64,000 bases of DNA from Phaeosaccion multiseriatum (Eukaryota > Protista > Ochrophyta, other classes), in NCBI GenBank assembly GCA_965112735.1, contig OZ218964.1:1860001-1924000 (forward strand). Direction: 5' to 3'. Of the stretch, positions 1 through 64,000 are shown one piece after another. The position numbers and the translations under genes are program-made. The notes under the pieces were generated by a model that did not search any database, was not told the DNA's origin, and saw only the letters and a list, made by a program, of their open reading frames with translations. Position 1 is the first letter of the stretch, and each line of letters opens with the position of its first letter.

Positions 1-1117
1 TGCGGTAGGTGTAAAGGTTGGCCAAGGCTGAATCGAGGGCAGGCCTCTCCTCTGGAAGTTGACAAGCCCCGAGTATGACCGTCTTCTCCACGCCAGTTTC
101 TGGGTCAGTTTCAGCCCATGAGTTTGCGAAATGGTACAAGCTGGTGTACGGAATGGCAATGGTAGCCACTCTCTCCAGCGTATCCCTGGAGAAGAAGTGA
201 ACGTCGGTGTTTTTCTCCGTCTCCTGGTTGAACAAGGCGGAGACAAAAGTGTCCAGCCCCAGCACCGCCTTGAGTCCTGCAAGCGGCCGGGGGTTGAAGG
301 TTGGGAACAGACAGAAGTATTGCTCTGTCGCCGCCATGTCATGCGCCTGATGCCCCGATGCGTCCCTCTCGTAGTTGCTGGTCACGAGATTATCAATTCG
401 CTCTCCGTCCTTGCTCTCGTAGAGGGAGACACCCGTGCCGATACCACCAAAAGAGACGAAGCCATCACCCTTAGATTGAACAAAAGGATGGGCTGAGAAA
501 GAGACTCCCTTCGGAAGAGTACCGTGAAAGTCAAATAAACCCTTGCTCTCCAGAGAGACGGGGTCAAGCTCGTAAGGAGCAGAGCCCTCGTAGAGAGCTA
601 GAAGGCGTTTGCCAATCATATGCACGCCGGTATTGGCCAGCGGAGAGGGAAGTTTGAAGATGTTTGACAACACACCGCCCTTCCGATTGCTGCCCAATCG
701 TCTGACCGCAAAGAGAGAGCCCGTCTCCTCCCCTTGGCAAAACGCCTCCGTTCGGACGAATGCATTGGAACACATGACTTTTCCGCTTTCGGAAATGACC
801 GCCTTTGAAACCATTCCGTCACCGTCAAACCAATGCGCTGTGATCTCCTTGCCCAGCCGTATCCTCCCAGGTCCCACCCTGCCAGCCATCAAGGGAGGGG
901 ACGTGAGGGGGGGCGTTAGCCTCCAGGGAGCGTTAGCATCCAGGGAGGAGCAGAGGAGGGGCAAATCAGCAAGGAAGCGGGAGCACAAGAACAACAGATA
1001 CATCAACGGGTAGAGGGATAGCACAGACAGCGCCCAGCAGACTGTACCTAAGTAATGTACCGGTGAGTCCTTTGGGCACTTTGCCCTCCACGGCCACCTC
1101 TCGCAGGGCATGCTCTT
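1..1117 (-). CDS. Carotenoid oxygenase / carotenoid cleavage dioxygenase (RPE65 family); 3' end lies beyond the window edge, 5' exon(s) probably extend to ~1470-1600
   Basis: Manual minus-strand translation (no stop before position 1, so absent from the ORF track). Exon ~1117-1048 (EGKVPKGLTGTLLR), GT-AG intron 1047-879, then VGPGRIRLGKEITAHWFDGDGMV...ANTGV...LALYEGSAPYELDPVSL...FSAHP...AHDMAATEQY...YHFANSW. These are the HxFDGDG, SAHP, HD and H-AN motifs of the family. Confidence 0.9.
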
Positions 1118-1687
1118 TCGTGTGAGACGAGGGTGTGCATGTGTGCGTGTGTGGAAGAAGTAATGGGTATGTGTGTTGGAACAAGAGAGAGGGAAGCGAG
1201 TATGGGGGCAGGCGTCAACTTTGGAGGGGGGACTTGGGGGTGTTCTTCCACACAAGTGCACACCTTCTGCGGCCTCGAGTCCCCCCCGAAAGGGCTCCTC
1301 TCTGATCCTGCTTAAAAACGGCTCAGGCGGCCACTGCTTTCCTTTCGCCTCTCCCACCCCCCAATAGGACTTCCCTCCTGCAACTGCGCTTGAGCTCATC
1401 CGCATCCCCCCCGGTGCATTGAAGGCCTTGGCTGTAGCGAGAAGACTGCAGCAGTAGCCCGCGAAGGCGCATACCCGCACCAGCGTCCGCATTGCCAAGC
1501 TTTCTGGGGATCTCTCTGAATGAGGAGAGGAGAGCGACAAAATTGCAAAAGTAAAATGATAAGTCAGGGAAAGCCCGAGCCCAGGCAATCCGAGGCAGTT
1601 GGGATAACAAGGAGGAAAGCGAAAAAAAAACAGGGGAGGGAGGGAAAGGAAGGTCGGTATCTTCTTCTCGTAAGAGGCGTCAGCACT

Positions 1688-3122
1688 ATGGGAGGGGGGG
1701 GGGGGGCGCTCGCCCCTCCTGCGGCTGCTCACTCACTCTCGGAGCAAGTCGCAGCGGCGCTCTTCTACGGCCTCTCCTCTCTGCTCGTCATTTTCGTCAA
1801 TAAGGTACACCCACCGCCTGGTGGTGTAGACTATGCTATTTGAGCGTGGCGGAACTTGGCGGAGACATCACGCTTGTTCTACTTCTTCCACAGATCGTGC
1901 TCACAACCTATGGCTTCCCCAGCTTCTTCTTCTTGGCGCTGTGCCAGTTCGTAACAACGACGTTCACCATATACGTGAGTCCCTGTCTTGATTCCTTTGC
2001 CCCTCCATTTGGAGGAGGCCCTTGCCTCGAAACCAACCCCTTGTGGCCGCTGTTGTGCTTGTCTGCCAGGCATGTCGATTGCTGGGCTTCTTGGAGTTAG
2101 CGCCGATGACGCGGGCCACGATACTGCGCGTCCTGCCCCTTACGGGTCTCTTTCTTCTGAACGTGTGCTGCGGCTTGGGAGGGACACAGCGGATCAACTT
2201 GCCGATGTTCACTTGCCTCAGAAGGTTCTCTATTCTATTCACCATGCTTCTCGAGCAGCTTATGCTCTCGACTAGAGCCAGCAAGACCGTAAAGGCCTCT
2301 GTCGGCCTCATGCTGGGCGGGGCACTAATCGCAGCCACCAATGACTTGGCCTTCAACTTGAAGGGCTACTTTTGGATCATGGGGAACAATGTAAGAGCGA
2401 GTGTGTCTCTTGTATACAACAACAGTCCACCTCATTGTAAATTTATACTTCTAATACCTTTGGTACAGGTCTTCACATCGCTTTACGGTGTCGTCTTGAA
2501 GAAGACAACGGACGCCCGGGCCATGTCTACTATGAGTCTAGCGTTCTACAATAGGTGTGTTCGTGTGCGTGCATGCGTGTCGTGTGGGGCCTGAAGGGCC
2601 TCAATCAAGTTGGCACAACACGCACCACAACGTCCGTCTTAACTCTTCTTCTTTCCCCCCCTACCCACACCCCGTCTCGGGAAAACAGCTTGTTCGGCGG
2701 AATTGCCATGCTCTGCATCCTCAGACCCTCTGGGCTGAGCGACGTGGCAGAGTTGGAGATGTGGGCCGATAAGGCCTTCTGCATGACCTTCTTCGTCGCC
2801 TGCATCTTGGGGAGCCTTGTGGGCTTATCAATACAAATATGTACAAAAGTCAACTCCGCCTTGACAACCACGGTGATTGGCACCTTAAAGAACGGTGCGT
2901 TGTCTGTTGTTTGCACTTCTGAGGCTCGAAAAGACCCTCTGAATCATCCCCTCTGCTGCGTACCCTCTCTCCCCCCTTGCAGTCTTTACGGCCTACCTCG
3001 GCATGGTAGTCGGAGGCGGCTACATCTTCTCGTGGGAGAACTTCCTGGGCCTGAACGTGAGCATGGGAGGAAGCTTCCTCTACTCCTACGCCAAGTACAA
3101 GGAGAGGAAGGTGCAGGCCTAG
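1688..3122 (+). CDS. Nucleotide-sugar transporter, SLC35D-like (TPT/DMT superfamily), multi-exon
   Basis: AALFYGLSSLLVIFVNK|IVLTTYGFPS...GTQRINLPMFTCLRRFSILFTMLLE...CTKVNSALTTTVIGTLKN|VFTAYLGM...NFLGLNVSMGGSFLYSY; stop TAG at 3120-3122; GT-AG introns. Confidence 0.88.
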
Positions 3123-3484
3123 AACGGCAGTTCGGTTGTTTGTGGTACTTCCAACCAGCCCCCGTGTGGTCGGTCAAGTCGCCACTCTCTTCGCCCCAGA
3201 CTAGTCTCCACCGAGAATACAATAGACATCAAAAATAGACGTCAGTTCCATTCCGCTCCTTGACACGCAGATAGCCCCAAAATTGCACCTTCTTTGGCCC
3301 AGTCAATCAAAAAGCGTCTCCTGCAGCGGAGTGCTCTGCATAGGCCTCCGACAGCGGACAGCTCGTATCACGTCTTGTGGCGGGTGCCTCAAGCCATCTT
3401 CTTTAGCCCATTCAAAGCGTCTGTCTCAAGCAGTGGAGTGCTCTGCATCAGGCCTGCGCAGGGGAGAGCAGCCCGTATCAGGCC

Positions 3485-3802
3485 TCAGGTCATGTTCCTC
3501 TCGCCCCCCTCTGCAGGCAGCGGCTCGTCCCCTTTGACGCGCGTGTAGTGCACAGACCGAAACAGCCTCCGGTGGCGTCGCACTACTAAAGCCAGTAGTA
3601 GTGCCACGCTTATCCCAACCAAGAGAATCGGCTGCCTCTTCTCTGCATCAACATCTGCCCTCCCGAGTTCCATGGGGAGGGAAGAGGCTGAGGGCGACGG
3701 AATGCTGGCAAGCGCAAAGAGCATCGCCAAGAAAACATAAGCGGCCCACAAACCCCACACCTTGGCCGCTCCGCCGTCTATCCCCCTTCCCCCAAGACGC
3801 AT
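3485..3802 (-). CDS. Putative small membrane protein (two hydrophobic segments), unknown function
   Basis: 105-aa ATG ORF with two hydrophobic stretches (LWAAYVFLAMLFALA; ILLVGISVALLLALVV, the second followed by basic RRHRR); divergent from DRC1. Confidence 0.4.
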   Translation of the reverse strand: MRLGGRGIDGGAAKVWGLWAAYVFLAMLFALASIPSPSASSLPMELGRADVDAEKRQPILLVGISVALLLALVVRRHRRLFRSVHYTRVKGDEPLPAEGGERNMT

Positions 3803-3953
3803 TTCTTCATGAGAAAGGAGAGACTAAAGGGTGTTGAGGAGAAGAAGATTATCCAAAGGAATTCTATTAAGTCAACAACAGTTACATTTAAGACCAAAAA
3901 GGAAAGAGAGAGGAGAGCGAGGGCGGCGGAGCCGTCAGTGGCCTGCGCATACA

Positions 3954-6906
3954 ATGGCACGGGGCAAGGATGAAGGAGGGGTGGCAGCAGGAGGCGGGGC
4001 GCTGTCCACTGACCTTTTCGACAAGGAAGACAGAAAGTCCATGCGCAGAGGGAGGGTGGATAGGGTTGCGGCCTCTCAGAACGAGGATGGCGACCAGCAG
4101 CAGCTGGAGCGTGACAAGCAAGTGGTGGGCAAGAGTGAGCAGCAGGTTGCAGACTCGTTGTCTCATCTGGACAAGAAGAAGGCGCGCGGGATCGACGCTG
4201 TCACAGCAGTGCGAGTGGCATCCGATGACAGGGAGACACAGCGACGGATGGCCGAAGAGGAAGCGCGGCAGGAGAGGCTTCAGCGCTTGCAGGAAGAAGC
4301 TGTTCGGAGCGGAAAGCGCAATGCAGCTGTGGAGATGCGATGGTCCGAGCTGCTGGACCAAAACATGCCCCAGGAGCTGTATAGAGACATTGAGACGCAG
4401 AAGAACGCTTGCGCAGACATTATCGCGAGCAAGGACGCCCTCATTAGTGACTTTAGCCTGCAGCTCAAGACCAAGGACGAAGAGTACGTGAAGGAGCTCA
4501 AACAGCAGGCCGACGGCATCGAGGAGCTCCTCTTTCGAATGAGAAACGAGTTCAAGGAGCTGCATGAGGAGTACGAGTCAGAGCTTGATGCAATCGAGGA
4601 TGTCTTCATCCAAGTGAGTAAGAAAGAAAGCGAGCAACAAGTGTGTGCTCCACTCTCCCCCCCCCCCCAGCCACCAACGCAACTCTATGTTCTGCGGTCA
4701 GGAGCGCGAGGTGCTGCTCCACACCAATAAGATGGCAGTGGACGCCCTGTTTGAGCAGCGGAGAGAAATGGAGCTGACGTACATGGAGAAGAAAACGGCC
4801 ACACAAGAGCGGTACCAGCAGGAGATGGAGGACCTTCTCACCCAGGATAGCGAAGAGTACAACAAGCTCAAGGTGAGTGGACTGGTTTGGAGGGCGCCTG
4901 CCTCTCTCCAGATGGGCAGGAGAGGGTAGAGGCTTTAGACTGTCACTGGTGGGGCTGGCTGCCCCCCCCCCCCCTCGACGTGTGTGTGCGTGCGTGTTCA
5001 AAAGAGCCCGAAACCTAACGCCCTTGAGTGGTGCGCAGGTGAAGCTCGAAACCGACATTCAGACTCTGGAGCAGCAGCTCGAGGAGATGAGGGCCACGTA
5101 TCAGCTCAATACAGAGAAGCTAGAGTACAACTACAGGTGAGCGAGTCTGTGTGCGTGCGTGTTGTGGACCCTGTGAGGTGAGCCTCTTTAACTCATCGTG
5201 TGCGCTCCAAATCTCCAAAGAGTGCTGACGGAGAGAGACATGGAGAATAGTGCAACGATGGCGCATCAGAGGCGGAAGCTGACCAAATTGAAGGACAGCC
5301 TCAGTGCCCTGGTGCAAAGATACCAGGAGACTGATGTCCGAGACAGGAAACGAAACGACGAGGTGAGTCAAACAGTTTTCCTTCGCCCAAGTCATTTCCC
5401 ACAACCCCCCCCGTAAGCCACAAACGGAATGGCCTGCCCCTAACAGTTGACCGAGGAGTACCGCCGCATCACGAAGCAATATAAAGACCTCCAGGCCAAG
5501 TTCAGACACTTTGAAGTGGCAGACAATCAAACCTACGAGCAGGTGTGGGCCATGCACCAAGAGGAGGTGATGGAAGCAATCGCCAGGGTGCTCAAGGCCG
5601 ACAAGCTCATCCACGAGCAGCATCTCGAGTGGTGAGAATGAATAGCAAGCGCTCCTCCCTCTTCTTGTGCTTGTCACCCCCTCACCCCCCCCCCCCCCCC
5701 TTACACGTCATGGCGGCGGTGCTCCTGCTCGCAAACACAACAGGAACTGGCGATCTCCCAACATGGATGCTCTCGCCAACCTCGATGCCACCTTACGAGC
5801 GCAAGCCCTGCCCGGCCAACTGCAGGCCTCAGACGCGGCGGCCATGGCTGCAGCCTCGAGCAAGCTCGGAGAAGAAGGGATGGACGGGTTAGGGGAGATG
5901 CAGCCAGAAAAGAGGACCGTCTCGGGGGCTCGAGTGCGAGCAGTTCTACGCTTAATCGCGGGAGAGGCGGGCTTCCTTGTGGATCAGAACTTGGAGGAAG
6001 CGCTCAAGGCGCTGACGCCAGACGAGGCCGAGTACGCTGCGGCGGAGAGCTCGCTCAAGGCCCTCGGAGTGGAGAACGAGGAGGATCTGGAGACGCTCAT
6101 GGGGTACTTCTTTTCTCCGGAGGTGCGTGCCCCTGGGAGGCGAGAGAATGAGTGTCCCCATCACTCTCTCTCTCTCGTGCGTGTGCGTGTTTGTGTGTGT
6201 GTGTACGCGTCTGTGCTTCCTCTAGTTTATGTCTGTCTGTCTGTGAGTGTCTCTCTCGGTCCCTATCTCGGGGTCTCTATCCCTCTCTCCCTCTCTCGGT
6301 CTCTCTCTCTCCCCTCTTTCTCTATTCCTCTCTCTCTCTCTGACCTTGTAGTCCTCTTGCTCTTTCCTTGAACAGGACCCCGACGTGGACTACGAGGAAG
6401 TCCCCGCCAAGGCGGACTTTAGCGCCCTCGGTCTCGACCCCGACCGCGAGCCAGAGGCCCTCAAGGTCCTCATGACCATCATCCAGCCCGACGATGTGGT
6501 GAGGGCCATTCACAGTTTCGTGGAGGATCGCAAGGAGGCACGACTTTTGGACCAGGCGCGCTCCAAGAATCTCACGCTGGATGAGCCGTCGGGCAGGGGC
6601 AATGCGAACAAGACACGCGAGAAGGTGATTCGGGCTCGAGAGAAGGAGTACTGGACCAAGCTGAGCTCCGTCCTCTCTGAGCAAGGGCACGATGTGCTCG
6701 GGCAGTTGGAGGTGACGATGAAACGGTACAATAGCATGCTGGCGGAGCGGAGTCGGAGGATCGAGGTGGTGGAGGGGCTGCAAGGGGAAAATGCCCACCT
6801 CAAGAGTCTGTTGAGGCAGTACCTGGGGTCCGCCGTTAACGAGGATCTCATTGTGCCCCCCAGCGACACCATTATGGTCACCACTGCTACAGCAGGAGGG
6901 GCGTAG
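3954..6906 (+). CDS. DRC1: Dynein regulatory complex subunit 1 (CCDC164), multi-exon
   Basis: Coiled-coil protein with RW...PQEL...KDALI...[61 protein letters not shown] and C-terminal ENAHLKSLLRQYLGSAVNEDLIVPP. Confidence 0.88.
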
Positions 6907-7189
6907 GAAGCAAGAGGTCAGTCCCTGGTCCGGGGGTGGGGCGATACATCGACCTCGATATTTGCCCTCCATGCGGGCGGCCAGTAGGGACGGGGTGGGT
7001 CCGTGGTCGTGGGAGTGGGGCGGCGGGGTTGAGGCCTAGGTTGGTTGGAGTCGTATCTCGTTGAATAGCAATGGCCCCTCACGCCTCCCGGGCCATTTGT
7101 TGTACATCCCGAGAGTCCGAGGGTATATGTGTATTGCTTAGTTCACCGCAGCAGTGCCCTCCCTTTATGTACAAAAAGCTGCGGCTAAG

Positions 7190-10100
7190 TTATTCACAAT
7201 CGCTGTCAAAGCCGGTCCCTTCTTCTTCTTGGTGGCTCTCGTCCTCAGCAGCAGCTGCAGCAGAGCCAAACGGCTGTTCCGTTCCATCCCTCTTTGAGCC
7301 CTGACGAAGCTCCTTCTCTGTGTCAAACAAGCCCATCCCCCCCTGCTCCTCCCAGCAGCCTCCCCCCTCCTGGGCGTCCTCGTCTCTCCCCTTGGTGCGT
7401 CTCTGCCTGACGAGGCCACTGCTCTTCACGTCCTCTTGCTCTGACCACTTGTGGGACTGCACCGCAAGGCGAGGCACGCTCACCACCCCACGAAGCTCTG
7501 TATCTTGCAGCAGAGTGGCCATGTGTATGTCCACCGGAGCGCTGATGGGCAGGTGGCTGATAAGCTGCTCCGCGCCTTTCCGGGTGAGCAAGTAGGCGTG
7601 CAGCTGCCAGGTCCACTTGACAGTGTTGAGTGCCGGACGGGCAAAGTACTCGGCTCGGTACATCTTGGCCTGTGGAGAGAAGAGAAGAGAAGAGAAGAGG
7701 CGCGGTATTTCTTGAAAAACAAGCAAGAGTAGAGTACGCCCACAGCTTCAATGATTGATTGCACGTACCTTCGCCCTGTCATTGGCTTTCTTCTTAAAGC
7801 CGGGCCTGCTATGGCCGTGGTCAGGCAACGCGTAGCCCAAAAAGCACACGTCCCAGTCCGACGTGCCACCGCCACCCTTACCACCCTCGGTTGGGCTGAG
7901 GAGCTGCGTGACTTGCCTCACAAAGCCCGGCTCCAACACTGCGTCGTCCTCCAGCACGAGCACGGTATCGGCCGCGAGAGAGGGCATGAACGGGGCGAGT
8001 CTCTTCTGGGCGTGACTCCTCCACACAGACAGGTGACTGGCTGCACACGCCCTCTCGCTGGGGTCCATCCTCGCCAGGATGTCAGGGATGCAGAAACGGT
8101 CGTAACGGCTGTTGGCAGCGGTATGCCATGTCTGCAGTTGTGTGTGTCATGGGCAGGAGTCGTCGGTCGGTCGATTGGGGGTTTACTAGTGCCTCGAGAC
8201 TGACCTTTCCAGCACAACAGACACATACACACACACACGTGACTTACCTCCTGCACATCAGAGAGCGGGACCTTGTCAACTCCGCTAGCAAGTTCTTGCC
8301 CATCAACGGCACGGACTAAGTTCAGCCTCACGCCCTGCCGTACGCCTCGCGCCAGGGCCGGCCCCAACCTGTTGGGTGCCGTGAGGGAGGAGAGAGAGGA
8401 GGGAGGAGGGAGGAGAAAGAAAGAAGGACTGAGTGAGTGATATCAGCCTCGCCTCGTTTGTGGTGCAACAAGTCAGCGCTTCCCCACCTGTCGTGCGCCC
8501 TTCTCTTGAGAGAGATGACATGCGCTTGAGGGCGTTGGTGGATGTGAATCACTTTCCGCAGCAAGGCCGCTGCTGTCACACCAGGGGGCTCGTCAACGTC
8601 TCTGCCACTGTACAAGCCCGCGATCCGATGGATAGTCTGATCTTGGGCATCCCCCGCCACCTCTGCCATCTCGCATAAGGCCAGGCCTGCTTGCGCTCGG
8701 CAGTACTCGTCCCCCTCCTGCAACTCCCGAGGGGGGGCGGACTCTGTCTCCTCCGACTCGCCCGAGCTCAAGCTCAAGCCGGCCGCCGACTTCAGCGCAC
8801 TGAGGTACTTGTCAGCCCCCGGTTCTTTACGCTCGTGCGAAGTAGCTATGAGTGAGGCAGTGACGTGATACAACAGCCCTTGCAGAGCTGGGCATGCGCG
8901 GCGCGTCATGCTGCTGCTGGTGTCCTCGCCACCGCCACCACCGCCACCGCACGACGAGAAGGGGAGTGACGACAGCCATTTGGAGGGAGTGGCTTTGCTC
9001 CCTCCGCACCTCAGGAGCATCATCATCGAACTTCGGATCTCTTCTGCGATCGCTGCACCCTCAGTCCTACTCACGTCCTCGCTGCTGCTGCCCTCGCACA
9101 GCGGACAGGGAGGTGCCGTACGACCCAAGGGGTCATGGCACTGTGCCACAAGCCCCAGTAATGTCTCCACGAGCTGCGCTGTCGACTCGGGATCCTCCCC
9201 CTCCTCCTTGGCTGGCAGGGCAGGGAGGCGGCATAGGCTCTGCAGTCGCTCCAGCATGGGTTCCTCTGTCTGACGGATGGACTCCTCCGACGGGAGGACC
9301 CCAGCCACGAGAGCTTTCCACGTCAACAGAGTGCCCACACCCCTACACAATGACACGCGCTACACATGGTGCAGGGCACAGGGCAAGCTGTTAGGAGAGC
9401 GAGTCAATCTGCGTAGGGGATAGGGAATAGGGACTCACTCTTTGCCCTACCCAAGATATCAGCAGCGAGCCGAAGCAGTAGGAGCACGGACGTACCTGTG
9501 TCTCTGCGTGTAAGAGCTGCGGCCACGCCTCCACCAGTGCCACCACGAAAGTGGTGTGTACTCTCGGGGAAGCGCTGGGCAACGACAAGGACCCGCCCGA
9601 CACAATGTCCCGTAAGAGCCGCCTGCCTCGATCGAGTCCGTCGGGCGCCACCGCGAGTAGCGCCCCGAGCAGGGTACAAAGCAGCCAGCCGTGCTGCGAA
9701 ACGAGACGCAAACGACAAGTAGAGGTCACTCATCACCAACACCACTACAAAGTACAAACGAGCAAACAGAAAAGAGCTCCCACGCACCTTGGTGGACTTT
9801 GATGCCTTGTCCCACCAGGGGCAGTGGGAGCGTCCTTCTTCCTCGGCCCCCTTCTCTTTGGCACAGACTGCCTTCATCTCTTCGTCCCCATCCTTCTCGT
9901 CTTCCTCCCTATGCTCCTTCTCCTCCCCCAGTTCTTGTTTCTTGTCTTTCTTGTCCCCCTCCTCCTCCTCCTCCTCCTCCTCCTCCTCCTCCCCGTTCAC
10001 CACTTCATCCAACAGTTGGTCCAGCCCCTCATCGTCAGATTCTTCTGCACATTCCAAGCCGTCTTTCCCCGTAGTCGCGCTTTGTCCATTATGCCCGGAA

Positions 10101-11444
10101 GAAGATGTGGCTGCTGTAGCCTCTTCTTCATTCTCGCTATCATCGTCGCTGCTGGTCAGTTCGTCGTCAATATCGGCTCTCGCCGACGCCATCGCGTCTA
10201 CAATACTTCCCACACCATCATAAGCTCCCCCAGGCCGTGTTGCCGCTGCTGCTGCTGCTGCTGCTGTTGCTGCTGCTACTTCTCCTTCTTTTTCTTCTCC
10301 TTCCTCTGCTGCCGCTGTAACTGATTCAGTAGGGACGTCGACCTTCGGGTGCTTTTGCCCCCCCCGCATGTGCATGAAATGGCCACAGTCCTTGAAGCTC
10401 ATGCAGAAAGCCAAGTCACCTTTGAGCGCTTCCAGCACTCCATCCACGTAGTTGCAGTCGCAGGACAGGGAGGTTACGCCGAGGAGGAGATTCACCAAGC
10501 CCTGCATATCTTCCATGACTTTCTGCATACGGGGCGCTTTGGAGAGGTCGAATTGTTGCTGACTCCATGCCTGAGTCAGGGAGGGGCGGGTGGCAAAGAA
10601 GCCCTCAGAAAAGAAGCTCCAGACGGCGGGCTACGCACATCGCTGTGAAGATCACTCACCTTGAGCCTCTCCCTGCAATGGGCAATGAGCGCTGGCAATA
10701 GCTCAGATGCTTCAAAAGCCCTTGCGTCCTGTCTGTCCACGAGCACAGCCGCCGCCTCTTCAGGCTGTAAGCCTCGCAATCGCTTGTAGCCTTGTGCAAA
10801 GCTTGCTTGGTCAGTGAAGGTGCAACCTTTAACACCTGGCGAACGAGACAGGAGGGGGAGGAAGCGTCAAGGAAACGTCTTTCAAGAAATTGTGCCCTCA
10901 GCAACACATCAACAACCCACCCACCGTTATGTCTGTCGTAAATGGAGTCTGCTGCTGAAGGCCGCCAATTCTGATTCATGCTCGGCTCCCGAGGCGACAC
11001 ATCTTGCTCAGACTCCACCGCCGCTTTGACACGCTTTGATGCGGCTGGAGAGGGAGGTGGTCGGCTAGGTGGGGGAGGGGGTTCCTCAGTCTCCTCGTCA
11101 CTTGCCACCACGCGCTTCCTCTTCCTTTGCACCACCTCCTTGCGGCCATCAGCGTGTCCATTCTCGACACCAGAGGCATACTCGTCCGCAGCCCTGCTCT
11201 CTCTCCCGACCGAGCCGACGTCACCATTGTCGTCGCTACCAGTGGCTCCCCACCTCCATTCTCTTTCCTCTTCCCCTCCCACCGAGTCCCGGGCTGCCTC
11301 CAACTCCTTCACGCGCTTCCGGAGGTCTCTGTTTGCCTTTTCCAGGCGGGAAATCTCATCCTTGGCGCCCCTGCCCCACGCATTGAACCTTTTAACAGCC
11401 TCTCGGAACTTCGGGCACTTGGGACAGGGCTTGTCTTTCACCAT
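7190..11444 (-). CDS. Large multi-exon protein: N-terminal coiled coil, acidic linker and helical region, with a C-terminal glycosyltransferase family 25 domain (~7190-8530); could be two genes
   Basis: GT25 motifs: VISLKRR.DR, RAVDG, SERACAASHLSVW, VLVLEDDA, DWDVCFLGY, HAYLLTRKGAEQL, PVD. Upstream ORFs 8328-9356, 9391-9729, 9404-10528 and 10656-11507 can be joined by phase-compatible GT-AG introns from the ATG at 11444. Confidence 0.6.
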
Positions 11445-11701
11445 GAAGACCAGGGTTTTGTTTCTTTTATAATAAAATGGAGTGCGGACGACGAAGGCTA
11501 TCGCCAACTATCGCCAATTGTGAACCGGGATTCGAGGTCTTTCGGGGAACAACTTAGCCTCGGCTCCAGACTGGCCTAGAAGCCTATGCTCTAGGCCCTA
11601 GGCCGAGCGGCCTACGCCCACTCTAGGCCTAGGCCGGCGGCCGTTGGCCGCTTTAGGCCGGCCATTTTTTCTCCCTAGGCCGGCGGTTCTAGGCCTAGGC
11701 C

Positions 11702-11851
11702 TCGACCTATCTGATTAGTAATTACGGCCGGCGCAGCCGGCCTGATTACTGATTATGACCGGCGCCAGCCGGCCTGAGTACTGATTATGCGCCAGCCGGG
11801 GGCTGATTACTGATTACGGCCGGCGCACACCGTAATCTTGTCCAGGGTCGA
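11702..11851 (+). mobile_element. Small TIR element 'B1' (left TIR partly deleted)
   Basis: Starts TCGACC and ends CGGCGCACACCGTAATCTTGTCCAGGGTCGA; internal tandem (CAGCCGGC)CTGATTACTGATTA-like repeats; homologous to 13057-13124 and to the reverse complement of 34265-34402. Confidence 0.8.
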
Positions 11852-13055
11852 GGGAGGGAGGGAGGGAGGGAGGGAGGGAGGGAGGGAGGGAGGGAGGGAG
11901 GGAGGGAGGGAGGGAGGGAGGGAGGGAGGGAGGGAGGGAGGGAGGGAGGGAGGGAGGGAGGGAGGGAGGGAGGGAGGGAGGGAGGGAGGGAGGGAGGGAG
12001 GGAGGGAGGGAGGGAGGGAGGGAGGGAGGGAGGGAGGGAGGGAGGGAGGGAGGGAGGGAGGGAGGGAGGGAGGGAGGGAGGGAGGGAGGGAGGGAGGGAG
12101 GGAGGGAGGGAGGGAGGGAGGGAGGGAGGGAGGGAGGGAGGGAGGGAGGGAGGGAGGGAGGGAGGGAGGGAGGGAGGGAGGGAGGGAGGGAGGGAGGGAG
12201 GGAGGGAGGGAGGGAGGGAGGGAGGGAGGGAGGGAGGGAGGGAGGGAGGGAGGGAGGGAGGGAGGGAGGGAGGGAGGGAGGGAGGGAGGGAGGGAGGGAG
12301 GGAGGGAGGGAGGGAGGGAGGGAGGGAGGGAGGGAGGGAGGGAGGGAGGGAGGGAGGGAGGGAGGGAGGGAGGGAGGGAGGGAGGGAGGGAGGGAGGGAG
12401 GGAGGGAGGGAGGGAGGGAGGGAGGGAGGGAGGGAGGGAGGGAGGGAGGGAGGGAGGGAGGGAGGGAGGGAGGGAGGGAGGGAGGGAGGGAGGGAGGGAG
12501 GGAGGGAGGGAGGGAGGGAGGGAGGGAGGGAGGGAGGGAGGGAGGGAGGGAGGGAGGGAGGGAGGGAGGGAGGGAGGGAGGGAGGGAGGGAGGGAGGGAG
12601 GGAGGGAGGGAGGGAGGGAGGGAGGGAGGGAGGGAGGGAGGGAGGGAGGGAGGGAGGGAGGGAGGGAGGGAGGGAGGGAGGGAGGGAGGGAGGGAGGGAG
12701 GGAGGGAGGGAGGGAGGGAGGGAGGGAGGGAGGGAGGGAGGGAGGGAGGGAGGGAGGGAGGGAGGGAGGGAGGGAGGGAGGGAGGGAGGGAGGGAGGGAG
12801 GGAGGGAGGGAGGGAGGGAGGGAGGGAGGGAGGGAGGGAGGGAGGGAGGGAGGGAGGGAGGGAGGGAGGGAGGGAGGGAGGGAGGGAGGGAGGGAGGGAG
12901 GGAGGGAGGGAGGGAGGGAGGGAGGGAGGGAGGGAGGGAGGGAGGGAGGGAGGGAGGGAGGGAGGGAGGGAGGGAGGGAGGGAGGGAGGGAGGGAGGGAG
13001 GGAGGGAGGGAGGGAGGGAGGGAGGGAGGGAGGGAGGGAGGGAGGGAGGGAGGGA
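11852..13055 (+). repeat. Perfect (GGGA)n tetranucleotide tract, 1204 bp = 301 units
   Basis: Uninterrupted GGGA repeat read directly from the sequence. Confidence 0.98.
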
Positions 13056-13056
13056 G

Positions 13057-13124
13057 TCGACCCTGGACACAAGATCATCTGATTCTGATTACGGCCGGCA
13101 CACCGTAGTCTTGTCCAGGGTCGA
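13057..13124 (+). mobile_element. Small TIR element 'B2' (68 bp)
   Basis: 13-bp inverted ends TCGACCCTGGACA / TGTCCAGGGTCGA; one internal CTGATTACGGCCGGC unit; same orientation as B1. Confidence 0.82.
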
Positions 13125-13421
13125 TAGGCCTAGGCCGGGGGGGCTGCGCCAAAAATAGGCCTAGGCCGGGGACCTGCGGCCCCCTCTAGGCCTAGGCCGG
13201 GGGCCTGCGGCCCCCCTAGGCCGGCCGAATTTCGTCTCTAGGCCTAGGCTTCTAGGCCAGTCTGGAGCCGATTAGCCACCGAGGGTCCGCTTAATTCATT
13301 CTATTCCTCAGTTCATTCGAGGTCAAATCATGAAGATCTTTTTTTGTTACACTTTTTTTCGTTTTATTACAACCAGCCTTCCACCACCACCACAACTGCC
13401 GGGGAGAATACTACTCATTCC

Positions 13422-16188
<2,767 letters not shown>

Positions 16189-16587
16189 GGCAAACGTCCT
16201 TTCCTTCCAGGAGGACTCGTAGCAGAGGGAAGGTTGAACAGTGAGATGGAAGGCAAAGATGGAAAGGGTTATCCCTCAGTTAGGGGGGGTTACCGTAAGT
16301 TGGCCAGTACGACCACACCAGTAAGATCCTCTAGGTACGCCCAGCACACCCTTCGGATGCACACGAGGGATCGTAGCGGAGGGCAAAGAAAGGAGAATAC
16401 GAGGAAGAATGGGCAAAAAGAAGAAGGTGAAACTAAAATTCGTCTCCTTGACAGATGCGCCCAAATTCATCCCCTTTTAAAGGCTAGTGTAGGGAAGACT
16501 TATTTCCAGCACTGCCACCAGAGACGCAGCATGATTGATCTCCTACGAGGCATTGTAATATAAGAGTGGAGAGAGAGAGAGAAAGGA

Positions 16588-16889
16588 ATGGTGGGGATGC
16601 TTCGCGACTCCGCCAAGCTGCTGCTCCTGTATTTTATTAGGTCGGCCTCTTGCTACTCATCCAGTTCCGCGGCTGTTCACATCCGCCTGGCCAGGAAAAG
16701 GTGAGTGTTCCGTGACCTCTCCCTCACACCTGTGTCTCTCTCTCTCTCTGTCCCTCTCTCTCTGTCTCTCTCCGTGTCTGTCTCCCTCTCTCGCTCCATC
16801 TCCCCCTCACCCTCTCCCCCTCCCTCTCTCCCCTGTCTTTTCTCCCCCTCTCTTTTCTTTCTGTTGTTTTCTTTTTCTTCCTCTCTTTC

Positions 16890-16928
<39 letters not shown>

Positions 16929-17853
16929 CTCTTCTCTCTTCCCCTCTTTCTCCCTCTCTCTCCCCACCCCCGCCTTCCCCCCCCCCCCCCCTTCTCTCTT
17001 TCTCTCTGTCTGTCGGTCTCTCCCATGTCTTCCTCACCCTCTCCCTCTGCCCCCTCGCCCCCCCTCTCTCCCTCTCATGGTTTAACGTCTTGTTGCCCTT
17101 GCTTCCCCCCCCCCCCACACACACAGTGACATACCCTGTATTCAGTCATGCAATCTGCAGACCCTGCCCGAGAACTATTCGCTCGATTTTTACAAGCAAG
17201 AGCTCACTCGCTTCCCCCACCTGTCGCTCGTCGCTGAGCGAACACCCGAGCAGCCAGAAGATGACGCTGAAGGTAAGGGGCGGCTTGTTTCTTTGGAAGG
17301 TGTGAACAATATCCCTGAGTACTGACTTGCTCACTCCCCACCACGTGATTCTTTCGTCAGTCGTTGGCTACTGTTTGGGAAGGGTCGCGGTGGACAGACA
17401 AACACGCGTTACAGCAGGGCACGTAACGTCGCTGGCTGTGCTGCCCGCGTACCGGAGAGGCGGCGTAGGCAACATGCTCATTTCAACCCTTCACAATCAG
17501 ATGGCGAGGTGCTACAAAGCCGACACCATCAGTCTGCACGTGCGCATGTCCAACAAGGGTGCCATCCACCTCTACGAGGTGTTGGGGTATCACGTGGCCC
17601 AAGTGATCGAGGCGTACTACCAAGACGGAGAGGCGGCCTTCTTCATGCAGAGGGCACTGGGGAACTTGCCGGAGCTCAGCAACTTTCCCCAGGGGGCATC
17701 TGAGCACCCGGTTGGTCTGCCGGAGGATACTCAGAAAGTGTTGCTCCAGGCCCAGGCGCAGCAGCCCCGTGGATATGAACAGCCGCAGCAGCCACCGCGC
17801 CAGCAACGGCACCAGCCACCGCAGCAGCAGCCGCCGCCGCAGCAACCGCCGCC

Positions 17854-17893
<40 letters not shown>

Positions 17894-17959
17894 CAACAGC
17901 AGCAACAGCACCAGCCTCTCCAGGGCTTCTTCGGGATGTTTCGGAAGCCGAGGCAATGA
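16588..17959 (+). CDS. NAA10/ARD1-like GNAT N-acetyltransferase with N-terminal extension and C-terminal polyQ
   Basis: IRLARKS|DIPCIQSCNLQTLPENY...VVGYCLG...GHVTSLAVLPAYRRGGVG...SLHVRMSNKGAIHLY...YYQDGEAAFFM; first intron 16701-17126. Confidence 0.85.
16715..17075. repeat. Polypyrimidine (CT/CTTT) microsatellite-rich intron
   Basis: Direct reading. Confidence 0.85.
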
Positions 17960-18299
17960 GTCCTTGAGTTGATTGATCATGTATATAGTGTACTTGGGGC
18001 TTCATAGTGCTTGGGGCTTGCAAACAAGGGGGGCGGGTGCTGTATGTGTTTTGAGCTTGCGCCGTCTTCGATCGACGGCTGCCATGGACTTGCAAGAACT
18101 CCACTACAGCGAACAATGTGTGGTCAGGAGAAGCAAAGGAGTCCGGGCCATAGGTTCGGGCGCCAAGCCCCGTAACTCACCAATCAATGCAATGTCGAGG
18201 TGGTCGTAGGTCGAAATGAAGAATTCGCAGATGGCATACGGAGCGCCAACGGCTTCACTTTTTTTTAACGCTCTTTCCCACCGATTCACACCTTTGCCG

Positions 18300-20085
18300 A
18301 TGGAGGGCTGGGCAAGACCTCCCGAGAAGCGTGCTCACTCGTCGTCATCGGCCATACTTGCTGCCCTAAAGGGGCTACAAGAAACGATTCGATCGCTGGA
18401 GGTACGCACACTTTTTTCTTTCCCATCTCTGTTCCGGCTCTCTCCTCAGTCAGTATGTTCCTTTGCACATCAGGGCGAGCATCGAGCGCTGCAGGAAGAA
18501 TGTCGGGTGCAGAAGGACGAGCTGTCCCGAAAAGAGGGGGAGAACAGCCACGTGAGAGAGATTGCCGCTCTCCAGCTCGGAGAAGAGGAGGCAGCGCAAA
18601 GACTCAGATTCGAGAGGCTTGTCGTCGAGAAAACCTTTTTGGATAGCCAGCTCGCGGCCGCTGAGAGTGATAAAAGGTACTTGACGCGAAGCAAGGGTTT
18701 GGCCCCGTAACTTCCCCACTCCCACACGCCCCTTCTCACCAAGAGGACCTTGTTGCCGCTACCGCTACGACGTTTGCTTGGTCGATTGGGCAGAGCCGCG
18801 CTGATCAAGAGAGAGGAATGGGAGCTGGCTGCTCAACGAGCGGAGGGAGAAAAGCGCAGAACGCAAGAAGTTTTGAAAGGGCTGGAGCAAAGAGAAGAGG
18901 ACGCTAAAGAGCTCCTACGGTTCGCAGAGAGCACGGACGGAGGCCTGGAGGGGGAAGACGAGCGACAAGAGACGAACCAGGGGGAGCAGGTGCGCTCATG
19001 ACGTTGTTGAAGAGTACGTGCAGTTGTTATGTTCTCATGCTATTCTTCATCCGCACTCTGTCAAAGATGGAGGAACTGCAGCAAAAGATCCGTGACGTGA
19101 AGCAAGTCCTTGAAGCCGAGAGGGAACGGCGGAGCAAGCTGGACAGCAAACACCAACGAATAGAAGAAGAAAAAGGCGAGCTTCGCCAGTTCGTCAAAGG
19201 AATCTTGGTGAGGAATGTCCTAGGGAGGAGTTACCAGTACATAAGTAGCGTGCGAGTGAGTGAGCTGACGTAACTGCACTGCTGCATTCTGCCGTGACCG
19301 CAGGAGGTGAACAGGAGCCTCGTGGATGGTATAGTCGGTGTTCCGTCTTCCACCACGAGTAGTGGCCCGAGACTTGGCAAGAAACCACCCAAGGAGGTAG
19401 GGCAGGAGGCCCGAACTGCTGCGCAACGGACCGCCCCGGAGGGCGAGGCCCAACAGCCGGCTTCTGTTGTTGCTGAGATTGCTGCGGGCAGTGCTGAACC
19501 TCCTCACCCTCCAGAGAAGAAGTTACGCAGCCCACAGCCCAAGCTACAGAGCCCACAGCCCACCCTCCGCAGTGCCATCCCGCAGCTGGCCTGCAGCCCG
19601 GAGACGTCGCAGAGAGCGGAGAGGGAGCCATACTCCTTCGCGCACAGCCCCCCACCAAGGAGTAGCCAAATGACTTACAACAAGGCGCAGCTGGCGGACA
19701 GTCAGGGCACTCTCCGCTCTCTACTCGAGCAGCTCGAAGGGGAGTTCCAGCAGCTGCAAGGTGCGCAATACGTCCAAGTGAAGTGAAGCGAGCAATCATG
19801 TCAGGCAACACAAAGATGACCCAACCAAACTTGCCGCCCCCCTCCCCCCTTCTAGCAGGCCGCTACCGGGAGCTGGTTAGCGCCAGAGATGACGCTGCCG
19901 GGGCGGATCGAGCGCGCCTTCTCGCGGAGGCCATTGAGAGCATGCAGGGCAAGGGCCAGCAGGTCAATGACCTCAGAGCGGCCCTCGGGGCTTTGGACAC
20001 TCTCCCTGTCGACCCGCCGCTTGTGGAGAGCCCGCAGCACAGCAGGCGGCGAGCTGCTGCCATGCGGGCTCTAGGCGCTGACTGA
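18300..20085 (+). CDS. CEP57-like centrosomal coiled-coil protein, multi-exon
   Basis: N-terminal AILAALKGLQETIRSLE resembles the Cep57 centrosome-localisation start; C-terminal LLEQLEGEFQQLQGRYREL...IESMQGKGQQVNDL resembles the Cep57 microtubule-binding domain (recalled similarity). Confidence 0.65.
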
Positions 20086-20246
20086 GTCTTTGTCTTTTTA
20101 CTGCCTCAGGGACAGACAGCTTAGCGGCGAGGACAGTTGGTGGGGTTTTTAGAGATAAAAGCTCTACCCAACGAACGGGGCCTCTCTCTCTCTCTCTGTC
20201 TCTCAACTATCAAGTCAAGCGGTGTGTGATTGTGAGGTTATTTCTA

Positions 20247-23200
20247 CTAATCTTCACATGCCTTGGACAGGAAGTTGAGCGTGTACAAGTTCTCGTCCAC
20301 CAGCTTGAACAAGTCCGCCTCGTGGCTGGCGATGGCCCTCTGCAGGCCGCGCATGACGCTGGTGCACTTGGTGTTGGCCGTCTGCGTCATGAGCCACTTG
20401 CCATGTACGTGCAGCGCGGCCTTGCACCATGCCAAATGGAACTCGAGGTGCCGCGACGTCACTACGCGCTCCGTCAAAATCTCCAGCAGCTTGCGGGAGT
20501 ACGCACTCGGCAGCGCTCTGGTGCGGTGCGGCGCGGAGAAGAAGAAGAAGGAGGAGGAGGAGGAGGAGGAGGAGGAGGAGGAGGAGGAGGAGGAGGAGGA
20601 GGACTAAGCATCAGTCATACGCATCGGTCAAGCATCTTTCACTCTCTCAATAGTGGAGACAATAATACTACTAAAGGTCCTTCCTTCTGCCCCCCAACAC
20701 CCCAGTCCCTCACCTCGCTACCAGCAGCACTTGCTCCAATGGCACCGCGTCCACCGCCTTGGCTGCCACTGCGTCCTCGTTGAGATGAAACGCCATGACC
20801 AGCGCCATCGCCCACTCCCTCCTCCCCAGCGCGGCCATCACAGAGGCCGGCGTGATGCTCTCGTCGAGTTCGAAGGGATCGAACATGACATCTTCGTCCA
20901 GCGAGTACACGAGCAGACCTTCTGTGGTGGTGGCCGCCCACTCCTGCCCCGTCGGGCTGAAACGCACGCAGGTGGTACGCGCCTCCGCCTTCGAGCGCCT
21001 CGACCCATCCTGCCCTCGTTTGGACCCCGGGAGCGCATTCCCGTCCCCTTGGGTACCACGAGGCCCACCTGCAGGCCGCACGCCCTCGTCATCGCTCACG
21101 TCCAGCAAGTCCAGCGAGCCTGCCTCGGTGAGGCGGTTGCTGTGCAGCTGGTCCAGCACGCCGTCCAGGCTGCGGTTGTGCGTGACTTGAAACTTCTTGA
21201 TGAGGATGCGCTGCGACACCTCATAAATGCACACAAACTTGGACTCCCCTCCCGCAATCACACACGTGCCATCGGCAGTGTACGCACAGCTCGTAAAGTA
21301 AGCACTCTTGCCCGCAGTTTCCGCCGTCACCATGTCGTGGCTCCGTCGGCCTCCTGCGATATCCCTCCTCCCCTCAATGGTGCTCAACAGCGCTCCTTCC
21401 TCCACGTCCCAAATCTGGAGCTGCCCCGCCAGTGTCGAGGCGCAAATCTCCTGCCCGTCCGGCCGAAAGCACACGGCCAGTACGTCGGTACTATGCTCCA
21501 GCGTCTTTCGATTGGGAAGCAGGGCATCGGATGGTGCGTTTGGAGGGGGGGAGGGAGGGAGGGAAGGGAGGGGGGAGAGGGATTCATTGTAGGAAGGGCT
21601 AGGAGTAGGAGTAGTTTACGTAGCATGGTGCCGAAGACAACAGACAAGACGCGCTTTCATGGTTGACCTACCTCAATGCATTCTTGTTTGAACACGTTCC
21701 AGAGCTTCACGGTGCCGTCCCAGCTCGCCGACGCCATGACCGCTTGTGTGGGGCTAAAGGCCAGTGCGGACAGCGGCGCCTCATGCCCTGCGAACACGTC
21801 GAGCAGCTTGCCTGTCTGCAGAGACCACACATACACCTCGAAGGGCTCTACGGCCCCGGCCACGACCACCTCGCCCGCCGGGTCAAGCGTCAAGCATGTG
21901 AGTTGCACTGGAGTCGGCGTTGTGAGCGTCCGGAAGTTTCGATATCGAACGAGGTCATAGGCGCGGACAGTGCCGTCGAGAGACGAGCTCAGCACCGCAG
22001 AACCATTGCTGGTAAACGCCACGTCAGTGACTGGCGCCTCGTGGTCCGCGAAAGTGACAAAGCAAAAGCCTGAGGTCGTGCTCCACAGCTTGAGCTTGTG
22101 ATCCTCGCCCCCCGTGGCACATACAGAGCCGTTGGGGCTAAATGCCAGGCTATTGAGTCCGTAGTTGTGGCCCTGCTGCTTGATGACATACGTCTCGCTC
22201 TGCCACTCCCACACGAGCAGCTGACCGAGGCTGGGGCAGCCGAAGGCAAGCCAGTCTGCGCCGTGATTGATGGCGCAAGTGGATATGTCCTTTTGGCCGA
22301 CACTGAGGGTGTGCAACATGACACAGCCGGGCATTTCGTACAGTCCGAAGATACCACTGCTAAAGCCCACGACCAGCAGGGACTGTGCGTGTCAATAACA
22401 ACAACAACAACAACAACAACAAGGAGAGAGCGAGATTGGATGGGTGTTCAAAGCGCTTATCCTTGGAAACCCCCCCCCCCTCACAGAGACGAGAGAAACA
22501 AGGACTAAACTGTGTACCTGGCGGGCGTGAAAGGCGACGCTGGCAATGTCACATTTGCCGGGCCGCAAGAAGTGTTTGCTTTCCAGCTTCCACTGTCCAA
22601 GCTCTGTCGAAAACACGGCAGGTGCTGCCACTGCTGCTCCTCCTGCTTCCTCTGCATCATCGCTGTGCCACGCCCACGCGAATATGGCCCCATCTCTCGC
22701 CACGGTGTAGACTTCGCGTCCCGAGGACGAGAAAAATACGGCTTGGAGAATGTCGCGATGCCCTGACAGCGTGATTGGCACAAAGCCCGCCCCCCCTACC
22801 CCATCCCTGCCTCTCTTCAAGCCTCGTCGCTGGGGTAGGTCGGAGTCGCTGGCAAAGTAGAGCCGGGCAGACAAGTCTTTGCTGCCCGCGAGCAAGTGGT
22901 TCCCGTCAGGAGCCCAGTCTAAGCAAGTCACATCTAGCTTGTGCCCGCCGTATGTCCGGAACAGCGTCATGGGAGCGAAGTGGTGCCAATGGCCTGGGGT
23001 GTACCATACTTGCACCTGGAAAGTGAGGGCACAAGAGAAGTTAGCTTAGCTTTGCCTCACACCCAACAAGGATGAAGCCTTCTCTTCGCACAAACCTGCT
23101 TGCCCACAGCCACGGCGATGAACCTGTCGTTCGGACTGAACTCGACTGCCAAGACTCTCTTCTTGAAGTTCAGTCTGTGGAGAACTACTCTGCGCTGGAT

Positions 23201-23544
23201 GTTGACAAGGAGAGCTCGCCCATCTTCGTCGATCACAACCAGCAGTCTTCCATCGTGGCTGCAGCTGAGGAGGGTGATGTTCTTGCCTAATGAGCGGCAT
23301 GCCGTTGGGAAGGAGGGGGGCGGGGTGCGGGTTTGATTGTGTCTTCGAAGGGCATGCAGAGGCTGGCCACTCACTCACGTGCTTCAAAGGGCAGGACTCG
23401 GCTGGTGTGGTGCACCAGGTCCAAGAGCGCTACGCGGTTGCGCACGGGCGATAACACGGTCGTGCCATCGGGAGGAAGGAACAGCACATTCCCATTCGCG
23501 TATACGCTCCCAAGCAATTTGTTCAAGCGATAGCCAAACCTCAT
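20247..23544 (-). CDS. PWP2: Periodic tryptophan protein 2 (UTP1), WD40 SSU processome subunit
   Basis: MRFGYRLNKLLGSVYANGNVLF...LGQLLVWEWQSETYVIKQQGH...KLKLWSTTSGFCFVTF...VRAYDLVRYRNFRTLT...IEGRRDIAGGR...FDPFELD...HLEFHLAW. Confidence 0.95.
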
Positions 23545-23659
23545 CTTTCCCCCCCCCCAATTGTGTGGCGGTCACTCAGATGTAAGAGTTGGGCATCCCA
23601 ACCAACTGTGATCCCAACTGGTGCGAGCGAAAATCGGGCGCAGGGGTCTCCGGTCTCCG

Positions 23660-25918
23660 ATGGGGATAGAAGGAGATAACCCAACAGAACGGGGGCCACA
23701 GAAGGCTCAGGAGGAGTTTCCGAAGGAGGGGGGTTGTGGCTCGGCAACAACGCGGTTTCTCACATGGTACGGCCGGCGCCGACCCGTTTCACAAGCCGCC
23801 CAAGTCTCCCGCCTTTTCGCTCCCTACAGTAATTGCTGCCTTCCGCATCATTTGCTTGCACAGGCTCAAAGTGAATGGAGCTACTTTCGACAAAGTGTTA
23901 TGGCCTGCGATAGATGCAGGGACAGGCAGTCGCGGAGCCGTCGCTCTGGACGATATTGCCACGGGAGAGCCAATGATAGTTGGTACGTTGCGCGCACCCA
24001 ACGGCTTGCGGGTGACTTTACTCTCACTAATGCATCCTTGTGTACCGTCGCAGTGCCAGAGTGTCTAATGATGACGCCCAAACAGGCGGTGGCGCATCCC
24101 GTGATTGGCCATGTCTTCCGGGAGAACGAGACGTTGTTGAAGAACGACCATGCTCTCGCTCTGTACCTTATGTACGAAAAGCTCCAGGGAGAAAAGTCTT
24201 TCTACGCCCCCTTCCTGGCCATCCTTCCAGTCCCGCGTAACGCTACGCATTGGACCGACTTGCAGCTCGGACAGCTGCAAGACGAGAGGCTGGTGCAGGT
24301 ACGAATGGAGGGTTGGGGGGGCCCAGAGCTTTTTGTGGGCTATACATGTGCATAACGCACGCCACATCCCCCCATCCTTTCCCCCCCCCTCCAATCTCAT
24401 AGAGGTGCCGCGCTCGCAAGAGGCAGCTGTCGGCCATGTACGAGAGGACCATCGGGAGGCTGGTGGCGCTGTACCCGGGTGGGTGCCTATCAACTGGACG
24501 TGCTCTCTCTCTCCGGTTCTCTGACTCAAAGGCTGTTGTTATCATGTGATGTATTGGTCTTTTCAGACATCTTTTCTAGGGAGGTGTACACTCCGGAGCT
24601 GTTCAACTTCGCCTGGACAGTCATCCAAACGAGGGCGTTTGGCCGGCGGCTGCCGTGGTCCGCGTTGGTGCCCTTTGCGGACTGCCTCAACCACGGAAAC
24701 GTCCAGACCAAGTGAGTTCCGTTCACACATCACACACATTACACATGTATCGTGTACCGTGTTGACTGTGCTCAATCCTCTCTCCCCTCACAGTGTCTTG
24801 TCGTCCCACTGGCCTCGCTTGTTTCCACTGCTGGTTTGCCCCCCCCTCCCCCCTCCCGTTTCACGCGAAGGTACGACTTTAATGTGGATGGCAGCGGTGT
24901 CTTTAGGCTGTTCCCATCGGGCAGTAACAGCTACCCCCTGGGCTGCGAGGTGCTCAACAGCTACGGGAGACGGCCCAACGACAACCTCCTTGTGGAGTAC
25001 GGATTTGCGATGCTTGACAACGAGTGGGATGAGGTGGAGGTGAGTGCAAAGCAAGGCGAGCATGAACGGCCGAGTTTAACGAGCTCTCTTGCCCTTGTTG
25101 GCTGGCGTAGGTGCAAGTTTCTTTGGACCGCGAGTCCCCTCTGTATGACGAGCGGCGGATGCTGCTCCACGCTCACTCGAGCTACACGTCCAGGTGGGGC
25201 AGAGTGTTGGGGGGGGGATAAGGAAGAGTAGCTAAATGTAACGCTCAAGGGCCTTCCGGGCTTCTCCACCCCACGTGTTTTCTCTCTCAGGACCCTCCGC
25301 ATCAGGAGAGGCAAATTCCCTCGGAAGTTGCTTGAATTCTGCCGAGTGGCCACTTTACCTCGGGAGCGCGTTCAGACAGAGCTCAGAGACAGACAAGAGC
25401 TGGCCCGCAAGGAGGAAGAGCAGAGGGCCCTTCCTGCAAAGGAGAAGGTGGAGGCAACAGGTGCCACTGGGGACAAGTCTGCGGGGCCTTCTCTCTTGCA
25501 GTTGCTCAGCACTCTGCGGCTGGAGACCACCGCCGCTCCTCAGAGACGACTACAACCCGCGCTGCCGTATTCTGCAGCGTGTGAGCAGAGGGCATTGGAG
25601 TACGCCAAGGAGGTCCTTCAACGGCGCTTAGACGGCTTCCCCACCACCTTGGAACAAGATCTGCACCGCCGGGAGGAGCTATTGGAGTCACAAGGCGGGA
25701 CGGACAGAGAGGAGAGTGCGTTGTGCTACCGCATCACGTCCAAGCGGGTCTTGCTTTCCAACATTGCTTTGCTCGGTAAGGCCTTGCGGTACACTGCCGA
25801 GCTCCTCGGTGAGGCAGATGCAGCTCAGCCGGAGGAGGAGGAGGAGCACATCTTCGGCACCGACGAGGGTGGCGCCCTCCTCGCCTACCTAGTGCAGCTG
25901 GAGGACGCAGACAGGTAG
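23660..25918 (+). CDS. SET-domain methyltransferase, SETD3/Rubisco-LSMT-like
   Basis: RGAVALDDIATGEPMI, SFYAPFLAILP, FNFAWTVIQTRAF, LVPFADCLNH, EVLNSYGRRPNDNLLVEYGF, and C-terminal FPTTLEQD substrate-binding region. Confidence 0.88.
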
Positions 25919-26240
25919 AGGTAGAGCATCAGCGAAGGGGGAGGGGAATGCAGCAGGTTTGATTGCCCCATCCCCGACCTCGTCTTACATAGTGTATTGT
26001 ACAAAAAAGCTGCGAAGGGATACCGCTAGGCAAGGCAACGCACCCCTCAAAAGGGGGAGTGTTGGGACAGCCGCTTTTAAGAGAGTTAAGTCCTCTATTT
26101 ATATTGTGTATATATATATCATCCTATCTTCACAACAACTCGAAGGTCTTCGATCTGACGCTTTTGGTTCCCAGGGGCTGCTTTGCTCAGGCCCACCCGT
26201 ACAGAGTGGACTCTAGAGTAGAGGCCTTGCAGATTATACG

Positions 26241-28687
26241 TTACACGTGCAGCCTCTCCCGGACCTTGGTCACGAGCTCCTGGTCAGCCTCGAGCTGCTT
26301 GACTATGTCGCTGTTTAGTCTGTACTCCGTGTCGTTCATGTCCTCGGCTTTTCGCCTCCTTCTCGTGTCCTCAATCTATATACGAAGCAAGGCGAGAGCA
26401 GGGAGATAGAGACGGATGGTTGAGGGGTGGAACTGCATCTCTTCGCAAGTTCGAAGGAGTGGGACAGCCCGTGCGGATAGATATTCGTACATACACAAAT
26501 ACGAGCATAGAGACATGCATATACATGCATACATACCTGCTTCTCGAGTGCGCTCTTGTAGGCCATCATGTTGACTCGCTTATCCCTCGCCTTCCGCCCT
26601 TCGGACTGGATATACGCGTTCTGCTCCTCTGCGTACTTTCTGGCAAACTCCTGCTCCGTTTGGTCCACGCGCTCCCTGGCAGAGCCGGGGGTGGGGGTGG
26701 GGGACAAGGTAGCCATTAGCACTATAGGAATGTGGGTAGGGGGAAACGAGACAATAGTCAAACCACGTACTTCATCCTGCGCTTCTCCTCGATGGCCTTC
26801 TTGTTCTCGTGTGCCATGAGCTCCGCACCCGTCCTCTTCTTCTCAATGTCCCTCTTCTCTCTATCCATGTTGGCCTGGTCCTGCTTGCGCGCCGCTTCGA
26901 GGATGCGCAGCTCCATCCTCCTCTCCTCCTCCGCCATGATCTTCCCCGCACCTTGATTTGCCCAAAAGGTTCCGATGGCATCATATCGCTGCATTCTTTG
27001 AGCTTGCTGGTCGGCCCTCGCCTTCTCCTCCCGCTCCACTCGCTCACGGTAGGCCTGGTTTGGGTGTTAGATAGAGAGGGAGGGGCATAAAAAGACGCTG
27101 GGGGGTGCTGAATACGAGCAGCGAGTACAGCAGTAGGCAGACAGCACGCACCACCATGAGCATTCGGTCTTCTTCGGCTTCCTTCTCCCTCGCGGTTTGG
27201 CGAATCTGCTGTAGTCGGTGGTTTTCCTCGCGGAGATCGGCCAGACGCTTCCTCTCAGCTGAGAGAGAGGGACAAAGGGAGGGAGGACATGTAAGCGCAG
27301 CGGGGAGGCTCTTGTCCGGGCTGGGGTACCAAGTCACTCACCTGCAGCCCTGGCTTCTGCGGCATCCTCCTGTGCCTTCATTTCAGCTTGCACCTGCGTG
27401 GGGCAAACGAGCCAACAACAACAGCGACATCATGAGGCCAGAGTATCGGCCAACCAATTGGAGAGGAATGAGAACAGCGACGTACCCGCAGATTCTCCTG
27501 GTGCTCTCTCTCCATCCGCGCGGCGGCCTCCCGCTCCATCCTGTGCCTCTTCTCCTCAATCTGCTGCTCGCGGACCATGCGCTCCTCAAGGTGCTTCTGG
27601 TGGAGCTTCTTCTTCTCATTCTCCTGCTCATCCAAGTACTCCTGCAGCTTGTCCTCTTGCTCCTATTGGGCACAGTACGATACAAGGAAGGACGGCAGCA
27701 AGTGTCGGTTTCGGGGCTGTGGTGATTCATTCAGTCGAGCCGCGCCTTTTCTGGGCCAGAACAGGACGAACCTTGAACATTTTGCGCTTCTCGCCCACTT
27801 CGCGCTTCTTCTCGACCTCCGCTTTGCTTCGAGACACGGCCAGTTCCTGTCGCACACGCGCCTGTCGCGCGTTCGAGTTGGGTTTAGTGGGGAAGCGGGG
27901 GGGCGGGGGGTCAACAAAGAGAGCAAGCGCCTTTAGAATGAAGGCCTCTGACAGACAGCAAATGAAGATGGAAGTGAAGCGCTCTACCTTGGCCTCGCGG
28001 ACGGCATCCTCCTTCTTCTTGTCTTTCTCCTCATCCCGAATCTGTTTCGCAACGTCGAAGGCTCGCCAGTCACGAGCAACGTCAAGGAAACCGGCCTTAT
28101 CGCCCGTCCCTCCGCTGCTATCCCTCCCCGCAGAATCACCTCGAGTGTCTTGGTCGTCCGACTGGGGCTGCTGCGGTCGTTTGGTACCAAAGAAATACCA
28201 TCATCAGCGGCCAGGAGGAGGCACATAAAGAGAAAACACTATATCCGTGTGCTGCACACACGCACCCGCGACTCTCTCCGGCTAACGGCAGGGCTGCCGC
28301 GGCTACCCCCCTCGCCACTGCCAGAGCCACCGTTCTTCAAGCCCGCGGCATATTCTTGTCGGGCTTGCCGAATGTCCTTTTCAAGCTGCATCACTTGCTC
28401 GTCGGAAGGGGAAGGGTACTGCTCGGCAAACGCCGACGCCATAGCCACAATCTGCCTGTTGAGAAGCGAGTGCGGCTTCCTGCGAGAAGTGCAAAAGCGT
28501 GCATATCGTGTGAGCGTTGAGTCTACTGTTCGCTCCCTTCTCCAACCCTCCTCCCAGCTTCTTACTTGGACCCCAGTTTCTGAACAAACTTCTGGCACAG
28601 CATGGTGGAGAGCTTGGCGGAGCGGCCTTTGTTGGCCTCTCTCTCTCGTATCGCGAGAAGCCGTTGGTGGCGCTTGTCGGTCACCAT
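26241..28687 (-). CDS. E/K/R-rich coiled-coil protein (trichohyalin-plectin-homology-like, probably flagellar), multi-exon
   Basis: Exonic ORFs rich in charged helical sequence (EEERRMELRILEAARKQ; YKSALEKQI); C-terminal MNDTEYRLN...RLHV stop at 26241; ATG at 28687. Confidence 0.6.
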
Positions 28688-29002
28688 CCTTGCTTGCTTT
28701 CTCACCGGTGGTAGCTTCTATTGGGGGGAGGGATATTGGGAAAGCTCTCTGTCTCTTTCCTTTTTTTCCTGTGTAACTGTGGTACAGTTGTAACTGTCGG
28801 GTGCTAACGATCTTATTTCAAATTCTCATTTCTCATCGACTGTTGGGACTTTATTTCACGATGGAGTATCATGCCATTTAATCGCCGCCTCAACAGCACC
28901 GATAAGCTTGATTGAGGAACAGCAGTAGCATCGCTCGAGAATAAAATCTTGAACCAGGACCAGTGGTGGGAGCGCGGGAGATCTAGCAGAGGCTAGCTGC
29001 TC

Positions 29003-31298
29003 ATGTTGTTTAACAACATCGTTCGCCGACGGTCTTTATTGTCAGAGAAGAAAATGACCTCGACCATGGGGAAGCAGGCAGCACTTTTGACGCCGCGTCG
29101 AGAAGTGGACGGCCGTCCCTCGCCGGCACTTTCCTCGATTTCTCCGCTCTCGCGAATGGAAATTGACAAGCTCGAGGTGAGGGTTGGTTGTGCTGCTGCG
29201 CACGTTGTGGTCCTCCGGTCCCTCCTGTGCATCTTGCAGGCTGTGTCTCCTTGCTGACCGACCTCTTGCTAAATTATGCGCTTGATGACTCTCTCTCCCC
29301 TTGCAGTCGGAGTTCACAACTATCTTCTCTGCGCGACACTCACCCGCCGATGAGTTTGCGGGGTCGCTCTCTCCGCTCTTCAATCTGAGCAGCAGCAGTG
29401 GGGGGGCGAACAGCAGTAGTAGCGGCGGATCTATCGTTCGCCGGCGCAGTAGCATTAGCTCTAGCGTATTTTCAGAGGATTTCCTCCGCGAGGAGGCGGC
29501 GCACAAGCAGTTTGGTGGGGAAACAGAGGAAGAAGGCGTAGAGCAGGGCCGGGATACAGACCGAGAGTGGGGGAGCGACAGTATGGCTCGCCCACAGTCG
29601 AGGGGTGTCTCGGGAAGAAAGAAGATGCGGGTGCAGCAGGAGTATTATAGAGATTGCGCAGCCTCCAACGCGTCGGACGGCACCACATTTGCGCGCCTTA
29701 GTAGTGGCAGCAGCAGCGGGGATAGGAATCAACAGGAGAAGCGGGCGTCTCAGGCAGCTGAGAGCATCATCAGCATGTCGAGAGTCAGCGAGTCAGGTGC
29801 CGGGGGGAGCGGATCAATCCGGCCCTTGAGCAGAGTGAACAGTTTCCAGCGAGAGCAAGATTCACCGTGTGTGGATGGGGCACATTTCGAGGGGGCGTAC
29901 ATGAAACGCGAAATGGGTGACCATAGCTTGGCGCAGAAACTCCCACGACCCCAGTCTGTTCCTCCCCATCATCCCCATCAGCAGCAGCAGTACCACCACG
30001 ATCAGCATCCGCAGCAGCGGCAGCAGTATCAGCACCAGCACCAGCACCAGCAGATGCACTCTGAGGCAGAGGTCGGATCCAGCAACCAGCTGGGCCCTTC
30101 CCCATCCGCTTCTCAGAACCTCACGGGACATTGGACGGATCGACAGCAGAGTAGGAGTCCCCGCGCCCTACAGTCTGTGGAGGGGGAGACTCCCGGCGTT
30201 GGAGGAGCAAAGCGGGATGCGGGGCCTTCTTCCTCCCCCTCCTCTTGCTCCCCCTCCTCCTCCTCCTCCTTTTCCTCCTCCTCTTCCCCCTCTTCCTCCT
30301 CTTCCATGTTCCCTCCCGCCAACATTTCCAAGTCGACAGTCCCGCCCGCCAAATGCTGTCCAGATGTGGGCAAGGATGGTGCAGAGACGGGAGAGCCCAA
30401 CGTGTCCCCTCAGCCGGGGGACAAGAGTGGGCGCCGACCGAGCAAGTGGACAAGGGGAGAGGACAGGCTCTTGGAGATGGCTGTCAAGCAGCACGGGGAG
30501 ATGAACTGGAAAGCCATTGCAAAGATTGTCAAGACCAAGCACCACACGCAGTGTTTGCAGCGATGGAAACGCGTCTTGAGGCCTGACCTCAAGAAGGGTC
30601 GATGGACTCCGGCGGAAGACGCGCATCTGGTGGCGTTGGTCAGTCAGGGCTTTACGAACTGGGTCAATCTGTCTAAGCAGCTTGAAGGCCGAACCAGCAA
30701 GCAGTGTAGAGAGCGCTGGTGCCACCACTTGGACCCCTCTGTGAAGAAGGGTAGCTACACAGAAGAGGAGGACAAGCTCATTGTAGAAACGCAGCTCAAG
30801 CTGGGCAACCGCTGGGCGCAGATATCGGCAATGCTTCCGGGCAGAACGGAGAACGCCGTCAAGATCCGGTGGAAGGCCATCCAGAGGAGTCGAAAGTTGG
30901 CAGATGCAGGATCTTCGGCAAAGGCGCCCGCAGCCAAGGGCAAGAAAGCTCCACCGACGGGACTGAGGCAGATGGCCGGCTATGCGCGCGCTGCGAATAT
31001 GCGCAATCAAGACCAACAACAGCAGAAGAAAAAGCAGCAGCAGAAGAAGAATCAGAATCTTGCACCAGCCCCACTGGACCCAGACCATGGAATGCCGCCG
31101 CACTTCGAAAAGCCGACTCCGAAAAAGGGCTCTCTGGCTTGGGCAAGTCCACTGACGAAAGGGCGGATGGAGGGCAGGTCCAGTGGATCGATCCGGTCAT
31201 CCCTTGACAGCTTACATCCGTATACCTTCAGTCCGCATGAGCCGCTGTCGCCAGGAGACGCCATGCTGGCAGTCTTGGCTTCGTCGACGCCCCCTTGA
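29003..31298 (+). CDS. R1R2R3 (3R) MYB transcription factor
   Basis: Three tandem Myb repeats: KWTRGED...QCLQRW, KKGRWTPAED...RTSKQCRERW, KKGSYTEEED...GNRWAQI...GRTENAVKIRW; short first exon to ~29176; start codon uncertain (29003 or 29054). Confidence 0.92.
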
Positions 31299-31459
31299 GC
31301 ATCGCATCACAAGGGAGTGTGTGTAGTATCTGTTCGCGCCCCGCGCGTGTGTGTGTATATATGGGGCACCATCCCTAAGAGAGTTCCACTTTCATTTCAT
31401 TTTTTTAACATTTTTAAAAACTAATTACAGTACATACGAACAAAGCTGACTTTAGATTG

Positions 31460-33607
31460 TCATATTGGAGGGAGGGTAGCACGGCACGTGGGGCACTCGA
31501 GCTTGATGTCCATCCACCTGCTCAGACACGCGCTATGAAACACGTGCAGACAAGGGGTCACCACCGCTCCCTCCTCCTCCACTCTCTGGTAGCAAATGGC
31601 ACACTCATGCAGATTGCCCTGCTCCACATCCGCTGTACCTGACTCGGCCACGGGAAGCGCTCGGTAGTAGTTGTATCGAGGAGGGCGGAACATTTTTGGC
31701 ACGAAAAAGAGGGGCCCAAAACGGTCTTGAGCCATCAGGACGAGCGCCTGCGCGCCAACCCACGCCATGAGCCCAAAGCAGAACCAAGGCCTCGTCTCGT
31801 ACGAGGGATTCACCAGCTTGATGAACGAGTGAGGACACCCGAAAAAGTACAACGGAACCAAGAGCCGATTCGCCGACATGCCAATCAGATAGTTGCGGTG
31901 AAAGGCCCCGCGCGTCTCTCTTTTCACATTCTTGACGATCTGAGGGATCCAAAAGCCGTACAAGCTTGCAAAAACCAGCAGCCGCGGCCCCCCTCTGAAC
32001 ATCCACGCGCTGAGTAGCACGAGAAACAGTACGGAGTAGAACCGACAGTGCAGGGCTGCCAGTTCCCTGCGCATTCGGACCCAGCCGCCCTCGAAGAAAC
32101 TCTGCGGCTGCTGGGCTTGGTAGATCATGATAATGTACCTCATCTCGAAGACACAAAAGAGGATGAGCTTGACGAAGGCAATGGTTCCAAACACCACCAT
32201 GAGCTGCTGCGTGGAGGCGCACATGAAGATGTGCACGATGCAAAGCAGGGCGTCGATCATAGCCTGCATGCCGATGGAGTACAGACTCACCCTCGCCATT
32301 TGCGCCTGCGTGCTGCTGTACGCGAGCTGCTTGACTAGCAGTCCAATCTGAGCGATGCACACCAGCGTGACGACAACGCTGTAATTCACGGCCTTGGGGT
32401 AAAACTCGGCCCAGGGGAGTCGACTTGTGGTCATAATGGCTGTCGCAGACACCTTGAGCGTTTGATCGCAGTTGAGGCCCTCCAGTCGTCCGCTTAGCGC
32501 TTCCACCCAAGCAGGAGCGGCAGTAAGAGGAGCTTTGCCCTCCTCCGCCTCCATGACGGTCTTTAAAGTCATGACAAAGACACAGTCCTTGCCATTCGGA
32601 GAGCTCTTCGCAAAGTTCACCGGCAGGCCCCGAGGGCTAATGCCCACCCAGCTCTGGTCTTGCCCTACCTTTGCGTTATTTGGCCACGCGAACACATTAG
32701 TAAACAAATCGGGCTCGCTCTCTGTCCCGCTGCTGCTGCTTGCGCTGGTGCTGTTTCCCTTCTGAGAAGCGGTGCCAAGGTGCCGACGAGCAACATGGGC
32801 AATGTACTCTGACTCTGACACTCTCGTTGCCGCTACCGCTGCCCCCCCCAGTGGGATCATGGTTCGTTTCCCGCCTGCTTCGTCCACCCTCAACTTCATT
32901 TCTGCTCCGAGGCCTCGCGTGTGCGGCCCCCCCTCCTGCACCGTCTCGTTTGTGGCTGCAGGATTGTTCCAAACGAGCTTCACTGAGGGTTGGTTGGTTG
33001 CTCGGCTTACCACCGCCGAAATGGTGCCGTGACTATGCATGTAAGCCCCTTGGACATTGTATAACAGATCGTTCCGCTTGGAGCGAATGTCCGCCCCGTT
33101 TTGGTACATGTGTACTACCCCCCACAGCAAGCTGACCTCGTTGTTTGTGCCTTCCAAGGGAAGCTGTGTCATATGCATGAGAATGCTTCCCTCCCCTCCC
33201 AAGCTGACTGACGCATTGGGAGTAATAACGGAGCCCGTGGCCGCCCCGCCGCTACCACCATTCTCGTTAAAGGTCTTCTGCACGACACTCTTCACGTTGT
33301 CGATCACGCTCCAACTGCCTGTGTAAATGCCCGTGGCATTGAGAGGATACACCACGTCATCCTCCCCCAAGTGCCCACCAAGAACCTCCTGGACGATCTC
33401 GAGCTTTTTGGTGTCTTGCCGAGACGGAGGAATGCTCCCGCCCCCCCTCGCTGGCCTCGTGGAGCTCTTGTTGGCGGCCGCGTTGCTGCTGTTCCGCACG
33501 TCCATCATAAAGAACATTAGTATCACCATCAGCCCCACCCGAAGCATCCGCTGTCGCTGGCGTTGGAGCATTTCATCATCCCCATTGCCCCCTCCGGGCA
33601 TCAACAT
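31460..33607 (-). CDS. TUL1/DSC1/FLY-like transmembrane RING-H2 E3 ubiquitin ligase (single exon)
   Basis: NATGIYTGSW luminal motif, multiple TM helices (RVSLYSIGMQAMID, FWIPQIVKNV, PLYFFGCP), C-terminal CAIC...TPCLHVFHSACLSRWMDIKLECPTCRATLPP. Confidence 0.9.
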   Translation of the reverse strand: MLMPGGGNGDDEMLQRQRQRMLRVGLMVILMFFMMDVRNSSNAAANKSSTRPARGGGSIPPSRQDTKKLEIVQEVLGGHLGEDDVVYPLNATGIYTGSWSVIDNVKSVVQKTFNENGGSGGAATGSVITPNASVSLGGEGSILMHMTQLPLEGTNNEVSLLWGVVHMYQNGADIRSKRNDLLYNVQGAYMHSHGTISAVVSRATNQPSVKLVWNNPAATNETVQEGGPHTRGLGAEMKLRVDEAGGKRTMIPLGGAAVAATRVSESEYIAHVARRHLGTASQKGNSTSASSSSGTESEPDLFTNVFAWPNNAKVGQDQSWVGISPRGLPVNFAKSSPNGKDCVFVMTLKTVMEAEEGKAPLTAAPAWVEALSGRLEGLNCDQTLKVSATAIMTTSRLPWAEFYPKAVNYSVVVTLVCIAQIGLLVKQLAYSSTQAQMARVSLYSIGMQAMIDALLCIVHIFMCASTQQLMVVFGTIAFVKLILFCVFEMRYIIMIYQAQQPQSFFEGGWVRMRRELAALHCRFYSVLFLVLLSAWMFRGGPRLLVFASLYGFWIPQIVKNVKRETRGAFHRNYLIGMSANRLLVPLYFFGCPHSFIKLVNPSYETRPWFCFGLMAWVGAQALVLMAQDRFGPLFFVPKMFRPPRYNYYRALPVAESGTADVEQGNLHECAICYQRVEEEGAVVTPCLHVFHSACLSRWMDIKLECPTCRATLPPI

Positions 33608-33839
33608 CCTTCCTCCTACGAGCTGGAACAGCTCAGAGTATCTAATCAAAATACAGTACGAGAGGAATCAGTCGGCCGCCATTGCCTTAATGGACATTGG
33701 GCATGTGGCTACGACCACTAAAGACAGCGCAGAGGAGAGAGGGAGAGAGATGGAGAGGGGAGACAGTAAATACTATGTGTGATTGGGTACAGTTGAATAA
33801 GGGAGGCCCAACTTTCTCCCCGAACATTGAACATTCCTT

Positions 33840-34259
33840 TCAGCCCCATGCGCTTTCGCTCTAGGCCGCTAGGCCGCTCGGCCTTCCGCCGATCTAGGCC
33901 TAGGCCGGCGGCCTCCGGCCGCTCTAGACCGCTCACTTTTCAATCCTAGGCGGCCTCTAGCCCGCCTCTAGGCAGCCTGCCAGTGACCGTGGGCGCGTGC
34001 GTGGTGCCGCCCAGCCAGTGGGTAGCAGCACACCTGCACTCCTCGTAGGGCCATTTACTCCTCACTTCCAATCCCATGCAATACATTTGCTTAATACTGA
34101 CTACTCTTTGCACTCTGAGCACTCCCACCGTCCGCCTAGTTGGCGTCTGCCCTAGGCCGCCTAGGCGGCGGTATACAAATAGGCCGAGGGCCTACGGCCC
34201 TCGCTAGGCCGGGCAATTTTCCCAAATAGGCGTAGGCCGCTAGGCGTGCATGGGGCTGA
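33840..34259. mobile_element. Non-autonomous TIR element 'A2' (420 bp, TAGGCC-rich arms)
   Basis: 12-bp TIR TCAGCCCCATGC / GCATGGGGCTGA; flanking TTCCTT at 33834-33839 and 34260-34265; both arms packed with TAGGCC/TAGGCG around a ~165-bp unique core. Confidence 0.85.
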
Positions 34260-34264
34260 TTCCT

Positions 34265-34402
34265 TCGACTCCGGACAAGATAACGGTGTGCGCCGAGAGA
34301 GACATCAGTAATCAGGCCGGCTGGTCACCGGCTGTAATCAGTAATCAGGCCGGCTGGATCAGTGTGATCAGGCCGGCTCAGGTATATACTGTCCAGAGTC
34401 GA
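34265..34402 (-). mobile_element. Small TIR element 'B3' (138 bp)
   Basis: TIR TCGACTCCGGACA / TGTCCAGAGTCGA (12/13 match); flanking ATTCCT at 34259-34264 and 34403-34408; internal ATCAGTAATCAGGCCGGCTG repeats are the reverse complement of the B1 repeats. Confidence 0.87.
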
Positions 34403-34446
34403 ATTCCTTAGAGGTATTTCATTTCATTAGTCCTCCACGAGCTGAT

Positions 34447-37400
34447 CTACCCATGCTGCGCATCCTCTGAGAGCAAGAGCCATTCGTTGCGAGTTCGGAC
34501 AGCCGCTTGCCGCACGGGCCTCCTCCGGTCATCCAGGGGCTTGCGCAGCGCACGCGTCACCTGTGAAGGGAAAGAGAATCAGATGCAGCGGTGAGTATGA
34601 TAACAATAGGGTAGGGTAGAACCATACCACTCGGAGTACATACACACACATATACATACCTCGTCTCTGAGAGGGTGCAGGCTGCTGTAGGGCAGAGAGG
34701 TCAGCAGAGAGAGGCACTGAAGGGAGGCCAGGCGGGCCCGAGCCCTGGGGTGCGACCTGAGTTTCGTGGCAGGGCAGGACTTATCTTGATTAGAGAGACA
34801 CAAACAAGAGAAGGGGAGAGGAACAAGAAGGAGACATAAACGCACGGGCTTACCTCGCCAAGTCGCACAGCAGCGGCAGCAGTGTGGGCACGTGTGGCAG
34901 CATGAGTGTGCTGTCTCCGAGAGGGAACTTGAGGAGCGATGCCAAGGCGAGGCCACTCAGCGTGGGCTCCCCTAAGCCCAGGGCAAGGCAAATATCGGGC
35001 AGCAGCTTCTCCATGTCTGCCGCGCTCATGACGCGCGTGCTGTCCTTGGCCAAGTGGAGCAGGCCCAGCAAGGGCGCCACGTTTTCTTTCAGCTTCCCGG
35101 CCCCTGCCAGCCGAGAAAAGGCGGAGACAAAGAAGCGCTGATGCCACAGAAGATTCTTCTGAAAGGAGATTTGCTTGGTGTCGGCCATAATAGTTCCAAC
35201 CCCCCCCGCTACCGCCATGGCGGCCTCCCTGCTTAGGCTCGGGCCGTTGCTGATCAAAATGGCCCCACAGAACATGTTAACCAGCTCGTTGTACGCGCTG
35301 CTGGGGCTACCCCTCAAGATCACGGCCTTGGTGAGCCACGTGAGAAGGTGTACGTGCCCTCCTTCTGCTGCCGTGGGAGCCTGAGCCTTTTCTCGCAAGG
35401 TGGCAAGAGCCATATCCAGCACCTCGCCGGCAGGCAGCCTGTTCACCAGAGCGGCCACGCACTGGCTGGCCGCCTCTGCAGCAGCGCCGCCGTCAGGCTC
35501 TGGAGACTCTGGACAAGCGATTGGAAGCAGCACCAAGTACGCACGTCGGAGGGTGCCTTCCTCCCAACACTGCAAGAGCGTCTCGCGTGCCACAGAGCCG
35601 AAGATCGCCGCCAGCACGGATATTGTTGGTAATGCCTTGGCTGCTTGCACATCCCCCCCGCCGCCCAGAAACAGTCCCAGCGACAGCATGGACAGTACCA
35701 CCTGCGACTCCTGCGGCACTTTGCCGAAACTGACCCGAACCACCTCGACTGTGGACTCCAGGATGGGCTTCCCAAACTCGTTCGAGGCCAACGAGCTGCT
35801 ATCAGAGAGGGCAACGAGAATGTCGCCCAAGAGCCCACGCTCGGTTTTCCCGAAAAGAGTTTCGGTCCCTATCCATCTGGGGGTTTTGATAGGTAGCAGT
35901 CTTGGGTGTTAAAGAGGGAGAAGGGGGGGGGGGGGAGGGGGAAGAGGTACCTTTGGGCATTCATTGCCTTACCTGCCGTCAGAAGCCTGCATGTCCGAGC
36001 TTGCTTCGAGCACAGTGGCGAGGCTGGAGAGCGCCGCCGCCCCCTCTGCGGATACATTCAGACTCCCCTCGCTCGAAACCACACATGCCACCAGCTGGGG
36101 CACGACTACCGAGAGCACAGCGGGAATACGACACAACCGCTCCAGAGCCGTGCTACTGCTACTACTGCTGCTGCTACTGCTGCTACTACTGCTGCTGGCT
36201 TGGCTCCAAAACCGCTCCAACAGCGCAGGCACTGTATCTTGTACTATGAGCTGGGCGTACTCCCCCCGCTTCAGCCCCACGCTCTCCAAGCTTGTGATTG
36301 TTTCGTCTTCAGAGACAAGGCGGCGCGAAGCGTCCCACAGGTCGTCGGAGAGGACGCGTGTAAAGCGACTTACAATGTCTTTCACATCCGCCGTCGTCAG
36401 CAGAGGACTGGGGGGAAGAGTGACCAACGCCGTCAAACCCTGCATCGTGAGACACAACCATGCATCGCACACCTCCTTGGGTCGTGTTTCACTACTCTCC
36501 CCCCCACACACTGCGTCCATAGTGTCGCACATACACTGGCGAATAGCCTCCGAAAACTCGCCGAGAGGAGGCCGATCAAAGTCCACGACAGGATCCGTGG
36601 CCCGAATCAATCCCACCAGGGCGTCCGTCGCAGCCCTCGCCCGTTCCGCGGCCCGTACGTCCCACTCGAGCGGCGGGGTCGCCCTCCCCCCGCCAGCTGA
36701 AATAATGCTCAACAGGGGGTGCACCGCCAAGCGCAGCACCTCGCGGAGACTGAAAGAGCAAGACAAGGCCACGGCGCGTAAGAGCTTAGCAGCGCTCACG
36801 CCTACCATGGAATCGGGGTCGTTCTGGGTTTCGACCAAGCACCGCTGCAGTAAGGGAGCTGTAAACTGCTGCCAAGCCATGCTCTCCCTTGGCGAAGGGG
36901 AAGCAGTCTGTACACTGCCCGCGATAATACTGCTCAGCTGCGTGAGGGTGTTGAGGGCTCGATTAGTGCTCTCCGAAAGCCCGCTTTGAGCGATTTCTGT
37001 GTAAAGCGCATCACTGATCCCCCGCAGGTGCCTGTGACATGCAGGGACGCCGAACGTGGCCACGGCAGCGGACAGCGTTGTCAGAGCCGCCTCTTTGGCC
37101 GCAGCGACGCTGCTCCCTGCGAAGAAGAGTGGAGTCAGTTAGGCTCAGACATTCGGGCCTAACTGTTCTCTATCTATTGTTTTGGGCCTCAACACAAGCA
37201 AGCGACTTACCAAGCTTGTCGAGTAGCATGGGGATGGTGTGTATGGCCATCGCGCCACTGCCCAGCAGCACACCCTCCAACACACTCCTCAGGGACTCCG
37301 GCGTGATTTGGTGCGGGTCGTTCTTTGGCTGAGTAAAGGTGATGGGATAGTAGCAGGCCGTCGCATCGAACACCTCCTCGGCAGCGGCCTCCATCTCCGT

Positions 37401-38217
37401 AGGAAAGACATGCTGCATCTTCCGCAGACAAGCGAGGGCAACCACTAGGCAACGAGGATCCTTCTCCCCGTCCATAGCAGCCAGAAAGCCTTGTATAAAG
37501 ATTGAGGCACCCCTGTCCTTGTCCAGCTTCGACGTCAACACCGCTCGTGTGGTATCGTCGCACACCAGCTCAGACAAGAGCTCCAACCCGCTCTGACGAA
37601 TGCTCTACAGACAAGTCGTTATGGGAGAATGGGTATAAGAGAGTCCATACTTTACTTCGAAAGAACACGCCGCGCACCTTGGCCTACCTGCATGAGTGCC
37701 GGGAGGTGCACGTCCGCAAAAATGGCCCCCGCAATGGCCGCAGGAGACTCTTCCCCCAGCTTGCTCCGGTGAAGGCGCACAAGCTGCTGGAGAGCCAGCA
37801 GGGATGGCTGAACTGAGGGATAGTCAGACAAGCGGCCCAAGAAGAAAGTGGCCAAGGTAGCCACGCCTTGGGCGGGTATTGCCAGGCTGGGCAGACGGCC
37901 CAGAATCTCTGCCAGCAGCAGCGTAGCTCTCTCTCGAATCTGGGGAGAAGGGAGGGGGCAGTAGCGCAGCGGGGGCATTAGCGGACCACCACTACCCGCT
38001 CATTCCCCTAAGAACTGACCTTTGGGTCGTCCACGTTGAGGTAGTCACCCATGTGGTCTGCGATGAGTGAGGTGAGGCCTTGTGGGCCCTGGCGATGGAT
38101 GGTCAGAACCACTCCGTTCAGGGCCTTCGTGTGCGCGTCCTCTCCCTGCTCTGGATCAATAAAAGCGTCCACATTAGGGAGCAAAGGGGCATCCCGCGAC
38201 AGGCCGAACTCGGCCAT
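34447..38217 (-). CDS. MMS19: MMS19/MET18 cytosolic iron-sulfur assembly HEAT-repeat protein
   Basis: IRERATLLLAEIL, FIQGFLAAMDGEKDPRCL, FDATACYYPITF..PKNDPHQIT, LWHQRFF, C-terminal LDDRRRPVRQAAVRTRNEW. Confidence 0.92.
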
Positions 38218-38383
38218 ATATTACTCGACTCCCTCTCTTTTGAGGTACGGATTCGCTCAGCCACACGAGTTGGTGATACGGTTCAACAGAAATGGTGGAG
38301 GACCAACACGTCCCCCACCCCGATCCCCTTCCCCATCCCCTTCTCTAATCCTTCCCTCTCTCTCCCCCTGCTTGTCCTACTCA

Positions 38384-39732
38384 ATGATGAGTATGCGGAT
38401 TGCTGCCAGACGAGCCTTCGTGTCGCTGCGCTTGGCGCGGAATCGGGGACCCTTGCCAGCCCTGCCTCACGCCGGCTTGTACATGGCAGGTGCCCTCACG
38501 ACGGGTGCGGTGTGCAAGCCCGCATGCCGGACGCTCTGCTCGGCGAGTTCTCTCGATGGGAACCTTGGCTCTGCCGAGAGTCAGCTCAGCCAGAGTGACA
38601 TTATGATATACCAGTATAAGATTTGTCCGTTCTGCAACAAGGTCAAGGCCGTGCTGGACTACTTAAAGGTGCGGCCAGTTCTCTCCGTTTCTACCTGCCT
38701 CCTCGAGCATCCGCCCGAAACCAACTAATCCGCTCCACAACCCGCACGCCCCTGGTCCCATGCAGGTGCCCTACAACGTGACCGAAGTCAACCCCCTGAC
38801 CAAGAAGGAGCTCAAGTTCAGCGCAGACTACAAGAAGGTGCCTATTGTGCGCATCGACGGACACCACCACAGGGACTCCAGCGAGATTGTCAACGTAAGG
38901 CTTCGGGGGCTGAGGGTGGGTTGGGACAGCCGTGAGTGCAGGACACACACCGCACGCAAGTGGGCATATCATGTCATGCCCCCCCCCCCTTTTTCTTTGC
39001 GTTTCTCTGCTCTGCCACATAAGACCATTATAGGAAAGCTCTCCAAGCCAGAAGAGTTGGGCGAGTTCTACAGCAAGGAGGCGCAAGAGTGGATGGCGTG
39101 GGCAGACTCCAAGCTTGCGGTCTTGCTCTTTCCCAACATCACGCGGTCATTTGGCGAGTCTTACCAGGCCTTTAGTTACGTCGAGGTGAGCACAATAGTG
39201 GGCCTGCTTGTCCTATTTGTGCATAGTTGTGGCGGCCTGTAGACCCCCCCCCCCCCCCTTTAATGTCCCAAAACACGTTGCTTGGATGCTCAGTCGGTGG
39301 ACTCTTTCAGCGCGTTGGACAAGCTGTCGAATAGGGTTGTGGGCAGCACAGCCATGTGGCTCGCGCAGGGCAAGATCAAGGCCAAGTACGCAATCGAAGA
39401 CGAGAGGGAGGCCCTGGTCACCGCCCTCAGGGAGTGGATCGCACAACTGCAAGACAAGAAGTTTGCCGGTGAGCCTGGTAGTCACGTACTTAAGTCACTT
39501 TCCCTTTTTTTCTCTCTCTTGATGTACTAATAAATGTCTATTTTATGTTTGTTTGTGTGTCGTCTCCCACATAATACTAGGGGGAGACAAGCCGCACGTG
39601 GGCGACATTAGTGTGTACGCCTGTCTCAAAGCCATTGAGGGGCTTGATACCCACAAAGAAGTGCTCCAACACGACGACGTGCTACGCCAGTGGTACGTCA
39701 GAATGGACGAAACAATGGCCGCCAGACAATAG
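38384..39732 (+). CDS. PTGES2: Prostaglandin E synthase 2-like (glutaredoxin/GST fold)
   Basis: IYQYKICPFCNKVKAVLDY, EVNPLTKKELKFSADYKKVPI, WMAWADSKLAVLLFPNITRSFGESYQAFSY, GGDKPHVGDISVY. Confidence 0.92.
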
Positions 39733-39789
39733 AGTCCCGAAATGAACAGCAAGAATACCAAATTAAAAAAAGAAACTTTGGCACACAAT

Positions 39790-41738
39790 CTACTTTTTCT
39801 TCTGACCGAAAACAGATTTTACGTCTTTCACCACCTCCTTCTCCAGCCCCACTACATCCTTCACCACCTCTTTCTCCAGCCCCACTACATCCTTCACTAC
39901 CTCCTTCTCAATCCCTACGACGTCTTTCACCACCTCCTTCTCAAGCTTCTGCACGTCCTTCTCGAGCTCCTTCTCCAGCGTCTGTTCGTACTCAAGGGAC
40001 AGCTTCTCGAGCTGCTCCAGCGCCCGAGCCGCCCCCTTGCCCGTCTGCTCAATCTCGCTCAGCCCGACCCCCCGCACCGAGGTAAGCTCCTTGGCAAGCA
40101 CATCCCCCTCCGTCATCAAGAGCTTGTTCGCGTACTGGGCGCGCAGCACACTTGAGGATGCGTCCTGTGGTTTGCAACTGTTGTCGGTTGGCGTGAAATC
40201 TTTCCACTGCCACCTGCTCGTGTTTTCGAGGTAGCCAAACGCGAGGGGGGGCAAAGTAGCTTAGCTTCGTTCGTGGGGTTGCTACCAGAAAAGTGGTACT
40301 TTGGCCATAGCGTCCTTGAGCATTTCTAAACCCAGAAGCAGCCCTCCGCCTCACACCAAACCTCTTCGGGACTTACCCGACGTTGGCCTTTGCCATGGCC
40401 TTCTCCAACCTTGGCACAAGCCTCTGAGGCAGCTCAGCCTCCCTCGTGTACAAGGTTGCGCCTCCGTAGCCCACCCATGCGTCGTTCTGCCCGCGATAGT
40501 AGATCAGGACAAAGTCGTTGGGCTCCGAATCAAGAATGTACCAATCGTCCTAGGAGGGTGTACAGCAGAGAGCCAACAGAAAGACTGGGGGTAAGTGGGC
40601 GGTTCGCAAAGATTGGCGCACGAACTGTCCGGGAGGGAGGGGAGCTATGGTCCGAAAGTAGTCACCCCACTCAGCCTCGCACTAAAGAGACATCCCTTGA
40701 AATCAGTACCTGGTAGTGGAGGTAGTCGTTGTCGTGGTTAAGGAGAATGGCGGGGTTCTCCTTAGTTTGCACAAACTTTTGGACCACATTCCTCTGAAAG
40801 AACTCCCCGTCTGGCTCATTGACGCGCCAGTTAATCTTGGCAAACACCTTGCCAGGCTCGGGCGATGCGAAGAAGTGGGCTTGGCAATCGAAGCAATCAA
40901 ACAGCGGGTTGAGCCCAGCCGTGATATACCATCTGCCGTCAAAGGTCTTGACATCAAACTTGCTCACCAGCGCCTCCGCTGCCGGCACCGGATAGCTCCC
41001 ATCATCCTTCTTCTGCGGCACACACTTCTTCTGTGACACGGCACATGTGTTGAACTCCCCAATCGTGGGCGACTCAAACGTATCGCCGCATTTGATCTGG
41101 CACTCAGTCTCGTTTGGTGAGGAAGCACAGTTGTTTAGACACACCAGATTACTCAGGCACACCGGAGACAGCACACACTTGGCTAGCTCCACCTTGCAGC
41201 TCTTCAGGAGGCACACCAGCGTCTCCTTGCTCTCTTCCACCGAGCCAGCATAGGACGCTGGTGGACCAAACAGCCCCCCGCCTCCCTGTTGGCAGCAGAT
41301 GAGACAAACCGGCACACAGAAGCGTTAATAAGACAGAGCCCGAGCAACAGCTTGGACAAGGAAGAGTAAAGAGGACCACCGTGCACTTACCATGAGCATC
41401 AATCCCACCATCATGCCTGCCAGGAACTTGCGCGTCGAGTCGGGCACGAAGCTGGGTAACAAGTCACCCTCTCGATCCGTTTCTCCTTCCTGCTGCTGTT
41501 GCTGCTCGATCCCGCTGCTGCTCTCGCTGCTACCATCGCTACGGGCGACGCCCCTTCTGCTGCTGCTCCTGCCGCTCCTGCTGCTACTGCTGCTGTCCAT
41601 GCCATTATAGTTTACAGCAGCAGGAAGCCTCCCTACGCACCCCCCTCTCCGCGCAACATGCACCGATGGGCAAAAGGCACTGGCCCAGTCACCCAGAACC
41701 GCTATGCAAACGAGTACAAGCCCTCGCTGTACCATCAT
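39790..41738 (-). CDS. VDE: Violaxanthin de-epoxidase with bipartite plastid-targeting presequence
   Basis: Signal peptide followed by ASAFCP; Cys-rich domain (CLLKSCKVELAKC...ETECQIKCGD); lipocalin domain (WYITAGLNPLFDCFDCQ, NHDNDYLHYQDDWYIL, YYRGQNDAW.GYGG); Glu-rich tail. Confidence 0.95.
39814..39978 (-). repeat. 5 x 33-bp coding repeat (LEKEVVKDVVG) in the VDE C-terminus
   Basis: Visible in ORF 39790..40254 and in the DNA. Confidence 0.9.
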
Positions 41739-41845
41739 GTCCAGCGGTCCCAATTTGTTTTGTTCACCATTCCTCGATGCGCATTCGTCGACTCACAGAT
41801 GGTTATGGTATTCTAAGTTCAACACAAGGGAAAGGAGTGAAAGAG

Positions 41846-43724
41846 ATGGGTACACGGCGGCTCTACAGCGTCCGAAAACGGCCTGCTGCTGCTGTGCGGG
41901 TACTCTATTCCGACTGCCATGGCAGGCAGCGGCCTCTGCACGAACTGTACTTTTCTGGCGACAGTAAGCGCCTTGTGAGCGACCACATCGAGGGACTTGC
42001 CCAAGAGCTGGAAGCCTGGTACTGCCCCCACTGCAACGCCTACTACAACAAAAAGATGGAGAGAGAGGCTCTTTCGCACAGAAACATGCAAGTGGCAAGC
42101 AATTGAGATGTGGCGGTGTGTGGGTGTGAATGTTGGTTGCTCACTAGAACAGACCCTCCACCAACGCAGGTGTCCGACGTGCCTGGAGTGCCCGTCGTGC
42201 GCCTCCGTGTTGGGGATAATGGAGCTTGACCCATCGCGGAAGGAGGGGGGCGGCGGACCCCAATACTGCTTCGGGTGCTCTTTCTGCCGCTGGACGAGCG
42301 AGGCTGTCGGCTTGGTGGACGCTGACCCGGCTTCGGTGCCCATGGCGGCAGCCTTGTGGGAAAGAGAAGACCCCGAGCTGCTCCATTTCAAGCAGCAGTA
42401 AGTACTTTCGGATTATAATAGCGTGATGATGTGCATCTGACGCTCCCTCCCTCCCCCCCCCCGAACCAATTGAGAAGGCGGATGGTGTCGCCCCCGGCAA
42501 ACACTTCTGTTTCGAGTGAGAAGGCCAAATGGCACATATCCGACTTGGAGGAGAAGCTTCAAACAACTGCCCGCCAAGTTTCCCAAGCAGTTTGGCGAGA
42601 GGCCAGTCTCCGAGCAGGCCAAGAGGGAGAGGATGACCAACCTCCACCGGAACTGTTCTGGAGGGGTGCGAGCTCGCGGATACAGGGTGAGCTGGCCGGC
42701 TCCAGGGCGCGGAGAGCGTACCAATTCGTGCCAGGTAAGTGATACAGACTCACTAGTCCACAAGCACCATATCTCTTGACCTATGCTTTGTACATATTAC
42801 TCGTGCACCTCCCGCAGCTGGCACACAGTCGCGTTTCTTGAGGCCGCAGAGAGTACTGCTGCGCACAAAGCGCATCAAGAGGTGCAGACAAGACCTCACC
42901 GAGGGGCGCACAGGCCTCCTCATCAAACCTCAGGTATGTACTGCGTGTGTGTTGGTCAGAGTGCTTGGCAGGGAGTCGCTCACCCCCCCAAAGGCCTATC
43001 CCTTGCAGGGCGATTCGAGCCGGAGCGACGCCGTTGGGAAGTGGTTCCAGAAAGACTCGAGGTGAGGAGAGGATGTGCCCATATGCCTTCGGCGAGAAAG
43101 GAAGGGATCATTCGCTCAAGCGCACGCATCCCCTTCTGCAGTGCTGTATTGTATGTGCCCAGGATATCAGTCACCAAACTCCCCTCATGGGAGAGTGTGA
43201 CACTGGGCCAACCAGCTACCCTGATTCTTCGCGTCGACGGCAGTCCAGACGCTGCTGTGCGCTTGTCCATCAAGCCACCCCCCGCCCCCATGGAGGTGGA
43301 GGATATGACCACAGAGGATACAACCACCTCCATTCAGTTGCAAATGGATGGCTGGGCCACCGCTGGCAGCCGTGGTGTCTTTGTGGACAAGCTGGAGGAC
43401 GAGGTGTTCTCCGAAATCGACAGCTCTGCGCCCCCTTTCCTGGAGGTCGTCGCACAGGAGAAGCCGCAGCCCGCCGAGCAGCTGCTGTTGCAGAGGAGGA
43501 AGCACACCGTTTGGCTGAGCCTGCCCGTGCACCTTCCCCAGGACGTGCAGAGCCCATCCACCGTCCAAATAGCTTCGGTCTCCTTCGGCATGCACCTGGC
43601 GCAGGTCCTAGACGAGGAGGACGAGGGAGGTGACGCTGCTGACCAGAGCGACTTCCACGTCACTGTCAGCTTCTCTGTTGGGGGGGGGGTGGGGGGTGGA
43701 GGGGCCGCCGCCGTGACTATCTGA
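41846..43724 (+). CDS. DCTN4: Dynactin p62 subunit
   Basis: LHELYF...IEGLAQELEAWYCPHC, CPTCLECPSCASVL, CSFCRWTS, PQRVLLRTKRIKRCR...LLIKPQ, AVLYVPRI. Confidence 0.85.
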
Positions 43725-43994
43725 GATCCAGCGCTAAAATAAAACACTTGTCCCTCACCTTGCCAATCGCCTTTGGCGGCTACTGGAGCTCTACATTCTA
43801 CTCATATCGCCGATCCATGTTTCGTACCCATCGGCTGCCATCCCTCCCCTCTCACGCACACACACACAATTTCAGTTTCTTAGGTGATTCCTATGTCAAA
43901 ACAACTGTACATCCATCCCCGGCCTCCCCTCCTCTTCCCCCTCATTGCCTTGGACGATCGCGCCTTGAGGAAGCAGATAACAGCTCAGCTCACA

Positions 43995-44923
43995 ATGAGC
44001 GGCAACGAGGGAGGGGCGGGTGGACTAGAGGAGTACTGCATCCTGTCGCGCAGCTCCAAGGGCCGGGCGAGTGTGGCACTGATCAAGCAGGTCCTTGGCG
44101 CTAAGAACATCTTTGTGTTCGGAGAGCTGCTGGACACCCCCAATGTGCAGGCTCTCCGAGGCACCGAGCATGAGCCCTGGCTGCGGCTGCTCGAAGTCTT
44201 CGCCTACAAGACGCTTATGGAATACGAAGCCGAGAAGAAGTCTCTCCCCCCGCTCTCACCAGCGTACGCTCAGAAGCTTCGGATGTTGAGCATCATTTCC
44301 GTGTCGCAAAGGATGCAGGTGGTGCCCTACTCCCTCTTGCTTGAACAGCTGCGGCTGGAGAGCATTCGCCAGCTGGAGGACATTATAATTGATACCATCT
44401 ACGCGGGGCTGATCCAGGGCAAGCTGAATCAAATGGACGGGGCGCTCAAGGTCAAGTACGCCGTGGCGCGGGATGTGAGAGTGGAGGAGGTGGGGGACTT
44501 GCTGACGAAGCTCACGACGTGGGAAACGACGGTGCAGGTACGCGCAAGTTGTTGTGCAAGTGGTGGGACTTTTGATCTGTGTGCCTTGTGTGCCTATTGC
44601 CCCCTCCCCGGGCAACCCTTCAGGTTGTTGATGACTGTTGTTTGTTTGCTTGTTCATGTTCCCACGCACAGGGTATGCTTTCTACCCTAGGAGAGGCAGC
44701 GACCATAGCAGCGGACAAGCGCGTGGCGGGTGAGAATCGAAGGAAGAGCGTGGACGAGAAGAAAAAGCAAGTGAGGAAGGGACTGAAGGACAGCCGAATG
44801 ATGGACGACGGGATGACGGGCGAGTACGGGGGATACGACGACGAGGATATGGATTCGGACCGGCCGCGAAGGCTTGGGCGAGGGAAACGGATCCGTGGCT
44901 TCGAAGGTCGCCATAGGAGATAA
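43995..44923 (+). CDS. CSN7: COP9 signalosome subunit 7 (PCI domain)
   Basis: SSKGRASVALIKQVLGAKNIFVFGELLDTPNV, LLEVFAY, IRQLEDIIIDTIYAGLIQGKLNQ, ARDVR, LTTW. Confidence 0.9.
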
Positions 44924-44965
44924 CGGAAGATTTAGGATACCATACAGTACGATGGTTGTAATTAA

Positions 44966-47655
44966 TTAAGGGTGTACATAGATTGGTGGGGCCGTCTGGC
45001 CGCCCTCTCCGCGGACCATTGCCATGAGCTCCGTGGCGCTCGCCCTGTGTTGCGCATTCCTCTTTGCGCTGTCCACGCGTTGGAGACTCGCCAGCTGCGC
45101 AAACTGCACCGCCTGCTCCAAGCTCACCTTCCCGTCTCGCCAAATGGAGGCGAGCACCATGCCTCCTGCGAAGGCATCTCCGGCCCCATTCGAGTTGGCA
45201 GAGCTACCCGGGGAGAGAGCAAAGGCCGGGAGGGTCGCCTTCTTGCCAGCCCACTCAGCAGGCAGATTCTTCGATGCATGGCAATTCTCCGCGACCTGCA
45301 CGTGGGCTCCCTTGGTGCCCATGGTAATGGCCACCAGCCCCACTCCTCGCTGGATGAACCACTGCGCCAGAGTGGCCGCGTCCGAGGATTCAACTCCTGA
45401 CATGGACTTGGCTTCGTCCAGATTGGCGTGGAGTATGCCGATACACGGGTACGCCTGCCCGATAATGGACTCATGGTCTTGCTTCTTGCTATCCTCTCCG
45501 GTCTCGACTCCATTCACGTCTACACTAATCACCGCTCCCGCCAGCATATCCTTTGCTCGCTCCAAAAACCCTTTCAAGGCTGCGCCCTGCAAGCCAGGAG
45601 TGAGGTGAGGGTACCCGTAATGAAGGGCCGAGATTGGAGCGGGGTCTGCGGAAACCAACTCGGCAAGCTTGTCCACGACTTGCTGGGCCTCCAGCGTGGT
45701 GTTGGCCGCCAAATTGGCGTAGCAGCCCCTGCCCCCGTCGGAGAAGATGGGGAGCACTGCGAGAGAGGTCTGATCCGAGGCGCTCCGAATGACGTGGGTG
45801 CAATCCACCCCCGCTGCCTCCATCTGCCCCACAAGCTCCTCTGCATTGGAGTCTTGCCCCACCTTGGTCACCGCGAGCACCCCCGGCACCCCCAGGAAGC
45901 CCAAAGACGAAGCTGTCTGCGGGCAACTGGTGGTCGTGGTGGAGGTTTGGTGATGGTGGGGGTGTTGGTTTGGATGTATACTATCCTCTTGGCAGCACAC
46001 AAGCATGCTCTATCCGCCTCGCACGCACCTGCCACCCGCGAGGTACTCGATGGCCGAGAATGTGTTGATTGATTCATCCACTGCCTTCCCCGCCCCCCCT
46101 GTACTTCCCACAAGCTCCATGTCGAGGCAGCTCACCCCAGCGCACACCACGCGCCCTGTTACGCAAGACTTCTTCGTTGCGGAGTGATGTGAAGGGGAAG
46201 GTGTGGTAGCCGCGAGTGCCTTTTCCAACTCCTGCATCTGATGGAAAAAGCCCGGATCGGTGCCTTTCGCGCCTCCTTCAGGAACCTTGTAGTGGGGGGG
46301 GGGGGGGAAGGAAGCGGCATCACTCTCACTCACTCATCACAAGAACAATTGCACGCAAAGAAAAAGACACAAATGCGTATGCTTTTCTTACCTTGAAGAG
46401 ATAGGCCAGCGCTCTCGAGACAACAGGCTGCGGGGTGAGGCAGCGACTGAAGTAATCTGTCCACACTGCGCAGTCTATCATGAGCGGGACGCAGAGCACG
46501 CTGTCCATACACCGTGTGTAGGTGAGCATGGTGTGTGGGCTGCCCATAAAACCCAACGAGGTGTACTCCACAATGTCTCGCTTGTCGTCGCCAATGAGCG
46601 GCATGTACATGACCCGCACCTGGTGGTCAATGTCCTCCTCCCAGCTCTGGAAGATGTCCTTCTTCACCCTCATTTTGGCGTCGAGAGTCTTCTTGGTGGT
46701 GAGGTTGAGCATGTCATTGTTGCCTAGGTGGTTGCTGGAGGCAATGTTCCTAGGCTGCAGGCCCAGTGCCCGAATGTACTCCACGGCGGCCGTCTTGAAC
46801 TTGGTTTGGCCTGCTTTGAAGTCCGTGCCGAGCATGTAGCATCCCTTGGCGTCGGCCAGGAGCTCAAGGGCGGGACACATGGTGTTCTGGCTACCTCCAT
46901 TGACAAAAGAGCAGCCCTCCAGCACGGCTGCAGTGGCATAGAGCACACTAGGACTCACCTAGGTACCATGTGTTTGCGACATCGAGTGAGTCACTAACCC
47001 CTATTTCCTGTTTAAAGCAGAGAAAGCAACACCTCACCTCTTTATCATTGGCCGTTATTGCTGCCATGAGCTCCTCGGGCGTGGTGAAGAGGCGCTCCAT
47101 CGGCCTTTCTACGCTTGCGCTCCAAATCACTGTGGTGTGTCCCGTGACTCCATTGTCCGCCACAAAGCGGCGAATGTCAGCCCGCAGATGCGCCAGCTTG
47201 TCTGCCTGAGTAGCACAATCCGCGACATGTGTCGCTGACTCGTACTGAGATTCCCCAATAAAGTCTGCGTCCCAAATCCCCTTCATGACGGTACATTGGT
47301 TCATCTCCTCTCGGACTTGCCGCACGAGGTCGTAGTCCAAGATGCGGTATTCATAGAGCCCGTCCCCCAAAGGAGTGGATCGGATATCCCACCCGCCCAC
47401 GGCAGCCTTCTCCACATCTGCCAACGCATGTCGCTCGCGGTAGCCTCCCTTGCCGCCCTTGCTGGGCAGCTGAGTGATGCAGCCATTCCAATTCGCTTGG
47501 AGCCGGCAATGAGAGCCCTCCCACTCGAGTGCTTGCCGGTTGGCGAGTAGTCCAGCCAGCAAGGTCACCCCGTTGTTCCCAGCAAGCCCTACAACCAGTA
47601 CTCCGATCTTGCTGCTTACTCCTCCCTCCTCCGCCATTGTCTCGGAATCGTTCAT
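44966..47655 (-). CDS. Fusion protein (~800 aa): myo-inositol-1-phosphate-synthase-like domain plus PfkB-family carbohydrate kinase
   Basis: Exons 47655-47038, 46958-46392, 46285-46029 and 45926-44966 join in phase through GT-AG introns. MIPS motifs: [31 protein letters not shown]. PfkB motifs: [35 protein letters not shown]. Confidence 0.88.
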
Positions 47656-47693
47656 GTAGACTTCGCGCCGGATTGGTATTGCTGACTTATGTC

Positions 47694-47805
47694 ACACACT
47701 CACACACTCCCTCACTCACCCACCTTGCCCCCTCACCCCTTACTTACTTCCCCTCTCACTCACTCATATACTCAGTCAGTCACGCACTCACTCACTCACT
47801 CACTC
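47694..47805. repeat. Degenerate (CACT)n microsatellite upstream of the MIPS-PfkB gene
   Basis: Direct reading. Confidence 0.7.
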
Positions 47806-47935
47806 TCCCTCCTGAGTGATTTGTGTGAGAGACTATAGTCAAGCGTCTAGTCTGCTCTGATGCCCCCCGCTGGCCTGAAAAGGTAGGCCTACTCGGGGTC
47901 GGGGTTCCAAAGACACAGTGTTACTAGTATCGTAT

Positions 47936-50060
47936 TTACATGGCCTCTAATGCTTGACGCTCCGAGGCTAACGCTGAGACTTCTTCTCTGAGAGAGCCTG
48001 CTTCACTCTTAAGGGAGGTCAAGAGGAGAGAAAGTGTCCCCATCTGGACTTGGATGGCTTCCAGTCTTTTCCCATCTCCCTCCATTTCCAAGCCTTCCGG
48101 TGTCTCCAAGTTTAGCTTTGGGAAGGACGAAGAAAGAAAGTGAGGGTCGTGGCCGTCTTCCTTGGCAGACGCCGTCTTGTCGTACCCGAGCACCTCTGCA
48201 TCTTTGTCTTGCTGCTCCCAATCGACTCCCTTGTCTGACCACAGCTCCAGCCTGAACCACTCTTCGCGGTCGCCGGGATGCAGGGTGCAAGGTACGATGA
48301 CAAATCTGCCCGAAGGCAGGACAATTTTGGACGCAAAGTGTCGTCCCAAGAAGAAGCAGTCTCCGTGCGCCACTACGTCTCGAGCATTAAACCTGCGTGT
48401 GAAAACAACAAGCACATACCAATTGACGCTTGAGTAGAGGCAGCGAGCATTTCAGTAGCAAGGTATGTTGACAACATCGTAGCTCCCTCTTCTACTACAG
48501 CTCGCTCTACTTCTTCACACTCCTCCTACCTTCGGGCACAACGATAAGAAAGGCTCTACTTCTAAAAAAACTACTCTCTCTTTACCTGGAAATGCGAGTC
48601 CCCGTTCCATGTATCCGTACCACAACGAAGCCGAGCCCACTCTGAAATCGATGCCGGACTCCCACCAAGGAGTCCATCCGAGCGGCGGCAGCGGAGAGGC
48701 TGCTGCTCCCTGTCCACAAGTGGTCTCTTCGGCTCATAGCCACCGTCAGCGTCGTATGGTTGTGCTCCACGACAAACGGGTATTGAGGGTTTGTCACGAA
48801 GGAGTCGTACCTGGGTCCTCCCCCGGCATTCGCCTTCAAGTCTCCAGGAAGCCACCTGCCCTTGTACATCGTGTGACTGGGTCGGTGTTCCGCCCCGCCT
48901 CCTTCCTCGCCGCCTACACCTTTTCGACTCCTCTTGCCTTCTCGGCGACTGGCACTTTCTTGATGAACAGCCTGTGCAGTGAAAACCAAAGAAAAGTGAA
49001 GAAGGACGTCTCGGAGAGACATCCAAAACGCTTTGCCCCCACCCCCGCTTTCTGGAAAGCCTTTGGGCCAGAGCTCAGCCCGAGCCTGCGGATACAAGCG
49101 CCAGAGCATGTCCTCGTTCGCCCAGTCCCCGGACCAGTCTCCACCTTCCCACGGGTTCCTTAATTTTACCAAAAAGTCTCTCAAGGCTCCTTGGAGAGCC
49201 GTGGCCTCCACCACGACCCATTTTGCTTCCACAAGGGGATAAGCGTGTGCGCTCTTTAGACCCCGAGCCTCCTCTTTGCAGTCAGCGGTCCGATAGCATG
49301 TCACAACGGACCGTCTCTTTAGATTCTCCTCCAGGGCCTGCGCGACCTCCTCAAGCCCTTTCTCATCCTTGCTCTCTCGCTCAGAGAGAACGGTTCTCAT
49401 GACGGGGAGGCCCGACAGGTCTCGTAAACCGTAGTCAACACAGCCGTGCGACAAGTTCTCGTAACAGCCCGAGAGCTTGGCATATGCCTTTTCAATCAAG
49501 GGGCCCCACGTCTCTCCACCCACTGAACCAGTGAAGGAATAGAGGGGCCTGCCTGCCCGGTCACATGGCAACCGATCATCAATGTGCACATAGCGCCATG
49601 CCCCCTCTTTAAAGAACTTCATTGTGTAGAGCCCCAACGATTCCCCATATACACTGCTCACCACGATCTGTTTCAAGACGGTGGGCTGAGCTGCAATCGA
49701 ATTCAATGCACTTATAAACCACCGGTTGGGAAGACCGCCCTGCCGCAAGTCTCCAAGCTGTTTGCACACCGCTGTACGATGGGGCTTGTTCTTCTTCTTT
49801 TCCTCCGGAAGAAAGATGGGACAATCATAGCCGCTGACCTCGAGGGCTGAGAGACGATTCCAGCACACTAATCCAGCCGGGAACGACGCGCGAGGAGGGT
49901 CCTGTGGGGTCCGATACAGAGCGGAAGGGCCGAAGAAGTGGACATCCTCAAAGGTAAGCAGCCCGGCCCGCTCCAGCTCCGCAGCAATATCCTCTTCCTT
50001 CTGGCACGCCTCGTCGTCGGTCGGATAGTCGCAGTAGAGTTGTCGACCAACTGTGCCCAT
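47936..50060 (-). CDS. Calpain-like protein (CysPc plus domain III and C-terminal coil); catalytic Cys position is Arg
   Basis: FEDVHF, LRQGGLPNRWFISAL, WRYVHIDDRLP, WGPLIEKAYAKLSGCYENL, HAY, LRNPW, NAGGG...NPQY, GRFVIVPCT. Confidence 0.88.
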
Positions 50061-50257
50061 GATAACCTCCAGCCTCGGGTGTTTTTATTTATGGAGGAAT
50101 GCGGGGCTTGACGGTTGAAGGCCATGCGCCATGCAGTGCCATCCTCGTATGTCAACGATTGACACCTGTTCGATTCCTCTTCGGGTCTTATCTCCTCCCT
50201 TTCATGCCGTATATGCTCCCCTCCTTCCTCCTCCCCCTCCTTGTGCTACTCGCCGCC

Positions 50258-53036
<2,779 letters not shown>

Positions 53037-53344
53037 TAGGGTAGGAACACTTTGGAAGGCGCCGCGAACATCACATTGACGACATACAACCCTGAGTTCC
53101 TGAGTGTTGTTCAAGTTAATAGAGAGCTTTTTTCCCCCTTAGTAGAGCGTAGACGGAGAAAAGAGAAAAAAAGGAGGGGAAAAAACGGCACAAAAAAAAA
53201 TATAAACGCGGGAAAAAGCAGTTTCCGTTTCAGTTTATGACCTCATTGACATATGAAGAAAGCCGTTGGTGATTTTTTTTTTTCGTTCCCTTTTCCTCCC
53301 TTTTCCATGGTACTGCAGCAGCTGCTGCGCTCTCCATCTAACCG

Positions 53345-56300
53345 ATGGCTGCGATCCTGAATATATCGCCGCCTAGGGCTGGGCGGAAGGCCTTGGCGCA
53401 ATTGAGGTGAGAAGCGCTTTATGTCTTACCCTGTCCCACCCACACTCACCCTGTCTTGACCTTTGTCCGTGGTCTATGCCTGCATTCAGTCTAGAGGCAC
53501 CAGACTTGCCGCCTCAAGGGCACCGCCTGGTGCTTGGGAGCTTTCAAAGCACCGTCACTGTCGACCTCGGCTCTGTTTCGGTCGGCACACCGCGCGAAGA
53601 GATTCTTCACATTGAGTACCCGAGCCAAGGTGTTCGGGACCATTTCTCTGTGTCCGTGGATACCTCCAAAGAGAGTGGATGCCTAAGAGTGGACTTTGCC
53701 AGCCTATGCCTGGAAAGGGGGCAGACTCATGACGCTAAGCTTACATACATGGCGTCAGACGTGGGCAAGTTCCGAGAGGTGCTCAAGCTCAAGATGGATG
53801 GGCGCTTCACGGTACCAGTGGTGATCCTTGGGGAAGCGATAGGAGGCTGCGCTAAGAGGGGGAAGGAGAATGAGGTGGTGGCGAATCGGGACGACCGAAA
53901 GCGCCGAAAGCGCTCTCAGCTATACTCATTTGTGCGGTCAAACACAGAGGGGAAGGGTGATGAAAACTATGAGAACAGAAACGCAAGCCTGACGAAAGGA
54001 GCCGCAAGCCTGACCTTTCGTCCTGGCCAGCCCGGCAAGAGCTGCAGTACGGGCGATAGCAGCACCACTGCAAGGAGGACCCACAGCGTAATTCGAAAGA
54101 AGGGCCGAGGCTCGGGGACGAGGAATCCCCTCCCTTCCACCTCCCGCCTCCTCTCCAAGTCTCTCGTCGACAAGAGTTGGGCGGAAAAACAAGCCGCAGG
54201 CTTTACCAAATGGCTCAACTATGTCTTGGTCGAACAGCATGCGGAAGGAGAGACGGCAGCAGCTACTGGAGATGGGAGTGGGGGTTGCAAGACTGGAGGC
54301 ACCGTGAGTCCGCTGAGAGACGTGTACACCCTGCGGCGGAACGCAAGACTCAGGCAGGCAGCGTGGAAGCTGTTCCACTCCAAGCCGCTGCTGGAGGTGC
54401 AGTCCGTCGTCAGAGCGAGGATCAACGAAGGGAACATTGCTCTGCGATTGGATCGCGTCCTCCACGCGGATGTGGGGATGAGTGCGAATCTCGTTGACTT
54501 GATGCTCTCCTATCACCCGAGGTGGCTGCACCTCGGCATGGAGACCATCTTTGGGGAGATGATCCTCGTGCACGGTAGCGGTGGAGGAGGGCAGAGGGCG
54601 GAGCTGAGGCGCTTCGTGAGAGAGCGAGTCATTCAAGACCCAGACACAAAGGCCAAGTACGCCCCTGTGAGTCTGATGGCGAGTGGCGAGTCGGAGAAGA
54701 AGTACAACGAAGAGCTGGCCAAGCATACCCTCTTCACTGTCCTTGTCCTGGTTCACTTCTTGGACACTGCCAAGAGAGAAGACGTCCTTCCTCACGGGGT
54801 GTGTCTCTTTCGGGCCTCGTCGGAGGTGAAGAGTAGGTGAGTCGTGTTTGGGGGGAGGCGGATGAAGGGGAGGGGTGGTGGCGCAAACAAGTTTGACCCA
54901 TAGTTAACGCACAGAGCACTATTTGTTTCGCTCGCACGCTCTCTCCTCTGCAGCGAGCAAATGCTCAAGGCTCTGTGCGGGTTTCTTCACGGCGAGGGAG
55001 ACTTTGTCCGACACCTCAACAGTTTCGGGTACGCCGTGAGCCACAAGCAGATCTACGTTGACGAGGTCGACTATAGAGTGACCAACTTGGCTGTGGACCT
55101 TCGCGATGGCATCAAGCTGTGCCGTCTGGTGGATGTTCTCACTCATGGACCAGAGGCTCCCCTCACCTTGCGCTTGAGAGCCCCCGCAGTCTCGCGGCTG
55201 CAAAAGCTCTTCAACGTCGACTTGGCGCTTGGTCGTCTGAGACAAGGGGGAATCTTGACCTCCGTGGGCTGCAAGGATGTAGTGGACGGCAATCAGCTCA
55301 AGACACTGCAGCTCCTGTGGCAAATCATCGCCCGGCACCAACTGGCGTCTCTCTTTGACGTGGACGCCCTCATCGCCGAGATTTCAGCCATAACCGCAGC
55401 CTGGGAGTGGAGGACTGCTGTGGGGGTGGACCGAGAGTCTGTCTTACCCATGCCTTGCCCAGTTGGGAATACGGGAGGTGACCACCCTGCTGTCGAGATT
55501 ATCGATTTGCTTCTCAACTGGGCTCAGGCAATATGCCATGGCTTCGGCGTTCCCGTCGACAACTTCACCACATCCTTCGCCGACGGCCGAGCGCTGTGTC
55601 TCCTGATACACTACTACCATCCAGAGGTCCTGCCCCTCCGCAAAATGAGGAAAACTACAGCCCACCTACCCCACTCCTCAGCCGCAGCAACAGCAGCAGC
55701 AGCAGCAGCTGAGGGTGCTCCGGCGGGATCTTGGGGGGTTGACGGAGCTGTCGATGATAAGGCATGCAAGCTGGCTCTGGAAGGGGAGCATGCCAACGTG
55801 TGGCTGGCGAGTAAATGCCTGAAAGAGCTTGGTGGAGTTCCTCTTCTGCTGGAAGGGTTTGACAGCGTCAAGCCGCCTGAGGAAAGGAGCATGGCCACCC
55901 TTGTCGCCTTCCTCTGCAGCCGCCTGGTGGAGGCGAGTTCAGAGATCAGGGCCGCAATTCGTCTTCAGCGGGCGTTCCGGCGTCGGCTCAGGGCCAAGGG
56001 AATGGGAGATGTGGTGTCTCGGCAAATCCTGCCCTTCTTGTGTGATGCGGCGACACCCCCACGCCCTGTGGCGGTACGCTCAGAGCAGAGTGTTGTCGTC
56101 CCCTTCGCTGACATGTCGACATCGCATGAGACTTTCTCCTTCACACAACCTGAAATTGTGGCTGCTGGAAACCTGCAGCGGTGGTGGTCTCGAGTTTCGG
56201 GGAGGCCCTCGCACCGTCGGGCACGCAGAGGTGTTACGCTGCTGCAAGCACAAGTCCGGGGAGTGAAAGCAAGACTGCTTGTAGCGCGTGTCTTGCAGGA

Positions 56301-59300
56301 ACGCAGGCGTGCTAGGCAGAGAGAGGAGGCGGCGGAGAGAGATGAGGCTGCTCTTGCTATCCAGAGCGCGGTACGATGCTTGCTTGCTCGGAGGCGGCTT
56401 GGAGAGATGATGGCCAGGAGGAGGGCGGAGACGGAGCTGCTGGAGGTGAACGTGAAGGAGGCTCTAGTGACGTGTCTTTCCGCGATGTGGCGAGGGTGGC
56501 AGGCGAGGAAGCAGTACAGTCTTGCTCGACAACAGACGAAGGCAATGGTGATCCAAAGAGCCCTTAGAGGACATCACGCGAGAGTGGCCTTGGCGGAGAG
56601 GAAGGCACAGAGAGAGCTGCTGGAGCTGGATGTAAAGGAGGCTCTGGTGACGTCTCTTTCCGCCATTTGGAGAGGGCGGCAGGCTAGGAAGCGGTGCAGT
56701 CTTGCGCGACAAGAGATGAAGGCAGTGGTAATCCAGAGCGCCCTGAGAGGGTATCAAGCGAGGGTCGCCTTGGCCAGGAGGAGGGCCGAGAGGAGGGCAG
56801 AGAAGACTGAGGCTGCTGCTCTTACTATCCAGAGCGCGGTACGATGCTGGCTTGCTAGGAGGCAGCTTGGAGCGTTGACCTTCGCTCGAGAGCAGATGAA
56901 GGCGGTGGTCATCCAAAGCGCTCTGAGACAGCACCGCGCGAGAGCGGCGTTGGACAGGAGGAGGGCAGAGAGGAGGGCAGAGAGGAGCGAGGCTGCTCTT
57001 ACTATCCAGAGCGCGGTACGGTGCTTGCTTGCTAGGAGGCAGCTTGGAGAGTTGATCTACGCTCGACAAGAGATGAAGGCGGTGGTCATCCAAAGCGCCC
57101 TGAGACAGCACCGCGCGAGAGCGGCCTTGGACAGGAGGAGGGCGGAGAGGAGGGCAGAGAGGGTCGAGGCTGCTCTTACTATCCAGAGCGCGGTGCGGTG
57201 TTTGATTGCTCGAAGACGGCTTGGAGAGTTGATCTTCGCTCGACAAGAGACGAAGGCGGTGGTCATCCAAACGGTCGTGAGACGGCACCGCGCGAGAGTG
57301 GTATCGGCCGAGAGGAGGGCGGAGAGGAGGGCAGAGAGGAATGAGGCTGCTCTTGCTATCCAGAGCGCGGTACGGTGCTTGCTTGCTCGAAGGCGCCTTG
57401 GAGAGTTGATCTACGCTCGACAAGAGATGAAGGCGGTGGTCATCCAAAGCGCCCTGAGACAGCACCGCGCGAGAGCGGCCTTGGACAGGAGGAGGGCGGA
57501 GAGGAGGGCAGAGAGGAGCGAGGCTGCCCTTACTATCCAGAGCGCGCTGCGGTGTTTGATTGCTCGAAGACGGCTTGGAGAGTTGATCTTCGCTCGACAA
57601 GAGACGAAGGCGGTGGTCATTCAAACGGTCGTGAGACGGCACCGCGCGAGAGTGGTATCGGCCGAGAGGAGGGCGGAGAGGAGAGCAGAGAGGAGCGAGG
57701 CTGCTCTTGCTATCCAGAGCGCGGTGCGGTGCTTACTTGCTCGAAGACGGCTTGGAGCCTTGATCTTCGCTCGACAAGAGATGAAGGCGGTGGTAATCCA
57801 AAGCGCCCTGAGACAGCACCACGCGAGAGCGGCCTTGGACAGGAGGAGGGCAGAGAGGAGGGCGGAGAGGAGCGAGGCTGCTCTTACTGTCCAGAGCGCG
57901 GCACGGTGCCTGCTTGCTCGCAGACGGCTGGGAGCGTTGATCTTCGCTCGAGAGCAGATGAAGGCGGTGGTCATCCAGAGCGCCCTGAGACAGCACCGCG
58001 CGAGAGCGGCCTTGGACAGGAGGAGGGCGGAGAGGAGGGCAGAGAGGAGCGAGGCTGCTCTTACTATCCAGAGCGCGGTGCGGTGCTTGCTTGCTCGAAG
58101 ACGGCTTGGAGAGTTGATCTTCGCTCGACAAGAGATGAAGGCGGTGGTCATTCAAACGGTCGTGAGACGGCACCGCGCGAGAGTGGTATCGGCCGAGAGG
58201 AGGGCGGAGAGGAGGGCAGAGAGGAATGAGGCTGCTCTTGCTATCCAGAGCGCGGTACGGTGCTTGCTTGCTCGAAGACGGCTTGGAGCCTTGATCTTCG
58301 CTCGACAAGAGATGAAGGCGGTGGTCATCCAAAGCGCCCTGAGACAGCACCATGCGAGAGCGGCCTTGGACAGGAGGAGGGCGGAGAGAAGGGCAGAGAG
58401 GAGCGAGGCTGCTCTTGCTATCCAGAGCGCGGTACGGTGCTTGCTTGCTCGAAGACGGCTTGGAGAGTTGATCTTCGCTCGACAAGAGACGAAGGCGGTG
58501 GTAATCCAAAGCGCCCTGAGACAGCACCACGCGAGAGCGGCCTTGGACAGGAGGAGGGCAGAGAGGAGGGCAGAGAAGACTGAGGCTGCTCTTACTATCC
58601 AGAGCGCGGTACGTTGCCTGCTTGCTCGCAGGCGGCTGGGAGCGTTGATCTACGCTCGAGAGCAGATGAAGGCGGTGGTCATCCAGAGCGCCCTGAGACA
58701 GCACCGCGCGAGAGCGGCCTTGGACAGGAGGAGGGCAGAGAGGAGGGCAGAGAGAAGCGAGGCTGCTCTTGCTATCCAGAGCGCGGTACGGTGCTTGCTT
58801 GCTCGAAGACGGCTTGGAGAGTTGACCTTCGCTCGACAAGAGACGAAGGCGGTGGTCATCCAAAGCGCTCTGAGGCAGCACCGCGCGAGAGCGGCCTTGG
58901 ACAGGAGGAGGGCAGAGAGGAGGGCAGAGAGAAGCGAGGCTGCTCTTGCTATCCAGAGCGCGGTGCGGTGCTTGCTTGCTCGAAGACGGCTTGGAGAGTT
59001 GATCTTCGCTCGACAAGAGACGAAGGCGGTGGTCATCCAAAGCGCTCTGAGACAGCACCACGCGAGAGCGGCCTTGGACAGGAGGAGGGCGGATAGAAGG
59101 GCAGAGAGGAGCGAGGCTGCCCTTACTATCCAGAGCGCGGTACGGTGCTTGCTTGCTCGAAGACGGCTTGGAGAGTTGACCTTCGCTCGACAAGAGACGA
59201 AGGCGGTGGTCATCCAAACGATCGTGAGACGGCACCGCGCGAGAGTGGTATCGGCCGAGAGGAGGGCGGAGAGAGAGCTGCTGAAGGTGAATGTGAAGAT

Positions 59301-60030
59301 ATCTCTGGTGACATCTCTTGCCGCGATTTGGCGAGGATGGCAAGCGAGGAAGTGTGCCACAGCAGAGGTGTCTGCTGCTAGGGCTAGACTGGCTCAAGCG
59401 GCAGCGAGAGCCGGACTAAACGGCTGCGAGACTCTTGGCGCTCGAGTTCAGAGTGCTCTGTGGACTCTTCAGCACGCCAAGCAGCTCACTCACATCATGC
59501 GGGCCTGCCTGACCTTGGAGCTGAGCTCAAGGTACAGCCCCATATGCTGCCAAGTGCTCGCCCTGTCGGACGCACCCAAGGTAATGTATGCCTTGGTGAG
59601 GACGCTGAATAGGTCGCCCCCTCACCAAAAGATCTTGAGGTACATCTTGCTGACCATTCGCAATGTGGCAAGGCACCACAGCGACTTTCTGAGTGTTGTG
59701 GAGAACCCCTCCGAGGTCTGTGACATGTACGTGGACTTGCTGCAAGTGTACCGGGACAAGCCTGAGGTCTTCTTATTGGTGACCACCCTTCTTTACCACA
59801 TGGTTTCCTGTAATGTTGATGTGAGGAGGATTTGTCAGTCTCCTGCCATGCTTCAGCGCTGCAAAGGTGTGGAGGTGGCACTGGAGCACAGGGTTACGGC
59901 AGAGGTGAAGCGAGCGGCGGCGGCGGCGTGGGGGGGCGGAGGGGCGGGGGGGCGCACTAGCCTCGATCGAGCGAAGAAAAGTCTTAGAGCAACGCATCAG
60001 CTTGTGGTAGTGCTGAACCAATTCATTTAA
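53345..60030 (+). CDS. ASPM: Abnormal spindle-like microcephaly-associated protein (ASH, CH domains, IQ repeats, C-terminal Armadillo-like region)
   Basis: FTKWLNYVL, LMLSYHPRWLHLGMETIFGE, DYRVTNLAVDLRDGIKL, PAVSRLQKLFNV, NFTTSFADGRALCLLIHYYHP, IQ array, LVRTLNRSPPH. Confidence 0.93.
56809..59280 (+). repeat. ~14 x 177-bp tandem coding repeat (59 aa, two IQ motifs per unit)
   Basis: Unit EAALTIQSAVRCLLARRRLGELIFARQEMKAVVIQSALRQHRARAALDRRRAERRAERS counted 14 times in ORF 54961..60030. Confidence 0.93.
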
Positions 60031-60053
60031 CTTCTAAAGAAATCAATTCCTAA

Positions 60054-62508
60054 TCATTTCCCCAACCTGGCGCACAACCACTGCTCTTGGCCCTCCAGCG
60101 GAAAGTGCCACGCCCTGGCTGCCTGTGCACTGCTTTCTTCTCCGTCACAGTCACTCATAGACACTTGGGTCCGCCTAGAGAACACCGGGGGCTCGCACAG
60201 CTCGGCTTTTCTCTCCCTCCCTGCAAGAGCAGGGCCAAAGCCAAACGTGACCTGTGGGCAGAGAGTGGAGTGTGGATGAGTGGGGCAGGAAAAGAGGAAC
60301 ACAGTTCGGAAGTGCCAAGGCCAATTTCGGTATCCAATACAACACCAGTGACGTGTGCTGACTGACTGACCTGATGGCGCTCCCTCCAGCGCAAGAAGGA
60401 CCTGTGGCTAAGCATGCTAAAGTGGTGGTCTCTCATCTTGTCGTTGGTCACGATGAGCGCGCGACCTTCAAGCCACACCGCGGCGTAGAGCCAGTACCAA
60501 TCGTCATTGTTCCTTGGCGGACAGGCATACAGTTGGTTCTTCTCCCTCCACCGTGTCGCCACAGCCAACGCCTGGATGGGTGGGGAACGAACTCGTCAGG
60601 AGGAAAGTGGGATAGCCGCAAACCGGACACGGGGGGGGGGGAGGCAAAGGGTGTGTGCACGTACTTGCGGCGACAACTTCTTTTCAGCCAAGTGGCGGCT
60701 GTGCAGCACGATGAGCACTTTCTTGCCTCGCTCCTCGTACTCTCGAACGACGCAGTCAATTTGCAGTAGATCAGCGAGCCCCCCCTGGGTCTTTCCTGCC
60801 CCGGCACCCTTCTTGAAGTACCCTATGTTGGCACCGTCCAGAAGCACGCTGAACGCATCCTTGCCTGCCGTTAAGGTGTGTTACGTGCCCCATTGCAAAG
60901 CATGAGTTGTCGTCAACATGTGGGCAGGAGTGCAGTCTTATGTGAGCAGTACGTACCTCTCTCTGAGAGCCACTGTAGAAACTGACTCCAGGCCTGCTTC
61001 CGCTGGGGATCAACGGAGACGAGCTCGTCCACCTGCAGCATGCACAAGGAATCATTCACTCTAGTTGGACACAGCAACAGCAGGGATAGATATGCAGCCT
61101 TTCAGCTGGACGCGCTCACCTGAGTCAAGAGTCGAGATTTGTCTGCCTCAGACACCTCAATAGACTTGAGCATCTCCTTGCAGCATGCGCAGCTTCCTTG
61201 CTGGCTCACAGCGGTCTCATTCAACTTCCACTGCTGCTGGCCGTCTTCAACGGCGGAGAGGGACCGAAACAGTGCCTTCAGAACTTCCCAACTGGAGATA
61301 CATAGGAGAGGGAACACACACACACAGAATGGGATAAATGATTGTGCGCGCCACAGAAAAACAAGGCCTCTATCGCACACACACACACCTTTGCACACTG
61401 CCCGGAACCAACACATCTTCCATGTAGTTAGGGAGAACGCTTGCCACGTTTTGCAGCAGACTGGGATCCCCATCGGGTGCCGCGGCGGCGCACACCTTCA
61501 GGAGGAGCAGGTACTCCTTCTCGCCCAGCGTCAGGCCGTCTTTGCTAGCCCCCCTCCAGAGGTCAATGGCTGTCTGCATGCGCTTTTCGGAAACACAAGC
61601 CTCCCAAATGGCAGAGTACGAGCGTAGCCTTTAACAGGGTCGATGGGCGATGCAAACAGACAACAGTGAATGAGCCATGGCCACGGAAGGGAAGCTCGCG
61701 ACATGGCTCACCTGGGGTCGACACCCGCCCCCTTCATTTCCTCGAGAGCACCCACAGCACGGTCCAAGTGCTTATCGTTGCACAGGGCCCTGATGAGGGC
61801 TGTATAGCATGATTCCCCCAGAGCCGCCCCCCCCTTTCCCTCCTTGTGCAGCGCTTTCATATCATCAAAGATCTGACGGGGAAACAGCGGCAGCGGTACT
61901 TGAGGCGGGCGCATATGCACACGAGAAGGCGTCAATCGTGACTGTAAGCTCACCTCACACACAGCAATCCTAGCCGCCGACGGGTGGGCCCGCGCCGACC
62001 CCCCATGGTCCGGAACGAGGTCACTACCAGACACGTCCGCGTCAGCCCAGCCCTTGCCTTCCGAGACTCCTCCACAGACAGCCAAGAGTATATTGAACAC
62101 CTACACCGCGCGTCACGAGACCGTCGAAGGTAAGGTCGCACAGTCGCCCTCTCCCCCCTCCCCCCCCTCGTCCTCGTCCTCCTCCTCCTCCTCCTCCTCC
62201 TCCTCCCAGTCGTTCCACGTCACCTGTTGGTCTACCCGTACGCCAGACTGCTTCATAAAGTTGTACACGTCCAACGCACCCATCATATCGTTCGCTTTAC
62301 ATAGCTCCACTATTCGTTTCCGGCAAGCCATGGCCTGCAGGCCGGACACACCAAGTTTTCTCCTCTTCTTGATCGGGATGCCCAGCTCCACCTCTACTCC
62401 AGCCACATTGATCGTAGCATCCAAGTCCTCCACCACAGAATCGCTGCTGCCGTAGTCCTGCTCCTGCTGCGTCCCCTTCCCAGCCCCTTCTTCTCGTTCC
62501 CGCTTCAT
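60054..62508 (-). CDS. PRORP: Proteinaceous RNase P (PPR plus NYN nuclease); N-terminus may extend to ATG 62712
   Basis: PPR-like helices (FNILLAVC; YTALIRALC), CxCC zinc site, LLDGANIGY, PRNNDDWYWLYAAV, IVTNDKMRDHHF, FLRWRERHQV, WHFP...WLCA. Confidence 0.92.
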
Positions 62509-62861
62509 CGTGTGATGGGTAGTGGACGATGTGAAGAAGAGACGGTCGAATCCGAACGTACGCCATCCTGTGACGCACTCCGTTACTTTCTCACTCTCTT
62601 GCCTTGATTGCCCTGCCCTCCACAAGCAGGAGCATCCAGCAGTATCGTAGCATCCGAAGCACCCAGCAGCAGCAGTAGCAGCATCCAGTAGCAGTAGAAA
62701 GATCCTGGCCATCTAGAGCACACCAACAAACCCAGTTGGTACCAACACACAACGGCAGGTGGGAGTTCAGGGGAAGAGAGGAAGCCGCACAGCAGAATCA
62801 GCATCAGCAGCAGCAGGAGGAGAAGCAGCAGAAGCAAGGAAGTGGTCGTCAAGGTGTAACC

Positions 62862-63377
62862 ATGGGGGACGAGAAGGGGCAACCCAAGGTGGTGGAGGTG
62901 GTGCTGCCGACATACGTAATGTCCCCGGACGAGACCAATCGCTTCTACCCTTCGGAGGTGAAGGCGGTTGCCGATCGGGTAGTGAAGGCCGAGCTAGAGG
63001 GGAAGGAGTACGACGAGCAAGATGCGAAGGAGTGGTCGCTGAACATTGCAGATGGTATCCGGGAAGGTGTGAAAAGGCTTCAAATCCCTCGGTAAGAGAT
63101 GAGGGAGGGATGGGGGTTGGTTGTCACATGTCCCATTCTCCGTCTGCTTCGTGTCCTCCTAACAAGGTCTGCGTGTTGACCCCCCTCACTGGGGCTTGTG
63201 CTGTGTCACAGTTACAAAGTTGTTGTACAGGTGACTATAGGACAAGTGCGGGACCAAGGAGTAAGAGTGGCGTCCCGTTGTTTATGGGACACGGCAACGG
63301 ACAACTACGCGTCGGCGTCTCTGAAGAATCAAAGTCTGTGGTGCTCGGCCATGGTCTTTGGGGTGTACACAGAATGA
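62862..63377 (+). CDS. Tctex-1 family dynein light chain (TCTEX1D2/DYNLT2B-like)
   Basis: PTYVMSP...RFYPSEV...IPR|YKVVVQVTIGQVRDQGVRVASRCLWDTATDNYAS...WCSAMVFGVYTE. Confidence 0.9.
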
Positions 63378-63402
63378 ACTGATATTATTGAAGTTATACG
63401 AA

Positions 63403-64000
63403 CTACTGAGCGTTTTTGGGGGCCCGAAGGCGGGAGAGGAGTTCCCTTAGCCGCGAGTTCTTCGTTCGATTGGCCTCTGCACTGCTGCTGCTGCTGCTGC
63501 TGCTGCAAGCCAGGAAGACAGGTCTCTCAAATTCCTCCAGCATCTGCATCACGATTCTCACCCCGCTGGCTTTAGGCCCACTCGCAGCCATCCGCGCAGC
63601 TGGCAAAAGGGCTCTCGTCGTGGCGTTCGTCGGTGACGAAGCTTCCTCGGCGTCGGCTGGCCCCGTGCGGGGCGAATCTGTTACTTCATCCACGACTGAT
63701 TCGTAAAGCCCGCCATAAAGGTCCCCGTCTTCCGCGTCATCCTTCTCTTCTTCATCTTCGTCCTCCGCCGTTTTTTCCTCCTCCTCTCTCACCTCCGGGA
63801 CACCATCCTCCTTCTTAACTTGCAGATGCTCACTTTCACCCTTCGATTCCCCCAGGACGTGTGTGGAACATACTTGCATTCCTACGGGTCCATCGACGAG
63901 ATGGCCATCACCCTTGCCTTCCAGCGCTCCAATCTCGTCCAGGTCATCTGCGTCTAAATTCTCACGGCCGCCACACCGCTTCGTCGCCACGTCCCAGAAA
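63403..64000 (-). CDS. 3' end of an unknown acidic low-complexity protein (continues beyond the window)
   Basis: Long open frame with acidic low-complexity sequence ending at stop 63403. Confidence 0.5.
   Translation of the reverse strand, partial: FWDVATKRCGGRENLDADDLDEIGALEGKGDGHLVDGPVGMQVCSTHVLGESKGESEHLQVKKEDGVPEVREEEEKTAEDEDEEEKDDAEDGDLYGGLYESVVDEVTDSPRTGPADAEEASSPTNATTRALLPAARMAASGPKASGVRIVMQMLEEFERPVFLACSSSSSSSSAEANRTKNSRLRELLSRLRAPKNAQ

Follow-up and report, generated by a model that had tools for sequence, protein, structure and literature searches.

The window, a stretch of 64,000 nucleotides from the ochrophyte alga Phaeosaccion multiseriatum (contig OZ218964.1), carries on its minus strand a gene in which a domain resembling myo-inositol-phosphate synthase (MIPS), in textbooks normally a stand-alone enzyme, is joined to a kinase domain of the PfkB family. 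This is almost certainly a real fused gene, and its distribution marks the fusion as an old feature of ochrophyte algae rather than a peculiarity of the present genome. A second, diverged MIPS, tied to a kinase of its own either by fusion or by co-occurrence, is kept in brown algae, diatoms, pelagophytes, and related algae. According to the reading we favor, to which we assign a probability of about one half, the protein would serve as a dedicated module supplying phosphorylated inositol, in which the kinase works on the cyclitol side of the pathway.

Gene model and splice junctions

The gene spans positions 47655 to 44966 of the window (minus strand) and consists of four exons with 800 codons, ending in a TAA stop codon and specifying a predicted product of 800 amino acids. 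All three introns have GT...AG borders, and their phases of 0, 0, and 2 are compatible, as the first-pass annotation had stated. The individual features are as follows.

47655-47038, minus strand: exon 1, starting with the ATG at 47655, 206 codons; NAD-binding N-terminal part of the MIPS-like domain
47037-46959, minus strand: intron 1, 79 nt, phase 0; the orthologue alignment passes from NDKEV to SPS right here
46958-46392, minus strand: exon 2, 189 codons; catalytic part of the MIPS-like domain
46391-46286, minus strand: intron 2, 106 nt, phase 0, including a C15 run; LAYLFK/VPEGGA is unbroken in orthologues
46285-46029, minus strand: exon 3, the junction exon, 85 codons plus 2 nt; in-frame stop absent
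46028-45927, minus strand: intron 3, 102 nt, phase 2; in the orthologue alignments, a gap of 34 codons coincides precisely with this intron
45926-44966, minus strand: exon 4, 320 codons plus TAA; most of the PfkB kinase domain

In Pfam searches, exon 1 matched positions 1 to 201 of the PF07994 profile (E = 6e-35), and it also matched PDB entry 9m53 (E = 7e-25); its orthologues are approximately 60% identical. Exon 2 gave a full match to PF01658 (positions 1 to 107, E = 7e-26) together with a further match to PF07994, aligned with 9m53 at an E value of 1.6e-36, and shares 77 to 79% identity with its brown-algal orthologues. It contains the motifs AKMRVKK, GDDKR, and CMDS as well as a motif stretch at 46739-46710, and its last codon (46394-46392) specifies the lysine of YLFK, the counterpart of yeast K489. 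Reading of the minus strand confirmed that the end of the MIPS-like domain and the start of the PfkB domain share one stop-free exon. Specifically, exon 3 begins with VPEGG and encodes the C-terminal helix of MIPS (46285-46214), followed by a linker of 19 amino acids (46213-46157) and the start of the PfkB domain (46156-46029), which comprises the first PfkB strand, the substrate aspartate (SCLD), and, at the exon end, the GG dipeptide (AGG). This PfkB stretch aligns to PfkB profile positions 4 to 50 of the orthologues. The length of intron 3 is a multiple of three, and the intron contains an in-frame TAG, so that its retention would truncate the protein. Exon 4 continues the PF00294 match (profile positions 53 to 287, E = 3e-21) and includes the NxxE motif in the form NLDE (45424-45413), the GAGD motif (45187-45176), and clade-specific motifs; the kinase is single-copy in the genome.

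When six fused orthologues were compared with the locus by tblastn, all were collinear with it and agreed with each of the junctions NDKEV/SPS, LAYLFK/VPEGGA, and GG[S]CPQ. Matches of this kind, to the Pfam profiles and to the orthologues, are far beyond chance. The four public sequencing runs that contain the locus, all from one sample, consist of genomic contigs and showed no splice joints. The Pfam domains and the collinearity of the orthologues at every junction thus bear out the proposal of the first-pass annotation that a MIPS-like domain and a PfkB domain are fused in a single gene.

Distribution of the fusion among ochrophyte algae

As to the domain architecture that the first-pass annotation proposed to look for, PF07994, PF01658, and PF00294 occur in this order both here and in other algae. 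Approximately 25 fused clusters with the three domains were found, with sources including Ectocarpus, Cladosiphon, Nemacystus, Chrysoparadoxa, Phaeothamnion, Chrysophaeum, Epithemia, and Entomoneis; the fused open reading frames include transcriptome-derived ones (P0177 and P0287 from MMETSP, P0321 from Octactis). Fused proteins of brown algae (Ectocarpus, Cladosiphon, Nemacystus), Chrysoparadoxa, Phaeothamnion, a pelagophyte, and diatoms are collinear with the gene and agree with its three splice junctions. The following deposited proteins may serve as examples.

Ectocarpus siliculosus, CBJ31745.1 (UniProt D7FUT9): 759 aa; fuller model CAB1117308.1, 836 aa
Cladosiphon okamuranus, fused protein: 827 aa
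Chrysoparadoxa australica, fused protein: 822 aa
Phaeothamnion confervicola, CAM9166901.1: 857 aa
Chrysophaeum taylorii, KAJ8599987.1: 836 aa

These ochrophyte fusions share with the window protein the three Pfam domains, their order, collinearity over the whole gene, and the paralogue motifs in both halves, at identities of 43 to 49% in the kinase half and 60 to 81% in the MIPS half. In both domain trees the sequence from the window falls with the brown-algal/PX group (an 18-row and an 11-row clade, with starred values of 95 and 97). The fusion is catalogued in databases, but the deposited names, which read only "myo-inositol-1-phosphate synthase" (e.g., in Ectocarpus) or "unnamed protein product", omit the kinase half and hide it from view. 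As to the reservation of the first-pass annotation that the fusion might already be characterized, literature searches covering the fusion, diatom and brown-algal MIPS, and cyclohexanetetrol found no paper describing or experimentally testing it.

Many diatoms possess the two halves as separate genes belonging to the same two clades, and a Rosetta-stone pattern is evident: diatoms with the stand-alone MIPS-like protein also have the stand-alone kinase of the same clade. Examples are Seminavis robusta, with a MIPS-like protein of 480 aa (P0248) and a PfkB protein of 360 aa (P0306), and Amphora (P0239 and P0307). In contrast to the fused forms, the members of these pairs are encoded by separate genes on different contigs, and the stand-alone MIPS-like protein has a conserved C-terminal tail that the fused forms lack. 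The co-occurrence of the two clades in one diatom suggests one shared function. That ecologically dominant algae have conserved this pairing of MIPS and kinase implies that their cyclitol or inositol-phosphate metabolism includes a branch as yet unstudied. For orthologue P0169, AlphaFold modeling of the full-length protein gave a pTM of 0.53 and a disordered linker; consequently, no fixed interface or channel between the two halves is predicted.

Properties of the MIPS-like and kinase halves

The MIPS half scored well above the Pfam cut-offs, with 121.6 and 61.7 bits for PF07994 (cut-off, 25) and 91 bits for PF01658 (cut-off, 27). With canonical INO1 (yeast 1JKI family, PDB 9m53) it shares this domain pair, the eukaryotic type, the Rossmann motif, the catalytic lysine and aspartate residues, and the C-terminal helix. 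It differs from INO1 in being fused to a kinase, in its shorter N terminus, in several changed motifs, and in being present in addition to the canonical gene. The Rossmann GxGxxG motif is kept as GLAGNNG in exon 1, compared with GWGGNNG in canonical MIPS. Using the list of catalytic and essential MIPS residues from PMC8287684, the lysines corresponding to yeast K369, K373, K412, and K489 were found to be retained, with AKMRVKK, GDDKR, and YLFK aligning to FRSKEISKS, GDSK, and LKAP, respectively. Across 22 fused proteins, the counterparts of these four lysines and of D320, D356, and D438 do not vary. The phosphate loop, S323-G-Q-T326 in yeast, reads AGQT, the serine being replaced by alanine throughout the paralogue clade. 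As the yeast loop binds phosphate via backbone amides, its function may be kept despite this exchange.

The other canonical INO1 features that are absent from the MIPS half are WTANTER, which is replaced by WSASVER (within the paralogue-specific WSASVERP of exon 1, 47124-47101), NNDG, which is replaced by NNDM, and CEDS, which is replaced by CMDS (RCMDS). Furthermore, the domain begins approximately 15 residues ahead of the Rossmann motif and lacks the long N-terminal extension of canonical MIPS. By the features that define the canonical INO1 group, namely WTANTER, SYNHLGNNDG, NTCEDS, and the long N-terminal extension, the MIPS half does not belong to it. The check for a separate canonical INO1 suggested in the first-pass annotation was positive: the gene is located on another contig of the same genome (G000:C1:2847483-2850647), and its product has WTANTER, SGQT, SYNHLGNNDG, NTCEDS, and the long extension. 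Canonical INO1 is also present in Ectocarpus and diatoms (S1 File of PMC6742357), which makes the MIPS half an extra, specialized copy. The changes from SGQT to AGQT, TANTER to SASVER, and NNDG to NNDM could point to an altered substrate. Two other ideas on this half were rejected. An origin from the short archaeal/bacterial MIPS does not fit the PDB matches, which are far stronger to eukaryotic MIPS (E = 1.6e-36 versus 4e-9), and the SASVER type is not the sole diatom MIPS, since diatoms own canonical WTANTER-type proteins.

For the kinase half, exon 4 alone reached 76.5 bits against PF00294 (cut-off, 25.8), and the PfkB motifs GG, NxxE, and GAGD are intact. The domain belongs to a small PfkB clade, seen here in algae only, with the invariant motifs GGRGC, GYPH, DLNG, and QRVD. 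The model of an orthologous kinase domain (P0169, residues 445 to 827) displayed a ribokinase-like α/β fold with a β lid at a pLDDT of 91.9 and matched E. coli YdjH in Foldseek with an E value of 6.5e-22 and a TM score by target of 0.82. The nearest folds were YdjH (3h49/3in1), ribokinases, and IolC (2qcv), with Foldseek E values from 1e-21 to 1e-18 and TM scores by target of about 0.8, and among the matches listed the solved structures closest to it, all about 20% identical, were those of YdjH, ribokinases, and pseudouridine kinase. The kinase clade differs from YdjH, the ribokinases, and IolC by this low identity, by scores 4- to 6-fold under the family cut-offs, and by motifs of its own. 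Specifically, the ribokinase equivalogs gave 51 to 71 bits for TIGR02152 (cut-off, 299.65) and 47 to 51 bits for NF008353 (cut-off, 341), and the IolC family TIGR04382 gave 45 to 48 bits (cut-off, 300), although the latter match spans the full length. Taken together, NCBIfam, PDB sequence and profile searches, Foldseek, and the ESM Atlas returned generic PfkB neighbors only when searched for a substrate family.

Inositol kinases of the PfkB/ribokinase family are an established class; maize LPA3/MIK, Thermococcus MI3K, and Thermotoga TM0415 convert inositol to inositol monophosphate (PMC4765147, PMC5931981). The kinase encoded in the window belongs to the same superfamily and would likewise be tied to the supply of inositol phosphate, but a specific sequence kinship was not evident among the PDB matches listed, and no myo-inositol kinase was named among the 60 of 109 PDB profile matches listed. 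Two invariant residues, the lid arginine (GGRGC) and the histidine of GYPH, may hint at an anionic substrate. The same kinase clade stands alone in the red alga Porphyridium, where the gene neighborhood contains no relevant gene. A weak lead comes from the stand-alone relative P0006, whose gene lies head-to-head with a Sugar_tr/MFS transporter gene; this neighbor suits a free-sugar kinase equally well.

Proposed function and alternatives

Both domains are probably catalytically active, as judged from their conserved motifs. Because the NAD motif, the backbone of the phosphate loop, and the four catalytic lysines are kept, the MIPS half most likely still cyclizes glucose-6-phosphate. In the proposed mechanism, it would use glucose-6-phosphate, or a hexose phosphate very similar to it, and form inositol phosphate in an NAD+-dependent cycle of oxidation, aldol reaction, and reduction. 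The flexible linker, about 20 residues long, would connect it to the ribokinase-fold PfkB domain with its intact ATP/Mg and catalytic-base motifs, which might phosphorylate either the inositol-phosphate product or, like the PfkB-type inositol kinases of plants and archaea, free myo-inositol. Phosphorylated inositol made by the fused protein would thereby form a pool of its own, apart from the free inositol that the housekeeping INO1 pathway yields. We infer both activities, their substrates, and their coupling, and for the kinase the chance that it acts on a cyclitol appears to be slightly less than even. The bifunctional cyclitol-pathway enzyme envisaged in the first-pass annotation stands as a reasonable proposal with regard to the catalytic motifs kept in both halves and the co-occurrence of the two clades in fused or split form. 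By sequence, profile, and fold, the kinase is placed only near ribokinase, YdjH, and IolC, far under each family cut-off. A bolder and rather unlikely version would see in the MIPS paralogue and the PfkB kinase dedicated to it, fused or split, an unrecognized ochrophyte-wide module apart from INO1 that leads from glucose-6-phosphate to a doubly phosphorylated inositol or to the phosphate of a non-inositol cyclitol. If the former product were correct, the kinase would be the one so far missing from the first step of a lipid-independent pathway leading to InsP6.

Alternatively, the kinase could operate upstream, as a hexose kinase converting glucose or another free hexose to the hexose-6-phosphate that feeds the fused cyclase, so that free sugar derived, for example, from vacuolar β-glucan breakdown would be channeled straight into cyclitol synthesis. 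The inclusion of fructokinase and ribokinase among the nearest named families, the transporter gene beside P0006, and the presence of the clade in Porphyridium without a known MIPS partner are in line with this arrangement. However, glucose-6-phosphate is an abundant central metabolite, so that there is no obvious need for a kinase devoted to feeding the cyclase, every family match is far under its cut-off, and the invariant arginine and histidine may hint at an anionic substrate; we consider an upstream kinase improbable.

A MIPS paralogue with changed chemistry is quite unlikely as well. It would use another sugar phosphate or form another cyclitol, e.g., an osmolyte precursor, and the kinase would prepare or modify that substrate. 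Bacterial natural-product pathways are known to include members of the MIPS family that act on other substrates, and both the retention of canonical INO1 alongside the paralogue in this genome, Ectocarpus, and diatoms and the substitutions that the paralogue clade has fixed in three active-site motifs of canonical MIPS would be in accordance with such a change. On the other hand, all catalytic lysines, the aspartates, and the phosphate-loop backbone are retained, the literature search on cyclohexanetetrol gave no gene link to that compound, and to our knowledge no cyclitol matches the range of the clade, which extends over brown algae, diatoms, pelagophytes, and dictyochophytes. The algal osmolyte suggested in the first-pass annotation received no support from any result of the analysis.

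A role chiefly in regulation or in the nucleus, in which the two enzyme domains would act as metabolite sensors or as local producers of inositol phosphate on chromatin, is suggested by an HMG box located inside the kinase domain of diatom orthologues, transcriptome-derived open reading frames included; this role is very unlikely, as the HMG box is absent from the window protein and from all brown-algal/PX orthologues and the catalytic motifs are strongly conserved. Finally, two adjacent genes or separate transcripts mistaken for one, with the kinase starting, for example, from the in-frame ATG of HQMQEL that is indeed present in exon 3 and with a stand-alone transcript of 375 aa in Fibrocapsa as a parallel, are highly improbable, since exon 3 is stop-free from the MIPS end to the PfkB start, the MIPS frame stays open as far as 44966 after excision of the GT-AG introns, and the same fusion recurs in more than 20 independent clusters, assembled transcripts included.

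Gene model of the MIPS-PfkB fusion

The minus strand from 47655 to 44966 reads as one gene with four exons encoding an 800-aa product, with a myo-inositol-phosphate synthase (MIPS)-like N-terminal half and a PfkB kinase C-terminal half.

Exons of the fusion gene and their Pfam domains (scanned exon by exon; exon 3 is too short for scoring alone)
47655-47038, minus strand: exon 1, ATG start, 206 codons; PF07994, positions 1-201, E 6e-35
46958-46392, minus strand: exon 2, 189 codons; full PF01658, E 7e-26, also PF07994, positions 203-271
46285-46029, minus strand: exon 3, 85 codons + 2 nt
45926-44966, minus strand: exon 4, TAA stop; PF00294 (PfkB), positions 53-287, E 3e-21

The introns of 79, 106, and 102 nt all follow GT...AG, with phases 0, 0, and 2. 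Exon 3 is a single open frame comprising the C-terminal helix of MIPS (46285-46214), a 19-residue linker (46213-46157), and, from 46156, [12 protein letters not shown]...AGG, which aligns with the first PfkB strand and the GG dipeptide of orthologues. The first-pass annotation had placed the MIPS end and the PfkB start in one stop-free exon (46285-46029) and described all introns as phase compatible; exon reading and Pfam bear out its account of the sequence in every detail.

Comparison with orthologues supports the predicted four-exon model. Six fused algal proteins, placed on the window by tblastn, were collinear with it and fitted all three splice junctions (NDKEV|SPS, LAYLFK|VPEGGA, and GG[S]CPQ; n = 6), and the 34-codon gap of the alignments is exactly intron 3. 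Identity to fused orthologues was ~60% for exon 1, 77-79% for exon 2, and 43-44% for the kinase portion; the window gene was queried as separate exons, and folds were computed on orthologues rather than on the joined 800-aa protein. A search for RNA data on the locus returned only four public runs, which stem from one sample and are all genomic contigs without joints.

Intron 3 (45927-46028, 102 nt) is in frame but holds a TAG, so that its retention would add just a short kinase stub to the MIPS protein and the full kinase arises only from the spliced form. Intron 2 contains a run of 15 C (46291-46307). Immediately 5' of the start codon (47690-47840) is a simple repeat of (GAGT/GTGA)n-like type; public contigs break there, and 47768-47819 was skipped as repeat in read matching. 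The upstream same-strand neighbor (47936-50060, minus) encodes a calpain-type cysteine protease (Peptidase_C2 + Calpain_III). The convergent neighbor (43884-44923, plus) encodes a COP9 signalosome subunit 7 (CSN7_HB + PCI domains). The ORF that is probably its last exon runs to 44923, which leaves just 43 nt before the fusion stop at 44966; the 3' UTRs of the two genes must therefore overlap.

Distribution of fused and split forms

The fused architecture has been in databases since the Ectocarpus genome, named MIPS only, and our literature searches found no paper describing or testing a MIPS-PfkB fusion; the window gene is a new orthologue of this catalogued but uncharacterised MIPS variant. 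Exon 4, searched exhaustively with HMMER against 1.84 billion representatives, matched only 344 proteins at E<=0.001, indicating a small kinase clade, and 7 of the 10 longer matches scanned with Pfam carried MIPS domains N-terminal to the kinase. Word searches around P0011 (a complete fused protein) listed about 25 clusters sharing PF07994+PF01658+PF00294. Fused forms occur in brown algae (Ectocarpus CBJ31745.1/D7FUT9, with a fuller model CAB1117308.1, Cladosiphon, and Nemacystus), Chrysoparadoxa and Phaeothamnion, diatoms (Epithemia, Entomoneis), a pelagophyte (Chrysophaeum), and many marine metagenome contigs. Some are ORFs of assembled transcriptomes (P0177 and P0287, MMETSP; P0321, Octactis, partial), which implies that relatives carry the fused ORF on mRNA. 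As judged from these predicted proteins, the fusion is old and widespread in ochrophyte algae.

Many diatoms encode the halves in two distinct genes, one from each of these clades (e.g., Seminavis P0248 + P0306 and Amphora P0239 + P0307), and on sequence grounds the fused-or-split occurrence is a classical Rosetta-stone pattern. In the trees built for each half, the window gene falls with the brown-algal/PX group (95*, 97*), and the MIPS-like tree has four main clades, of which three include fused forms; both are quick, midpoint-rooted trees that do not fix the direction (fusion versus fission).

Diatom fused forms P0282, P0287, P0177, P0180, and P0286 have an HMG box (PF00505) inserted in the kinase domain, after the GAGD motif and before the last helix, in transcriptome-derived ORFs too; a DNA-binding module is odd within a metabolic kinase. 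The stand-alone diatom MIPS-like proteins P0248, P0190, P0259, P0213, P0239, and P0186 share a conserved C-terminal tail, GI(I/L)(T/S)xEQ(A/V)xxL, which fused forms lack and which may serve to dock the separate kinase.

The MIPS-like half and canonical INO1

MIPS-like relatives all carry [16 protein letters not shown] and [10 protein letters not shown] at sites where canonical MIPS has WTANTER, DFKSGQTK, and SYNHLGNNDG. A separate canonical INO1, looked for as suggested, was found in this genome (G000:C1:2847483-2850647; about ten short exons, all canonical motifs). In the ORF list of the surrounding region (G000:C1:2846500-2851700), a long CAG/CTG-type run inside one INO1 intron shows up as poly-Q or poly-L. 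Canonical MIPS is also present in Ectocarpus (CBN77493.1) and the diatoms Thalassiosira, Phaeodactylum, Fragilariopsis, and Fistulifera (S1 File, PMC6742357). Since INO1 is kept in all these, the paralogue with WSASVER in place of WTANTER is not the housekeeping enzyme, and the MIPS half of the fusion is, by these comparisons, an extra paralogue.

Against the PDB, exon 2 is nearest to eukaryotic MIPS (E 1.6e-36), ahead of Bacteroides-type (2e-14) and archaeal (4e-9) enzymes. The essential residues of yeast MIPS (S323-T326, K369, K373, K412, and K489; PMC8287684) are kept, save Ser323, which is Ala, and their equivalents, including this Ala, are invariant in 22 fused proteins. Given this retention, the MIPS-like half is probably an active NAD-dependent cyclase, and glucose-6-P would be its exact substrate; an altered chemistry of this half is a serious rival.

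The kinase half and its coupling to the cyclase

The kinase, single copy in this genome, has the GG, NxxE (NLDE), and GAGD motifs, together with invariant motifs peculiar to its clade (VLPIF..GGRGC, GYPH, DLNG, and QRVD). The modelled orthologue domain (P0169:445-827; pLDDT 91.9) adopts a ribokinase fold, nearest to E. coli YdjH, ribokinases, pseudouridine kinase, and IolC at ~20% identity; a PDB profile search gave the same generic neighbors, and no NCBIfam family cut-off was approached. An invariant Arg in the lid, together with the GYPH His, would be well matched to an anionic substrate. A full-length orthologue model consists of two well-folded halves and a disordered linker (pTM 0.53), and hence predicts no fixed interface between them.

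The best-supported reading is a two-activity protein that would be dedicated to cyclitol metabolism alongside INO1. As fused enzymes commonly catalyze steps within a single pathway, a dedicated supply of glucose-6-P is not needed, and inositol kinases of the PfkB type are well documented in plants, archaea, and bacteria, we favor a kinase on the cyclitol side, which would phosphorylate inositol or an inositol phosphate. The kinase may alternatively be an upstream hexose kinase, a serious rival.

Stand-alone clade kinases were also seen. That of the red alga Porphyridium purpureum (P0017, KAA8493705.1, named "putative sugar kinase YdjH") has no MIPS-like gene within 10 kb. Another (P0006), on a eukaryote contig (L015:7903-11113), has as its head-to-head neighbor a Sugar_tr/MFS transporter gene, apparently split into three pieces.
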